64,000 bases of DNA from NCBI GenBank assembly GCA_046290225.1, contig JBKAGE010000035.1:192001-256000 (forward strand). Direction: 5' to 3'. Below the pieces are notes generated by a model. That model saw only the letters and a list, made by a program, of their open reading frames with translations, made no database searches and was not told the DNA's origin. This stretch comes from Bradymonadia bacterium. Lineage in GTDB: Bacteria; Myxococcota_A; Bradymonadia; UBA7976; UBA1532. Of this stretch, positions 1 to 64,000 are shown piece by piece; the stretch's first letter is position 1; each line of letters opens with the position of its first letter. The position numbers and the translations under genes are program-made.

Positions 1-1
1 C

Positions 2-1684
2 GTGGGCATCCTCGCCAACATCGGCGACAACGTCACCGCCGGTACGAACTGCGCCTTCGGGAGCAAGGCTGAGGTGGGTGCCGGAAGCACCTTCGGCAAC
101 AACACCAGTGTGGGCACCCTCGCCATCGTCGGTGATGGCTCCAGCTTCGCTGATGGTGCCACCCTCGGGAACAACAGCCAGGTCGGCGCCAGCGCTGACC
201 TGCTCGCTGGTTCGAGCATTGGCAGCAACACCACCATCGGTCACACCCTCAGCCTCGGTGCTGGTGCCATCATCGAAGGCAACACCGAGATCGGCGACGA
301 GGCCATCATCGGTGCGAACGGCATCATCCGCAGCTACGTGACCATCGGGAACAGCCTCGCCATGGGTGCTGGCGCCGAGTTCGCTTCCGGTGCCACTGCC
401 GGTGACGACGCCACTGTCGGTGAAAACACCGAGATTCGTGGTGAAATCGGCAACAGCGTCACTCTTGAGGATCGCGTCTTCATCGGCAACCAGAGCTCTG
501 TGGGCGACAACGGCCACATGCACCACGACACCACGCTGGGCATCTTCGTCACGGTGGAGTCAGGCTGTACGATTCACGACGACTCTGCTCTCTACGACGG
601 CGTCACTCTCGGGGCCGACAGCACTGTGGGCGAGCGCTCCACCATCCTCTTCCGCAGCACCATCGGCGCACGGGCCAGCATTGGTGACGATGTGATTCTG
701 GACGAGCAGAACACTGTGGGCACCGACCTCGTGCTGGGGAACAACAGCCGCCTCTGGCCCCGAAGCACCTATGGCAACGACGTCACCATCGGCGCCAACG
801 TCCTCATTCGCGACAGCGCTGACGTGGGCGATGAGGTGACCATCGAAGACGACGTCATCATCTTCCCCGAGACCACCATCGGTCAGGAGACCACCATCCG
901 TCAGGGTGTGGAGCTGGGTGTGGCCGTGTGTGAGACCCAGGTCTGTGGTCAGGTCACCATCGGCGGCTGCCGTGACGTGGCGGCCAACATCGGCGCCGGT
1001 GGCAGTGATGCGGGCGCCTGCGAGACGGGTCTGCTCATCGACATCGACACGGGTGCACGTGAATGGGCAGACAACACCTACGCCACCAGCTGCAACGAGT
1101 ACCGCAACCCCTCACAAGGCCCCTACGCCTACGTGGACAACATCGGCGATGGCCTCTACACCATCGACCCCGACGGCCTCGGCGGCCTCGACCCCTTCAT
1201 CGTCACCTGCGACATGACCACCGACGGCGGTGGCTGGACCCGCATCGGCTACTCTGCTGATCTCGCCTTCACCCAGCACTTTGGTGGCGGTGACATTCGC
1301 CGTTGGCTGCCCAGCGACTTCTCTCTTGAGCTCTCCGATGCTGAAATCAACGCCATCCGCGCAGTGTCTTCCGAGGGCAAGCAGACCTACGTGGGCCAGT
1401 GCCGGGGCGTGCTCCACTACGACTACCAGAACGGCAACTACGCCTACGCTGTGGGCTTCGAGTTCCAGACGGGCGCCGTGACCAACAACAGCACCTCCAA
1501 CATCGGCAGCGGTGTCTCCGTCACCTCCGATGGTTGCGAGAACAACGACAACGTGAGCCGCACCACCGTCTTCGAGATCAACAACCTCGCGGTGCCCGTC
1601 ATCAACATCAGCACCCGCGACAACGGTGACAACGGTGAGCACTTCGGCAGCCCCCTCACCAGCAACCCCGCCTGGCTGCGCTGA
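2..1684 (+). CDS. 5'-truncated hexapeptide-repeat (left-handed beta-helix) protein with C-terminal fibrinogen-like domain (paralog 1)
   Basis: ORF is open at the window edge. Long [IV]GxxxxIG hexapeptide run, then DGLYTIDPDG...VTCDMTTDGGGWT fibrinogen-like motif. Nearly identical to the 3' part of the next gene. Confidence 0.85.
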   Translation: MGILANIGDNVTAGTNCAFGSKAEVGAGSTFGNNTSVGTLAIVGDGSSFADGATLGNNSQVGASADLLAGSSIGSNTTIGHTLSLGAGAIIEGNTEIGDEAIIGANGIIRSYVTIGNSLAMGAGAEFASGATAGDDATVGENTEIRGEIGNSVTLEDRVFIGNQSSVGDNGHMHHDTTLGIFVTVESGCTIHDDSALYDGVTLGADSTVGERSTILFRSTIGARASIGDDVILDEQNTVGTDLVLGNNSRLWPRSTYGNDVTIGANVLIRDSADVGDEVTIEDDVIIFPETTIGQETTIRQGVELGVAVCETQVCGQVTIGGCRDVAANIGAGGSDAGACETGLLIDIDTGAREWADNTYATSCNEYRNPSQGPYAYVDNIGDGLYTIDPDGLGGLDPFIVTCDMTTDGGGWTRIGYSADLAFTQHFGGGDIRRWLPSDFSLELSDAEINAIRAVSSEGKQTYVGQCRGVLHYDYQNGNYAYAVGFEFQTGAVTNNSTSNIGSGVSVTSDGCENNDNVSRTTVFEINNLAVPVINISTRDNGDNGEHFGSPLTSNPAWLR

Positions 1685-1767
1685 GACTCAGACCGCACCT
1701 GACCCATCCCAACAGAGGTGTGTTTAAGCGCCTCTTTCCTACCCACCCCTTTCAATCTGTCGCACCC

Positions 1768-1797
1768 ATCATTACACTGTGAGGGTCTTATCTACCC
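1768..1797 (+). promoter_or_regulatory. Conserved upstream motif (putative promoter) shared by paralogs 2 and 3
   Basis: ATCATTACACTGTGAGGGTCTTATCTACCC matches 4801-4830 at 29/30 although the rest of the two intergenic regions differ. Contains a TACACT -10-like hexamer. Confidence 0.6.
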
Positions 1798-1810
1798 TTC
1801 ATGAGGTTGT

Positions 1811-4717
1811 ATGATGGCTTTCAAATGGATTGTCATGGCGGGCGCGACGGCATGCCTCTGGACCGGTGTGGCCCAGGCACAGACCGCCACGAGCTGCTCC
1901 AGCATTCTGCGCAACGGTTTGAGCGTCGGTGACGGTGTGTACACCATCGACCCTGATGGGGTCGGCGGCCGAGATGCCTTCGACGTGTACTGCGACATGA
2001 CCACCAATGGTGGTGGCTGGGCCATGCTCTACAACAGCGTTGGTGATCCTGGCGGCCAGACCACGGCCTTCTGGAACATCCCCTTCGCCGAGCGCTTCGA
2101 CACCAAGGGCACTGCCGCTGAAGCCAGCAACTTCTACGCAGGCTCCCTGTACCTCTATGGCACCGAGTACCGAGACGAGATCACCGATCTCGGCAACACG
2201 ACTGTAGAGGCCTTCCAGGCCACGGTGCAGGGCTTCAACAGCAACACCATGAACTTCACGAGCCCCACCCGGGTCTCGGGGAACGACACCATCTACAGCT
2301 GCCAGTTTGCAGGCAGCTGGGCCTCCCCGGACTACCCCGCAGGAGGCAACTGCGCGACATCTTACTCCAACGTCTCTCAGCACTACTGCGGTTGCTGGCA
2401 CTACAGCCTGGGCTCCAACGCCGAAACCAACCGTTTTGACAGCGGTTGGGGGCCTCACCTCCAAACGAGCGTGGCGAGTACTCTGGGCCTGTCGAACGAC
2501 GGAACAGCCTACTCCCGAGTGAACCGCATCGTACGGTGGGCACGCTGGGATGATGGTCAGATCATCGTGCCCGACGCCGACGGTGATGGGGTGAACGACG
2601 ACGTCGACAACTGCCCCAACGCCGCCAACGCAGATCAGGCCGACGGCGACGCTGATGGTGTGGGTGATGTGTGTGACGCCTGCCCGGCAGACGCCACGAA
2701 CGATGCAGATGGCGACAGTGTCTGCCAGGACGTGGACAACTGCCCCACTGTCGCCAACGCTGATCAGGCAGACGACAACGGTGATGGCTACGGCGACGCC
2801 TGTGTGAGCCCGCTGGCGAACATCCCCGAGACCGCCACCCTGGGCAATGACATCGTCATTGGCCCCGATGCGGTCATCGGCACCTACGCACAAATCGGCG
2901 ATGGCGCCACGGTGAACGGCTCGGTGGGCAACAGCGCAGTGATCGGCGCCGGCTCGGTTGTGCCGGCAGGTGTGACCGTAGGCAATGGCGCTCGCCTGGG
3001 CGCCAATGTGGGTCTCTCTTCAGGTTGCTCTGTGGGCGTACTCGCACAGTTGGGCGACAACATCACCGCCGGTATGAACTGCGCCTTCGGGAGTAAGGCC
3101 GAGGTCGGCGCAGGCAGCACCTTCGGCAACAACACCAGCGTCGGTACTCTGGCCATCGTCGGTGATGGCTCCAGCTTCGCCGATGGCGCCACCCTCGGGA
3201 ACAACAGCCAGGTCGGCGCCAGCGCTGATCTCCTCGCCGGTTCGACCATCGGCAGCAACACGCGTGTGGGCCACACCCTCAGCCTCGGTGCTGGTGCCAT
3301 CATCGAAGGCAACACTGAGATCGGCGACGAGGCGATCATCGGGGCGGGTGGCATCGTGCGCAGCTACGTGACGATTGGGAACAGCCTGGCCATGGGTGCT
3401 GGTGCTGAGTTCGCAGCGGGGTCAAGTGCCGGTGATGACGCCACTGTGGGCGAGAACACTGAGATTCGTGGCGAAATCGGCAACAACGTGACTCTGGAAG
3501 ACCGGGTGTTCATCGGCAACCAGAGCTCTGTGGGCGACAACAGCCACATGCACCACGACACCACTCTCGGCATCTTTGTCACCGTGGGCTCTGGCGTCAC
3601 CATCCACGACGACAGCGCCCTCTTCGACGGGGTCACCCTCGGCGACGACAGCACCGTGGGCGAGCGCACCACGATTCTGTTCCGGAGCACCATCGGCGCC
3701 CGTGCCAGCATTGGCGACGACGTCATTCTCGACGAGCAGAACACTGTGGGCACCGACCTTGTGCTGGGCAACAACAGCCGTCTCTGGCCTCGGAGCACCT
3801 ACGGCAACAACGTCAACATCGGCGCCAACGTGCTGATTCGCGACACCGCCGACATCGGCAGCGACGTCACCATCGAGGACGACGTGATCATCTTCCCCGA
3901 GACCACCATCGGCGAAGAGACCATCATTCGTCAGGGCGTCGAGCTTGGCGTGGCTGTGTGTGAGACCCAGGTGTGTGGACAGGTCACCATCGGCGGTTGC
4001 CGTGACGTGGCGGGCAACATCGGCGCCGGCGGCAGCAACGATGGGTCGTGCGAGACGGGGCTCATCATCGACATCGACACGGGTGCACGTGAGTGGGCGG
4101 ACAACACCTACGCCACCAGCTGCAACGAATACCGCAACCCCTCGGTGGCGCCTTACACCTATGTCGACAACATCGGCGATGGCCTCTACACCATCGACCC
4201 CGACGGCCTCGGTGGCATCGACCCCTTCATCGTCACCTGCGACATGACCACCGACGGCGGTGGCTGGACCCGCATCGGCTACTCTGCTGATCTCGCATTT
4301 ACCCAGCACTTTGGAGGCAGTGACGCCCGCCGCTGGCTGCCCAGCGACTTCTCTCTCGAGCTCTCCGATGCTGAAATCAACGCCATCCGGGCTGTGTCGT
4401 CCGAGGGCAAGCAGACTTATGTGGGCCAATGCCGAGGCGTGCTCCACTACTTCCACACGAGCGGCAACAACTACGCCTATGCTGCAGGCTTCGAGTTCCA
4501 GGACGGCACCGTCACGCCCAACGCCACCGCCAACATCGGCAATGGTGTCACCGTCACCACTGACGACTGCCGTCTCAACGACAACGTCAACCGCACCACC
4601 GTCTTCGAGATCGACAACCTCGCGGTGCCCGTCGTGAACATCAACACTCGCGACAACGGCAACAGCGGTGAGCACTTCGGCAGCCCCCTCACCAGCAACC
4701 CCGCCTGGATGCGCTGA
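1811..4717 (+). CDS. Secreted protein: fibrinogen-like domain + TSP3-type Ca-binding repeats + hexapeptide beta-helix stalk + C-terminal fibrinogen-like domain (paralog 2)
   Basis: Signal peptide ending AQA. DGVYTIDPDG..VYCDMTTNGGGW motif, DADGDGVNDDVDNC repeats, about 400 aa of hexapeptide repeats, and a second CDMTTDGGGW motif. Confidence 0.88.
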   Translation: MMAFKWIVMAGATACLWTGVAQAQTATSCSSILRNGLSVGDGVYTIDPDGVGGRDAFDVYCDMTTNGGGWAMLYNSVGDPGGQTTAFWNIPFAERFDTKGTAAEASNFYAGSLYLYGTEYRDEITDLGNTTVEAFQATVQGFNSNTMNFTSPTRVSGNDTIYSCQFAGSWASPDYPAGGNCATSYSNVSQHYCGCWHYSLGSNAETNRFDSGWGPHLQTSVASTLGLSNDGTAYSRVNRIVRWARWDDGQIIVPDADGDGVNDDVDNCPNAANADQADGDADGVGDVCDACPADATNDADGDSVCQDVDNCPTVANADQADDNGDGYGDACVSPLANIPETATLGNDIVIGPDAVIGTYAQIGDGATVNGSVGNSAVIGAGSVVPAGVTVGNGARLGANVGLSSGCSVGVLAQLGDNITAGMNCAFGSKAEVGAGSTFGNNTSVGTLAIVGDGSSFADGATLGNNSQVGASADLLAGSTIGSNTRVGHTLSLGAGAIIEGNTEIGDEAIIGAGGIVRSYVTIGNSLAMGAGAEFAAGSSAGDDATVGENTEIRGEIGNNVTLEDRVFIGNQSSVGDNSHMHHDTTLGIFVTVGSGVTIHDDSALFDGVTLGDDSTVGERTTILFRSTIGARASIGDDVILDEQNTVGTDLVLGNNSRLWPRSTYGNNVNIGANVLIRDTADIGSDVTIEDDVIIFPETTIGEETIIRQGVELGVAVCETQVCGQVTIGGCRDVAGNIGAGGSNDGSCETGLIIDIDTGAREWADNTYATSCNEYRNPSVAPYTYVDNIGDGLYTIDPDGLGGIDPFIVTCDMTTDGGGWTRIGYSADLAFTQHFGGSDARRWLPSDFSLELSDAEINAIRAVSSEGKQTYVGQCRGVLHYFHTSGNNYAYAAGFEFQDGTVTPNATANIGNGVTVTTDDCRLNDNVNRTTVFEIDNLAVPVVNINTRDNGNSGEHFGSPLTSNPAWMR

Positions 4718-4800
4718 GCGCCCCTCACCTGCCATGGTTCTGGGGTTTGATTAAATCCCCACACGCTCTCCCGCCTCACACCTTCCCATCGAGCCTACCT

Positions 4801-4830
4801 ATCATTACACTGTAAGGGTCTTATCTACCC
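4801..4830 (+). promoter_or_regulatory. Second copy of the conserved upstream motif
   Basis: ATCATTACACTGTAAGGGTCTTATCTACCC, 11 nt before the predicted start and followed by a GGAG Shine-Dalgarno. Confidence 0.6.
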
Positions 4831-4841
4831 CTACGGAGACT

Positions 4842-7800
4842 GTGATGGGGATCAAACTGATCATGTGTGCAAGCGCAGCCACCATGTTGTACGTGGGCAT
4901 GGCTCAAGCGCAGACGCCGACGAGCTGCTCGAGCATTGTGAACAATGGGCTGAGCAACGGCGACGGTGTGTACACCATCGACCCCGACGGGGCCGGCGGC
5001 AACGCGGCCTTCGATGTGTATTGCGACATGACCACCGACGGCGGTGGCTGGGCCATGCTCTACAACAGCGTTGGTGATCCAGGTGGCCAGACCACGGCCT
5101 TCTGGCAGTTCCCATACGCAGAGCGCCTCAATGTGAAGGGCACCCCCAACCTCTCGAGCAACTTCTATGCAGGCTCTCTCTACATTTATGGAACAGAGTA
5201 TCGGGAGACTTTCACCGACATCGCTGGCACCACCGCCGAGGCCTACCGAGCGACGGCGACGGGCTTCAACACCACCAACATGCGGTTCACCAACCCCACT
5301 CTCCTGACAGGCACTGACAATGGCTATGCCTGCCAGTTCGCCTCTGGGTGGTCTTCGACGAACTATGACGGTGATACCAATGGTGGCAACTGTGCATCAT
5401 CATATTCGAGTGTGACTCAGCACTATTGTTCGTGCTGGACCTACAATCTCGGATCTGATGCCGACGCAGATCGCTTCGATGGTGGCTGGGGGCCCCATAT
5501 CTTCGGCAGCCGCCTCGATCCGCTCGGGCTCGTAAGCGACGGCACTCGATACAGCCGCCTGGGCGCTGTCACACGGTGGGTGCGTTGGGACGACGGCCAG
5601 GTCATCGTGCTCGACGCCGATGGTGATGGGGTGGTCGACAACGACGACAACTGCATCAATGACGCGAACGCTGATCAGACTGATGGCGATGGGGATGGTC
5701 AGGGGGACGTCTGCGACGCCTGCCCCTCGGACGCCACCAATGATGCCGATGGTGATGGCGTATGTCAGGACGTGGACAACTGCCCCACGGTGAGCAACGC
5801 CAACCAGGCAGACGACAACGGTGATGGCTACGGCGACGCCTGTGTGAGCCCGCTGGCGAACATCCCCGAGACCGCCACCCTGGGCAATGACATTGTCATT
5901 GGCCCTGATGCGGTCATCGGGCCTTACAGCCAGATCGGCGATGGCGCCACGGTGAACGGCTCAGTGGGCAGCAGCGTGGTCATCGGCGCGGGCTCGGTGG
6001 TCCCTGCGGGCGCCTCGGTGGAAAACGCCGCGCGTCTGGGTGCCAATGTCGGGCTCGGCACCGGCTGCACGGTGGGCGTGCTCGCTCAGATCGGCGACAA
6101 CGTCACCGCAGGGGCAAACTGCGTATTCGGGAGCAAGGCCAATGTAGGGGCCAACTCCAGCTTCGGCGCCAACACCAGCGTGGGTGCGCTCGCTCAGATC
6201 GGTGAAAGCACGAGCTTTGCCGATGGGGCCAGTCTGGGGAGCAACAGCATCTTGGGCGCCAGCGCCGATCTGCTCGCCGGTTCGAGCATCGGTAGCAACA
6301 CGCGTGTGGGCCACACCCTCAGCCTCGGTGCTGGTGGCCTCATCGAGAGCAACACGGTGATCGGCGACGAGGCGATCATCGGGGCAGGTGGGATCGTGCG
6401 GAGCTACGTGACGATCGGCAACAGCCTGGCCATGGGTACTGGTGCTGAGTTCGCAGCGGGGTCAAGTGCCGGTGATGACGCCACAGTGGGCGAAAACACT
6501 GAAATTCGTGGTGAAATCGGCAACAACGTGACTCTGGAAGACCGGGTGTTCATCGGCAACCAGAGCTCTGTGGGCGACAACAGCCACATGCACCACGACA
6601 CCACCCTCGGCATCTTCGTCACCGTGGGCTCTGGCGTCACCATCCACGACGACAGCGCCCTCTTCGACGGTGTCAGCCTCGGCGACGACAGCACCGTGGG
6701 TGAGCGCTCCATCATTCTGTTCCGTAGCACCATCGGCGCCCGTGCCAGCATCGGCGACGACACCATCATCGACGAAGCCAACACCATCGGCGACGACCTC
6801 ACCCTGGGCAGTAACAGCCGCATCTGGCCCCGGGGCACCTTCGGCCACACCGTCACCATGGGTGCCAATGTGCTGGTGCGCGACACCGCAACCATCGGGG
6901 ATGAAGTCACCCTCGAAGACGATGTGGTGTTGTTCCCCTCAACCACCGTGGGCGACGAGACCATCATCCGTCAGGGTGTCGGCCTCGGCGTAGCCAACTG
7001 CCCCACCCAGCGGTGTGGTCAGGTCACCATCGGCGGCTGTCTCGACGTGGCCACCGACGTCGATCCTCTGGGCACTGTGGACGGCCAGTGTGCTGGTGGC
7101 GACAGCCCTGAGAACCCCGGCGCCACCTGCTACAGCATCTTGCAACAAGATCCCGACGCTGAAGACGGCTTCTACTGGATCGATCCCAACGGCCGGGGGG
7201 TCGAGGACGCGTTCCAGGTAGAGTGCGACATGACCACTGACGGTGGCGGCTGGACGATCCTGCCCCACGATGCCATGGGCGTGCTCACCAATGATGACTC
7301 TGCGGGCTGGCCCAATGAGCTGGTCCGTCGCTACGACTACGGCATCCCCAACGACCAGTTCGAAGCCCTGGTGAACAACGCCCTCGAAGACCGGCAAAAC
7401 TTCTACAAAGAATGCCGCGACTCGCTGATCAACCAGGAGTACGGCGGCCAGCACAGCCGCTATGAGACCCTGAACGGGCAACTCTTCGACTCCACCATCG
7501 CTTACTTCGGCGGCGCTCAGACCGCATGTGATCTCAACGATCCGGTGGATCGTGTGGTGGACTACACCTTCGACAGCACTGAGAACATTCCGATCCTGGC
7601 TCTCTTCGGTGGGGACTCCGACGCTGGCGTCGAGATCTCGCGCTACCGCCTCGGCGCCTACCTGTCTCGTGGGCCGGGCAACCCGCCGCTCGGTGCTCTG
7701 GGCGTCGATCCGCTCAACCCCGCCGACAGCTGCCTGCACCTGCTCAACGAAGCCCCCACCACCGAGAGCGGCACGTACTGGATCGATCCCAACCTGGGCA

Positions 7801-8282
7801 GCGTGAGCGACGCGTTCCAGGTGGAATGCGACATGACCACCGACGGTGGTGGCTGGACCATCGTGGAGCACGACGCCATGGGCGTGCTGACCCCCGACGA
7901 CAACGTGGGCAACCCGGACCAGCTGGTCCGAGCCTACGATTACGGCACCTCGGACGCCCAGCTGGCAGCGCTCTCTGCAGCAGCCACGGTGAGGCGGCAG
8001 GACTTCTACAAAGAGTGCCGTGGTGCACTGATCAACATCGAGGTGCCCGGGGCCACACAGTACAACCGTTATGAGACACCCAATGGGCAGTTCTTCAACT
8101 CCACCATCGCCTACTTCGGCGGTGCCCTCACCGCCTGCGACAACAACGATGCTGTCGATCGCGTGGTGGACTACACCTTCGAGAACACCGAGAACATCCC
8201 CATCGTGGGCCTCTACGGCGGCGACTCGGATCACGGGTCGGAGATCGCCCGTTACCGCCTCGGCGCCTTCATCGTCCGCTGA
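4842..8282 (+). CDS. Secreted fibrinogen-like/TSP3/hexapeptide beta-helix protein with two tandem C-terminal fibrinogen-like heads (paralog 3)
   Basis: Same N-terminal and stalk architecture as paralog 2. The C-terminus has two mutually similar YWIDP...VECDMTTDGGGWT domains that differ from the heads of paralogs 1 and 2. Confidence 0.88.
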   Translation: MMGIKLIMCASAATMLYVGMAQAQTPTSCSSIVNNGLSNGDGVYTIDPDGAGGNAAFDVYCDMTTDGGGWAMLYNSVGDPGGQTTAFWQFPYAERLNVKGTPNLSSNFYAGSLYIYGTEYRETFTDIAGTTAEAYRATATGFNTTNMRFTNPTLLTGTDNGYACQFASGWSSTNYDGDTNGGNCASSYSSVTQHYCSCWTYNLGSDADADRFDGGWGPHIFGSRLDPLGLVSDGTRYSRLGAVTRWVRWDDGQVIVLDADGDGVVDNDDNCINDANADQTDGDGDGQGDVCDACPSDATNDADGDGVCQDVDNCPTVSNANQADDNGDGYGDACVSPLANIPETATLGNDIVIGPDAVIGPYSQIGDGATVNGSVGSSVVIGAGSVVPAGASVENAARLGANVGLGTGCTVGVLAQIGDNVTAGANCVFGSKANVGANSSFGANTSVGALAQIGESTSFADGASLGSNSILGASADLLAGSSIGSNTRVGHTLSLGAGGLIESNTVIGDEAIIGAGGIVRSYVTIGNSLAMGTGAEFAAGSSAGDDATVGENTEIRGEIGNNVTLEDRVFIGNQSSVGDNSHMHHDTTLGIFVTVGSGVTIHDDSALFDGVSLGDDSTVGERSIILFRSTIGARASIGDDTIIDEANTIGDDLTLGSNSRIWPRGTFGHTVTMGANVLVRDTATIGDEVTLEDDVVLFPSTTVGDETIIRQGVGLGVANCPTQRCGQVTIGGCLDVATDVDPLGTVDGQCAGGDSPENPGATCYSILQQDPDAEDGFYWIDPNGRGVEDAFQVECDMTTDGGGWTILPHDAMGVLTNDDSAGWPNELVRRYDYGIPNDQFEALVNNALEDRQNFYKECRDSLINQEYGGQHSRYETLNGQLFDSTIAYFGGAQTACDLNDPVDRVVDYTFDSTENIPILALFGGDSDAGVEISRYRLGAYLSRGPGNPPLGALGVDPLNPADSCLHLLNEAPTTESGTYWIDPNLGSVSDAFQVECDMTTDGGGWTIVEHDAMGVLTPDDNVGNPDQLVRAYDYGTSDAQLAALSAAATVRRQDFYKECRGALINIEVPGATQYNRYETPNGQFFNSTIAYFGGALTACDNNDAVDRVVDYTFENTENIPIVGLYGGDSDHGSEIARYRLGAFIVR

Positions 8283-8344
8283 GTGAGGGCGAGGCCCGTC
8301 GAGGCCTTCGCTTTCATGTCACCCCGCGCTAGAGTCCAGTCACC

Positions 8345-10486
8345 ATGCGGACTCACCCCATCTTCAATCTGCCCATTGATGTCTCTGTAGAAGACGCCGT
8401 CGAGGCCGCCTGCGCCGAAGACATCACCTTCATCGAACGCCGCCTGCGCCGCCGGGACAGCGTATTGGTGGAGTGCGACAAAGAGCTGGCGCTGTATCTG
8501 TACCTGTCGGTGCGTCAGCGCATGCGCAAGGACAAGAGCGCGCCGAAGCTGGTGCTCATCGACGGCCGCCCCAAGTCCGAAGAGGACGAGCTGCGAGGCA
8601 ACCTGGCCAACATGATGGTGCACCTCACCAACGCCATCCGAGGCAGCGTCGATCGCCGAGTGCTGGTGATGCCCCACCTCGACGTGCTCACCACCACGCA
8701 CACCGGGTTGACCATGGAAGCCCGGGAGGTGATCCCGCTGCTCTACGAGAACCCCGAGACTCAGATCCTGGCCTTTCGGGATCCGAGCTTCGACATCCCC
8801 AAGGTGATCGAGGGGGTCTTCGATGTGCGCCGCGAGGTGGTGGGGATCCCCCGTGAGGCCCTGCCCCGCATCGTGACCCAGCGCGAGGCGAAGGCCCTCG
8901 ACGCTGATCGTTTCGACCCCTTCGCGCTCTACACGTATCTCTCGGGGCAGAACCCCGTGCGCTGTCGCAAGCTGCTGGCCCCCCTCGCTGATCGCCGCGA
9001 GGCCATGCCCGGTCACGGCAAGCGGGCGGCGCGGGCGGTATATCGCACGATCAGAGAGGCCACCGCCGAGGCTGGGGAGGACATGGCCCTGCCCGACGTC
9101 GATCTGCACGCCGACGTCGGTGGCTACGACGAGGTGAAGGCCCGCCTCTCGGAAGATCTCATCGGCCTGGTGCACCGCCGTGACGCCCTCACGGAGCCTG
9201 CGGACATCCAGGCCCTGGAGAAGCTGCTCCCTCGAGGGATCATCTTTCACGGCCCTCCAGGCACCGGAAAAACCCACTTCGCCAAAGCCCTGGCCACAGC
9301 CCTCGACGCCACGGCCATCATCGTGAGCGGCCCCGAGCTCAAGAGCCAGTGGGTGGGGGCCAGCGAGGCCAACCTGCGCCGGGTGTTCCGCCGGGCCCGG
9401 GCGAGCGCCCCGGCCATCGTAGTCTTCGACGAGATCGACGCTTTCGCCCACGCCCGAGGCACCTACTCGGGCTCGGGCGTAGAGCACTCCATGGTGAATC
9501 AGCTGCTCACCGAGATGGACGGCTTCCGCAAGAACGAGATGGTCTTCGTCGTGGGCACCACGAACTTCCTGTCTTCACTCGACGGGGCCCTGCTCCGGCC
9601 CGGCCGTTTCGAGTTCCTCATCGAGATCCCCGCCCCCGATCCCCACGATCGCGCGGCCATCGTGTCGATCTACGATCAGAAGCTGAGTTTGGGCCTGAGC
9701 GACACCCAACGGGCTCATATCGTACGCCGCACCGAGGGGTATGCCGACCGGCAACAGGGGATCCCATTCACTGGGGATCACATCTACGCGGTGTGCCGCG
9801 CCCTCAAACGCCAGCAGCTGCGCACCGGGGCTCAGGCGGTGACGATGGAAGACATCGATCAGGCCCTCGAGCGTCGCACGCGGCGGCCTCTCACCCTCGG
9901 GGCCGCCGAGGAGCGTACGGTGGCGGTACACGAGGCTGGTCATGCGTTGCTGTCGATGCTCATCGAAGGCGCCACCCCACCAGAGCGCATCAGCATCACC
10001 CCCGACGCTCAGGGTGCGCTGGGGTACGTGCTGCAAGCGGCGAGGGCTCGCCCTTACACCATGACCGCCGACGACATGCGGGCGGAGATCTGCGTGGGCC
10101 TCGGCGGCAGAGCCGCGGAGCAGATCGTCAACGGCGCCGCGAGCATCGGGGCGTATGCTGATCTCAAACAGGCCACGGAGATCGCCCGGGCCATGGTGGA
10201 AGATTACGGCATGTCCCCTTTGGGCCCCATGGCCCGCCCCGAGCCGAGTCCACGACAGCCTGATCCACACAGCGAGTGGCGCCGCCGGCAGATCGACGAG
10301 GCCATCGCCGCGATCCTCGACGCCGAGGCAGAGCGGGCCGAGCAGGTGCTCCGCGCGCACCTGCCCCTGCACACGGCGCTGGTGGATCGACTGCTGGCGG
10401 AGAAGGTCATCGAAGGCGGCACGTTGTCGACCTTCGTGCAGATCAAGATCGACCCGAACGAGGTCGAGGGAGAGACCGATGGCTGA
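8345..10486 (+). CDS. Soluble FtsH-like AAA+ ATPase / M41 metallopeptidase (FtsH ternary-system type)
   Basis: Walker A GPPGTGKT, Walker B IVVFDEID, SRH LLRPGRF and M41 zinc motif HEAGH. No N-terminal transmembrane helices. Confidence 0.85.
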   Translation: MRTHPIFNLPIDVSVEDAVEAACAEDITFIERRLRRRDSVLVECDKELALYLYLSVRQRMRKDKSAPKLVLIDGRPKSEEDELRGNLANMMVHLTNAIRGSVDRRVLVMPHLDVLTTTHTGLTMEAREVIPLLYENPETQILAFRDPSFDIPKVIEGVFDVRREVVGIPREALPRIVTQREAKALDADRFDPFALYTYLSGQNPVRCRKLLAPLADRREAMPGHGKRAARAVYRTIREATAEAGEDMALPDVDLHADVGGYDEVKARLSEDLIGLVHRRDALTEPADIQALEKLLPRGIIFHGPPGTGKTHFAKALATALDATAIIVSGPELKSQWVGASEANLRRVFRRARASAPAIVVFDEIDAFAHARGTYSGSGVEHSMVNQLLTEMDGFRKNEMVFVVGTTNFLSSLDGALLRPGRFEFLIEIPAPDPHDRAAIVSIYDQKLSLGLSDTQRAHIVRRTEGYADRQQGIPFTGDHIYAVCRALKRQQLRTGAQAVTMEDIDQALERRTRRPLTLGAAEERTVAVHEAGHALLSMLIEGATPPERISITPDAQGALGYVLQAARARPYTMTADDMRAEICVGLGGRAAEQIVNGAASIGAYADLKQATEIARAMVEDYGMSPLGPMARPEPSPRQPDPHSEWRRRQIDEAIAAILDAEAERAEQVLRAHLPLHTALVDRLLAEKVIEGGTLSTFVQIKIDPNEVEGETDG

Positions 10487-10757
10487 GATCACCCTGACGC
10501 TCAAGCGCGATCCGCAGACTGGCCGCCGCGAGCTGATCGTGCACTACGAGTCAGAAGACGACGCTTTGCCCCACGAGCACGAGCGTGATCACCGCGACGC
10601 TGTGGAGGCTCTGCTCGGTCGATCTCTCGACGCGCTGATCGAAGAGCTCGGCGGCGTCGACGGCGTCGAGCTGGAACGCATCAGAAAGCCCACCGCCGAA
10701 GAATCGGCTCAGGCCGAAGCCACCGCCGCCCAGGCCCGTGAGCGCCTCAAGCATTGA
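10479..10757 (+). CDS. Small 92-aa protein resembling the FtsH-ternary-system X3-like component
   Basis: ATG at 10479 after GGGAGAG overlaps the FtsH stop. MAEITLTLKRDPQTGRRELIVHYESEDDALPHEHERDHR resembles the small proteins I recall beside such FtsH genes. Confidence 0.65.
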   Translation: MAEITLTLKRDPQTGRRELIVHYESEDDALPHEHERDHRDAVEALLGRSLDALIEELGGVDGVELERIRKPTAEESAQAEATAAQARERLKH

Positions 10758-13700
10758 TCGTGACTGATCCGAGCCTCGATGATCTGCACCCCACCACCGA
10801 ATCCCCCTGGTGGGCTCTGCGCGTTTCGGCAGATGTGAGCGGTGAGGCAGAAGACCTCGCCGCCCTGTACACGCTGCTGTCGATCCACCCTCACCTGAGC
10901 GAGCGGCCATGGTGGGTCGGCACGCTGCCCTCGGGGCTGATGATCTTCACCCACTCCGCCCTCTCCGGGGTGGACGATCTGCACGACTACGGCCTGCCTC
11001 TGTCGAAGGTGCATGTGCTCGAGGGTGAGGCCCACATCTCCACCTCAGGCAAGGCGTCGATGACGATCCCCTGGGGGTCGATGCGCTGTGTGCGCGACCT
11101 GGTCACTGGTCTACGACCGCTGGCCATCCCTGGAGATCCAGTCGTCGCCGAGGCCTGCCTCGTGATGCCCGTCACAGGCCCGAGCGCTCAGATCACCCTC
11201 ACTCGCCTGCTCCGTCTTGGCAGAGCCGATGTACAGGTCTCCCAATGGCAGCCCACGGCTGATGCCTCCGGGCAAATTGCCTTCCGGCTCGTCGACCCGC
11301 CGCTGTATCTGATGATGCGGGCCCGTGACGAAGATGAGGGGATCACTGCCTATGTCCGCCACGAGCACTCGCCCCTCTGGGTCGAATGGGGGCACCGGCA
11401 CCCGTTGCCCGATCTCGCGGCGAGCCGTCTGGGGCAACACGGCCAAAGCGCGTGGGTCGACGCCGACGGCACCTGGCACCGGCGCCCTGCGGACTGGCCC
11501 GAGCGCTCGATCTACGCAGTGGTCGAGGCGGCCCTCCCTGCACACGAGGTGCCCCTGACGGCAGAGCCTCAGACCACAGATCATACGCGCTTCGTGGTGC
11601 AGCTGGGTCTCGAAGCGGCCCCAGTGGAAGAGCCGGAATCATGGCTGCTCACCCTCGACGAGGTCATGTCTCTCGAGAGCCTGGTGGAAGACAGCACGGG
11701 TGCCCTGCTCAACCGCATCACCTTGTCGCGGCTGCACGGCCCCGACGGCCCCGTCCATCTGCTCCGTGTCCGGGGAGGGCACACAGATCGACTGGGCACA
11801 CGGATCGCCGACATCCTCGGTCTACGAGGCTTCACCCCACTCCCGGGCACTGAGCAGATCCTGGTGCCCGTGGGCAAACGCCTCGCTCCCGCCATGCGCC
11901 TCGAAGAGCTGCGACCTCTTCTCGGACTTCAGGGTCGAACCCGCGTCATCGTGCAGGGACCATCAGAGTCGAGATCCTCATCCTCGGGATCACAGGCTGG
12001 TGGTCTGCAGCTCTTCCGGATCCCCGAAGTCGACGAGATCGCCCTCACGCACTTCGTCGATTATGTGGCCACGAGCCACCGCGTAGCCCTCGATGCGCTC
12101 TTCGAACGCAGCGTCTTCGCCTTCGAGTCCATCGAGGTCGATCGCCCGCCGAAGGCCGGCGCTTTGAGCCCACCACCGCCTCCGCCACCGCGTCTCACCG
12201 CCCCCCGCCGTCGACACCAGCTGCGCGCCACGACTCGGCAAAAGCCCGAGGCCGAGGTGGCACAGAAGATGGAGCAGGACTGGAGCGACATCAAAGTGCT
12301 CCAGTCCAGAGTGCGTGAGATCGAAGCCAGCCTCCTCGCCGGCGAAGGCAACACAGACCTCTGGCGAGAGATGGCCCATCTCAAAGGCCGGCTCGACGAG
12401 CCCGACGATGCCGCGGCGTGTATGGAGATCGCCCTGTTCCATGCCGGTGTGCACTGCTTCGCGCCCGGCAGCGACGAGATCGAGGCGTGGGCCGAGCCGC
12501 TCCGAGATCTCGTGGGCTGGCGGTTGAAGAAGCTACAGCTCGACAACACCACCGAGACCCTCGTCGATCTGGCCACCCTCGATCTGCCCCAGGGGCCCGA
12601 GGCCGCCTTCCTCGGCGCGCGCCTGCTCTCAGGCTTTCTCACCCGAGAGACGCTGTTCGATGGTCTCGACCAGCGAGCACAAATCATCTTCAGCGAAGCT
12701 GGCCTGACCGCCTCTCGACGTCTGCAGTGGCTGGTCCTCGCCGCACTGCACTTCGCCCACGACGACGCATTGGGCCTCACCCGGGCCAAAGAGGCCCTGC
12801 TCGGCGCCCTGAACACGCAGGGGCTGCGAGAAGGCGCCGACATTCCCCGGTTCATTCGCTACGCCCTCGCCCTCGAGGGGGGTGATCAGGCCATCGAGAC
12901 CTCGGCGGCCATGAGCACCCAGGCCCATGCTCTACACGGGGCGTGGGCTCTCATGGCGCCGCAGCTCGAAGAGCTCGATGTGCACTCGGCCTTCGCTCGG
13001 GCCGTCTTCTCCGTAGGCTTCGCCCGCCTCGGCCTCACCTCAGACGCTCGCCGCCTCGCCGCCGCGGTGGAGGAAGAACTGCCGGTGCACGATCGGGCCA
13101 CAGGCACGCTGTTGCGGCTATATCTCGCCCGAAGCGCCGCCGTGGGCCTCGAAAACACGAGTGATCCCGAGCAGCTCGCCGAAGCCCGGGCCCTGTGGAA
13201 GAGCGAGGTGTCCGACCTGACCGCCGGGCTCAACACCACCGAGTCCCGGGCGCTCCACGTGGTGCGGAGGTGGTCTCGATGGCTCGCCCTCGATGCCCCT
13301 GAAGAAGACGTCGCTCGGACCTACCTGGGCGCCGACGCCCTGCGCATCCTCGATCACGCTCAGCAGCAGCCCAAACAGGTCGCCGAGGTCATGGGGCGAC
13401 TGCTCGGCGGCAACCGGCTCTCGTCATTGTCGGGTGCCCAGGAAGCCGTGGAGCGGTGCATCAACCTCGCATTGAGCACCGGGCAAGAGCAGGTCATCGA
13501 CGACACAGTGCAGGTGGTGATCCGCCACCTCAATCAGCACTTCGGCACGCCCAGAGCGCGCATGGCTGTGCAAGGGCGCCTCATCGCCGCAGCCGCAGTC
13601 ATCGACGAGGGCGCTCGGGTGGGCCCGCTCATCGAAGACGTACTCACCCAGATGCCCCACATCACCGCCGTCGGCGATTTGCTGCTCGCCGTGGGCCCGG

Positions 13701-14203
13701 CCCTTGAGGCTCTGCGGCGGGTGGGCGTCACCGACCAGGTAGAGCAGTTCCTCGCAGGCCTCAGAGAGGTCGCCGATCGAGGCCACCGGCTCAGCGCCCA
13801 GGTGGCAGGCATCGCCGCCGAGGGATATTGGATGATCCAGGAAGCCGACGTGGCCCGGGAGATCCTCGAGCAGACCCTCGAAGCCATCAGCACCGAGCGG
13901 CGAGATCACGTGGCCCGATTCGAAGCAGGCTCGGCCTTCACCGACGCAGTCCGCCCATGGCCCTCCACAGAGAGGGCCTTGTGGCTCACGCGGCTGCTCT
14001 CGAACCTCGACGTGTTCCGAGACAGCTTTACGTCGAGCAGATACTTCGAGGCTCTGAAGATCTTGATGCTCGAGCGCATCGTGGACACCACCACCGACAC
14101 CGTATCCTTCGCCAGCGGCCGTGTGCGCAGCTGGCTCGAACAAGAAGAGCAGATCATCCGTCGACGCATCATCGCCGACTGGCGCTTACTCTCAGAAGGT
14201 TGA
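10754..14203 (+). CDS. Large alpha-helical protein, probable FtsH-ternary-system component (X7-like N-terminal region)
   Basis: 1149-aa ORF overlapping the previous stop by 4 nt. Has PPLYLMMR...LWVEWGHRHP, a Pro-rich linker and a TPR/HEAT-like C-terminal half. Family assignment is from memory. Confidence 0.6.
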   Translation: MIVTDPSLDDLHPTTESPWWALRVSADVSGEAEDLAALYTLLSIHPHLSERPWWVGTLPSGLMIFTHSALSGVDDLHDYGLPLSKVHVLEGEAHISTSGKASMTIPWGSMRCVRDLVTGLRPLAIPGDPVVAEACLVMPVTGPSAQITLTRLLRLGRADVQVSQWQPTADASGQIAFRLVDPPLYLMMRARDEDEGITAYVRHEHSPLWVEWGHRHPLPDLAASRLGQHGQSAWVDADGTWHRRPADWPERSIYAVVEAALPAHEVPLTAEPQTTDHTRFVVQLGLEAAPVEEPESWLLTLDEVMSLESLVEDSTGALLNRITLSRLHGPDGPVHLLRVRGGHTDRLGTRIADILGLRGFTPLPGTEQILVPVGKRLAPAMRLEELRPLLGLQGRTRVIVQGPSESRSSSSGSQAGGLQLFRIPEVDEIALTHFVDYVATSHRVALDALFERSVFAFESIEVDRPPKAGALSPPPPPPPRLTAPRRRHQLRATTRQKPEAEVAQKMEQDWSDIKVLQSRVREIEASLLAGEGNTDLWREMAHLKGRLDEPDDAAACMEIALFHAGVHCFAPGSDEIEAWAEPLRDLVGWRLKKLQLDNTTETLVDLATLDLPQGPEAAFLGARLLSGFLTRETLFDGLDQRAQIIFSEAGLTASRRLQWLVLAALHFAHDDALGLTRAKEALLGALNTQGLREGADIPRFIRYALALEGGDQAIETSAAMSTQAHALHGAWALMAPQLEELDVHSAFARAVFSVGFARLGLTSDARRLAAAVEEELPVHDRATGTLLRLYLARSAAVGLENTSDPEQLAEARALWKSEVSDLTAGLNTTESRALHVVRRWSRWLALDAPEEDVARTYLGADALRILDHAQQQPKQVAEVMGRLLGGNRLSSLSGAQEAVERCINLALSTGQEQVIDDTVQVVIRHLNQHFGTPRARMAVQGRLIAAAAVIDEGARVGPLIEDVLTQMPHITAVGDLLLAVGPALEALRRVGVTDQVEQFLAGLREVADRGHRLSAQVAGIAAEGYWMIQEADVAREILEQTLEAISTERRDHVARFEAGSAFTDAVRPWPSTERALWLTRLLSNLDVFRDSFTSSRYFEALKILMLERIVDTTTDTVSFASGRVRSWLEQEEQIIRRRIIADWRLLSEG

Positions 14204-14208
14204 ACACA

Positions 14209-14628
14209 ATGACGATCACCCGCATCAGCATCGCCCTGGCCCTCGGGGCCCTGCTCACCGCCTGCGGTGGCGGCGAGACAAAGGATCCCGAGACCGCCAC
14301 TGAAGGCTCGCCCCAAACCGCTCCAGCGTCGCAACCCGCAGCGTCACAACCCGCCTCTCAGCCCACGCCATTGCCAGGCACCGGCATCAAGGCGCCCGTA
14401 AACCCCGGCGGCTTCGCCGCAGGCACACCGTGCAAGACAGCCTCCGAGTGCGAGAGCGGGATCTGTGAGGGTGAGGGCTGCGATGGCAAGGGTCCCGTGT
14501 GCGCCGCGAGCGGCCGCATGTGCACCAAAGATCTGCGCCCTTACTGTGGCTGCGACAGCAAGACCTTCAGAACCAGCGGGAGCTGCCCCGGCCGTCCCTA
14601 CGCCCACCGCGGCGAGTGCAAGGAGTAG
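14209..14628 (+). CDS. Cys-rich lipoprotein with Kazal-like C-terminal motif
   Basis: Lipobox LLTAC, (PASQ) repeat linker, CTKDLRPYCGCDSKTF...HRGEC. ATG at 14209. Confidence 0.75.
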   Translation: MTITRISIALALGALLTACGGGETKDPETATEGSPQTAPASQPAASQPASQPTPLPGTGIKAPVNPGGFAAGTPCKTASECESGICEGEGCDGKGPVCAASGRMCTKDLRPYCGCDSKTFRTSGSCPGRPYAHRGECKE

Positions 14629-14631
14629 ACA

Positions 14632-15471
14632 ATGCCTGAGTTTGCCGAGGTCAACATTCACGTCAGGTGGCTGCAGAGCCGCCTCGACGGCTTTACCATC
14701 AACCGCTTCGAGTCATCGGGGTGGAACAACTTCAAAGAGCTGCCCGACAGCGATCGCGCCACCGTGCCCGCCGACTTCTTCGAGGGCAACACCATCAAGT
14801 CGGTGACCCAGCGGGGCAAGCAGATCATCTTCCACACCACCAACGGGATCGTGCTCAGCCACCTGATGTTCAAGGGGCGGTGGAGCCTGGCGGACGATCC
14901 GTTCACCAGTCACTACCACCACCACAGCAGCCGGCCCACCAGCAACAGCCGCACGGTGATCTTGCATGGCCCCAGCGGCACGCTGGGGTTCCACACCCCA
15001 GAGTACAAAGCCCACCTCAACATCTTCCCCGGCGAGCACGACGCCAGCGCCATCAACAACTTGAGCAAGTTGGGCCCTGACGTCATCACCACCGACGAGA
15101 GCGACGATGGTTTCGCTGATCCGTGGAGTCTGGAGTACTTCCAGAACAAGGCTGGCCGCAGCAAACAGGCCATCAAGCCCTTCCTGCTCGACCAGAAGAA
15201 GCAGGCTGGCCTCGGCAACATGTACGTCTGCGAGTCGCTCTATGATGCTGGTATCGACCCCAGCCGACCGGCGAACTCGCTGAGCACCGACGAGGTCAAT
15301 CGTCTCCACGAGGCCGCCCAGGCGATCGTACAGAAGGCCATCGATCTCGAGCTGGATTACGACGAGATTTTGAGGGTCTACAAACGCAGCTCTGATCCCG
15401 ACGGCCACACCGTGCGCAAGACCACCATCGGTGGACGAGACACCTACTGGGTCCCCGACGTTCAGTCCTGA
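14632..15471 (+). CDS. mutM: Fpg/Nei-family DNA glycosylase/AP lyase (zincless finger variant)
   Basis: N-terminal MPE catalytic motif, QRGKQ, H2TH LLDQ..AGLGNMY. C-terminal GGRDTYWVP has no Cys4 zinc finger. Confidence 0.8.
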   Translation: MPEFAEVNIHVRWLQSRLDGFTINRFESSGWNNFKELPDSDRATVPADFFEGNTIKSVTQRGKQIIFHTTNGIVLSHLMFKGRWSLADDPFTSHYHHHSSRPTSNSRTVILHGPSGTLGFHTPEYKAHLNIFPGEHDASAINNLSKLGPDVITTDESDDGFADPWSLEYFQNKAGRSKQAIKPFLLDQKKQAGLGNMYVCESLYDAGIDPSRPANSLSTDEVNRLHEAAQAIVQKAIDLELDYDEILRVYKRSSDPDGHTVRKTTIGGRDTYWVPDVQS

Positions 15472-17063
15472 GCGACGTACAGCAGATTCACCGCTGAGTT
15501 CAGTGCCTGCCACAGCACCTCGTCCTCACCATCGAGGGCACACAACGCCAGGGTGAGGCGCTCCACCTCGGCAGCCGCCTCAGGGTACATACGGGGATCA
15601 GGCACTGGCAGCGCCCTCAGCTGTGGTGGGCCCACTCGCAGGTGACCCCCCCTCAACGCCAGGGTGCCATATCGCCAGCGATACCAGGCCGAGGCTGCAT
15701 CGCTGTTGATCACACCAGCAAGGTAGGCCACCGACACCCCATCCACAGGCATCACCACCACCGTGGATTTCGCAGCCAGATATTCGCCCTCGAGATCAGC
15801 CACCGCCTCCAAGCGGCGACTCAGACCAGCCACCACCACCTTCTTTTGTCGACTCTGCTGCAGCCGTGTTGGCGGCAGATCGTCGAGTTGAGGGCGTGCA
15901 ACCACGGGAGATTGAAGACGACGGCCTAAATATCGTAATTTTTTTTTGCCCCACAAAACACACAGCGGATCGATGGTTCCAGTGTTGATCACACGTATGG
16001 AGCATGTATCACCATGACACACCTCGGTCAGAAGAGGTGCCATGGTGTAGGCCTCTGACACAGTTGCACCGCCATGTACCTCTGCAAGTGTCGACAAGTC
16101 AGGATGCGCGTGGGTCAGAGCCCAATCAGGGCCAGAATCCAACAACGGCCATGGGTCAGATGATGATGTGGGTGAGCCAGCTCTCACGGCCCCAGCTCCG
16201 CTGATCTGCACGGGCTGAGGCGAGCGGTTCGTGTCGACTGTCAGCGCATAACCCATTGGATATACACGAGCATCGAAGCCATCTGAGTCGCGGAGATCGA
16301 TGATCTCGGTCAACCCTCCATGGGCGACGAGGCAGCTTCTCGCACCGCGGGCATACTCCGCAGCACACAAGGCGCTGGGCACGATGAATCCATGACGACC
16401 CCCTGCACGTGTCAGCTGGAGCGCCCGCTCGATGAACACACAGTACAAATCCCAGGCCCCAGTGGCCGTCTGATACCCCTGCAAACACAAGCGCCTGATA
16501 TCAGGCGCTTTTTTCATGAGAGTTGCGGCATCGACATATGGCGGATTGCCCAATACTGCGTCAAAACCCGGCCTGGGTCTCGAAAACATTTCTCCGAAGG
16601 CTGACTCAAGGGTCAGCGGATTTTTGTCGACTCCAGAGTATGTTTCAGCCTGAAACAGGCTATTCAGGCAACGAATCTGACTGCGGTGAATTGGGTAGCC
16701 CGCAGCGTGTAAACGGGCAAAGGCAAGATTGACGGCTCGCTCATCTACATCTACACCGGCAATGCACTGGCTGACTCGATGCTTGAGCATTGAAAGTGAA
16801 CTGTCAGCAACACGCGCCGTTCGATCAGGAGGAGTGAGAAGGGTGTGTGTCAGGTAGTCAGCGACGCCCAACAGAAACGATCCATCACCACATGCTGGAT
16901 CGAGGATGCGCAGATTGAGGATGGATTTGGGGTCTTTTTCGGTGGTGAGTGGGTCAAGAATGACCCTGATCAGTACACCCGCCATCTCGGCGTTGGTGTA
17001 ATGCACCCCGAGCGATGGCTCATTTTTGGCTGTTAGCGATGTGATGTGGTCAGTCATCCCCAT
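15462..17063 (-). CDS. N6-adenine DNA methyltransferase (gamma-type, TaqI/Eco57I-like) with C-terminal TRD; no adjacent endonuclease
   Basis: Motif I ILDPACGDGSFL, motif IV GNPPY, DLYCVFIER. Start uncertain (17096/17063/17057). Confidence 0.8.
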   Translation of the reverse strand: MGMTDHITSLTAKNEPSLGVHYTNAEMAGVLIRVILDPLTTEKDPKSILNLRILDPACGDGSFLLGVADYLTHTLLTPPDRTARVADSSLSMLKHRVSQCIAGVDVDERAVNLAFARLHAAGYPIHRSQIRCLNSLFQAETYSGVDKNPLTLESAFGEMFSRPRPGFDAVLGNPPYVDAATLMKKAPDIRRLCLQGYQTATGAWDLYCVFIERALQLTRAGGRHGFIVPSALCAAEYARGARSCLVAHGGLTEIIDLRDSDGFDARVYPMGYALTVDTNRSPQPVQISGAGAVRAGSPTSSSDPWPLLDSGPDWALTHAHPDLSTLAEVHGGATVSEAYTMAPLLTEVCHGDTCSIRVINTGTIDPLCVLWGKKKLRYLGRRLQSPVVARPQLDDLPPTRLQQSRQKKVVVAGLSRRLEAVADLEGEYLAAKSTVVVMPVDGVSVAYLAGVINSDAASAWYRWRYGTLALRGGHLRVGPPQLRALPVPDPRMYPEAAAEVERLTLALCALDGEDEVLWQALNSAVNLLYVAQD

Positions 17064-17246
17064 CCAATAATGAACCGAAACAGAACAGTGAGCCACATTG
17101 GAACACCACTTCCTTACATTTGTGGCCCATTTTGCATGGCATGGATAATGCTACCTTATCCTACATATCCCCACCCAGCTCCAGCACTGAGGACATTCCT
17201 CTGCTGGCTACGGAGGTGTTTCAGCTGCTCAGGAGGTATGTAGACA

Positions 17247-18671
17247 ATGCTCACGTCTTCAGGTGAATCAATGGGAACGCTCAAGCCCACGGCGCTCCTC
17301 GTCGATGATGACACATTTTTGTGTGAACTGATCAGCCGCTGGCTGGCCCGCGCTGGTTATGCCGTCGAGGTCCACCACGATGGCTCTTCGATGCTCAACG
17401 CCTTGGGTTGGACCCTGCCGGACGTCATCTGCCTCGACCTGGGCCTGCCAGACGCAGACGGTCTCGAGCTCCTCGAGCGATTACGAAGACAGAATCCGAC
17501 ATTGCCCATCATCATCCTCACCGCTGACGACACGGTGGATTCGGTGGTGCGGGCAATGCAGTCGGGTGCATACGACTATCTGCCCAAGCCGGTGGACGAG
17601 ACCAAGCTGCTCACCGCGGTGCGCAACGCTGTCGATCACCACAAGCTGGCCACGCGCCTCGCTGATCTCGAGGCCCAGGATCGCACCACCTATCGTGGGA
17701 TCCATGGCGCCTCGGCGATCATGCGCTCGCTGTTCAAGACCATCGAGCGGGTGGCGGCGCGTGACGTGTCGATCCTGATCCATGGAGAGAGCGGCTCGGG
17801 GAAGGAGCTGGTGGCCCGAGCACTCCACGAGGCGAGTGGTCGCCGGGATGGGCCTTTCGTGGCGGTGAACTGCGCCGCATTCCCCCCGAGCCTCATCGAG
17901 GCTGAGCTGTTTGGTCACGAGAAGGGTGCCTTCACTGGGGCCACCCACCGTCGTGCGGGCTGCTTCGAACGGGCCGACGGCGGTACGATCTTCCTCGACG
18001 AGGTGGCCGAGCTCGACCTCTCGGTGCAGGCCAAGCTGCTGCGCGTGTTGCAGGAGCGTGCCTTCTGCCGCGTGGGCGGGGTGAAGGAGATCCGCAGCGA
18101 CTTCCGACTGCTCACGGCCACCCACAAGCACCTCAGCCAGGCTGTGGTCGCCGGGGAGTTCCGCGAAGACCTCTTCTATCGAGTGGCGGTCTTCGAGATG
18201 CAGGTGCCGAGCCTGAAAGATCGCGTCGAAGATGTGGCTTTGCTGGCCCACCACTTCCTCGAGCAGTTCAGCCTGCATGATCAAACAGAGCCCCTCCGGC
18301 TCTCAGCCGAAGCTCTGGAGGCGCTCAAGCGTTACCCCTGGCCAGGGAACGTGCGCGAGTTGCAAAACGCGATTCAACACGCGGCGGTGATGTCTTCGGG
18401 GGGTACGATCACCCTCAAAGATCTCCCCCATCGCGTGCGGGGGCTCTCCTCGGGGCTGGGTACGGTCATCACGCCCTCCCCCCTGCCAGCGGAGCCCAGT
18501 CACACGCCATTGCCAGCGACCACGCTCGAAGAGATCGAGCGTCAGGCCATCATCGAGGCTCTGGATCGGCACCGGGGCAACGTCTCTGCAGCCCAACGCC
18601 AGCTGGGGATCGGCCGTACGACGCTCTATCGTAAGATGAAGAAGTTCAACATCGAACTTGATCGCGGCTGA
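17247..18671 (+). CDS. Sigma-54-dependent response regulator (REC-AAA-HTH)
   Basis: Receiver LLVDDD/LDLGLPD, GESGSGKE, GAFTGA, Fis-type HTH. Confidence 0.93.
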   Translation: MLTSSGESMGTLKPTALLVDDDTFLCELISRWLARAGYAVEVHHDGSSMLNALGWTLPDVICLDLGLPDADGLELLERLRRQNPTLPIIILTADDTVDSVVRAMQSGAYDYLPKPVDETKLLTAVRNAVDHHKLATRLADLEAQDRTTYRGIHGASAIMRSLFKTIERVAARDVSILIHGESGSGKELVARALHEASGRRDGPFVAVNCAAFPPSLIEAELFGHEKGAFTGATHRRAGCFERADGGTIFLDEVAELDLSVQAKLLRVLQERAFCRVGGVKEIRSDFRLLTATHKHLSQAVVAGEFREDLFYRVAVFEMQVPSLKDRVEDVALLAHHFLEQFSLHDQTEPLRLSAEALEALKRYPWPGNVRELQNAIQHAAVMSSGGTITLKDLPHRVRGLSSGLGTVITPSPLPAEPSHTPLPATTLEEIERQAIIEALDRHRGNVSAAQRQLGIGRTTLYRKMKKFNIELDRG

Positions 18672-18721
18672 CACTCGGTCTTCAGTGGTCGAGCTCATCG
18701 ACACACTGGGAATTTGACGGC

Positions 18722-21700
18722 GTGCAGGTCTCCATCTCATGTGCTTCTCCGGCAGACGCCACCCGACCCGTCGCCGAAGGGTTGTGGACACACCTGGAGT
18801 CCTACCTCGGCGGTGCACCTGATCTGCTCTTCCTCGGCGTCCCACCAGGCCACGATCTCAAGGCCCTGGCCCACGACCTGAACCAACACGCACCCTGGGC
18901 ACGGCTGATGGGGGTTACGTTCCCCCAACAGCCCGCCGGCCACCCGATCACCCTGATGGGCATTCGCGATCCTGGCGGGGCCTTCGGACTCGCCGGAGGC
19001 CCCACTGGCGCTGATGTGAGAGGCACCACCCGGGCGCTCACGGATCAAGCCCTCGCCGATGCACGCCGCGTCGGAGAGCAGCCTCACCTCGTCTGGGTCT
19101 GGTCTCTCCCTGCCCATCAAGAGGAGGCGCTGAAGGGGGTGCGCGATCTGGTCGGCCCCGGGGTACCTGTGGTCTGCTCCCCCATTGATCCAGGCCCTGA
19201 GGGCCGTTTGATGATGGGTCAGCGCCTCTGGGCCGAAGGCATCGTGGTCTCCACCTGGTTCTGGACCCGGCTCCCACGACAAATCGGCGCTCTGGTGCCC
19301 CCGCCAGAGCCCCTGATGCCCGTCCTGCAAGCGCTGGGCGCTCAGCGACAGGCAGAGGTCGCACAGGGAGACGTGGCAGTGCTCGAGGCTGCTGCTCACC
19401 TGGTGGGCACGCCCCTGGGCTCACAGCTGGACCAGTGCCTGCTCGACCAATGTGCCCGGCTGACGGGTGCCGACGGCTGTGCCCTCCTGATCTCTGATGC
19501 TCAAGGGCGCCTGTTCACGAAGGCCTCCACCCACCCGAGCTTGAACGATCGCTTGTGGTCACCTGGGGATCTCTTTACGCGGGTGCTCAATGGCGAGGCC
19601 GTGTCCCTCTTCGACATCCGCCGTGTAGACGAGTGGCGTGGCGGCTCGATCACACCCGGCGTGCGCAGTGCCCTGCATGCCCCTCTCCGGCCCGTCCAGG
19701 CAGGCGAAGCTTCGCCGGGTATGGTGGTCTGCGTGCACACAACGCGCGGCATCTTCACCCCTCAGCTCCGCAACCAGCTCGCACACCTGGTGAAGCTGTA
19801 TCCAGCCTCTGCTGAGACACCTGCCTCAGATGGCTGCTGTGCGCTGGCACAAGGGGCACCTGCTCTCCTCTGGGCGGTCGATGCCGAGCTGCGGTTGGTG
19901 GAATTCAATGTGGCTTTTGCCCAGGAAGCGAGAGCGCTGCTGGACATCGAACCTGTGGTGGGCGCCACGCTCAATGACGAGCTCAGCGCGCTCTATGCCC
20001 AGCTCGACACAACGCGTCCATTGCGCACCATGCAGACCCGCACGGTGAATGGTCAGATCCGCCACCTCGAGCTCACACTTCAGGGCATGGCAGATGACCT
20101 AGTGGTGGGCTGTGCATATGACATCACCGAGCGCACCCAAGCCGTTGACGTCCTCAAAGACGCCCGCGATCGCGCCCAGCAAGCGAGCGCATCGAAGAGC
20201 GATTACCTCGCGGTGATGACCCACGAGATCCGGACACCGCTCAACGCGATGCTCGGCATGGTCGATCTCACGATGGCGACGCCGCTGTCGAAGGAGCAAC
20301 GCGAGTACATCGACAGCATGAAGTCGAACGCCGAGGTGCTCTCGAGTCTGATCAACGACATCCTCGACATCTCGAAGATCGAAGCAGGTCAAATGCAGCT
20401 CGCCCATGCGGATCTCGATCCGGGAGAGCTGGTGGAGCTGGTGGTGCAATCCCTCGCGGAGCGCGCTGAAGACAAGCGGCTACTTCTACGTTGTGAGATC
20501 GACCCTCGGCTCCCCTTCAAGGTCACAGGTGATCCTCAGCGCTTCCGGCAAATCGTGCTCAACTTGGTGAGCAACGCCATCAAGTACACCGATCATGGTG
20601 AGGTGAAGGTGTCTTTGGCGCTCGCTGAAGGCCGACACGACATGGTGAACTTGCGCCTGACAGTCTCGGACACGGGGCAGGGCATCGCCGAGGCAGAGCA
20701 AAAACGCATCTTCGAGCGCTTCTACCAGGGTACGGCGGGGCACCAGAGGAGCGGTGGCACCGGCCTGGGGCTCACCATCACACATACGCTGGTCAACCTC
20801 ATGGGCGGCCACATCACTCTGGACAGCGCCCCAGGCCAGGGGGCGCGCTTCACGGTCGACCTGAGAGTCCCGGTGCACACCTGGCGCAATGACGAGCTGG
20901 CTCATCTGAAGGCACAGCTCGAAGGCGTGCGGGTGTTGCTCGTCGAACGCGATGCCATCATCACGCCCCTCTTCGAAGCCCACCTGCCCAAGACGGCTTT
21001 CTCTGCCGCTACAGATCTGACCTCTGCCCGCTCGATGCTCGAGAGCCAGCGCTGGGATGCGTTGATTCTGGACACGACCTTCCCTGCTGTGGCTCAGGTG
21101 GCCGCCCAGAGTCGGGATCTCTGGCCCGATCGCCCCACATTGCTGATGACCCCCATCAACACACCGAGCGCATCTTGGGCCACGGATCTACCGCGGCTCC
21201 CCCGACCTCTTCAGCGCAAACGCCTCATCGAGGTGCTGAGTCAGACCCTCTCGGGCAAAGGAGCGCACACCGGCAGAGCCATGCCCCTGCCCCGTGCGGT
21301 CCGCCGTGTGCTGTTGGTGGAAGACAACCCCGACAGTCAGGTGGTGGTGAGCCGGATCTTGTCCCGTGCAGGTCACATGGTGGAAGTAGCCGACACAGCA
21401 CAACGCGCCATCAAGAGCGCTCTGACCAACACCTTCGATCTGATCTTGATGGATGTGCACCTGCCGGGCATGGACGGCATCGAAGCCACCCGCATCATCA
21501 AAGAGCGATCCATGGCGATGGGTCGACCCGACGTGCCCATCGTGGCCCTCACCGCCCACGCTACGGCACAGTTTCGGCAAGCCTGCCTCGAAGCGGGGAT
21601 GGACTCTTTCACCGTCAAACCCATCAAGCGTCAGGCGCTGCTCGCCCTCGTGGAGCAGGCGCGCTGGCCTCGAGAGGCCATGGTGCTGACGACGACCCCC

Positions 21701-22000
21701 ACCCCCCAGACCGTCGTGCAGGTCGATCCCGACATCGCCGATCTCGTGCCGCGCTTTCTCGCCGCCCGCCATCAGGATCTCGACACGATCAGCGACGCCC
21801 TGTCTCGAGGCGACTACGACCGCATTCGGGTGTTGGGTCATCAGATGAAGGGTACTGGTGGTGCCTATGGGTTCCCCCGCATCTCCGAGCTGGGCCGCCG
21901 TCTGGAGCAGGGGGCGAAGGCGGGCCATGCCCAGACGATCATCGAGAGCGCCGACGCCCTACGACGCTATCTCGACAGCGTAAAGATCGAACACGGCTGA
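18722..22000 (+). CDS. Hybrid sensor histidine kinase (FIST-like N-terminus, GAF, PAS, HisKA, HATPase, REC, Hpt)
   Basis: H-box THEIRTPLN, N-box NLVSNAIKYT, G-boxes DTGQG and GTGLGL, REC LLVEDN..MDVHLPGMDG, Hpt GHQMKG. Confidence 0.9.
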   Translation: MQVSISCASPADATRPVAEGLWTHLESYLGGAPDLLFLGVPPGHDLKALAHDLNQHAPWARLMGVTFPQQPAGHPITLMGIRDPGGAFGLAGGPTGADVRGTTRALTDQALADARRVGEQPHLVWVWSLPAHQEEALKGVRDLVGPGVPVVCSPIDPGPEGRLMMGQRLWAEGIVVSTWFWTRLPRQIGALVPPPEPLMPVLQALGAQRQAEVAQGDVAVLEAAAHLVGTPLGSQLDQCLLDQCARLTGADGCALLISDAQGRLFTKASTHPSLNDRLWSPGDLFTRVLNGEAVSLFDIRRVDEWRGGSITPGVRSALHAPLRPVQAGEASPGMVVCVHTTRGIFTPQLRNQLAHLVKLYPASAETPASDGCCALAQGAPALLWAVDAELRLVEFNVAFAQEARALLDIEPVVGATLNDELSALYAQLDTTRPLRTMQTRTVNGQIRHLELTLQGMADDLVVGCAYDITERTQAVDVLKDARDRAQQASASKSDYLAVMTHEIRTPLNAMLGMVDLTMATPLSKEQREYIDSMKSNAEVLSSLINDILDISKIEAGQMQLAHADLDPGELVELVVQSLAERAEDKRLLLRCEIDPRLPFKVTGDPQRFRQIVLNLVSNAIKYTDHGEVKVSLALAEGRHDMVNLRLTVSDTGQGIAEAEQKRIFERFYQGTAGHQRSGGTGLGLTITHTLVNLMGGHITLDSAPGQGARFTVDLRVPVHTWRNDELAHLKAQLEGVRVLLVERDAIITPLFEAHLPKTAFSAATDLTSARSMLESQRWDALILDTTFPAVAQVAAQSRDLWPDRPTLLMTPINTPSASWATDLPRLPRPLQRKRLIEVLSQTLSGKGAHTGRAMPLPRAVRRVLLVEDNPDSQVVVSRILSRAGHMVEVADTAQRAIKSALTNTFDLILMDVHLPGMDGIEATRIIKERSMAMGRPDVPIVALTAHATAQFRQACLEAGMDSFTVKPIKRQALLALVEQARWPREAMVLTTTPTPQTVVQVDPDIADLVPRFLAARHQDLDTISDALSRGDYDRIRVLGHQMKGTGGAYGFPRISELGRRLEQGAKAGHAQTIIESADALRRYLDSVKIEHG

Positions 22001-22001
22001 G

Positions 22002-23423
22002 ATGGCGGGGCAAAAAGACCACCTCCGGCGTCATCACCTCGACCATGCCGCGAGCGAGCTCTCCGAAGAGACCTGGGACCAGCGCCTGCGCATGACCCTG
22101 GCGGTGCTGATCATCAGCGTGACAGTCTGGGCGATCTGTGCGGTCCTGCGCACGGTGGTGCACGTCGCGGCCGATGGCCTGCTCCTCACGGGCCTCGAGC
22201 ACACCTGGGGTCCATGGGCCCTCGTCGCCGCCCTCACCCTCGGCGGGCTGGTGCAGGGCGCGCTCCACAGACGCCCGGCCTGGGTCGACGCCCGAGGTGA
22301 CGGCGTAGACGTCACCCTGGCCCACTATCACAGCACCTACGACCACCTCGCTGACGATCCGCAACCCCGCTACAACAAGTCAGCCTTCGGGCTGCTCTGG
22401 CGCAAGGCCACGCTCACGACGATCACGCTGTCCTCAGGGGCCAGCGGAGGCCTCGAGGGCCCTGTGGTCCTCATGGGAGAATGTGCCGGCGCTGGCTGGT
22501 CTCGCGTGCTCCGCATCCGCAGCGAGTTCGAACTGCGCACCTATCAGCTGGTCGGTGTCTCCGCGGCGGTGGGCTCGCTCCTCGGTGCCCCCTTCGCAGC
22601 GGCGCTCTTCGCCACCGAGCTGGCCTTCAGCGATCGCATCATCTATCGCAAGCTGGTCTACGCCCTCCTCGGCGCGGTTGTGGTCTACGGCCTCAACAAC
22701 CACCTGTTGGGCCCCACACCGCTGCTCGTCGCACCAGAGCGTCCGGGTGTGTACCGCCTGGGCGAATACCTCGAGGTGGTGGCGGTGGCCCTCGCAGTGA
22801 GCGCTCCGGTGGCCATCGGCATGGGTCTGGTGCTCAAGCACACCCACGGGCTCCTCGCCCGTGTGCCTCCTTTGCTCACCGCCCCCCTCGCCGCCGCAGC
22901 AAGCGGCGGCCTGGCTCTGGCCTTGTGGTTCACGCTGGGCCTCGCCCCACATCATCTCCTGGGTATGGGGGAGCACACCCTCGCCGAGCTGCTCAACGGC
23001 GGTACGCTGCACAGCCACTTTGAGCCGACCCCGCTCACCACCGCAGGCATCCTGGGCCTCGCCGTGGTGGGCAAGATGATCACCACGGCCCTCACGGTTC
23101 AGTCAGGCGGAAGCGCCGGCATGTTGATCCCTGCGATGTTCATGGGCGGTGTCAGCGGCGCAGCGACACACCACCTGCTCGTGGCCCTGGGCCTCGGCGT
23201 AGGGGTCGATCCGGCCATCTTCGTCGTGGCGGGCATCGCCTCCGCCCTGGTGGCGGTGATCCAGGTGCCCCTCTCGGCCATCGCCCTGGTGCTTGAGGTG
23301 TTCGGCCCGGCCTATGGCCCTGCGGCGGCCCTGAGCTGCGGCTTGTGCACCATCGTCACCCGCAAATTCTCGATGTACCCCCAACGGCACAGCCCGAACC
23401 CCGAAGGGGACGAGGTGGGGTGA
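22002..23423 (+). CDS. ClC-family chloride channel/antiporter
   Basis: GGLEGP (GxEGP) and GGSAGMLIPAMFMG motifs, many hydrophobic helices. Confidence 0.85.
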   Translation: MAGQKDHLRRHHLDHAASELSEETWDQRLRMTLAVLIISVTVWAICAVLRTVVHVAADGLLLTGLEHTWGPWALVAALTLGGLVQGALHRRPAWVDARGDGVDVTLAHYHSTYDHLADDPQPRYNKSAFGLLWRKATLTTITLSSGASGGLEGPVVLMGECAGAGWSRVLRIRSEFELRTYQLVGVSAAVGSLLGAPFAAALFATELAFSDRIIYRKLVYALLGAVVVYGLNNHLLGPTPLLVAPERPGVYRLGEYLEVVAVALAVSAPVAIGMGLVLKHTHGLLARVPPLLTAPLAAAASGGLALALWFTLGLAPHHLLGMGEHTLAELLNGGTLHSHFEPTPLTTAGILGLAVVGKMITTALTVQSGGSAGMLIPAMFMGGVSGAATHHLLVALGLGVGVDPAIFVVAGIASALVAVIQVPLSAIALVLEVFGPAYGPAAALSCGLCTIVTRKFSMYPQRHSPNPEGDEVG

Positions 23424-23480
23424 CGCAAAACGTCACCCTGCCCAAATTCGTCCAAGTGAGGGGTGACGCAAAACGTCACT
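23418..23480. promoter_or_regulatory. Two palindromic enhancer-like sites upstream of pilA
   Basis: GGGTGACGCAAAACGTCAC at 23418 and again at 23461 (43-bp period). Core palindrome GTGACG-N5-CGTCAC. Confidence 0.75.
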
Positions 23481-23518
23481 TTTTTCGAAACCAGACCATT
23501 TTTGGCGCTTTTTCGTGC

Positions 23519-23533
23519 TGGCACAGCCTTTGC
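23519..23533 (+). promoter_or_regulatory. Sigma-54 (-24/-12) promoter of pilA
   Basis: TGGCAC-AGCCT-TTGC, an exact match to TGGCAC-N5-TTGC. Confidence 0.85.
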
Positions 23534-23636
23534 GACTGAGCTGTGACATGTGGCGTCGAGCAGTTTGACGTCTGGAGGGAAGATGGGATCGAACACGCTC
23601 CCATCAATACACACAAGAGATCTGAGGGAGCCCCCC

Positions 23637-24188
23637 ATGAAGCTTCGTACCACTCGTAAAGGTTTTACGCTCGTCGAGCTGATGATCGTGGTCGCCATCA
23701 TCGGCATTCTCGCCGCGGTCGCCATCCCCGCCTTCATCGAGTACACCCGGAACGCCAAGACTGCTGAGGCCACCAACGCCATCAGCCTGATCAAGAAGGG
23801 CACGATCGCCTACTGGAACAGCTCCAAGAGCCAGGTGGACAACACCGCGGAGACCATCGAGGCTCAGCGCCTCGAGGAGAAGACCTTCCCCACCACGGTG
23901 GCCACCACCCCCGCAGCCAACAACTGCCCCGCCGGCCCCTGGAAGGCCGAGGCCGACACCTGGGCCGACGAGACCTGGCAGGTCCTCGACTTCACCCTCA
24001 ACGAGGGTCTCTTCCAGTACGCCTTCGACAGCGCTGGCTCCGGTGACGACGCCACCTTCAACATCCAGGCCACCGGCGATCCCAGCTGCGACGAGGTCAT
24101 CGTGAACTTCAGCATGCTCGGCGACATCGTCGAGGGCGAGGTCCGCACCGGTGACATGGTCGAGAGCATCGAAGAAGCCGCCGAGTAA
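23637..24188 (+). CDS. pilA: Type IVa major pilin
   Basis: Prepilin [40 protein letters not shown] before the ATG at 23637. Confidence 0.92.
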
Positions 24189-24237
24189 TCTTCTGGTGTA
24201 GACTCACGGGCCCGAGCGTCAGCTGAGAGGCCGCTAC

Positions 24238-25101
24238 GTGATCCGCTCCGCCCCTGCCCGCCGCCTGCTGCTCTTCGCAGCCTTCCTCACGCTCATCGCT
24301 GTTGGCTTTCGATACCGCAGCCGCGCAGACATTTCGCGGCTTCGACAGCCTCCTGAGCCCCCCTCTGGTCTACAGAACCTCTATGTACCCAGCGTGACGA
24401 CGTTGCGCATGGCCAGCGCTGGCTATGAGCAAGCAGCCGCCGACCTGCTCTGGGTGAGGGTGCTCGGATATTTCGGATCTCACTTCAAGACTGATCGCCA
24501 GTTCATGTGGCTCGAGACCTTCGTCGACCAGATCATCGCCCTCGACCCGATGTTTCGAGAGGCCTACGAGACCACAGCGATGATGATCCTCTATGGCTCG
24601 AACATCACCAATGAATCGGTGGCATCGGCGAACCGCATCTACGAGGCGGGCATGGTCCACTTCCCGGATGATCCGCGCATGCCCTACAACATCGGGTTCA
24701 ACCTCTACTTCGAGATGAAGGGTGAGACCCCGCAGGCCTCTGAGCGATACCGTTTGCAGGCCCTCGACTACTTCACGCTCGCGGCGAGCATGCCCGAGGC
24801 GCCCCTCTCCTATCGCGGTCTGCTGGCCTCACTGCAAACCAAAGCAGGACGCACTGCTCTGGCTCAACAGCACTACCTCGACCTGTATCTGAAGACCGAC
24901 GAGCCTGCACAGAAGGCCTACTTCAGGAGCAAGTTGGAAGAAGCGGGCGTCGATCTCAAAGCCATCGAAGCGGAATTCAATGCCATCGACGATCGCCGAA
25001 AAGCCACACACCCTTACATGACATTCGATCAATACATGCTGCTCGACGAGCAGCTGACGCCTCCGAGCCCCGCCAACACCTGGACACGTCTGCACGACTG
25101 A
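24238..25101 (+). CDS. Membrane-anchored TPR-like pilus-associated protein
   Basis: N-terminal TM helix, AADLLWVR motif and helical repeats. Directly downstream of pilA. Confidence 0.65.
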   Translation: MIRSAPARRLLLFAAFLTLIAVGFRYRSRADISRLRQPPEPPSGLQNLYVPSVTTLRMASAGYEQAAADLLWVRVLGYFGSHFKTDRQFMWLETFVDQIIALDPMFREAYETTAMMILYGSNITNESVASANRIYEAGMVHFPDDPRMPYNIGFNLYFEMKGETPQASERYRLQALDYFTLAASMPEAPLSYRGLLASLQTKAGRTALAQQHYLDLYLKTDEPAQKAYFRSKLEEAGVDLKAIEAEFNAIDDRRKATHPYMTFDQYMLLDEQLTPPSPANTWTRLHD

Positions 25102-25112
25102 TCGCGCTGTGT

Positions 25113-26288
25113 TCAGCTCTGCTCTTTCACACCTTCCATACGGTGGAAGATGCGATCGACATAGCTGGCCACCTCTACGTGTTTCGAGGTGGCCTTGAGC
25201 CCTGGCAGCGCCTCCTTGATGCCGTCGGTGAGCGCAGAATCGCGGGGGCCGCCCTTTACGAGATCGTCCCAGCTCAGCGGATCCAAGCCTCGCTCCACCG
25301 CAGCCTCCTGGGCGCGGCGCACAGTGCGCGCCCCAGCGTTGTACGACGCAAAGACGAACTTTTTGTAGTCGTCGCCAGAGGGCAGGCCGTGCTTCAGCTC
25401 GGCCTTGAGCTGCTCCACCTTCTGCCGAAGCACCCGCGCTGCGAGCAAGATGGCGGTGTCTGCCTGGAGGCGATCTTTGGGGTTTGCCCCCACCTCTCGA
25501 GCCTCGCTGGCGCCGATCTGGGCGGGGCCCGCGATGTCGCCTCGAGTATCTGTCAGCGTGAAGTCACCTGACTCTTGAGCCACGAGGGCCTTCAACTCCG
25601 CCGCGCTGATCCCTGTGCCTCTGAGCACTTCGACCACCCGCTCATCAGCAAAGAACATGTTGTAGCGGGCGAAGGAGTGCCTCGCGTGGAGCGCCTCGTC
25701 ACGGGCCCGGGTCAGCTGGCGATGGTGCTTGATCACGTCGTTGCGCAGACCAGCATCAACGTGGCGACAGTCTGCCGTAGTGATGATGCCGTCGAGGGGT
25801 CGCTCCAGATCAGCCTTGAGGGCCTTCGCTTTCTCTGCGGCCCAGGCCTGCCCTGCGAACTCAGGCTGGTTCACCGCATCGAAGGCCGACTGAATTTGCC
25901 GTTGCCTGCGCGTCATGGCCTTCGTCAGAGACGACTCCACAGCCTTGACCTGCATGTCTTTGAACTCGGTGTTCAGGCTGATGACCGCCGCGACCTCATC
26001 GGCCACGGAGGGCGGCTTGGGGGTGTCGACCTTCGCCGACTCGCGGCTCTGAGGCACCTCTGCCTCACGACGGGCTTCCACAAAGTTGGTCTGCGCAGAC
26101 TGGGCAGCGTTCTGCTCGTCGGTCGAGAGGCCCAGCATGTCTTTCAGGTAGCCCACCCACGCCATCCCCACCTCGGGGTTGTCGTCGGTGCCTTGCTGGC
26201 GTTGATCTGCCTGCTCGGTGGTCTGCTCCGCCGCCTGACGGGCGAGCTCTTCTCGACGACGCAGATCTGTAGCGTGCAGTTGTGTCAT
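25113..26288 (-). CDS. Lytic transglycosylase (SLT-domain) protein with long N-terminal extension
   Basis: SLT motifs ALVAQESG, GPAQI and ASYNAG. No signal peptide seen. Confidence 0.72.
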   Translation of the reverse strand: MTQLHATDLRRREELARQAAEQTTEQADQRQQGTDDNPEVGMAWVGYLKDMLGLSTDEQNAAQSAQTNFVEARREAEVPQSRESAKVDTPKPPSVADEVAAVISLNTEFKDMQVKAVESSLTKAMTRRQRQIQSAFDAVNQPEFAGQAWAAEKAKALKADLERPLDGIITTADCRHVDAGLRNDVIKHHRQLTRARDEALHARHSFARYNMFFADERVVEVLRGTGISAAELKALVAQESGDFTLTDTRGDIAGPAQIGASEAREVGANPKDRLQADTAILLAARVLRQKVEQLKAELKHGLPSGDDYKKFVFASYNAGARTVRRAQEAAVERGLDPLSWDDLVKGGPRDSALTDGIKEALPGLKATSKHVEVASYVDRIFHRMEGVKEQS

Positions 26289-26384
26289 GCAGGCGCTCCA
26301 TCTGTGGGATGGCTACACGCTACCAGATTCACAGTGTGATGGGTCGGGGATTTGCCGACATGTGGCATCCACCCAGGTGACGCC

Positions 26385-27659
26385 TCAGCGCTCACCACCA
26401 CCCTTGATGACCCGAAGGTGATCCGCGATGAGTGGATCATCGCCCGCAGCGGCCAGGTAGCGCTCGAAATGCAGCGCCGCCCGATCAGGATCACCAAAGG
26501 CATCGAGATAAAGCTGACCGAGGTGTTTGTGTGCCAACGCCCAGTCAGGATCAGCGATGAGGGCCAGCTCCAAGGCGTGGCGGGCTTTGTCGACGTCACC
26601 GACGCTGGCGAAGATCAGGCTCTCGTTGAACCGTGGGTTCGGGAACTGAGGGTTCAGGCGTGCGGCCTCTCGGAAAGAGAGCAACGCCCGGGCCCGATCA
26701 CCCTTCTTCAAATAGGCAACGCCAAGATCGTTCTGAAAACGCGCGTCATTGGGGAACAGCTGCACCGCCCGCTCGAAGTGATGGATCGCCGCCTTCACCC
26801 GACCGCGGTTGAGCATGCTGTGGCCCCGCAGATAGTGAGAGGCCGCAGAGCCCGGAGTTTGCCTCAAACCTTGTTTGACGCGGCTGCGGCAGCGGTGACA
26901 CAGGCGCGACGGAGACTCCACGAGATCTTCCAGGGTGCGATCTTCTCGCATCGCGCACCGGGTATCGGGGCAGTGCTCCTGAATGCCCAGGGTGTGGCCC
27001 ACCTCATGCACAACCACCTTGTACATCAGCTCATGGAAGCGCACCGGATCCGAGGGGTTGTCCCACCAGTGCCCACGGTAACGCGCCAGGGAGACCACAC
27101 CGACCCGGTCGACCACGCTGGCCAGGCCGAAGACGAAGCGGCCGCTGCCATTCTCGAAGAGATCGGCATTCGTGAGACCCATCAGGCCCACAGCGTTGTC
27201 GGGGATGCCATCGAACAAGCCATCGATGAGTTGATCAGCATCGTACTGATTGCGATCGAGATCATATGCACGGCCCATGAGCGGGAACGCCGGCATCACG
27301 AAGCATTTGATGTTGAACACCTCACGGATCACCTCGCAGGCGAAGTGCGTGTGAGACTCGGCCACCGGGCCCATGGCGCGCACGTAATAAACGGGCTGGC
27401 TGCCGGGCTTTCGAGCCTTCCATGCCCGATGAGGCACCAAAGGTGGGGTGTGATCGATGTGCAGATCAGAGCCCGCGAGATCAGGCCCGGCGATGTCAGT
27501 GGGGCCGTGTAGATGGGCATGATGGCTGTGATGATCGTGATGTGCCGGATCAGGCGGATCACCTGCGTGGGCGGTCAAGGTCCAGAGACCGACCCATAAA
27601 CCCACAGTGATGATCGAAGGCACTCTCACGTGCGCAGACCTCCATCGTCTTTGACACAT
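26385..27659 (-). CDS. Archaemetzincin-like (M54) zinc metalloprotease with C-terminal TPRs
   Basis: QYDADQL, FVFGLA, HEVGHTLGIQEHC..CAM..CHRC, TPR repeats, signal-like N-terminus and a His-rich segment. Confidence 0.8.
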   Translation of the reverse strand: MCQRRWRSAHVRVPSIITVGLWVGLWTLTAHAGDPPDPAHHDHHSHHAHLHGPTDIAGPDLAGSDLHIDHTPPLVPHRAWKARKPGSQPVYYVRAMGPVAESHTHFACEVIREVFNIKCFVMPAFPLMGRAYDLDRNQYDADQLIDGLFDGIPDNAVGLMGLTNADLFENGSGRFVFGLASVVDRVGVVSLARYRGHWWDNPSDPVRFHELMYKVVVHEVGHTLGIQEHCPDTRCAMREDRTLEDLVESPSRLCHRCRSRVKQGLRQTPGSAASHYLRGHSMLNRGRVKAAIHHFERAVQLFPNDARFQNDLGVAYLKKGDRARALLSFREAARLNPQFPNPRFNESLIFASVGDVDKARHALELALIADPDWALAHKHLGQLYLDAFGDPDRAALHFERYLAAAGDDPLIADHLRVIKGGGER

Positions 27660-27947
27660 ACAAAAACTTCGTATGTGTCACGGCGAGGCCATTGGGTGTG
27701 GCGTAGTACACCGATCAATGGGTGTATCCTACATGCTCCACAGGCGCAATGGCCATCACACGTCGCAGTCAAGTTTTGATCCTGAGGCAGGTGTACGTCA
27801 ATGTGTCCCTCATGACCCACCCCCAAAAACCTACAGGTCGAGAAATGTAACCTATCGACCTACCACCAGTTCTTCTCCTCTACATGCTGTTGCAAAACCT
27901 CTCGCCAGCCGGTACCCACAAGCCTCCATGCAACAGGGTTAGACACC

Positions 27948-28364
27948 ATGAACCGTCGGACGTTCGAGGCTGAGCTGAAAGAGCTGATCCGGTCACAGGG
28001 CAGCCGCACCGAGAATCCGGGCAGCTATGCCTCCGACACGTGCGAAAACTGCACCCAGTGCATGTTCTGTGAGCGATGCACCGATTGCTACGGCTGCAAC
28101 TACGCCCACAACAGCGAGGGCTGCACCCAGTGCACCCACGTGAAGGGGTGCACCCACTGTCACAACAGCACGCACTTGCTGAAGTGTGAGCGCTGTGTGG
28201 CCAGCCAGTACCTCGAGCTGTGCACCGATTGCGCCGAATGCACCTACTGCTTTGGCTGTGTGGGGCTCGTTCGCAAGGAATTCCACATCCTGAACACCCC
28301 CTACGATCGCAAGACCTACTTCAAGGTCGTCAAGGCCCTGAAGGCCGAGATGGGGCTCGCCTGA
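27948..28364 (+). CDS. Small Cys-rich repeat protein
   Basis: Repeated CxxCxxC units ending YCFGCVGLVRKEFHILN. Confidence 0.8.
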   Translation: MNRRTFEAELKELIRSQGSRTENPGSYASDTCENCTQCMFCERCTDCYGCNYAHNSEGCTQCTHVKGCTHCHNSTHLLKCERCVASQYLELCTDCAECTYCFGCVGLVRKEFHILNTPYDRKTYFKVVKALKAEMGLA

Positions 28365-28369
28365 GCCCG

Positions 28370-29449
28370 ATGGCCACCCCCAGCTCCAGAGAGCCCCTCT
28401 CCAGAAAAGCAGCCTTTCGAGAGATCGCCCTGATGTTCATGGTGACCGTGGTGGTCACTGTGGGCCTCACCCTGCTCCAAGGCGCCGTGGGCTGGATCCG
28501 GAATTACGTGCTCGTCATCGTGGCGGCCACCTTCCTCTACCTGCCCATCGAGTGGCTGCACCGCACCGGCCGGGATCCGGCGAAGTTCGGCATTCACCGC
28601 GCACAACCTCTACGCCACGTGAAATGGGCGCTGTTGTTGATGGTGATCACCTTCCCACCTTATCTGGCGGGTTTTCACGTCTGGCAGACCACCGTCGTAG
28701 AGCAACAATGGGCGCTAGGTCAGGCCCGCTTCGATCACTGGCCTTTGGAGATGACTGATCCACCAGAGGTGGTGCAGCTGCAGCCCGGTGAGGTACGCCT
28801 CTACACGGTGAAGGATGATCTCTGGCTGACCTGGCGATTGCCACGAGGGCAACGCTTCGAGGCCACCATCACCAGCGACGTCATGCCCCGAGTACTCAGA
28901 CATCATGGGGGCCGCCCCACCTTCGAGTCTGATCCACCGCGACTGCTATTCTCCGGGGGCGACAGAGGCCGCGTGGTGTTCAACGCACCAGGGCACCGCA
29001 TGTCGGTGGACGTCGATGCGGGTGGTGATCGCCTGCCTCCGGAGCGTCTCCGACTGGGCACAGCCCTGAGCCCGGCACCAGAGATGCCCTTCGAGGCAGA
29101 GCGAGGCTGGTGGTGGATCATCAACATCGTGCTGGTGCAACTGCTGCTGGTGGCCCTGCCAGAAGAGGTGTTCTACCGAGGCTACTTACAAACGACCCTG
29201 GACGGCCTCGTAGGCCGTGATCGCCGCATCTTCGGTGTCGAGGTGAACGTCACCAGCATGTTGATCACCAGCGCGCTCTTTGCTGTGGGGCACTACCTGA
29301 CGATCCCACACCCGGCCCGCCTGGCGGTGTTCTTCCCGAGCCTGCTCTTTGGCTGGCTTCGCAGAGCTTCTGGCGGCGTGGGGGCCCCGATGGCATATCA
29401 CGCAGCGTGTAATCTGCTCGTGGAGTTCGGCGGGCACTTCTACGGGTGA
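28370..29449 (+). CDS. CPBP (Abi/CAAX) intramembrane glutamic protease, myxosortase-like
   Basis: LPEEVFYRGY, FAVGH and YHAACN motifs, multiple TM helices, large soluble insert. Confidence 0.8.
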   Translation: MATPSSREPLSRKAAFREIALMFMVTVVVTVGLTLLQGAVGWIRNYVLVIVAATFLYLPIEWLHRTGRDPAKFGIHRAQPLRHVKWALLLMVITFPPYLAGFHVWQTTVVEQQWALGQARFDHWPLEMTDPPEVVQLQPGEVRLYTVKDDLWLTWRLPRGQRFEATITSDVMPRVLRHHGGRPTFESDPPRLLFSGGDRGRVVFNAPGHRMSVDVDAGGDRLPPERLRLGTALSPAPEMPFEAERGWWWIINIVLVQLLLVALPEEVFYRGYLQTTLDGLVGRDRRIFGVEVNVTSMLITSALFAVGHYLTIPHPARLAVFFPSLLFGWLRRASGGVGAPMAYHAACNLLVEFGGHFYG

Positions 29450-30651
29450 GCCATCACCCGAGGGCACTCCGGATCAGGGGCCATCGCGTCGCCGGTCAGG
29501 TGAGCCGAGACCGCTCTACACCCCCCATTACACACATCGACGTAATCACAGGTGTCGCACGGCGCCGGCGCCTCGGCTCGATACCGACGGTAGCGCTCGA
29601 AGAGCGGCTGAGAGGGCCAGTCCGTGACGAAGGCCTGCCGGGCCGAGCCTGCAGGCTGACTGAGGAAGCTGCACCCCGTGGCCCGGCCATGAGGACCCAC
29701 AGAGGCCAGGGTGTCTCCGGCCTCGCACCCGCCGATGCGAAAGAACCGCAGCACTCGAGGCTCAGGCTGGTGATGGCACACGAAGGGGGCCAGGGAGCAG
29801 TCCATCTTGATGCGCACCCGGTGCTTGCGGCCGAGGTGCAGGGCCTTGGGCAACAGCGCCCTGCCTTGCGCGGGGGTGAGGCGCAGGTCGCGATAGACAG
29901 AGATGCCTCGGCCCGCAGGTTTGAGACGCAACAGCTCGAGCTCGGTGACACGGCGACGGCGGGCGTAGGCCACGAGACGCGGTAGGGCGTCGAAGGTGTG
30001 GCGCGTGAGCACGGCGTTGATGCCTGCGCGGCCGTGGTGCCGCTTGAGCAACCTCAGAGCTTCGTCGGCCTGCTCGAACCGCTCACGCTGGCCCTCTGGG
30101 GTCGGGCCTCGCACTCGGGCGTAGTCGTCGACGCCCACGCCGTCGATGCTCACGTTGATTTGAGCAAAGTCGCCGAGTCGCTGCGCCAGATCTGCGGTGA
30201 CCGGGGCGCCGCTGGTGGTGGTGCTCGGCGCGATGCCCCGTTGTCTGAGAGCCCGGGCGGCGATGAAGGTGGCTTCGTCGGCGAGAGGCTCTCCGCCGCC
30301 GAGGGCCACATGGAGCACCCCCGCTTCGGCGAGGGCATCGGCGACGTGTTCGATCTGCGACAGATCGGCAGGAGGCGCCTGGGGCGTGCTGCTGGTGTAG
30401 CAGCCCGGGCAGGCCTGATCACACCGACGGCTCAGCGTCCAGTGCACCTCCACTGGGGCGCTGTGGCGCGTGCCACCGTTTCGCCACAGCGACTCGGCCC
30501 GCACCCCTAGACGCCGCGCCATGGGCTGATCGACGTAGAGCAACATTGCGGGCCGCTCCAACGACACGATGGCGCCCCAAGGCTCTGGCCTCACCTTCAA
30601 GCCCACAGCGCCCTTCAACCGGGCCTGGAGATCAGCGATCAGCGTCATCAT
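29440..30651 (-). CDS. Radical SAM protein with SPASM domain
   Basis: CDQACPGC, GGGEP, SPASM CEAG...GCSF...CDTCDYVDVCNGGC...DPEC. Likely start is the ATG at 30651 after GGGGAG. Confidence 0.88.
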   Translation of the reverse strand: MMTLIADLQARLKGAVGLKVRPEPWGAIVSLERPAMLLYVDQPMARRLGVRAESLWRNGGTRHSAPVEVHWTLSRRCDQACPGCYTSSTPQAPPADLSQIEHVADALAEAGVLHVALGGGEPLADEATFIAARALRQRGIAPSTTTSGAPVTADLAQRLGDFAQINVSIDGVGVDDYARVRGPTPEGQRERFEQADEALRLLKRHHGRAGINAVLTRHTFDALPRLVAYARRRRVTELELLRLKPAGRGISVYRDLRLTPAQGRALLPKALHLGRKHRVRIKMDCSLAPFVCHHQPEPRVLRFFRIGGCEAGDTLASVGPHGRATGCSFLSQPAGSARQAFVTDWPSQPLFERYRRYRAEAPAPCDTCDYVDVCNGGCRAVSAHLTGDAMAPDPECPRVMAHP

Positions 30652-30853
30652 CGCTCCCCGAGGCCTCGCGATCGCTCTTGCTGCCCACACCGTGCAGGAA
30701 GGCGCTGGCGGCGGCGCTGATGACCGAGACGCCAGCGAGGCCCATCATCAAGAAGCTGATGTCGATGCCCAGGCTGCTGCTGTTGGGGTTGAAGCCGAAA
30801 CGCACGCCCAACACACCCCGGGCGCGTCTGTGCCCACGGGGGCCAGCGCCCAC
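30632..30853 (-). CDS. 73-aa peptide (RFGFNPNSSSLG motif + TM helix); candidate radical-SAM substrate
   Basis: GTG at 30853 downstream of GGAGAGG. Fills the gap between the TPR gene and the rSAM gene and overlaps the rSAM start by 20 nt. Confidence 0.65.
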   Translation of the reverse strand: MGAGPRGHRRARGVLGVRFGFNPNSSSLGIDISFLMMGLAGVSVISAAASAFLHGVGSKSDREASGSDDDADR

Positions 30854-30861
30854 AGGTGGCG

Positions 30862-31845
30862 TTACCTCTCCGGGCCGTACTTCAGGGTGTGCCACAGCAG
30901 CTCCAACAAATCGAAGTGGTAGATGATGGCATAGACCCACGCCGCCATCACCCCAGCCCTCACCAGCGCGCTGAGCCAGGGGCGGGTCGGCGGCGGGCCG
31001 GCGCCGGCGATCCAAACAGCGGCGACAGCCCCCACGGCGAGGATCAGGATGGCCGGCGCGAAGGCCTCTGCCATGGGCACCGCCATCAGCAGGCATGCCA
31101 CAGTGACGGGGGCCAGGTAGAGCACGATCACTGGGGGCGGCCACCACGCGCCGTGGCGACGACCGCGAGCCAGGGCAATGATCAACCAGAAGAAGACTAC
31201 GGCGCTCGACCCTCGGTAGGCCCACCTCAACCACACCTTGAAGCGCACACGTCGAGCGCTCGCCGTGTCTCCTGCGGCCTCGAAGGCCGTGAGCGCCGGC
31301 TCGAGATCTCCGCGGCTGTAGAGGGCCATCCCTTGAGCCCTGAGGGCGCGCCAGCTCAGCTCGGGATCATCTGCGAGGGGCGCGAGGGCCTCTGCAGACT
31401 GTGGATCCACCTCTGCCAGCCGAAACCGGAGCGCGGCGAGCTCCGGCCACCGCTCTATCCATTGCGCGATCTGCTCTGCAGAGGCCGTCGGTGCCGAGAG
31501 CACAGCCTTCGCCTGCTCGACGTCCTGATGTTTCTCGAGCCAGCGCAGGGTCTCCATGGCCCGAAGCCCAGGACGACTGCGAGGTGCCAGCAACACGAGC
31601 TGCTCCAACACGAGTCGCGCCTTCTCTGGCTGCTTCAGCTGATCGAGGTAGATGCGCCCGGCCTGCCAAAGGGCCTCGCGGGTCACCTCAGAGTCGGTGC
31701 TGCGATGGGCGAGGTGGGTGAGGGCCTCTGCAGCCCCCGCAGGATCAGAAGAGGCGCGCTGCAGGGCATCTACATAGGGCGCCCACGGATCAGGGGCGCC
31801 GAGCAGGCAGATCAACGACAACAGCCCGGTGAGCAACGCGCTCAC
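30862..31845 (-). CDS. TPR-containing membrane protein
   Basis: Signal-like N-terminus, TPR-like helices, about four C-terminal TM helices. Confidence 0.7.
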   Translation of the reverse strand: MSALLTGLLSLICLLGAPDPWAPYVDALQRASSDPAGAAEALTHLAHRSTDSEVTREALWQAGRIYLDQLKQPEKARLVLEQLVLLAPRSRPGLRAMETLRWLEKHQDVEQAKAVLSAPTASAEQIAQWIERWPELAALRFRLAEVDPQSAEALAPLADDPELSWRALRAQGMALYSRGDLEPALTAFEAAGDTASARRVRFKVWLRWAYRGSSAVVFFWLIIALARGRRHGAWWPPPVIVLYLAPVTVACLLMAVPMAEAFAPAILILAVGAVAAVWIAGAGPPPTRPWLSALVRAGVMAAWVYAIIYHFDLLELLWHTLKYGPER

Positions 31846-31852
31846 AGGTGGA

Positions 31853-33226
<1,374 letters not shown>

Positions 33227-33259
33227 ATGCTGGTCTCTCCTCGAAGCGATGATGTTCGC

Positions 33260-35089
33260 TCAGGTGACGATCCCATAGTCACGGATCTTCTTGTACAGCG
33301 TGCTGCGATCGATGGCGAGCAGGGCTGCAGCTTGTGCTTTGTTCCCTCGAGTGTGGGCCAGAGCCCGCTCGATGGCCCGCTGCTCAGCCTGCTTGAGGGT
33401 GAGCAGCGGAGCCTCTGACGCCGGTGTGGGCATGTGATGCCCCATGGCGCTCGGTGGGGTGATCTGGGCCATCTCCTGGGTGCGGCTGTGGTTCTCCACG
33501 ACCTCCAGGGGCAGATCTTCCAGACGCAGAGTGGCGCCTTCGCCGAGCACCAGGGCCCGCTCGACGACGTTGCGCAGCTCTCGGATGTTGCCGGGCCACC
33601 GATAAGCCACCAGGGCATCGAGGGCCATGGGATCGACGGCCTGCACACGGCGGCTGGATCCTCGACGCAAGAAGTGATGCACCAACGCGGGGATGTCTTC
33701 GCGTCGATCCCGCAGTGGGGGCAACTTCAGCTGAAGCACCTGCAGCCGGTAATAGAGATCGGCGCGGAATCGCCCTTCGTGGGCCATGGCCTTGAGATCT
33801 CGGTTCGTCGCCGCCACCACCCGCACGTCCACGGTCACTGTTTTGGTGCCACCTACCCGCTCGAAGCGGCTCTCCTCGAGCACCCGCAGGAACCGCGCTT
33901 GGCTCGCCAGGGGCAGCTCGCCGATCTCGTCGAGGAACAAGGTGCCACCGTGGGCTTGCTCGAAGCGGCCCGCCTTCTGCGTCGTGGCCCCGGTGAAGGC
34001 GCCTTTCTCGTGACCAAAGAGCTCCGACTCGATGAGCGACTCGGCCAGGGCCGCGCAGTTCACCGCCACGAAGGGCTGCTCCGCCCGGCCACTCCCCTGA
34101 TGGATCGAGCGGGCCACCACCTCTTTCCCCGTACCCGATTCACCTGTGAGGAGGACCGTGCTCGGGGTGGGGGCCACTTTGCCGATGAACGAGATCACAG
34201 GTTGCAGCGCCGGCGCCTGCCCCACGAAGGCGTGACCACCGGAGAGCTCCGCCCTCAGCCGGGCATTCTCTGCCTTGAGCACCGTGGCGTGGGCCATGTT
34301 GTCCAGCGCGAGGCCTGCTTGCTGAGCCAGAGCCGTGAGCAGGCTCAAGTCGGCCTCGGTGAACCCCTGGCCGCTTTCGGTCATGGCGCCAGCGAGAGCC
34401 AGTAGACCCAGCGTGCGCCCCTTGCTCACCAACGGCGCCGCCATCACCGGCACCTCACCGAGGCCCTGCGAGATCACCGCAGTGACACTGTGGCCCCCCT
34501 GCATCACCCGAGCGCGGAGCGCTGGCCCCAGGGGCACCTGACCTCGGCTGGGGCGGGCCTCGTCGTCGGCGATCTCCATCTTCAGTCGGGTGCCCGGCAG
34601 CACCTCGGCCACGCCCACCTCGATGGCCGTACACAGCTCGGCCCGATCGATCGCGAGAGACAAACGCTCCGCAAAGCGGTACACCCCAGCGAGACGGCTG
34701 CGCTCTCCAGGGTGCACCTCCGTGAGGCCCTTGATCTCCAGCGTGATGGTCGATTGCTTGCGCTGACCGCCGAGGGTGGTCTCTTGACCGCCATGATCCA
34801 CGAAGGCGAGCGTGGTCACGCCGATGTGGATGCGATCCCCATCTTCGAGGGAATGAGATGCCGTCGGGGCGTCGTTCACCACCGTGCGGTTGCGGCTGCC
34901 CAAATCGACCAGCCGCCACCGGTTGCCCCCGGGCGCGCTCGGGTCGGGCACGATCTGAAAATGAGACCGGCTCACAGTGCGATCAGAGAGCTTGATCTGG
35001 CAGTCGTCCCCCCGGCCGACCACAGAGGGCCCGCTCAGGGTAAACGAGCTTCCGGCATCAGGTCCGGCGAGGATGATGAGGTGGGCCAT
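33260..35089 (-). CDS. FHA-GAF-sigma-54 enhancer-binding protein
   Basis: FHA VGRG..VSRSH..DLGSRN, GAF-like middle, [17 protein letters not shown]. Confidence 0.9.
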
Positions 35090-35105
35090 GGTGGAGTGGT
35101 ATAAG

Positions 35106-36071
35106 ATGCCGCCCCGCGCCGCGTCAACGGAGGGTGAGTTGCATCACCGAGACCAGAAATCACGCCTGCGCGCCCTCAGTGGCGCCTCTTTCGCAGCGAT
35201 CGCCATCGTCGGCGCGCCTGCTCTGATCTGCATGCTCGGCGGCACCGCCAGCGCCCAATCGGTCATCTCGCCACGGGCCGTGGGCATGGGCAACGCCGTG
35301 AGGGCTGATCCACGAAACAACAGCGCCCTCATCATCAACCCTGCGGGCATGAGCCGTGACTATGTCTATGCCGCCCAGTTCGGGTACGCCCGGAGCAACG
35401 CGTCGAAGGCCAACGTCGGGCAACTCAACGTCGTCGACTCCCGCACCCAGCCCGCTCTGGCCATGGGCGTGGCCTACGGGTACGGCTTCGCCGACAACAA
35501 CGCCCCTGTCGAAGAGGGCGGTCACGACGTGCGGGTGGGCTTCTCCACGGCCCCGAGCGATCGCGTCAGCATCGGTGTGGCGCTGCACTACCTCAGCCTC
35601 ACCCGCAAAGATCCGATCGAAGATCTCAACGCCTTCACCCTCGACGCGGGCCTGCTCATGCAGCTCACCGATCAGATCAACCTCGGTCTTGTGGGGCACA
35701 ACATCGCCCCCACCGATGATCCCGGGTTCCCCACCGAGGTGGGTGGTGGCCTCGCCTTCGTCGACCAGCGGTTCACCCTCGGCGTCGACGTGGTGGTCAA
35801 CGTCACCCCCGAGCGCCCTGAAGGCTCTGAAGAAGAGGAGTCGCCCAAGCCCCGCATCATGGCCGGGGCAGAGTTCCTGCTTCAGGACAGCGTGCCCCTG
35901 CGGGTGGGCTACGAGCGCGACCAGACCCAGGAGGCCGACTTCGTCACCGGCGGCCTCGGCTTCATCATGAGCGATAAGGGCGGCGGCGGTCAGATCAACA
36001 TCGGCTACCGTCACAACCTCACCGTGAGCGACGACTTCCAGCTCGTCGCCGGCATCACGTTGTTCCTCTGA
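35106..36071 (+). CDS. Outer-membrane beta-barrel protein (FadL/PorV-like N-terminus)
   Basis: Signal peptide, RAVGMGNA...NPAG motif and alternating beta-strands. Start uncertain. Confidence 0.68.
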
Positions 36072-36367
36072 TGTCTTCCGAGCTGCCCTGGGAAGCGTGG
36101 CTGTACGGCAGCCTGCTCTTCATCTCGATCCACTTCGGGCCGCCGCTCTACGGCATTGTGCACTACACCGCCGACGGTCCCCTGCGCACCGCGCGGCTCA
36201 AAGGCATGGCCACTTTGTGCCTGGCCCTCGCCGTGCTCGGCATCGGCGGCGGGTTCTTGCTGTCGAAGATCCACCTCGGCCTCACCTTCGGCCTCGCCCT
36301 CGCCATACTCGCCGCGCCATACGCTGTTGTCTGGCAATATCGGCGCCTGGCGCTCACCGGCGGGTGA
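36071..36367 (+). CDS. Small membrane protein
   Basis: 98 aa with three hydrophobic segments. ATG overlaps the previous stop. Confidence 0.6.
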   Translation: MSSELPWEAWLYGSLLFISIHFGPPLYGIVHYTADGPLRTARLKGMATLCLALAVLGIGGGFLLSKIHLGLTFGLALAILAAPYAVVWQYRRLALTGG

Positions 36368-36428
36368 GGCGAACAATGGCGAAAAGCCATGACTTCTCGC
36401 GCTTCAGAAAAACACTTCAAGAAATCGC

Positions 36429-36458
36429 TTGACGCCTCGCGTCTCAACCCGATAGGTT
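36429..36458 (+). promoter_or_regulatory. Putative sigma-70 promoter of the tRNA cluster
   Basis: TTGACG-N18-TAGGTT followed by a GC-rich discriminator, about 33 nt before tRNA-Pro. Confidence 0.55.
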
Positions 36459-36491
36459 TCCGCGCGCTCTGATGGGAGCCAAGCACTACAC

Positions 36492-36568
36492 CGGGGTGTA
36501 GCGCAGTCTGGTAGCGCACCAGTTTTGGGTACTGGTGGTCGGAGGTTCAAATCCTCTCACCCCGACCA
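36492..36568 (+). tRNA. tRNA-Pro(TGG)
   Basis: Cloverleaf, anticodon arm CCAGT-TTTGGGT-ACTGG, CCA encoded. Confidence 0.96.
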
Positions 36569-36700
36569 TATCCCACCAGGGTCTTTGTTCACCCGTTGGG
36601 GTGATGTTCTTTGACAGGATCAACGTTGGTTTTGACCAGGTCTGATTTGGGGCCTGGCGAGTACCTGGCAAACAGCCTGGCAAGCCTCCCAGTTTTGTGG

Positions 36701-36773
36701 GCGCCTGTAGCTCAGTGGATAGAGCAGCGGCCTTCTAAGCCGACGGTCGCAGGTTCGAATCCTGCCAGGCGTG
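36701..36773 (+). tRNA. tRNA-Arg(TCT)
   Basis: Cloverleaf, anticodon loop CTTCTAA, no CCA. Confidence 0.95.
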
Positions 36774-36774
36774 C

Positions 36775-36851
<77 letters not shown>

Positions 36852-36863
36852 TTTTTTCTTTGT

Positions 36864-36937
36864 GCACCCGTAGCTCAGCTGGATAGAGCGTCGGACTTCG
36901 AATCCGCAGGTCGCAGGTTCGAATCCTGCCGGGTGTG
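36864..36937 (+). tRNA. tRNA-Arg(TCG)
   Basis: Cloverleaf, anticodon loop CTTCGAA, no CCA. Confidence 0.93.
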
Positions 36938-36945
36938 CATCGTGT

Positions 36946-37017
36946 GGGCCATTAGCTCAATGGCAGAGCAACGGACTCTTAATCCGCAGGTTGTAGGTTC
37001 GACTCCTACATGGCCCA
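36946..37017 (+). tRNA. tRNA-Lys(CTT) copy 1
   Basis: Cloverleaf, anticodon loop CTCTTAA, no CCA. Confidence 0.94.
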
Positions 37018-37131
37018 CTACCCTTTCTTCTGGCCTTTTTCTCGCCTCACCCATGTGTGTTCTGTCTTTGGCAGGCGCACATCTTACCTCGGTCGATCCC
37101 CCGTCCACCGTCCTCGACGTTCATCTTGTGT

Positions 37132-37206
37132 GGGCCATTAGCTCAATGGCAGAGCAACGGACTCTTAATCCGCAGGTTGTAGGTTCGACTCCTACATGGC
37201 CCACCA
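37132..37206 (+). tRNA. tRNA-Lys(CTT) copy 2
   Basis: Identical to copy 1, CCA encoded. Confidence 0.95.
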
Positions 37207-37260
37207 TTTTTTCCATCTGACCCTCGTCGTGGCAGCTGGAGATTTGACGTTGCGTCACGG

Positions 37261-37343
37261 GCGAGGGTGGCGGAACTGGTAGACGCGCTGGATTTAGGTT
37301 CCAGTGGTTTTTGACCGTGGGGGTTCAAGTCCCCCCCCTCGCA
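37261..37343 (+). tRNA. tRNA-Leu(TAG)
   Basis: Cloverleaf with long variable arm, anticodon loop TTTAGGT. Typical position upstream of tig. Confidence 0.95.
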
Positions 37344-37409
37344 CATCATGCTCTTGCTTCGATGCATTTGCCCATCTATCCAACCCCCTGATCCTGGCAG
37401 TTTTTCATC

Positions 37410-38768
37410 ATGCAGGTCCAAATCCAGTCAGAGAGCGCCGTCCACCGGCGGGTCGAGATCACCGTCCCCGCCGCCGTGGTGAACAAGCAGGTCCAGGCGG
37501 CTTACAGCCGTCTCGCCAAGCGGGTCAACATCCCCGGTTTTCGTCGGGGCAAGGTGCCCATGAGCGTGCTGCGCAAGCGCTACCAGGGTCAGGTGGTCGC
37601 CGACGTCACCAACCAGATCGTCGACGATGCATGGCAGAGCGCCATGGAGCAGCACAACATCACCCCCGTGGCACGCCCCGAGTGGGAGGTGGGCCCCATC
37701 AAGCCTTCCGAAGAGTACAGCTTCACCGTGAAGGTGGAGGTTCCCCCCGACATCGAGCTGAAGCCCTTCGAAGAGCTCGCCATCGAGATGGACGAGTACA
37801 CCTTCGAGGACAGCCACATCGAGCATGAGCTCGAGCACCTGCTTGAGCAGGCCGTCGAGTGGCAGACCATCGAGGATCGCGACGTCGCCGAGACCGGTGA
37901 TCGCATCGTCTTCGATTTCAACGGCAGCATCGACGACGTGCCCTTCGAGGGCGGCACCGCTCAGGGCGTCACCCTCGAGCTCGGCAGCGGCCAGTTCATC
38001 CCTGGCTTCGAGGAGCAGGTCGTCGGCAAGAAGGTGGGCGAAGACTTCACCATCGACGTCACCTTCCCCGAGGACTACCACGCCGATCAGCTGGCCGGTC
38101 AGGCCGCTCAGTTCGCCTGCAAGATCCACGAGCTCAAGGGCAAGGTGACCCCCGAGCTCGACGACGAGCTGGCCAAGAAGTTCGGCGCCGAAGACGTGGA
38201 AGACCTGCGGACCAAGGTCCGCGACGGCTTCGCCAACCGTTGGGAGAACGTGGCCAAGCGCGACGTCTTCGACGAGCTGCGGGGCCTCGTGGGCAAGCAG
38301 TACGACTTCGAGCTGCCCCCCACCCTCTTCGAGCGTCGTATCGAAGAGCTCAAGCAGCAGCAGGCCCAGGCCGAAGCCCAAAAGGCTGCGCAGGGTGAAT
38401 CCGGCGAGGAGGGCGAGGCGTCTTCCGATGAGGCCAAGAGCGAGGAGCAGCTCAAAGCCGACGCCGAGATCGAGCTGCGTTGTGAACTGGTTCTGGACAC
38501 CATCGTGGATCAGAACAACATTGAAGCCGACGAGCGCGAGATCAACGCCGCCATCGAGGCCACTGTTCAGCAGATGCCCCAGATGGCGATGCAGCTCCGT
38601 CAGTACTTCCGTCGTCCGGAACAAAGGGCTGGAATCGCCCGTTCGATCCGTCACGACAAGGCGCTCGATCTCGTGCTATCGAAAGCCACTGTGACCCGGA
38701 ACCCCAAGGCGGTTCCTGAGCATAACCACGATCACGATCACGACGATCACGATCACGATAACGACTGA
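37410..38768 (+). CDS. tig: Trigger factor
   Basis: [10 protein letters not shown] ribosome-binding motif, [12 protein letters not shown] and VTFPEDYH. Confidence 0.96.
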
Positions 38769-38817
38769 TTCGGGCACCGATGAGGGCTCGAATCTTCGGC
38801 GTTCAAGGAAGACACCG

Positions 38818-39468
<651 letters not shown>

Positions 39469-39557
39469 TCAGCATCTGCTCGGTGATCGAGCAGACACCC
39501 GCTCAAACCCGGCGACCTCAACCGTCCTGGCGTGTCTGACCCTTGGGGTTTATGCCC

Positions 39558-39602
39558 CAGTGTATTTTGGGACACTGCATTTTGGGACATTGTCTTCTGG
39601 GC
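39558..39602. repeat. Three imperfect 15-bp tandem repeats in the clpP-clpX spacer
   Basis: CAGTGTATTTTGGGA / CACTGCATTTTGGGA / CATTGTCTTCTGGGC. Confidence 0.55.
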
Positions 39603-39763
39603 CCACGTGCTTAGGGATGATCCGTTGGCGTCGGACTGAGAGGACCTCTGAAGGGTCAATCTCGACGAGCCCTTCAGGTCTCCCCCCCTCGGGACCGAAC
39701 ATACATCTTATAGCCCTATGCGGGTTCGACCGAGCGTCGAGCCCCGACCCATCGAGGTGATCG

Positions 39764-41020
<1,257 letters not shown>

Positions 41021-41102
41021 GCCCCAGGGCAAGCCTCTAAACTCGCCAACATTTTGACTCTTCTGATGTACCGACAGCGCTGATCACAGAGAGCAAAGCG
41101 AT

Positions 41103-43550
41103 ATGTCCATGTTCTTCAAGAGCGACGACCCCAATCAACAGACCCGTACACTCCCGCTGCTGCCGCTGCGGGACATCATCGTGTTTCCGCACATGGTGGT
41201 GCCACTCTTCGTGGGCCGGGAGAAGTCGATCAACAGCCTCGAAGAGGCCATGGCCACCGGTAAAGATCTGCTCCTCGCGGCGCAGAAGATGGCCAAGACG
41301 AACGACCCGAAGCCTGAAGACATCTTCAGCGTGGGTACGATCGGCACCATCATCCAGCTGCTGCGACTGCCCGACGGCACCGTGAAGGTGCTCATCGAGG
41401 GCAAGCGCCGGGCCCGCATCACGAACTATGTGGAGACCCAGGAGCTCTTCAAGGTCGAGGCGGAGGAGATCGAGGAGAAGATCTCCAAGAACGTGGAGCT
41501 CGAGGCGCTGATGCGTCAGGTGCACGCCACCTTCGAGAACTACGTCAAGCTCAACAAGCGGATCCCCCCGGAGATGCAGGTAGCGGTGTCGAGCATCGAC
41601 GATCCGGCGAAGCTCGCCGACTCCATCGTGGCTCACCTGAACCTGAAGCTCTCCGACAAGCAGGGCATTCTGGAGACCGAAGATCCTGCGGTGCGCCTCG
41701 AGAAGCTCTATGAGCTGATGCAGTCGGAGATCGAGATTTTGCAGGTCGAGAAGAAGATCCGCAGCCGGGTGAAGAAGCAGATGGAGAAGTCCCAGAAAGA
41801 GTACTACCTGAATGAGCAGATGCAGGCCATTCAGAAGGAGCTCGGGGACCGTGATGAGTTCAAGAACGAGCTGCAAGAGCTCGAAGAACGCATCAACAAC
41901 AAGAAGATGCCCAAAGAGGCAAACATCAAGATCCGCAAAGAGCTGAAGAAGCTCAAGATGATGAGCCCGATGAGCGCCGAGGCGACCGTCGTGCGCAACT
42001 ACATCGACTGGATCTTGTCCCTGCCTTGGTACAACACCAGCACCGACAAGGCCGACATCGAGGCCGCTGCGGAGATCCTCGACGCGGATCACTATGGGCT
42101 GCGCAAGCCCAAGGATCGCATCCTGGAGTACCTGGCTGTTTACGGCCTCGTAGAGAAGATGCAGGGCCCCGTGCTTTGCATGGTGGGCCCCCCCGGTGTG
42201 GGTAAGACCTCACTGGCCCGCTCCATCGCCCGCTGCACCGGCCGCGAGTTCGTGCGTCTGGCCCTTGGTGGTGTACGCGACGAGGCTGAGATCCGCGGTC
42301 ACCGCCGTACGTACATCGGCGCCATGCCCGGCAAGATCATCCAGAGCCTCAAGAAGGCCGGCACCAGCAACCCGGTCATCCTGCTCGACGAGATCGACAA
42401 GATGAGCACCGACTTCCGTGGTGATCCGTCTTCGGCTCTGCTCGAGGTGCTCGATCCGGAGCAGAACGACAGCTTCAACGATCACTACCTCGATCTCGAC
42501 TACGACCTGTCACAGGTGATGTTCATCACCACGGCGAACAACATCCACGGCATCCCCCTGCCCCTGCAGGACCGCCTCGAGATCATCTCGCTCTCGGGCT
42601 ACACCGAGTACGAGAAGCTCAACATCTCCAAGCGCTACCTGGTGCCCAAGCAGATGGAGCGCAACGGCATCGAGAAGGCCAACGTGCAGTGGACCGACGC
42701 CTCGCTGCAGCTTCTCATCAACCGCTACACCCGCGAGAGCGGGGTGCGTAGCCTCGAGCGTGAGGTGGCGGGTGTTTGCCGCAAGGTGGCAAAGGATCTC
42801 CTGACCTTCCGCAACGACGGCAACGACGTGGAAGACTTCGAAATGAAGATCTCCACGCGGCAGGTGCAGAAGTACATGGGTCCGCCGAAGTTCAAGTTCG
42901 GCAAGACCGAGGGCCAGGACGAGATCGGCCTGGTGAATGGTCTGGCCTGGACCATGGTGGGCGGCAACATCCTGCACACCGAGGTCTCGATGATGCCCGG
43001 TAAGGGCAAGCTGATCATCACCGGCAAGCTCGGTGACGTGATGCAGGAGTCGGCTCAGGCGGCCATGAGCTACGTGCGCAGCCGCGCCGAGGCTCTGGGC
43101 CTTAAGGGCGACTTCTACCAGGACGTCGACCTGCACATTCACTTCCCCGAAGGCGCGATCCCCAAGGACGGCCCTTCGGCGGGCATCACCATGGCCACGG
43201 CCCTGGTGTCGGCCCTGTGCAAGCTCCCGGCCCGCCACGACGTGGCCATGACCGGTGAGATCACGCTCCGCGGTCGAGTGCTGCCCATCGGCGGCCTCAA
43301 GGAGAAGGTGCTGGCGGCCCACCGCGGTGGCATCCGCACGGTCATCATCCCCAAGGAGAACAAGAAGGACATCAAGGACATCCCGCAGCGGGTGCGCAAC
43401 GTGATGCGCATCGTGCTGGCGGAGCACGCCGATGAGGTCCTGACTGAGGCGCTGCGCCACGAGGGCCAGCTCTGGAAGGGCACTGAGGCGGCGAAGATGG
43501 ACGAGGCTGCGAACCCGCCCATCGAGAAGGGTCAGGTGCCCTCGGTCTGA
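41103..43550 (+). CDS. lon: Lon protease
   Basis: LPLLPLRD N-domain, [17 protein letters not shown] catalytic Ser, IGGLKEK. Confidence 0.97.
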
Positions 43551-43679
43551 GCGGACGACCGTGCCTTCGGCACCGTCTGTAGCGGACGGCCGTGCTGCGC
43601 ACCGCCTGTAGCGGACGCCTCGCCTTCGGCGAGAGCTGTAGCGGACGCCGAGTCTGCCTTCGGCAGCCTGAGCTGTAGC
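43550..43679. repeat. Tandem GTAG-type REP-like hairpin array (4 units)
   Basis: A constant (CTGT)AGCGGACG junction separates variable hairpins, three of them with CTTCGG caps. Lies between convergent genes. Confidence 0.75.
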
Positions 43680-43726
43680 TTTTTAAGAGAGTTGAGGGGG
43701 TGTTGAGCCCCCACCTGCCTTGTTCT

Positions 43727-44248
43727 TCAGTTCAGCCTTATCTTCAGATTCATCTCCTGCTTCATGTGCAGCAGCGCCTCGGCGTTGCCCCGCGCGTCGT
43801 CCACCGGATGGTGGGTGTGCTTTGTTTTGCGCAGGTGCTTGAAGGTCTTGAAGGTGTCACCCACGAGACCTTTGTAGAGCGAGCCCAGGTTCTGGGAGCT
43901 GAAGCCGAAAGGGTTGTGGCCCAGGAAGTGGTGGAAGTACCAGTTCACGAAGCCCCAATCGAAGCCGTTGTTGTCGGAGATGAAGAGCTTGCGCCCTCGA
44001 CACTCAGCTTCGAGCCATTCGGCAAACTGCGCCATGACAGCAGCAGGCTCGGGGAATGCCAGGGTCTGCTCCCGGGTGAAGCCGCTCACGGCGAGGGCCT
44101 CGGGGATCCATCGATCCGAGATGGGCTGTAGCTGACCATAGAAGGTCCGGCTGAGCCCAGGCTCGACGATCACCGCGCCAAAGCACACCATGGAGTAGTC
44201 ACCGGGAATCGGACCGTCCGATTCGATATCGACCATTACGTAACTCAT
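43727..44248 (-). CDS. DEDDh 3'-5' exo(ribo)nuclease (RNase AS/Rv2179c-like)
   Basis: MVDIESDGP, NNGFDWGF, HHPVDDA. ATG at 44248. Confidence 0.8.
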   Translation of the reverse strand: MSYVMVDIESDGPIPGDYSMVCFGAVIVEPGLSRTFYGQLQPISDRWIPEALAVSGFTREQTLAFPEPAAVMAQFAEWLEAECRGRKLFISDNNGFDWGFVNWYFHHFLGHNPFGFSSQNLGSLYKGLVGDTFKTFKHLRKTKHTHHPVDDARGNAEALLHMKQEMNLKIRLN

Positions 44249-44278
44249 GGCTGCATTGGGCCACAGGGGGAGCGCGCA

Positions 44279-45301
44279 GTGCCAGGACACGATCTCGGAC
44301 ATGGTCCGCCGACGGGCCTCGACTGGAAGCAGTACGTGAGCCACTTCGTCGCCGAGGCAGGTGGGTGGGCGGCTCTGGCGGATACTTTCGTGGACCGCGC
44401 GGCTGGTGTGGTCGACACCCCGCTGGACATTCAGTCTGTAGAGAAGGGTCTGCGTCGACTGGCGGCGAGGGCGCACCGCCCAGGTGGCCAGTACGGGCGC
44501 TGGATGCTGCGCTTCTTCGGCGTGCCGTCAGAGGCCGAGATCTGGGCCCGCTGGCTCGCTCAGTATCACGGCCGGTTTGCCGACTTGCCCACGTCAGTTC
44601 GACTCGAGCAGCTGCGGCAGTGGGATCGACCGCCGGTGTCGGAGTCGCCGGTGGCGGCCTGGGTTCACGTGGGGATGGCGTCGGTGCACCATCGCATGCG
44701 GGATCTCGACGCGTGCACTGGGAGATTGGCAGCAGCCATGCGCGTGGCTCGCAACGCGGGGGCTGCTGCGCAATCGGAGATCAAACTGCTGCAGGCTCGC
44801 ATCGCCACCGACGGCCGGGATCGCGACGTGGCTTGCCAGCTCTTCGACGAGGTCGATGCGCTCATTGGCAACGACACGCTCACGGCGACTGATCGTCTCT
44901 GTTACCGCGCCCGGCTCAACGGCCAGCGCGCCTACCACCTCACCAGGCCTTTGCCGGGTGACACGGCTGACTATGCAGGCGCCATCGAGCTGTTCGAGGC
45001 CATCGAAGAAGATCCGATGGTGCCCTTTGCGTGTTTCAGGCGAAATTCAGGGCTCGCGTGGTGCACCTGGAAGCTCGGAGACGCCGCTGAAGGTGCCCGG
45101 CTTGCACAGATCGCAGCAGAATATGCCGGGGATGGGGGCTTCATCCGGTTTCGGATCATGGCCCTCAACATGCTGAGTCAGATGGTGACCCCAAAAGAGG
45201 GCCGCGAGATCACTCAGAGAGCGACGCGGCTGGCCAAAATGCTCGAAGACGACGACCTGCTGGCTCGGGTGGCTCATCGAATTCGAGCGTTGGGGCGCTG
45301 A
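44279..45301 (+). CDS. Hypothetical alpha-helical/TPR-like protein
   Basis: 340-aa ORF with plausible codon usage and no recognisable catalytic motif. Start uncertain. Confidence 0.6.
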   Translation: MPGHDLGHGPPTGLDWKQYVSHFVAEAGGWAALADTFVDRAAGVVDTPLDIQSVEKGLRRLAARAHRPGGQYGRWMLRFFGVPSEAEIWARWLAQYHGRFADLPTSVRLEQLRQWDRPPVSESPVAAWVHVGMASVHHRMRDLDACTGRLAAAMRVARNAGAAAQSEIKLLQARIATDGRDRDVACQLFDEVDALIGNDTLTATDRLCYRARLNGQRAYHLTRPLPGDTADYAGAIELFEAIEEDPMVPFACFRRNSGLAWCTWKLGDAAEGARLAQIAAEYAGDGGFIRFRIMALNMLSQMVTPKEGREITQRATRLAKMLEDDDLLARVAHRIRALGR

Positions 45302-45318
45302 GCGCACACATGCACGTG

Positions 45319-45818
45319 ATGGCTGAGATCTTTGTAGGCAGTCGTCGCTGCGCTCCGCCTGCGTAGGCAGCTGCCGACGGCCGGCCTTCGGCCCGCCTTG
45401 GAGCTGCGTACACGTCGCCACGCTCGCTGGCGCGAGCAGGCCCCCGGGTAGGCAGGGTCGCTCAATGCTGACGCATTGATTGTTCGCTCCCCTGCGTAAA
45501 AAGTCAGATCTGGTGTGGCTTTGAGGGCACCCCCAATGCTGTTGGGGCTTACGCCGAGCCTTGGGACTCTGAGGATTGCAGGTTCGCGGCAGGTCGAATC
45601 CCAGCGGGCATGAGCAACAAGATACAGAAGAAGCTCTTTACGCAGGGGAGCGAGCGAACAGGGCGAAGCCCTGAGCGACCCTGCCTACCCGGAAGGGTGT
45701 CCGCGTAAGCGGATGCCCGAACGTGTACGCGCCAGACGAGGCGGTCCGCAGGACTGGCGAAGGCCTGGCGCCTACGCAGACGGAGCGAAGCGACGACTGC
45801 CTACAAGGGTTCAGCCAT
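45319..45818. repeat. 500-nt nested inverted-repeat element (REPIN/MITE-like or structured RNA)
   Basis: Paired arms ATGGCTGA/TCAGCCAT, TTGTAGGCAGTCGTCGCT/AGCGACGACTGCCTACAA, GCGTACACGT/ACGTGTACGC, CCGGGTAGGCAGGGTCGCTCA/TGAGCGACCCTGCCTACCCGG and TCGCTCCCCTGCGTAAA/TTTACGCAGGGGAGCGA. Confidence 0.8.
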
Positions 45819-45841
45819 AGCCTTCTTCACAGTCCAGCCCA

Positions 45842-47068
45842 CTAATCCCAGCGGCTGCCCAGGGTCAGCGACCAGGACTCCACCGAGCCCACATCGAAGC
45901 CCGCCAGATCACGCACCACCAACGTCCAGGTCCCGTTCACCTCGTCGTCCATCGAAATGCCCGTCACCGGCCCTTCGAAGGTCAACTCCTGCGCGTTGCC
46001 GCCCTCGCGGTCCCACACCTGAGCCACCGTGCCATTGGGATCGATCAGCTCCACCTGCAGGTCACCCTGCCAGGTGTGCTTGATCTGAAGAGAGAGGATG
46101 ATGTCGGTGGGCACTGAAGCCAGACCAGCCACCTCGACCGTCAGCTTGAGACCATCAGCATCGTTGTCGGGGATCTCACCGCCCTGGCCCACATAAGTGG
46201 CCCGAAGCTCTTCAGCACCGCACAGGCCAGTACCTGCGTGCAGGCTGCCAGCACAGACCAGGCCCTCACCACAGGCATCGTCAGCGTCACAGTCATCACC
46301 CTCTTCACCGAGGACCACCTCTTCACAGCGACCCTCATAGGCCACAGCCATGCCCGAGGCGTGGGCCTGACAGCTGTTGCTGTAAGTCTGACCGTTGCAG
46401 CCGCAGACTGGATCGTAGTGGGCGGTGCACGCCATGGGCGTGGGCAGACAGATGCCAGCAGTCTCAACGATGTCACACCCGTCGTAACTCGGATGGCAGA
46501 AGGCCCCTTCGCCACAGTCAGCATCTTGCGTACAGGTGGGCTCGGACTTCTGCACGTTGAGCCGTACAGCCACCTCACCCCAGGCTCGGAAGTCATAACG
46601 GCGGACCACAGCGACGTAGCCACCGGCCACAGACGCCTCGAAGCTCAGGGCGCTGGCGAAGCCCTCACCGCCATCGTCGTCGTAAGCCAGAGCACGGGCC
46701 TTGGGGCGACCCTGATCATCAGCCAGGTAAAGGAAGAGCACCGTGTCGAGCGCGTCACCATTGGTGCCAAAGGCGTCGAGCTCAATGACGTCACCGGACA
46801 TCGCAGTGAAGTGCCAGGCGAGGTACTGGCTGCCATTGCCGAAGCTGCCCTTCACCTCGTCACCATCACCGATGGCCCCCATCACCGTGGGGCGTCGCAA
46901 GCTGTCGGCCTTGTTGCGATCGAGGGCCACAGCGTCGTTGGCCTCTTTGAGCAGCTCCGCAGCGGAAGGCCCCTTGGCTTTCTCCGCGCTCTGTTGGGGT
47001 GCGTCACAGCCAACAATGGCACCACCAGCCATCAGCATTGCCATCACGTGCATCTGAAAACGGCTCAT
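45842..47068 (-). CDS. Lipoprotein with PPC-like, Kazal-like and proprotein-convertase P domains
   Basis: Lipobox IVGC, LDTVLFLY..YDDDGG, PVCGCNGQTYSNSC, IKHTWQGDLQVEL...GTWTLVVRD. Confidence 0.8.
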   Translation of the reverse strand: MSRFQMHVMAMLMAGGAIVGCDAPQQSAEKAKGPSAAELLKEANDAVALDRNKADSLRRPTVMGAIGDGDEVKGSFGNGSQYLAWHFTAMSGDVIELDAFGTNGDALDTVLFLYLADDQGRPKARALAYDDDGGEGFASALSFEASVAGGYVAVVRRYDFRAWGEVAVRLNVQKSEPTCTQDADCGEGAFCHPSYDGCDIVETAGICLPTPMACTAHYDPVCGCNGQTYSNSCQAHASGMAVAYEGRCEEVVLGEEGDDCDADDACGEGLVCAGSLHAGTGLCGAEELRATYVGQGGEIPDNDADGLKLTVEVAGLASVPTDIILSLQIKHTWQGDLQVELIDPNGTVAQVWDREGGNAQELTFEGPVTGISMDDEVNGTWTLVVRDLAGFDVGSVESWSLTLGSRWD

Positions 47069-47315
47069 CTCGACTCTCCCTCGGTGGCCACTTCAGCTGG
47101 TGTAGCCGGCCACCCCATCAGCCATCTCCCCGTGATTGTGGGGTTTTGATGGCTCGAATCATGTTGGGAGGGCCCATGGGCAAAGTCCGGGCCAAAGACA
47201 GACAGCCGCTCTGTTCATGCTTCTTCACGAACGCACAACAGAGTGCACACACTGGGTCTTCAGAGTGCAGAGTGCGACGCAAGGTCACATCAATCACCTA
47301 CAAAGGAGCCACCTC

Positions 47316-47759
47316 ATGCATCGCCGCACCAAAATCGCACTCGTCGTCACCGCCATGCTCTCCCTCACCGCCGTCGCCGGCGCTCGAGGGTGGTTCGGAC
47401 ATCACAAGATGGATCCCGAACGCATCGCCAGCTTCGTCGATGACCGCTTCGAAGACGTCATGGATCGACTCGACGCCACTGACGATCAGCAGGCACGTCT
47501 CAAGCCCCTCGTGGACAACCTGGTCGATGAAGGTCTGGGCCTCATGAAGACCCGAGGGGAGCTCAAGACCACCCTGTTGGCAGAGTGGAACGCCGAGAAG
47601 CCCAACGCAGAGGCAGTACACGCCGCCATCGACGCCCGCATCGACGAGTTCCGGGCCATGGCCCACAAGGCCGCCGACTCAGCCATCGAGGCCCACGAGA
47701 TCTTCACACCAGAGCAGCGCAAGCAGATCGCCGACCGAGTCTCACACGCCCACCGATGA
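47316..47759 (+). CDS. Spy/CpxP-family periplasmic protein
   Basis: AAGGAG SD, signal peptide, LDATDDQ and IFTPEQR (LTxxQ-like) motifs. Confidence 0.78.
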   Translation: MHRRTKIALVVTAMLSLTAVAGARGWFGHHKMDPERIASFVDDRFEDVMDRLDATDDQQARLKPLVDNLVDEGLGLMKTRGELKTTLLAEWNAEKPNAEAVHAAIDARIDEFRAMAHKAADSAIEAHEIFTPEQRKQIADRVSHAHR

Positions 47760-47912
47760 GACACACGCGCCATAATGCGCAAACAACGAGCTGAAAAGCC
47801 AACCCCCTCACCTACCCCTCTCATCCCCACCAAAGACCTCTCGCCCCCATGACCACCTTCACCTTCGTTTTGATTGAGTTTTTCTCGCTCACAACACGCT
47901 TCGCCCAAAACC

Positions 47913-47928
47913 TGGCACGGCGCCTGCT
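47913..47928 (+). promoter_or_regulatory. Sigma-54 promoter upstream of the Y-RNA/rsr locus
   Basis: TGGCAC-GGCGC-CTGCT with GG/GC at -24/-12 spacing. Predicted TSS near 47939, followed by hairpin 47941-47968. Confidence 0.75.
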
Positions 47929-47973
47929 CTAGTCTCAGAGCGAGCGTGACGCTTCGGCAAGACGCTCGAACAT

Positions 47974-48115
47974 GTTGGGATAGCTCAGTCAGGTAGAGCA
48001 GCTGAAGAAGGTTTTTCCCTCCAACTCGGCTTCTCCGGCATCCGCCGGCAGTGAGGGTCTGGAGTTACTTCGTTGGTAAATCGGCGTGCCGCAGGTTCGA
48101 ATCCTGCTCCCAGCA
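47974..48115 (+). ncRNA. Y-RNA-like RNA 1: non-permuted tRNA scaffold with putative Ro-binding module in the anticodon loop
   Basis: Acceptor GTTGGGA/TCCCAGC+A, D arm GCTC/GAGC, anticodon stem GCTGA/TCGGC, T arm GCAGG-TTCGAAT-CCTGC. The 75-nt loop carries GCAGTGAG (48048) and TACTTC (48066). Confidence 0.8.
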
Positions 48116-48117
48116 CT

Positions 48118-48198
48118 GTGAGGCAGTGAGCTTCAGGGATACTTCATTTGACTGTTAATCAAACTCGAAACACACCCCCTGTTGCGTTTTCTCCTCGC
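48118..48198 (+). ncRNA. Y-RNA-like RNA 2: compact Y RNA with an anticodon-like hairpin
   Basis: Terminal stem GTGAGG-C-AG/CT-CCTCGC, GCAGTGAG (48123), TACTTC (48140), internal TTTGA-CTGTTAA-TCAAA. Confidence 0.75.
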
Positions 48199-48226
48199 TC
48201 TCTTTCGGCTCCCTTGGGAGCCATGT

Positions 48227-48361
48227 GCGTGGATAGTTCAGCGGTCCAGAACATTTGAACACCCATCGTCGGCGTTCTCAGGGGTTCACCCCCCTGCAGT
48301 GAGACAACGGGTTACTTCGGCTTCCACCCGAAAGACGCGGGTTCGAATCCCGCTCCACGCT
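48227..48361 (+). ncRNA. Y-RNA-like RNA 3: complete tRNA-Gly(TCC) cloverleaf with a 62-nt putative Ro-binding insert
   Basis: GCGTGGA/TCCACGC+T73, D arm GTTC/GAAC, insert 48254-48315, anticodon arm TTCGG-CTTCCAC-CCGAA, variable region AGAC, T arm GCGGG-TTCGAAT-CCCGC. Confidence 0.82.
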
Positions 48362-48437
48362 CTAGTTCTAAATCCTGAGAGTAACAGGCCTTCGTTCAGA
48401 GCAAGGGCAGGGCCACGGGTCCACATCGGTATCAACT

Positions 48438-48469
48438 CGTGCCCGCGCCCGTGCCCGTGCCCGTGCCCG
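48438..48469. repeat. (CGTGCC)n hexamer tract
   Basis: CGTGCCCGCGCCCGTGCCCGTGCCCGTGCCCG; partly complementary to the upstream GGGCAGGGCCACGGG. Confidence 0.7.
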
Positions 48470-48483
48470 AAAACTCTCTTTTA

Positions 48484-48772
48484 GAGGTCCTAACAAAACA
48501 GCTCCCGTCGCCAGAGCCGCAGCGCTGTTGAGTGCAGCCAGACGAAAGTACCCGGTGGGCAACTCTTCGCTCCGTCGGCTTCGCCTTTGTCGACTTCGAG
48601 TTGTCTGGCAAAGCCAGATACCATCGTCTGTCTGCACTCAGCACTTCGCGAGACATCCAAAACCGTCCGCGACGATGCTTTAAAGGCGCTAGCCGGCATC
48701 GCCTGCGGGTGTTCTGGATGTCTCACTCGTACCTCACGCCCCTGGCTCGGTCCGCTGTTCTGTTAGGACCTC
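48484..48772. mobile_element. 289-bp MITE with 19-bp TIRs and TTA target duplication
   Basis: GAGGTCCTAACAAAACAGC ... GCTGTTCTGTTAGGACCTC (18/19 inverted match), TTA on both flanks, internal hairpins, no transposase. Confidence 0.8.
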
Positions 48773-48802
48773 TTAATTCCCCCACTCAATGGGAGGTGAA
48801 CC

Positions 48803-50413
48803 ATGGGTTTCTTGAACCGCCGTAAGAAGAACAAGCGCCGCATGCAGGCCAAGAGCCACCTCAACTGGATGGCTGGCACCTCGTATGACATGAGCGATGC
48901 CATCAAGCGGCTGCGAATCGCAGCCTCTTCCTGCTTCTTCGGGGAGCCCATGTATTACCACCGCGACAGCGGTGACGATCGCAAGGTCAAGGTACAGCAC
49001 GTCTATCGTGCGCGGCTCTCCGATCGCGACGTCTCCCGACTGCGGGAGACCCTCGACGGCCTCGATCCGCAGTCCTGGCGCGGCCTCTCGCCTGCCGAGT
49101 TGATGGAGAAGGCCATCGACGAGGCCCTCGACGCCGATGCCGAGGCCACCTTGCAGGAGGCCGTGCGCCTGCGCAGCGAGGAGAACATCCGGACCACCCC
49201 CCAGGTGATCCTGGTGCGGGCGGCCCATCACCCGTCTGTGCGGGGGACCGGTCTGGTGCGTCGCTATGGTGCCCAGATCATCCAGCGCGCCGACGAGCCT
49301 GCGGTCGGCCTCGGGTATCAGCTCGCCAGGTACGGTAAGCCGGTGCCCAACGCCTTGAAGAAGACCTGGCGCGACGCCCTGCAGCGTTTCGACGCCTACC
49401 AGCTCGCCAAGTACCGTTTGGAGAGCCGCGAGGTGAAGACCGTCGACGTCGTCAACCTCGTGCACCCGAAGGGGGAGGCGTTGAGCAAGCTGGCCAAGGG
49501 CGAGCTGAAGATCACCGGCCAGACCTGGGAGTCCATCGTGTCAGCCCAGGGCTCTGATCAGGCGGGCTGGGAGGCCGCGTTGCCCCGTATGGGTCACATG
49601 GCGCTCCTGCGCAACCTGCGCAACCTCAGCCAGGCTGGGGTGCCCGAGGCAATGTTCCGGGATCAGCTGGTCCGCGGCGCCGAGAAGGGCCGGCAGTTGC
49701 CGTTCCGGTACTACAGCGCGTATCGGGCGCTGCAGAGCCAGAAGGTCTCTGGTGATCTGCTCGACGCAGTGGAGCGGTGCTTGATGTTGTCCTTGGGCAA
49801 CCTGCCCCACTTCAACGGTCGAGTGATGTCGCTGTGCGACAACTCCGGCTCTGCCCGGGGCACCACCACCTCGTCCATGGGCACCATGCAGGTGGCCACC
49901 ATCGGCAACCTCACCGGCGTGCTCACCGGCATGCGGGCCGACGACGGCCACCTGGGCGTCTTCGGCGATCGGCTGACCACCATGCCGATCCGCAAGCAGA
50001 GCTCGGTCTTCGACCAGCTCAAGGCCGCCGAGGCCATGGGCAACCGGGTGGGTGGGGGCACCGAGAACGGCATCTGGCTGTTCTGGGACGAGGCGATCCG
50101 CAAGAGCGAGCACTGGGATCACGTCTTCGTGTATTCCGACATGCAGGCGGGCCACGGTGGTCTGTATGGCCGCAACGCGTCGGACTACAAGGATTACTTG
50201 TGGTCCAATGGGCACAACATCGACGTGCCCAAGCTCGTGAAGGCCTACCGTGAGCGGGTGAACCCGAACGTGATGGTGTATCTGGTCCAGGTCGCAGGCT
50301 ACCAGGACACGATCATGCCGGAGTTCTACGACAAGACCTTCATCCTCGGTGGCTGGGGTGATGGTTTGCTGCGGTTCGCCGGCGAGATGTCGGGGCTGTG
50401 GCAGAAGGCGTGA
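48803..50413 (+). CDS. rsr: Ro60/TROVE-domain RNA-binding protein with C-terminal vWA domain
   Basis: TROVE hallmarks FFGEPMYY, FDAYQLAKY, TWESIVS, MALLRNLRNL and QLPFRYYSAY. MIDAS-like CDNSGS and YSDMQ. GGAGG SD. Confidence 0.9.
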   Translation: MGFLNRRKKNKRRMQAKSHLNWMAGTSYDMSDAIKRLRIAASSCFFGEPMYYHRDSGDDRKVKVQHVYRARLSDRDVSRLRETLDGLDPQSWRGLSPAELMEKAIDEALDADAEATLQEAVRLRSEENIRTTPQVILVRAAHHPSVRGTGLVRRYGAQIIQRADEPAVGLGYQLARYGKPVPNALKKTWRDALQRFDAYQLAKYRLESREVKTVDVVNLVHPKGEALSKLAKGELKITGQTWESIVSAQGSDQAGWEAALPRMGHMALLRNLRNLSQAGVPEAMFRDQLVRGAEKGRQLPFRYYSAYRALQSQKVSGDLLDAVERCLMLSLGNLPHFNGRVMSLCDNSGSARGTTTSSMGTMQVATIGNLTGVLTGMRADDGHLGVFGDRLTTMPIRKQSSVFDQLKAAEAMGNRVGGGTENGIWLFWDEAIRKSEHWDHVFVYSDMQAGHGGLYGRNASDYKDYLWSNGHNIDVPKLVKAYRERVNPNVMVYLVQVAGYQDTIMPEFYDKTFILGGWGDGLLRFAGEMSGLWQKA

Positions 50414-50437
50414 TCAGTGAGATCGCGCCGGGGGTGG

Positions 50438-50869
50438 TCATCGCTCTCGCGGGCCGATACCGGCGGTGATGACCGCCCCCACCTGCCTCAAGGCCTCGAC
50501 CCTGGCCTTTCCGTCTCTGGCCCGCTTCACCCCCTCCAGGGCCCCACTCAACTTCTCTCCAAATGCAGCCATCTGCTTGCGCAGCGCCGGGGTCTCCACC
50601 TTCTTGGCGAAGGCCTGACTCTGGTTGACGAGGGCCTTGCCCTGTTTGAAGACTGACTTCAGATCGAACTTCTCTTCGGCCTCGACGGCCTCGGCGGCCT
50701 TGTCGAGGAGCCCACCCAGCTTCTCACCCTGCTCGGCGAGCTTTTGCACCATCAACCGCTCTTTGGGCATGCACTTGATGTTCTGCATGGCGGCGGCCTG
50801 GCCGACGACAAGCACCACGGGGGCCGTGGCCAACAACGCGACGAGGCAGGTCGAGAGCAATCTCTTCAT
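50438..50869 (-). CDS. Secreted hypothetical helical protein
   Basis: Signal peptide MKRLLSTCLVALLA, AGGAG SD. Confidence 0.6.
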   Translation of the reverse strand: MKRLLSTCLVALLATAPVVLVVGQAAAMQNIKCMPKERLMVQKLAEQGEKLGGLLDKAAEAVEAEEKFDLKSVFKQGKALVNQSQAFAKKVETPALRKQMAAFGEKLSGALEGVKRARDGKARVEALRQVGAVITAGIGPRER

Positions 50870-50913
50870 GGGGGTGTCTCCTGGTGATGGTGTAAGTGTG
50901 TCGTGGGGGGTGT

Positions 50914-51342
50914 TCAGTCATCCATGCCGGGCTTGCGGCGGCTGGCTTTGAGGGCCCCGCGCTGCTTCTTGGCGTTGAGCCGTCGCGCCTTGGCCCCCTT
51001 CGACGGCCGGGTGGCTCTGCGGGCTTTGGGGCGCTGAAGAGCCTTGGACACCACGTCGGCGAGGCGCGCGCGGGCGGCCTCGCGGTTGCGCAGCTGACTG
51101 CGGTACTCGTCGACGCTCACCTGCAGATCTCCACCGCCGATGAGCCGGTGCGAGAGCCGTTGTAACAGCCACGCCCGCTGCCCCTCGCTGAGCACCGCGC
51201 TGTCTTTGACCGACCACCGCAAGGTGATGCGGGTGCTGGTCTTGTTCACGTGCTGGCCACCAGGGCCCGAGGCACGACTGACCACCACCTGCAGCTCGGC
51301 GCCGGGGATGGTGGGGCCTCCGGTGATGGTGAGATCTTCCAT
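50914..51342 (-). CDS. arfB: Alternative ribosome-rescue factor B (YaeJ)
   Basis: ASGPGGQHVNKTST, RSQLRNR and basic tail RRATRPSKGAKARRL. Confidence 0.93.
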   Translation of the reverse strand: MEDLTITGGPTIPGAELQVVVSRASGPGGQHVNKTSTRITLRWSVKDSAVLSEGQRAWLLQRLSHRLIGGGDLQVSVDEYRSQLRNREAARARLADVVSKALQRPKARRATRPSKGAKARRLNAKKQRGALKASRRKPGMDD

Positions 51343-51375
51343 GGTCTGCTCGCTGTGCTGTGCTCGATGGCGCGC

Positions 51376-53682
51376 TCAGCCTTCGACGACGTTGTTCACC
51401 TGACCGCCGAGGGATCTGAGCGTGTAGATGGCCTCGCTGAGGAAAGCCTTGGGCACCACCTGGGCGTCTACCATGCCGTCAAAGTTGTAGAAGTAGAGCC
51501 TGCGGGCCTCTATGGGATCTGCCCCGTCGAGATAGGAATGGTAGTACCCCGAGTGCTCCAAGTGTGCCCAGAGACGGCCTCGAGGGCAAATCAGCCGGGC
51601 GTCACCCACACAGCCCATGTCCTCGCGGGGGCCTTCGATCCACGGGCCATCTTCGAGCGTCCTGACAAACTTTCTCGGCTTCAGCTGGAAGGTGGACTCC
51701 ACCTCGAAGTCGCCATCGAAATCGCCGGGCAAGCTGTAGATCGTGCGCTGTAGCTGGTCGAAGGGCTGGCTCGGAAGCAACGCCTGCCAGGCTTCGAGGG
51801 CCTTGGCGTCCATCTCCACGGGGTGGGCCAGTCTCACCTCGACGTCATCGGCGAGCGTCACGGCTTCACCGCCCACGTCGAGAGCACCTTTTCGATCTTC
51901 ACTCAGGCGCACCACCTGATCGCCAGCTCTCAGCGCCAGACCACCGAGCAGCGGGCCCATGACCGGATGAGGGGCGAGCTGATCCCGCACCACGGCCCAC
52001 GACCATGACCTCTGGGTGACCAGCGTGCCTTCGAGCAGCTCGGTGGCGCGCTTGAGGTCGACCTTGAGGCCTGCCTTGATCTTCTTCAGCTCATTCACTG
52101 CCGTAGCGGCCTTGCGTGGGTCGTCGGTGGCCACGGGCTTGGGGGCACTGGCGGTGCGCTTGCCGCCGGGCTGCTCCACCATGACCTTGCCGCTGCCGTC
52201 GAGCACCACGGAGAGCTGGCGGGGACCATAGTCGAGGGTGCCGAGGACCGGCGCGCCGCCTGCGGCGACACCGCTCACCATGAACCTCTTGAATCCCCCA
52301 CTGCCAGCGAAAGGCGGCACCTTGGAGAGCAGCTGACCGCGGGTCACACCCTGGGCCTTGGCCTCGAGCTCCAGGTTGCGCTTCGCTCTGTAGGACAATG
52401 ATCCCGAGGTGCCGTACCACGCCCAGTGCAGCAGCCAGCCGAGAGTCTGGGGGGTGTTCATGCGCCGATAGACCTCGAGATGCCAGGCGGCCCGAGCGCT
52501 GCCGCCGCCATAGCTCATGTCGTTGAGGGTGGGCCCGGTGGTGTCGACAAACCCCGCGCCGCCCATGACGGCGAGTTGAAACAGCGCCCACTTGTGGGAC
52601 GCAGACTCCCCGCTCTTGCGCCACATCGTCCAGATGGCTTCGCCCCACGCCTCAGCGCTGGCGTCGTCGAGCATGGCCCGCACCTGGGGCGCGAGATCGT
52701 CTCGATCTTCCGCCTCGGGGCCCTCGTTCTTCAGGCGGCCGATGAGGGCCTTGAGGGCGTTCTCGCTCAGCGCCGTGCCCGCTTTGTCTTTGAGCGGAGG
52801 CAGCGCGGCGAGATCGATGAATTTGGGCGGCTTGCCTTTGCGCTGACCGGCGAGCAGGGCTTCTGCACTGTCTCCCGTAGCGGCCTCGACGACAGGGGCG
52901 GGCCGCTGAGGCGTGCCCCCGAGCACCGTGATGGCCTTCTCGAGGGTCTTGATGACGTCTGGGCTCTTTTCCTTGGCGAGGGTCTCTTGCAGTTTGGGCA
53001 GCGCCACCGCGCTCACAGTCTCTCTCGAAGACTTGGAGAGCAGGATGATCGACTCGGCGACCCCCAAACGCCCTGCCTTCTTCTTCGATGACAGCAGGTG
53101 CTGCATCCGGTTGAAGCCCTCGACCAGCTCACCGATCAAGATCGAGCCACATGCTCTCCGCACAGCCTGGGTCGAATCGGTCATCCCCGCCAGCAAGACC
53201 TCGAAGTCCGCCTCTTCGGTGTTCTTGCGCAACAGCTCGTAGAGGGCTGCGCGATGCTTGCCCCCCTTGCCTTCGCTGAGAACGTGGCGGACCGCCTCCC
53301 TGTGCCCAGGACCAGCGCGCACCACGACCTTGGCGAACGCGTCGGGGTTGTCGTCCCATTTGCGAAAGCGGGGCAGTTGGCCAAAGAGGTTCACGAGCAC
53401 CCAGGGCCTCACCGTCTCATCGGCGTTCAGGGCCACCTTCGCGACGTGCTTGAAGCGGCTGTCGAGGGAGTAGGATGGTGAGGTTTTGATCACCTGCGCC
53501 ATCACCTCACTGGAGGTGTACGCCGCCCACACCGCGTCACCGTGCTCTTTCACCAGCTCGGCCATCTGCTTGTCATACCCATTGCCGTTCATGGCTGCGG
53601 TGGCCGCGTCCTTCAGCGTCTGTTGTGTGGCAGCATCAAGGGCGTCGAAGGCCGTTTGGGCAGCCTGAAGCGGGTTGCTCAT
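51376..53682 (-). CDS. HEAT-repeat protein with C-terminal DUF4132-like domain
   Basis: LDYGPRQ...PKP..TDD, RSWSW..HPVM, VRLAHPVEM and QPFDQLQR motifs. Confidence 0.75.
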   Translation of the reverse strand: MSNPLQAAQTAFDALDAATQQTLKDAATAAMNGNGYDKQMAELVKEHGDAVWAAYTSSEVMAQVIKTSPSYSLDSRFKHVAKVALNADETVRPWVLVNLFGQLPRFRKWDDNPDAFAKVVVRAGPGHREAVRHVLSEGKGGKHRAALYELLRKNTEEADFEVLLAGMTDSTQAVRRACGSILIGELVEGFNRMQHLLSSKKKAGRLGVAESIILLSKSSRETVSAVALPKLQETLAKEKSPDVIKTLEKAITVLGGTPQRPAPVVEAATGDSAEALLAGQRKGKPPKFIDLAALPPLKDKAGTALSENALKALIGRLKNEGPEAEDRDDLAPQVRAMLDDASAEAWGEAIWTMWRKSGESASHKWALFQLAVMGGAGFVDTTGPTLNDMSYGGGSARAAWHLEVYRRMNTPQTLGWLLHWAWYGTSGSLSYRAKRNLELEAKAQGVTRGQLLSKVPPFAGSGGFKRFMVSGVAAGGAPVLGTLDYGPRQLSVVLDGSGKVMVEQPGGKRTASAPKPVATDDPRKAATAVNELKKIKAGLKVDLKRATELLEGTLVTQRSWSWAVVRDQLAPHPVMGPLLGGLALRAGDQVVRLSEDRKGALDVGGEAVTLADDVEVRLAHPVEMDAKALEAWQALLPSQPFDQLQRTIYSLPGDFDGDFEVESTFQLKPRKFVRTLEDGPWIEGPREDMGCVGDARLICPRGRLWAHLEHSGYYHSYLDGADPIEARRLYFYNFDGMVDAQVVPKAFLSEAIYTLRSLGGQVNNVVEG

Positions 53683-53780
53683 GGATCAACTCTCGTCGGG
53701 TGGTGCATGCCCAACTTCGTAGCACATCAAATCGCCAAAAACGCTAGGCTCGACGCTTCGAACCTGTCGAGGAGGAGAGG

Positions 53781-54770
53781 ATGAAGAGCAGGTATGCGCT
53801 GTGGGTGTTGTTGGCGGCCTTCACGTGGGGTTGCGGAGGGGATGACGACGGCGACACAGGTACAGGCAACCCCGCTGGCGAGTCGGGCATGGGCGGCTCA
53901 ACCATGGGCGGCGCTCCGGAGACCGCCACTGCAGAGGCCGCTCGGGGCTTGACTGTTCAAGAGCAGTCTCAAGCGGCTCATGGCGACGGCATTCAGCTGG
54001 GGGTCGAGGCCGCCATCGCCGCCAGCGTGCTCGGGGCCAATGGAGAGCAACTCGTGACGACGGGCACGCTCAGACAGGAAGGCGACCAGCTCGTCTATGA
54101 CGCGAGCCCGAACGACCGCCTTTTGGTCGTGCTCGGCGACAACACCTTCACGTATCAAATCAGAGTGCTCGACGGTGACTTTGCCGCCGATACGATCGAG
54201 GACTTCCTCAGCAGAGCCCACACCGTCGATCTGTCGATGAGCGCCAACAACGGCACTGTAGACGCCACCCTGCTGTCTCAAAACCAGGGTGTGGATGAGC
54301 TGCGGGTGATCCAGGGGCAGTTTCGCGGCCTCGATGGCGTGCAGTACACCGCAGATCTACGCTACGAAGGTCGCCGCAGTGTCGATGTGGCCACCAACAG
54401 CGCCGCCTATGAGGCCGATCGCGTGCTCACGGGCACCATCACCGCCGAGGGCTTCAGCCTCGAGGCCCGCGTAGAAGAAAACTACGAGGCGGTGCTCTTC
54501 GACAACTATGTCGAGAACCGCGCCCGCACGTACATCAGCCGCTGGACCGCCGACGGCTCGACCTACACCACCGACGGTGTGCTGCTCCGCACGGCCCACA
54601 GCAATGGCAACCCCACCGACTACGATTTCTGGCGCGGCGAAGGCCGGGTGCTCCGTGACGGCAACGTCGTCGCCGAGCTCGGCCTCCGGCAGGAGGCGGG
54701 TCGGTGGGTGATCTTCGCCACCAGCGCCGAGGGCGAAGAGATCGTCGAGACCTACCCCCTCTCTCAGTGA
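53781..54770 (+). CDS. Hypothetical beta-rich lipoprotein
   Basis: GAGGAG SD, lipobox TWGC. Confidence 0.7.
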   Translation: MKSRYALWVLLAAFTWGCGGDDDGDTGTGNPAGESGMGGSTMGGAPETATAEAARGLTVQEQSQAAHGDGIQLGVEAAIAASVLGANGEQLVTTGTLRQEGDQLVYDASPNDRLLVVLGDNTFTYQIRVLDGDFAADTIEDFLSRAHTVDLSMSANNGTVDATLLSQNQGVDELRVIQGQFRGLDGVQYTADLRYEGRRSVDVATNSAAYEADRVLTGTITAEGFSLEARVEENYEAVLFDNYVENRARTYISRWTADGSTYTTDGVLLRTAHSNGNPTDYDFWRGEGRVLRDGNVVAELGLRQEAGRWVIFATSAEGEEIVETYPLSQ

Positions 54771-54875
54771 GAGGTCCTCACGATCTGGCTGAGAAAATGA
54801 TGCCCGCCGTTGCATGAATCCCGTATATCGCTCGTTCACTGGCCACATGTTGTCTCACGACCCCTTGGAGGACCA

Positions 54876-55745
54876 ATGTCTGCACGTTGGGTGCTCGCCC
54901 TGGCGCTGGCTCTACTGACCACCACCGCCCACGCCAACAACTACAACAGCTTCGATGCCGACTTCGGCGCCGACGCCAAAACCGCGACACCCTATCGGGC
55001 CTCGTACCTCGCCGCGGGCTTGTCCAACGCGATCTACGAGCAGAAGAAAAAGCGCCAGAAAGCATGGCGCACGCTTGGGGTCACCGAGAAGGCCTTCATC
55101 AAGGTCAAAAAGACCGGGGCCGAGGCCGCCATCGTCACCACCGACAACTACATCTTCCTGGTGGCCCGGGGCAGCAAGGGCATCCTCGACTTCACGCAAG
55201 ATGCCCGCATCACCAAGTCGAAGTGGAGCAAGGACAAGATCAAGGTGCACGACGGTTTCAAGGACCAGGCCGGCAGCATCTACACCTGGGCCAGGGACAA
55301 CCTGAACCGCCACAAGGGCAACCGCAAGGTCTGGATCGTGGGCCACAGCCTCGGCGCCGCCGTAGCCCACTTGGTGGCCTACCGCCTGAAGCGAGACGAC
55401 AAGGTGGGCATCGACGGGGTGATGACCTTCGGCACCCCCCGCAGCGGTGGCGATCCCTGGAAGAATAAGTACAACGCCTTGCTGGGCAACATGAGCTGGT
55501 GGTGGTCGAACAACCACGATCCCGTGACCCACATGCCCAGCGGCAAGGCCTGGCGCACTCAGGGCACCCGCTACGTGATCCGCGACGGTCACAAGATCAA
55601 GTTCGACAAGGGGAAGCTGCCCAAGGGGAACATCGCCGAGTTTGGTAAGGACCACCGGGCCCCGCGCTACATCACCACGCTGTGGAAGGGGATGCCCAAG
55701 CGCCTGCGGGGCAGCATGCCCAAGCCCAAGAAGCTCGACTTCTGA
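54876..55745 (+). CDS. Secreted class 3 lipase
   Basis: Signal peptide, VARGS, KVHDGF, IVGHSLGAA, TFGTPR, NNHDPV. Confidence 0.88.
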   Translation: MSARWVLALALALLTTTAHANNYNSFDADFGADAKTATPYRASYLAAGLSNAIYEQKKKRQKAWRTLGVTEKAFIKVKKTGAEAAIVTTDNYIFLVARGSKGILDFTQDARITKSKWSKDKIKVHDGFKDQAGSIYTWARDNLNRHKGNRKVWIVGHSLGAAVAHLVAYRLKRDDKVGIDGVMTFGTPRSGGDPWKNKYNALLGNMSWWWSNNHDPVTHMPSGKAWRTQGTRYVIRDGHKIKFDKGKLPKGNIAEFGKDHRAPRYITTLWKGMPKRLRGSMPKPKKLDF

Positions 55746-55784
55746 GCGGACGACCGTGCCTTTGGTCCGTCAGTTACGGACGCC
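55741..55784. repeat. Dispersed copy of the REP-like unit
   Basis: TCTGAGCGGACGACCGTGCCTT is identical to 43546-43567, again overlapping a TGA stop between convergent genes. Confidence 0.65.
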
Positions 55785-55791
55785 CACACAC

Positions 55792-57153
55792 TCATTTCTT
55801 TCGGGTCTTCAGCCCCTTCAACCGCTTCTTCACCACCGCATTGCCCGGGCGCGCCTTCAACGACGCTTTGTAGTGGACCACCGCCTCCGCGGCCTTGCCT
55901 TCTTCTTCAGCCACTCGGCCCAGGTTGAACCTCAGCGCACCGATCCGCTCACCCCCTTTGGCCAATGTGAGGGCCTTCTCCAGGACAGCGCGGGCCTCTG
56001 TGTAGCGCTTCACCTTGAAGAGTGCCCACCCCTGCTCTCCGAGCAGCCCCGGATCATCGGGGGTGAGCGTCACGGCGAGGGTGAAGAGATCGACGGCGTC
56101 GTAGTATTCGCCAGCCTTCATCATCACCCGAGCGCCTCGTTTGAGCACGGTGAGATCGGCACGTGGCACGTCTCGCCCTCGGGCTTCAGGCCCGGTGATC
56201 CAGGACACGCCGAGCAGAGATCCGGCGGGGACCCTGGCCACGTGCTTGATGGCGCCATCGGGCCCTCTGGTCTCGATGCCTGATTGGGTCACGCGTACCG
56301 CACCACACCCACCATCGATCCAGCCATCGGAGTCAGGCACGAGGCCCTTCAAGAACTCGGGGCGCTCGGGCAGATCCACCGAGACGGTGAAACGATTGTG
56401 GTTTTCGGCCCACGTACAACAGAAGAGGTCCGACTCGAGGTGCAGACCAGTCTGCGTGGGCTGCAGCACGGCGCCCTTGAGATCGAGCCACTTGATGGGC
56501 AAGTCGTCGCTGACCTGCTCTTTCTCGTACTGGTCGTGGGCATAAGCCCGGGCAGCCTTCACGTTGGCGTCGCCCAGCAGGCTGCCCACGTGCACTTCTT
56601 TCAGCTCTGGCCCCGCGGCGAAGACCCAGTCGGTCGTGTCGTCGAAGCCATGGGCGCCCCCGCCATAGCCCCCTGAGCTGGTGTGGCCAGAGAGGTAGGT
56701 GCCGAAGACGCCTCTGACCGAGATGCGGTGGTCTTCGTCGAGATCGAGGGCCTGATCGGGCTCGTTCGGATCGACCTCGAAGCCCAGAGGCTTGCCCATC
56801 ACTGTCTCGAACAGCGGCTCGCCCTCGAGGCGGTGTTGCAGCTCGGACCATGCCTCGTCCACGGTGATCGACATCTTGGCGGAGACGTTGAGCGGGGTGC
56901 TTGTTTTACGGGTCAGCCGCACCACTCGATATTCGTGGAGCTTGCCGTCGATGGCCACAGCCACGGCGCCGTCGTAGAGCGAGCGCACCAGGGTGCCTTT
57001 GCCCACATCGATCACGTGGGGCTGTGGCACGAGGCCCGCCTCAGGATCTCTGGCTTCGAGGTTGACCACCACCGAGCATTGCTCTGGAGCAGCTTCAACG
57101 GCAGAGGTGAGCAGGATTGCGGGGAGAGCGGCGAGGGAGAGCGTGCGTTTCAT
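55792..57153 (-). CDS. Secreted protein with C-terminal TPRs
   Basis: Signal peptide, GGYGGGAHG motif, TPRs (RFNLGRVAEEEG). Overlaps with none; follows the lipoprotein gene on the same strand. Confidence 0.7.
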   Translation of the reverse strand: MKRTLSLAALPAILLTSAVEAAPEQCSVVVNLEARDPEAGLVPQPHVIDVGKGTLVRSLYDGAVAVAIDGKLHEYRVVRLTRKTSTPLNVSAKMSITVDEAWSELQHRLEGEPLFETVMGKPLGFEVDPNEPDQALDLDEDHRISVRGVFGTYLSGHTSSGGYGGGAHGFDDTTDWVFAAGPELKEVHVGSLLGDANVKAARAYAHDQYEKEQVSDDLPIKWLDLKGAVLQPTQTGLHLESDLFCCTWAENHNRFTVSVDLPERPEFLKGLVPDSDGWIDGGCGAVRVTQSGIETRGPDGAIKHVARVPAGSLLGVSWITGPEARGRDVPRADLTVLKRGARVMMKAGEYYDAVDLFTLAVTLTPDDPGLLGEQGWALFKVKRYTEARAVLEKALTLAKGGERIGALRFNLGRVAEEEGKAAEAVVHYKASLKARPGNAVVKKRLKGLKTRKK

Positions 57154-57178
57154 GCGCCCGGCTCCAGGGCAGGGCGCC

Positions 57179-58318
57179 TCAGTTGAGGCGCTGGTAGGTG
57201 TAGTCGGCCTTGCCTTCGATCGTCACCGGCTCGGCGCCTTCTTTCCCGGGCACCGTAATCGAGTAATCGCTGGTGTGCTTGTAACTGAAGGGCTTGGCGA
57301 AGCGCTCGGCCACGGTCCTCTCGATCCAACTGAGGTTCTTCAGCTCGTCTTTCACCTCTTTGAGCTCGCCGGCTTTCACCGAAGCGGTGAGGCCTTCGCC
57401 CTTGGCAGGCTTGAGGGCCAGCGTCTGGGGCACGCTGTAGCCGCTCTTCTTGTGCTTCTCCCACTCGGCAGCCTCGAGGGCCAGCATGGGGGCGTAGGCC
57501 TCGATGGTGTCGTTGTTGGCCTTGAGAGCGAAGCCCGAGCTGTTGCCGCCGAGATCTTCCGTGAGGGTCACGCCCCAGATGTGCACCGTCTGATCGGCGG
57601 AGATGTCTTGCAGCGTGAAGAACCGGCGCCCCAGATGGTGGGGGGCCACGTTGGTCCGGCGGATCTCCATGTGGCCACCGCCGGTGAACTCGATCTTCTC
57701 GCCGTTCTTGAGGGTGACCGTGCCTTCGATCTTGCCGTGGGGGATCATCAGGATCGCCTGGTAGAAGCTCTCGCCACCCACGAGGGCGTTGGGCGGGATC
57801 GGCTGCAGGGGCTTGTGGGTGCTGGTGACCTTGAGTGACAGGGTACGGCCATCTTTCTCGGCCTCAGCCTCGAAGTGACCCACGCCCCCCGTGACCTTGG
57901 CCCCCTTGAGATCAGCCATCAGGCCGTCGTTGCCCCACTTCCACTTGCGATCGTCCCGGCGCAGCCAGAAGGAGTGGCGCGTCTCGTCAGGCATCGTCAC
58001 GTGGCAGGTGAACGCTGCCCGGCCGTCTGCAGAGGGGCCGAAGTTGGTCACCCGCAGGCGGGTGTAGATCGTGCCGCCGTTGTCGAGCTTGCCCCGGAGC
58101 ACGTACATCTCCGAGAAGTCGTCGTGATCACGGTTCTTCTCCTGAGCGAACCCCAGGATCAGATCCTGCTCGGTCACCTCCACCATCTTCACGTCGCCGG
58201 CACCACCGGCGGTGGGCTTCGGCGGCGCAGGCGAGCAGCCGCAGCCCCAAGTGCTCAGGGCGAGGAGCGTGGTGAGGGTGGGGGCCACGAAGGCAGGCTT
58301 CTTGAAGACGTGGCGCAT
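57179..58318 (-). CDS. Beta-rich lipoprotein, possibly lipocalin-like (Svf1/AttH-type) lipid carrier
   Basis: ATG at 58318 after AGGAG, lipobox WGCGC, FSEMY...PHGKIEGTV...GGGHME pattern. The fold call is tentative. Confidence 0.6.
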   Translation of the reverse strand: MRHVFKKPAFVAPTLTTLLALSTWGCGCSPAPPKPTAGGAGDVKMVEVTEQDLILGFAQEKNRDHDDFSEMYVLRGKLDNGGTIYTRLRVTNFGPSADGRAAFTCHVTMPDETRHSFWLRRDDRKWKWGNDGLMADLKGAKVTGGVGHFEAEAEKDGRTLSLKVTSTHKPLQPIPPNALVGGESFYQAILMIPHGKIEGTVTLKNGEKIEFTGGGHMEIRRTNVAPHHLGRRFFTLQDISADQTVHIWGVTLTEDLGGNSSGFALKANNDTIEAYAPMLALEAAEWEKHKKSGYSVPQTLALKPAKGEGLTASVKAGELKEVKDELKNLSWIERTVAERFAKPFSYKHTSDYSITVPGKEGAEPVTIEGKADYTYQRLN

Positions 58319-58326
58319 ACGGTCTC

Positions 58327-59313
58327 CTACAGGAACGACGCCGCCAGGGCGCTGAAGAGCTGATGATCGGCGTGGCGCCGAACGTAGTCGGGGTTGATCT
58401 GAGGCACGATCTTCTTGGTGCGCACCGAAGCATACCAGTGCACCACCCGGGTGCGCTCGGTCATGACCTCGTCGGGGGCCGGGGCTCGACCGATGACAGG
58501 CCACGAAGCCTTGGGCAGAACCGTGCGGAACCAGTGCTCCGAGATCTCCGGCCCCAGAGGGTAGAAGACCTCGGGGGGATGCACCACCATGTCAGCGCCG
58601 CTGTAGGCTTTGAGCTGCTGTTGCAGCAGGTGTGTGCCCAGGGCGAAGCGCACGGTCTGCCGGGCCTCGGGCAGATCGATCATGGCCTGCAACAGCCCGC
58701 TCACGAAGGGGTGCTCGGGGGTCGACGCCAGCACCGCGTTGTTCGCCGCCACGGGGTAGGCCTCTTCGATGCGGCGAAAGGCCCGCCAGCCCTCGGGGGC
58801 CCGACGCATGAGATCCCGCATGGTGGTCTGGGCATAGGCTCGGGCCTGCACCAGAGGGTTCTTCGAGCGCTTCACGTGCTCGGGGAACACCACCCGCTCG
58901 ACGCCGCAAAACGCTGTGGATTGACGCCGCAGAGGGGTCAGATCGGCCACGGTGATGGTGTCGGTATCGAGGTAGACCCCACCCTCGCTGTAGAGCAGCG
59001 CGGCGCGGACCATGTTGGCCCGGGCTGCAGGCTGGGTGAGCTTCTCGAAGAGTTTGACCAGGGCCGGACCGTGGGGCCCCGCGGCGCCGAGGATCGCCTC
59101 AGGATCGAGGGGCCGCAGCGTCAGCTCACCGCGCGCCTGGGCTGCGGCGAGGGTGGGCCACGCCGGCGCCGGGGTCAGATCGTCTGCGTGGTGCAAGATG
59201 ACCTCGTCGAACCCTCCGCGGCGGGCCGCGGAGATCATCGAGAGGGCGTGCACCCAGTGCAGGCCGGTGCCGAACCAGATGAAATGCGCCTTCGCAGGGA
59301 TCTCGGTGCTCAC
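58327..59313 (-). CDS. DXD glycosyltransferase (GT32-like)
   Basis: IPAKAHFIWFG, LLYSEGGVYLDTD, NNAVLASTPEHPF, VFYP. GTG overlaps the MMPL stop. Confidence 0.82.
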   Translation of the reverse strand: MSTEIPAKAHFIWFGTGLHWVHALSMISAARRGGFDEVILHHADDLTPAPAWPTLAAAQARGELTLRPLDPEAILGAAGPHGPALVKLFEKLTQPAARANMVRAALLYSEGGVYLDTDTITVADLTPLRRQSTAFCGVERVVFPEHVKRSKNPLVQARAYAQTTMRDLMRRAPEGWRAFRRIEEAYPVAANNAVLASTPEHPFVSGLLQAMIDLPEARQTVRFALGTHLLQQQLKAYSGADMVVHPPEVFYPLGPEISEHWFRTVLPKASWPVIGRAPAPDEVMTERTRVVHWYASVRTKKIVPQINPDYVRRHADHQLFSALAASFL

Positions 59314-61754
59314 GCTGAGGTGCCCCCGCCAGACTTCAAGCGGCGATGCCGACCGATGGTGACGAAGGCCGCCGTGAGGCTGGTGGTGGTGACGTAGATC
59401 GCCGCGATGCCCACCACGGCCACCGAGCCGATGGACTGCAGACCCTCGCTGTTCACCATCAGCAAGCTGGCGAAGCCCACCGCCGTGGTGAGCGCCGCCA
59501 CCCCAGAGGCCACGCCGGTGGTGGCCAGGGCGGGCTTCACGGACCCTTCTTCTTCTTCCACGCGATAGAGCAGGTGGATGGCGGTGTCGACGCCGATGCC
59601 GAAGATGGTGGGCAACACCACGATGTTGAACAGGTTCAGGGGCACCTGCAGCCAGGCCAGGGCGCCGAGGAAGATCACGAAGCCAGTGATGAGCGGGATG
59701 TACGCCAGGGCGATGCGCCGGGGGCGACGCAGGTCGAGGGTGAGCAGCAGCAACACCACCAGGGCGGCGAGGCCCACGGCCACAGGACCTTCTTCTTTCA
59801 CCGTGGTGTACGCCGCCCCGGTGATCATCCACGGCGCCGTGGCGTAGTAGGTCTTGCCCTCGACATCGACCTCGCCGATGGCGTCCTGGATCTTGAGCAC
59901 GTGGGGCGCGTTCGACTTCGGCCCGTTGGGGTAGAGCAGCACATAGCGACCCAGGGTACCGTCGACGTCGGTGAACTTGGTCTTCACCCAGTCGGGCAGA
60001 CCGTCGACCCCGAAGCCACCCTCGGTGGGCTCGAGGTAGGGCATCAGCTTGTCGGCCTCGACTTTGTCCTCACCCTCAAGAATCCCGTATTTGCGCTTGA
60101 GCTTCTTGCGGGTCTTGTTGATGAGCCGCAGCTTCTCCTTCTGCCCCTCGGGGATGAAGGTGTAGATCGACACCACGTCGTCGAGCAGCGGCTCCGACTC
60201 GATGCGATCGGTGAACTGCGTGTGCACCGAGGCCGTGTGATCGAGGTTGTCGGTGATCACAAGGGCGGGGCTGGCGTTCCGGGTCTCGGCCTCTTTGCGG
60301 TACTTCTGCTTCAGGGCCGAGGACTTCTTCGTCGAGGGGGGCCGCATCTTGCGCATGTCGCCCTCGAACTCGATCTTCTGAATGCGGGTGGCCCCGATGG
60401 CCATGATCACCAGCAAGACGCCGATGCTCGCCTGGGACAACCGCACGCCCTTCTCTGTGGGCTGGCCGGCCTCGGCGTGATCACCGGCGCCGTCGGCCAC
60501 CACCCGGACCCCACCGATGACCGCGGCGAGGGGGGGCAGCACGAGGTACACCGCCAGCAGGCACAGGGCCACACCAGCGGCGGCGATGAAGCCGAACTGC
60601 GAGAAGCCCCGGAAGTCGAAGAACATCAGGGCCCCGAAGGTGGCCATGGTGGTCAACATGGCCGCCACCATGGGCCGCCCGAGGCCCGTGAGGGCAGAGG
60701 CCAGCGCGTCTTCGAGGTTTTTGCCTTTTCGGGCCTCTTCGTTGACCCGGCTCATGGCGTGCACCGCGAAGTCGATGCCCAGGCCCACCAGGATGGCGAA
60801 GATGAAGGCGGTGATCAGGTTGAGGTAGCCCACCGTCAGGCGGGCGAAGGCCATGGTCCAGGCGAGGCCCACCAGCAGAGGCACCACGATCAAGAAGATG
60901 GCCCGGATGCGCCGGAACGAGAACGCCAGGATCAGCGCCACGATGCCCAGGGCCACGGAGCTCGACGAGGCGAGATCTTTTCTGATCTGATCGACGGCGG
61001 CGGACAGCTGCGTGTAGTCGCCCTCGATGGTGGTCTTCAGGCCCGGGTAGGTCTTCTCGACCTCGGCGATGGCGGTGTTCACCTTCTCCATCAGCGCCCG
61101 GGTCTTCGTCTCGTCCGAAGGCTTGAAGTTGGGGTAGGCCTTCACCGAGAGCACCTGGCCATCGGGGCTCTCGAAGTACTCCCGCAGATCTTCGCCGCGG
61201 TTCTCTTTCTTGAGCTCGTCGATGTCCGGGAGAGACTCCTCTTCGTTGCGCTCGTTCTCTGCCGACGGGGGCGGCGGGGGGTCGTCTTCGTCGAGGCCCA
61301 GGCTGAGCTTCTTCTTCACCGCCTTTTTGATGGCCCCCGTCACCCCGTCGTACATCTTCTGCACGTCTTCGATGGGCAGGTAGAGCAGGGCGTTCTTCTC
61401 GAAGAAGTCCACGTCCCGGCGGTACTCCACCTCGGTGATCAGATCAGTGTGGGCCGCGAGCTTCTCCGCGAGCACCGCAGCGGCGGCGCGGTTCGTCTCC
61501 TGATTGTCGGACCCGATGAGGATCTGCAAATCAGAGGGCGTGCGGAGGATCTCCCGGGCTTTACGGGCCCGGACCACCTGGGGGGTGTCCTCGGGGAAGA
61601 GGTCTTCCATGTCCGAGCGGATCTGGATCTGCGTGCCCCACCAGCCGGCGAGGCCGGTGAAGGCGAAGAGCACCACCAGGGCCACCCACTTGTGGGCCAC
61701 GAGGCCCCGAATCACCCGCTCGATGGTGTGCTGAATCTGCTCTGTGAAGCTCAT
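59310..61754 (-). CDS. MMPL/RND-family lipid exporter
   Basis: Two TM blocks with GLGIDFAVH and GIGVDTAIH, two periplasmic loops. Confidence 0.88.
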   Translation of the reverse strand: MSFTEQIQHTIERVIRGLVAHKWVALVVLFAFTGLAGWWGTQIQIRSDMEDLFPEDTPQVVRARKAREILRTPSDLQILIGSDNQETNRAAAAVLAEKLAAHTDLITEVEYRRDVDFFEKNALLYLPIEDVQKMYDGVTGAIKKAVKKKLSLGLDEDDPPPPPSAENERNEEESLPDIDELKKENRGEDLREYFESPDGQVLSVKAYPNFKPSDETKTRALMEKVNTAIAEVEKTYPGLKTTIEGDYTQLSAAVDQIRKDLASSSSVALGIVALILAFSFRRIRAIFLIVVPLLVGLAWTMAFARLTVGYLNLITAFIFAILVGLGIDFAVHAMSRVNEEARKGKNLEDALASALTGLGRPMVAAMLTTMATFGALMFFDFRGFSQFGFIAAAGVALCLLAVYLVLPPLAAVIGGVRVVADGAGDHAEAGQPTEKGVRLSQASIGVLLVIMAIGATRIQKIEFEGDMRKMRPPSTKKSSALKQKYRKEAETRNASPALVITDNLDHTASVHTQFTDRIESEPLLDDVVSIYTFIPEGQKEKLRLINKTRKKLKRKYGILEGEDKVEADKLMPYLEPTEGGFGVDGLPDWVKTKFTDVDGTLGRYVLLYPNGPKSNAPHVLKIQDAIGEVDVEGKTYYATAPWMITGAAYTTVKEEGPVAVGLAALVVLLLLTLDLRRPRRIALAYIPLITGFVIFLGALAWLQVPLNLFNIVVLPTIFGIGVDTAIHLLYRVEEEEGSVKPALATTGVASGVAALTTAVGFASLLMVNSEGLQSIGSVAVVGIAAIYVTTTSLTAAFVTIGRHRRLKSGGGTSA

Positions 61755-62920
61755 GAACGGCGCTCCGCGACGAGGGTGCTGTAGAACTCGAAAAGCTCGG
61801 CGAAATGGTCGGCCATGGTGCCGATGCGCTCGGCGGCCATGGTGGCGGCTCCGGCCTTGAGGGCCACGGGATCACGATCGAGCATGCGCAGCAAGGCCTT
61901 CGCGGCCTCTCCGGCATCCCCCGTGGGGTAGACCTCGGCATGATCAGGCCCCGCGAGATCAGCAGCCCCGCCGATGTCGGGGACCACGATGGGCAGACCC
62001 GAGCACAAGGCCTCGGCCACCACCAGCCCGTAGGTCTCTGCCGCTGATCCGTGGAACATGGCGTCGGCACTCGCCAACGCCTGGGCCAGCTCGTGACGAT
62101 CTTTGGTGAAGCCCGCCACGTAGATCCCAGGGACCTTCGCGGCGAGCCTTCTGATCTGTTTACGCATGGGGCCGTCACCATAAATCACCCACCCCATGGG
62201 TCGCACCTTGCTCGCCTGCTCGAAAGCCTTGATCAAGGTGCCCAGGCGCTTCTCGGGGTGAAACCGGCTGATGGTGACGACGAGCGAGGCATCTGAAGGC
62301 ACACCACACTCGGCGAGCAATCGCGCTCTCAGCTCGGCGCTGGCGTGATCGGGAGAGAAGCGCTGCTTGTCGATGCCGAAGGGCACCGCCTGAGGCCGGT
62401 TGATGCCGAACCGCCCGAGCTTTCGGGCGAGCCAGTGACCGCTCACCACCGTGGAGTCGAAGCGCGTGCTCAACGTGCGCAGGTAGCCCCAGTACCAACC
62501 GAAGAGTCGATCGACGCGATCTGTGCCCACCCGGTTGCCGAGGAAGGTCTGTGGATACACCGCCACCGGATCCTGGTGAAAGATGAAGGTCTTCACCGCA
62601 GGGCCCTTCCACCGGGCGGCGAACCAGCCGCCGGTCCAGGGCGACGACCCCTCGACGACGTCGGGACGCTCGGCGTCGAGCACGCGATGTACGGCGCGCT
62701 CGTTCCACAACACGGTGTAGCGTGGGTCGAAGGGCATGGGTGGGCCCTTCACCCAGATCACTCTGCCGCCGTTGCGCTCTTCTTCACCGGGCTCGGTCCC
62801 TGGCGCCACCACCACGATCTCATGGCCCGCTTCGGCGCCGGCCTTGAGCTTCTGGTTGATGTAGGTCTTCACCCCGCCGCCTTCGTCGGCGTAGAACTCG
62901 GCGACGTCTACGATCTTCAC
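61751..62920 (-). CDS. GT4-family glycosyltransferase
   Basis: GGGVKTY, SRFHPEKR, ETYGLVVAEALCSGLP. Confidence 0.88.
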   Translation of the reverse strand: MKIVDVAEFYADEGGGVKTYINQKLKAGAEAGHEIVVVAPGTEPGEEERNGGRVIWVKGPPMPFDPRYTVLWNERAVHRVLDAERPDVVEGSSPWTGGWFAARWKGPAVKTFIFHQDPVAVYPQTFLGNRVGTDRVDRLFGWYWGYLRTLSTRFDSTVVSGHWLARKLGRFGINRPQAVPFGIDKQRFSPDHASAELRARLLAECGVPSDASLVVTISRFHPEKRLGTLIKAFEQASKVRPMGWVIYGDGPMRKQIRRLAAKVPGIYVAGFTKDRHELAQALASADAMFHGSAAETYGLVVAEALCSGLPIVVPDIGGAADLAGPDHAEVYPTGDAGEAAKALLRMLDRDPVALKAGAATMAAERIGTMADHFAELFEFYSTLVAERRS

Positions 62921-63165
62921 AAAGTGCCTCTCACAGTGTGTCCTTCAAGGCGGCTCGGGTGCCGGGCATCCGAGCGGGCCGTAGACGACCCATGCGCACA
63001 GATCTTCTCTAGTCTTCAACGTCGCATTGGTGCCCGACCGCGGCAGGGGCTGCAAGGGGGTTGCCGGGAAGTTGTCGGCTGTGGTGCGTCATTCGACCCG
63101 TGATTTGAATCGATCGCCCAGGCTCTACGTGTAAGGGCCCACCCCCTCTCACTCGAGGTGACACA

Positions 63166-64000
63166 TTGGGCCGACTCTCAACATTGTTTCTGCCTCTGAC
63201 GGCTTTGATGCTGCTCGCCGCCCAGGCCCACGGTCGCGACTGCAGCCCGCTGCTCGAACAAAACCTGCGCTATGCCCAGGATCCAGTGTTCAACCTGTAC
63301 GACCTCCAGCGTCTGGAGCGGTACACCGACACCATCACCGAGCATGCCGACCGTGTCTTCATCGAACCTGATCAAGCCGTGCGGGTCACCACCTCACTGA
63401 CGCTGGGCACGCATCTCATGCTGGGTTTTCGGAAGTGCACTCAGGGTGCGGAGATCGACGGTGACGTGGGCGCGGCGCAGAGCGGCGCCGGCGGGCTGAT
63501 CGCCGTGGACTATGCCCCCCTCGATCTGGGCCTGACGATCTTCACCACGGGACGCCTCGTAGGCGGACGCTTCGACGATCTCGTGACAGAAATCGAGCCC
63601 AAACAGGGGGCCTACCCCTACTTTCTCGCTCAGGGACTCCTCGGCGGCCGGGTGCAAATCACCCGCTGGCTCGAGGTGGGTTACGCCGAGACGGGCGCCT
63701 CCTCGACACAAGGTGATCCGGATCACCCTCTGCGGGACGAGGTGGCCCTCATCGAGACCCCCACAGACCGCTACTACAGCCTCGGTGTGCCTGCCCTGGG
63801 GCTGCGGCTGTGGTTCACCGAAGATAACATCGTCGACGTGCGCGCCTTCGAGCTCACCGACCTGCAACTCACCGAGACCCTCGAGGCTGATCTGCAGGTG
63901 CGCCGACTGCTCGTGGAAGATCGCGTCGTGGTGACCCCGAAGCTGCTGTGGTGGCTCAATGACCGGGAGACGATGCGCTACGCCGCTGGCGTAGAGATGG
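63166..64000 (+). CDS. 3'-truncated secreted hypothetical protein (not in the ORF track)
   Basis: GAGGTG SD then TTG at 63166. MGRLSTLFLPLTALMLLAAQAHG signal peptide. The frame stays open to the window end. Confidence 0.65.
   Translation, partial: MGRLSTLFLPLTALMLLAAQAHGRDCSPLLEQNLRYAQDPVFNLYDLQRLERYTDTITEHADRVFIEPDQAVRVTTSLTLGTHLMLGFRKCTQGAEIDGDVGAAQSGAGGLIAVDYAPLDLGLTIFTTGRLVGGRFDDLVTEIEPKQGAYPYFLAQGLLGGRVQITRWLEVGYAETGASSTQGDPDHPLRDEVALIETPTDRYYSLGVPALGLRLWFTEDNIVDVRAFELTDLQLTETLEADLQVRRLLVEDRVVVTPKLLWWLNDRETMRYAAGVEM

Follow-up and report, generated by a model that had tools for sequence, protein, structure and literature searches.

The question raised by this locus is why an RNA gene with the body of tRNA-Gly(UCC) should carry 62 extra nucleotides between its D arm and its anticodon arm and stand ahead of a gene for a TROVE-domain (Ro60-like) protein. 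The gene, designated E2, lies in a 64,000-nt stretch of DNA from a Bradymonadia bacterium that was analyzed as a whole (the window). From sequence comparison and folding, E2 is assigned, with a probability of about 0.8, as a Y-RNA-type partner of the neighboring TROVE protein, built as a non-permuted tRNA body with an additional arm at the hinge between the D and anticodon arms. On the best reading, it extends the YrlA/Yrn kind of RNA with a non-permuted, tRNA-shaped variant. The features of the locus are collected in Table 1.

Table 1. Features of E2 and its surroundings, in coordinates of the window. R1 is the covariance model of the RNA family described in the text.
Feature	Position	Strand	Basis
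Sigma-54-type promoter box TGGCAC-N5-CTGCT (putative function)	47913..47928	+	motif scan
E1, first tRNA-shaped RNA; acceptor, D and T arms intact	47974..48115	+	Rfam tRNA 41.8 bits; R1 85.9 bits
Hairpin-type RNA, reversed motif order: CAGUGAG ... AUACUUC - loop - CGAAACAC ... GUUUUCUC	about 48118..48198	+	sequence and fold
E2, five-armed tRNA-shaped RNA gene, 135 nt	48227..48361	+	R1 score; ARAGORN after deletion of the insert
E2 acceptor stem	48227-48233 paired with 48354-48360		sequence reading
E2 D arm	48236-48252		sequence reading
A following the D arm	48253		sequence reading
E2 hinge insert (module), 62 nt: P1 48261-48264/48309-48312, distal hairpin P2 48277-48299	48254..48315	+	fold
Conserved GUUCUC, one side of the module internal loop	48274..48279	+	(nearly) invariant columns in alignment A2
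Conserved GCAGUGAG with bulged C, opposite side of the internal loop	48296..48303	+	conservation in alignment
Conserved GGGUUACUUC; last three bases open the anticodon-like stem	48309..48318	+	motif conservation
E2 anticodon-like arm	48316..48332	+	TTCGG/CTTCCAC/CCGAA, five Watson-Crick pairs, 7-nt loop CUUCCAC
Triplet UCC of the anticodon-like loop	48323-48325		
E2 variable stretch, 4 nt	48333-48336		
E2 T arm	48337..48353	+	GCGGG/UUCGAAU/CCCGC; family helix 5, 100% of cells paired
T at the 3' end of E2	48361		
Strongly structured leader, E2 to TROVE gene	48362..48802	+	folding compared with shuffles
TROVE-domain (Ro60/Rsr-like) protein gene, 536 aa	48803..50413	+	Pfam TROVE 52.8 bits, cut-off 23

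The interrupted cloverleaf described in the first-pass annotation was reproduced. Deletion of nucleotides 48254-48315 leaves a 73-nt cloverleaf that ARAGORN called as tRNA-Gly(tcc) from position 1 to position 73, and in intron mode the same program read all 135 nt as a tRNA-Gly(tcc) that contains a 62-nt insert. The elbow nucleotides of tRNA are in place in E2 (U8, A14, G18, G19, A21, G15 with C48, G53-C61 and the T loop UUCGAAU). E2 was not called by ARAGORN in default mode, which found seven tRNAs elsewhere in the window. The Rfam tRNA model matched only the 3' part of E2, at 25.6 bits and below the gathering score of 29, and no contiguous cloverleaf of 73-76 nt was detected in E2 by either program under these settings. 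A search of nucleotides 47600-48800 against Rfam at E values up to 10 returned only tRNA matches and matches at the level of chance. CCA is not encoded in E2, as had been noted; four of the seven ordinary tRNAs of the window likewise lack it.

The minimum-energy fold of E2 is a cloverleaf with a fifth arm at -49.9 kcal/mol, compared with -40.4 ± 3.7 kcal/mol for shuffled sequences (z = -2.57; 4 of 200 shuffles were as good). The 5' strand of the D stem pairs in this fold with a second GAAC at 48257-48260 and not with the canonical GAAC. Within the internal loop of the module, the pairs are C 48277 with G 48299, U 48278 with A 48298 and C 48279 with G 48296, and C 48297 is bulged. The side of this loop that carries GCAGUGAG is the putative docking site for the TROVE protein. 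The element TACTTC (48313-48318) overlaps the 5' strand of the anticodon-like stem, which had been seen previously in the sequence. The GGGUUACUUC motif is common to the tRNA-shaped RNAs, the hairpin RNAs and a second TROVE locus of the same genome, where it reads UUACUUCG.

The good tRNA-Gly that is obtained by removal of the insert, together with the RtcB ligases encoded in the genome, could be taken to mean that E2 is a decaying tRNA-Gly gene into which DNA has been inserted (a pseudogene), or else a split reserve tRNA made whole again when the insert is excised. Both forms of this explanation are highly improbable, and the insert itself argues against them, as a conserved, covarying, family-wide module that is not junk. 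Bacterial tRNA introns lie in the anticodon loop, and a group I intron would need more than 62 nt; the insert of E2 is located at the 26/27 hinge, away from that loop. A search of the genome, which is rated 99.4% complete, for the archaeal-type tRNA-splicing endonuclease (PF01974) gave no matches, and the control search was positive in four archaea. An intron-bearing or split tRNA was rejected as a candidate, since the insert is not at a known intron site and the matching splicing machinery was not found.

A separate, normal tRNA-Gly(TCC) was sought, as the first-pass annotation had recommended, and two ordinary genes were located on contigs C78 and C79; the 96 tRNA genes of the genome include two tRNA-Gly genes with TCC, two with GCC and one with CCC. 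A reserve copy is needless given these two intact genes, and the suggestion that E2 is a reserve tRNA freed by removal of the insert did not hold. E2 is not needed for decoding because of the same two genes, and it most likely has no decoding role, as judged from the gene complement. A decoding tRNA was ruled against by the ordinary tRNA-Gly genes and by the independence of triplet and acceptor in the homologs. E2 resembles an ordinary tRNA-Gly(UCC) in its acceptor identity set, UCC triplet, 4-nt variable stretch, T arm and elbow nucleotides, but differs from it in the 62 extra nucleotides between positions 26 and 27, in falling below the ARAGORN and Rfam thresholds, in its location within a TROVE operon, and in agreeing with a tRNA of the genome at 57 of 73 positions at best.

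E2 is the third of three small RNA genes with common motifs that together take up 390 nt and stand behind the sigma-54-type box. The rsr operon of Salmonella is transcribed by the sigma-54 polymerase with the activator RtcR. The box has one match in the window, compared with 0.12 expected, and at least one match was present in 11 of 100 shuffles. A similar box precedes the second TROVE locus of the same genome (G000:C34:374570-374585), and a strict match was found at 23 of 142 related loci. No gene of the size of RtcR was found upstream of two related loci, L014 and L006. A search for sequencing runs over nucleotides 47930-48820 listed no RNA data set. The Rfam tRNA match of E1 contains a 75-nt insert. 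The module of E1 sits within the anticodon-type stem; there is no clean 7-nt anticodon loop, and the canonical register of the anticodon arm has only three of five pairs. The hairpin-type RNA folds at -22.9 kcal/mol (z = -2.13; 5 of 200 shuffles were as good), and a similar hairpin is found 3' of the tRNA-shaped RNA in relatives (for example, L013:2366-2470, z = -5.19). The wording of the first-pass annotation, a Y-RNA module between the D and anticodon arms, is fair, the module being common to the hairpin RNAs and linked to TROVE genes.

The leader that follows E2 holds three long inverted repeats and folds at -196.6 kcal/mol versus -145.2 ± 5.9 kcal/mol for shuffles (z = -8.68; 0 of 100 as good). 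The end of E2 is separated from the start codon of the TROVE gene by 441 nt on the same strand, within the distance of about 4 kb that is used as a criterion for Y RNAs. A profile of the TROVE subfamily was compared with solved structures and matched the Ro60 homolog of a Thermus phage (9kop/9l5y, E = 3e-24) and human RO60 (9nen, E = 4e-4). The single sequence matched only the phage homolog (E = 1.3e-13), and the profile is needed to reach the human protein. As judged from these comparisons, the TROVE protein of the window is a distant relative of Ro60. In the protein collection, its two best relatives share 80% and 75% identity with it; the genome and metagenome scans yielded none above 68%. 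A near copy of E2 was not seen, because the scanned loci hold TROVE relatives of 68% identity at most. Among 60 relatives of the host, this TROVE protein was not found beyond weak matches.

The covariance model R1 comprises the acceptor, the D arm, the hinge module (P1, P2 and motifs) and the T arm. E2 scores 87.8 bits (E = 6.4e-16 across the whole 8.58-Mb genome and 3.8e-17 in the search of related loci), a score that is partly by construction, since E2 is among the 39 sequences used to build the model. At 71.7 bits or more, R1 matched 54 elements, each longer than 100 nt; they come from the window and from 50 of the 75 related TROVE loci that were taken from genomes. A further 8 elements were found among 80 metagenome loci. 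In the genome of E2 itself, R1 matched, apart from tRNAs, only E1, E2 and three elements that precede the second TROVE gene. Cultured Sorangium and Polyangium strains carry five-armed RNAs, as does the present genome.

In the family, 96.3% of the cells are paired, versus 38-49% with a slid partner. Compensatory changes on both sides were observed at 22 of 27 pairs, a count attained by none of 500 shuffles, and both helices of the module covary (two-sided changes at 5 of 6 pairs in P1 and 4 of 6 pairs in P2). The predicted five-armed structure is strongly supported by this covariation. The module motif occurs on the same strand within 700 nt upstream of the TROVE gene at 102 of 135 related loci; the same test gave none on the opposite strand and none in the coding control. 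The same helices appear in three connectivities (tRNA-ended, hairpin and permuted). The permuted helix order with a closed acceptor stem-loop is found in Deinococcus xinjiangensis (L051:2250-2378), an arrangement that connects the five-armed RNAs with the classical layout of Y RNAs. All family motifs (GUUCUC, GCAGUGAG and UUACUUC) are carried by E2. Its score is below that of most members of its own family, which have 105-130 bits; it is alone among 62 elements in having a GUUC/GAAC D stem and is one of two members out of 39 with G3-C70. In intron mode, ARAGORN reported a full-length tRNA with a single insert for 59 of the 69 family elements, and the isotypes that it assigned are not usable because the insert was placed differently from case to case.

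E2 was compared with the known Y RNAs. Like YrlA (Salmonella, M. smegmatis; RF02553; Chen et al. 2014, Wang et al. 2018), E2 adjoins a Ro60/TROVE gene in the same orientation, contains D and T arms of tRNA type that include the elbow nucleotides (the family alignment supports helices 2 and 5), joins a predicted protein-binding helix to a tRNA-like body, and stands in an array with a second, hairpin-type Y RNA. Sections of Chen et al. (PMC4201824) describe bacterial Y RNAs as tRNA-mimicking RNAs near rsr on the same strand, and report that the YrlA of M. smegmatis is cut by RNase P and that CCA is then added. YrlA is described in portions of 10.1101/312249 as circularly permuted (T arm, closed acceptor stem-loop, D arm), with its ends in the Ro60 stem and the anticodon loop absent. 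In contrast, the arms of E2 follow the order of a tRNA and its acceptor ends are open; an anticodon-like arm is present, and the protein arm branches from the hinge as a fifth arm. The YrlA motif GNCGAAN0-1G is absent in E2, in which CGAA occurs twice (at 48329-48332 and in the T loop), neither time after G-N. E2 was not matched by the Rfam YrlA model (RF02553), the sole match of which in the region, at 47937-48025, reached 14.7 bits, compared with a gathering score of 69. The protein-binding element proposed for E2 is a guess, since the YrlA motif is absent and the YrlA model is silent.

The Yrn1 and Yrn2 RNAs of Deinococcus radiodurans (Rsr, PNPase) also have a long stem with the Rsr site beside a tRNA-like T-arm domain, and several Y RNAs per locus are co-transcribed with a tRNA according to sections of PMC4201824. 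The ends of Yrn1 form the Rsr stem, and its acceptor stem is not free, unlike that of E2. Garbled figure text in the supplement of that paper (S2/S4) appears to place GGUUACUU on the 5' strand above the protected Rsr site; that the module is homologous to the mapped Rsr site of Yrn1 is regarded as a lead. The protein of the window is no close ortholog of Deinococcus Rsr; 2 of 51 Deinococcus genomes have a relative at E = 1e-30 or better. The Sorangium TROVE gene sce5600, given in Supplementary Table S1 of PMC4201824, is not the relative of the window's gene. The closest solved relative of the protein is the Ro60 of Thermus phage phiLo (PMC12135203), which binds Yrl1 and Yrl2, two Y-like RNAs encoded just upstream of its gene. 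These RNAs differ from E2 in having been chosen by a CGAA motif, and tRNA ends are not part of their description in the available text. A description of a five-armed, tRNA-ended Y RNA was not found by literature search or in the accessible sections of PMC4201824 and 10.1101/312249.

An anticodon-like arm with a 7-nt loop is present in 42 of 58 distinct family members, versus 16% expected from shuffles. These 42 homologs carry 19 different triplets, and a single acceptor type (GCC/GGC with A73) bears ACA, ATC, ATT, CCA, CCT, TCT and GTT. Family RNAs that are nearly identical differ chiefly in this loop. Among 30 distinct loops, G36 is always accompanied by G37 (10 of 10, versus 2 of 20 otherwise), as in real tRNAs; many of these loops have GGA at their end and could fold in a different register, and the pattern is not relied on.

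The agreement between the acceptor and the anticodon of E2 had been read initially as selection for recognition by GlyRS. G1-C72, C2-G71, G3-C70, U73, C35 and C36 are the identity elements of bacterial tRNA-Gly. All of them are present in E2, which combines the complete set with a perfect 5-bp anticodon stem and the nucleotides of the tRNA L-shape. If GlyRS were to read the acceptor set and C35/C36, E2 would be a glycine-charged tRNA mimic tethered to the TROVE protein. Charging of this kind is unlikely. Without its insert, E2 shares the most matching positions with a tRNA-Gly(TCC) of the genome (57 of 73), but the lead over non-Gly tRNAs amounts to one base (Thr, 56 of 73). U73 is found in both family members that bear UCC (E2 and L022), but the U73 of L022 is shared with the UUU-bearing L008 and L071, which resemble L022 in the sequence of the loop and the variable region. 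C1-G72, A73 and UGG make up the Pro identity set, and the RNA C34_2 of the second locus has this set in full; relatives, however, combine Pro-type acceptors with Asp-type and Arg-type loops. ArgRS needs A20, yet the large Sorangium clade has Arg-type triplets with U at position 20 (7-nt D loop, own numbering). The 62-nt hinge arm may also hinder the binding of a synthetase or EF-Tu. Aminoacylation of the RNase P-cut, CCA-tailed YrlA of M. smegmatis was raised as possible by Chen et al. (PMC4201824, in part).

Glycine identity is thus not conserved in the family: the triplets of the homologs vary freely under an unchanged acceptor, the kind of independent variation that the first-pass annotation had itself set against its proposal, and selection for GlyRS recognition is not sustained. 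An interaction with GlyRS that is specific to E2 may exist, since E2 is an outlier of its family in score, D stem, G3-C70 and the Gly set. The recent origin from a tRNA that had been offered as the other explanation stands as plausible, and its support comes from the second TROVE locus of the same genome. This locus encodes tRNA-Pro-like and tRNA-Asp-like RNAs of the same design as E2, which include clear tRNA-Pro paralogs adjoining real tRNA-Pro genes and make an origin from real tRNAs plausible. The glycine features of E2 are best read as a trace of descent from a tRNA-Gly body and not as a maintained GlyRS identity.

For E2 as a Y-RNA-type partner of the TROVE protein, we infer the following course of transcription, processing, protein binding and partner recruitment. 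A sigma-54-dependent transcript from near 47930 would contain E1, the hairpin RNA, E2, the structured leader and the TROVE gene. E2 would be excised by RNase P and the enzymes that process tRNA 3' ends, and CCA would then be added, as for the YrlA of M. smegmatis; excision is proposed on the strength of the 7-bp acceptor stem and full D/T elbow of E2. The extra arm would dock to the TROVE ring through GUUCUC opposite GCAGUGAG with its bulged C. The tRNA-shaped part with its anticodon-like stem-loop would engage a partner that recognizes tRNA. Candidates are an exonuclease, by comparison with the Ro60-Y RNA-PNPase particle of Deinococcus, and an enzyme of anticodon-loop attack or repair.

The second of these candidates leads to the possible, though doubtful, role of E2 as a bait or decoy, in which a Ro60-bound tRNA body would show a real-looking anticodon stem-loop to anticodon-loop nucleases or other tRNA-directed enzymes; these would be absorbed, sensed, or passed to repair or decay. 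This explanation refines the Y-RNA assignment more than it excludes it. The loop is tRNA-like, with U33 in 37 of 42 members and a purine at position 37 in 38 of 42. It is also the fastest-changing part of the RNA. Across 15 independent close pairs, differences are found at 24 of 105 loop positions, compared with 43 of 1863 RNA positions outside the loop and 441 of 4560 four-fold sites of the adjacent gene. Fast change is, however, equally expected of a loop without sequence constraint, and four-fold sites understate the neutral rate in a GC-rich genome. Of the positions compared between the RNAs L183 and L184, 4 of 7 in the loop and 1 of 99 outside it are different, and their loops are those of the real tRNA-Arg(ACG) and tRNA-Asp of the present genome. 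Eight of the 30 distinct loops match a real tRNA loop of this genome exactly, but several others bear triplets that are unused by bacterial tRNAs (ACA, ATC and ATT). Gly-, Pro-, Pro- and Asp-type versions occur together within the one genome.

The same genome encodes RtcR and has three RtcB genes, although these are on contigs other than that of E2 and the locus has no linked nuclease gene. Hughes et al. 2020 (PMC7790460, in part) place the Salmonella rsr-Y RNA operon under RtcR control, link the rsr-Y RNA-rtcBA operon to anticodon-loop cleavage, and suggest YrlA's tRNA-like domain as a possible competitive inhibitor of a nuclease. In a literature search on Y RNAs and decoys, the term "anticodon nuclease" was absent among the matches listed. 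The anticodon-like loop is hypervariable in these comparisons, which lends the possible bait or decoy role a measure of indirect support.

A broader and rather unlikely proposal is that some Ro60/TROVE particles carry complete, end-matured tRNA bodies of recognizable isotype (Gly, Pro, Pro and Asp here) with the protein arm at the hinge and rapidly swap real tRNA loops as a programmable bait, and that the five-armed RNA is the missing step from a tRNA to the permuted Y RNA. If this is true, the bait particle would sense or soak up enzymes that attack particular anticodon loops, or pass them to repair or decay. The role of the tRNA-like half of bacterial Y RNAs has been a standing question since 2014. 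YrlA and Yrn1, as known, are without free acceptor ends or an anticodon loop, which limits the tests that are possible with them. The five-armed RNAs keep their acceptor ends and an anticodon-like loop, and their maturation and charging can be tested directly, as can the element held by the Ro60 ring and the loop as a target of tRNA-directed enzymes. They also offer a simple route from tRNA to Y RNA, in which an arm would be inserted at the hinge and the ends would then be shifted, alongside the published dimeric-tRNA model.

The sequence noted for the RNA element E2 in the first-pass annotation was borne out exactly when the DNA was read. The 7-bp acceptor stem of E2 ends with U73 after its 3′ strand and encloses a D arm (GUUC, a 9-nt loop, GAAC), a hinge A, 62 extra nucleotides, an anticodon-like arm with a perfect 5-bp stem and the 7-nt loop CUUCCAC, a variable stretch of 4 nt, and a standard T arm. 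E2 was called by neither ARAGORN nor Rfam at their thresholds, and deletion of the 62 nucleotides in silico gave an ARAGORN call of tRNA-Gly(tcc). At minimum energy, the full 135-nt E2 folds into a cloverleaf that has an additional, fifth arm (z = -2.57). GAAC occurs twice between 48236 and 48260, and in this fold the second copy pairs with the D stem's 5′ strand (GUUCAG/UUGAAC), an alternative to the canonical D arm. Judged by its sequence and setting, E2 is most likely a tRNA-shaped Y-type RNA that belongs to the operon of a TROVE (Ro60/Rsr-like) protein. The features of this operon and of the related loci are collected in the table.

Coordinates of features in the window, on other contigs (C) of the host genome, and at TROVE loci of relatives (L)
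Feature	Position	Remarks
Sigma-54-type box	47913-47928
E1	47974-48115	second tRNA-shaped RNA, upstream of E2; 75-nt insert; Rfam tRNA 41.8 bits
Hairpin RNA	about 48118-48198	upstream of E2; shares the conserved motifs, in opposite order
E2	48227-48361
GAAC copies of E2	48249-48252; 48257-48260
E2 hinge insert	48254-48315	62 nt
Leader	48362-48802	441 nt, E2 to TROVE gene
Inverted repeats (3)	48480-48519/48737-48776; 48526-48555/48614-48643; 48650-48678/48696-48724	within leader
TROVE gene		536 aa; start 441 nt downstream of E2, same strand; Pfam 52.8 bits
tRNA-Lys(CTT) pair	36946-37018; 37132-37206	186 nt apart
Second TROVE locus	C34:374570-377766	loci L163, L172, L181; sigma-54-type box ahead of array
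Three tRNA-shaped elements	C34:374632-375086	R1 matches; ahead of second TROVE gene
Fourth insert-motif copy	C34:375498
Second TROVE gene	C34:375958-377766	602 aa; TROVE + DUF7788
RtcR-type activator (one) and RtcB ligases (three)	C38:252418-252951; C51:14920-16182; C8:30797-31963; C54:19043-19756
Permuted RNA	L051:2250-2378	Deinococcus xinjiangensis
Close element pair	L183:1329-1434; L184:2635-2739
Close element pair	L037:2189-2321; L042:2184-2316

When the window TROVE protein was searched alone, the Thermus phage Ro60 homolog was its only match among solved structures; a search with its subfamily profile extends to human RO60 as well (E = 4e-4). The protein is a distant relative of Ro60, and its own relatives run to thousands (3848 at E up to 0.001, with 8000 candidates scored). 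Between E2 and the TROVE gene, the leader is much more stably folded than its shuffles (z = -8.68) and contains three long inverted repeats; it may have a regulatory role or serve as another RNA partner.

TROVE loci were sampled from genomes (75) and metagenomes (80). Of the 135 loci whose upstream DNA extends to at least 300 nt, 102 have the motif AGUG[AC]-N8-12-U[AC]CU[UC]C on the same strand within 700 nt upstream; none has it on the other strand, and it was absent from an equal-length coding control. An alignment of 39 tRNA-shaped examples was used to build the covariance model R1. The consensus consists of the acceptor, D, and T helices and two insert helices, with 96.3% of the cells paired, compared with 38-49% when the partner is slid, and with changes on both sides in 22 of 27 pairs. 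At 71.7 bits or more, R1 matched 54 elements from the window and 50 of the 75 genome loci, whose hosts include cultured Sorangium, Polyangium-related, Nannocystis, and Paraliomyxa strains, Chloroflexota, and one archaeal MAG; 8 further elements were matched in the metagenome loci. E2 (87.8 bits) and E1 (85.9 bits) are both divergent members. Outside the tRNA portion, conservation is strongest in GUUCUC, in GCAGUGAG, where a C is bulged, and in GGUUACUUC, which overlaps the anticodon-like stem on its 5′ strand.

The same helices occur in three connectivities: the tRNA-ended form of E2, a hairpin in which UUC/GAA pairing closes the loop, and a permuted form. The permuted RNA of Deinococcus xinjiangensis has its ends within the distal hairpin of the insert and runs from the 5′ module strand through the anticodon-like arm (CUUGUAA loop), the T arm, an acceptor stem closed by a GCCA loop, and the D arm to the 3′ module strand. 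A hairpin-type RNA comes after it. Mimicry of tRNA is already known among bacterial Y RNAs, and YrlA, as described in the available text of PMC4201824 and 10.1101/312249, is permuted, with a closed acceptor loop and no anticodon loop, and bears GNCGAAN0-1G. E2 differs from YrlA in all four respects and is not matched by the Rfam YrlA model. It is therefore not a member of YrlA, though it probably works in the manner of a Y RNA. The bacterial Y RNA literature searched, including the available text of the same two sources, yielded no account of a five-armed form with tRNA ends.

The anticodon-like arm is real in the family. With at least 4 of 5 pairs and a 7-nt loop it lies at the canonical place in 42 of 58 distinct elements, compared with 16% in shuffles, and other loop sizes give such an arm in only 2 to 23 of the 58. 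U33 is present in 37 of these 42 elements and a purine at position 37 in 38. The triplet itself is free to vary, with 19 different triplets in the family, seven of them borne by a single acceptor type (GCC/GGC with A73). The first-pass annotation had described an intact tRNA-Gly(TCC) interrupted by a Y-RNA module and had proposed either selection for GlyRS recognition or a recent tRNA origin; the variation in triplets is the outcome that it had itself set against such selection. A working or split tRNA-Gly was rejected as the identity of E2, and charging of E2 seems unlikely.

E2 is unusual in its perfect anticodon-like stem and full glycine set. It alone among 62 elements has the GUUC/GAAC D stem, and it is one of 2 in 39 with G3-C70. 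Its likeness to the tRNAs of the host is modest, with tRNA-Gly(TCC) matching at the most positions (57 of 73) and Thr next at 56. The UCC loop recurs only at locus L022, which likewise has U73; U73 is common to L022 and the UUU-bearing L008 and L071, both of which are similar to L022 in loop and variable-region sequence. The two UCC loci did not group in a quick protein tree. The glycine features of E2 most likely mark an origin from a tRNA-Gly body.

The suggestion of a recent tRNA origin gained support from the second TROVE locus, where the elements have identifiable tRNA parents. The three elements have a shorter insert (34-42 nt) at the same hinge as E2 and the same end, UUACUUCG. They are considered to derive from identifiable tRNAs because ARAGORN called two of the insert-free forms tRNA-Pro(tgg) and the third tRNA-Asp(gtc), and because C34_2, one of the three, resembles tRNA-Pro: it is identical at 62 of 74 positions to the tRNA-Pro(CGG) gene of the same array, and its five best matches among the host tRNAs are all tRNA-Pro. 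Real tRNA-Pro(TGG) and tRNA-Pro(CGG) genes also lie ahead of the second TROVE gene. Orthologous loci in 4 of 60 relatives keep the Pro-type acceptor (C1-G72, A73) with differing loops, which again argues against a kept synthetase identity.

The lead of greatest interest is the fast change of the anticodon-like loop. The comparison covered 15 independent close pairs of elements, each at most 10% different outside the loop. Differences fall at 24 of 105 positions within the loop, at 43 of 1863 in the remainder of the RNA, and at 441 of 4560 four-fold sites of the adjacent gene. Relative to the remainder of the RNA the loop changes about ten times as fast; relative to the four-fold sites, about 2.4 times. 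Relaxed constraint could account for much of this change. If the loop serves as bait or decoy, real anticodon-loop sequences would be expected to replace it as a block, and in some pairs it looks to have been replaced in this way. Between the L183 and L184 elements, 4 of 7 loop positions and 1 of 99 others are changed, and their loops are identical in sequence to those of the real host tRNA-Arg(ACG) and tRNA-Asp; the L037 and L042 elements are a further example of fast loop change. For 8 of 30 distinct loops, the host has a real tRNA with exactly that loop. In the available text of Hughes et al. 2020 (PMC7790460), the Salmonella rsr-Y RNA-rtcBA operon is tied to anticodon-loop cleavage, and YrlA is suggested as a possible inhibitor of the nuclease. 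The RtcR-type sigma-54 activator of the host is a candidate regulator of the sigma-54-type boxes ahead of both RNA arrays; neither its gene nor any of the three RtcB genes shares a contig with either TROVE locus. A search of the host genome for an archaeal-type splicing endonuclease found none.

The host genome, whose stated completeness is 99.4% and contamination 2.2%, contains 96 tRNA genes by ARAGORN, with most anticodons in at least two copies and with one tRNA-Pyl(cta) and one tRNA-SeC among the calls. Two of the 96 are ordinary tRNA-Gly(TCC) genes, which answers the question raised earlier of a separate normal copy. Encoded CCA is present in some host tRNA genes and absent from others; as had been stated, four ordinary tRNAs in the window lack it (of seven). 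The window tRNA-Lys(CTT) pair has identical Rfam-aligned sequence (72 nt each), with CCA encoded only after the second.
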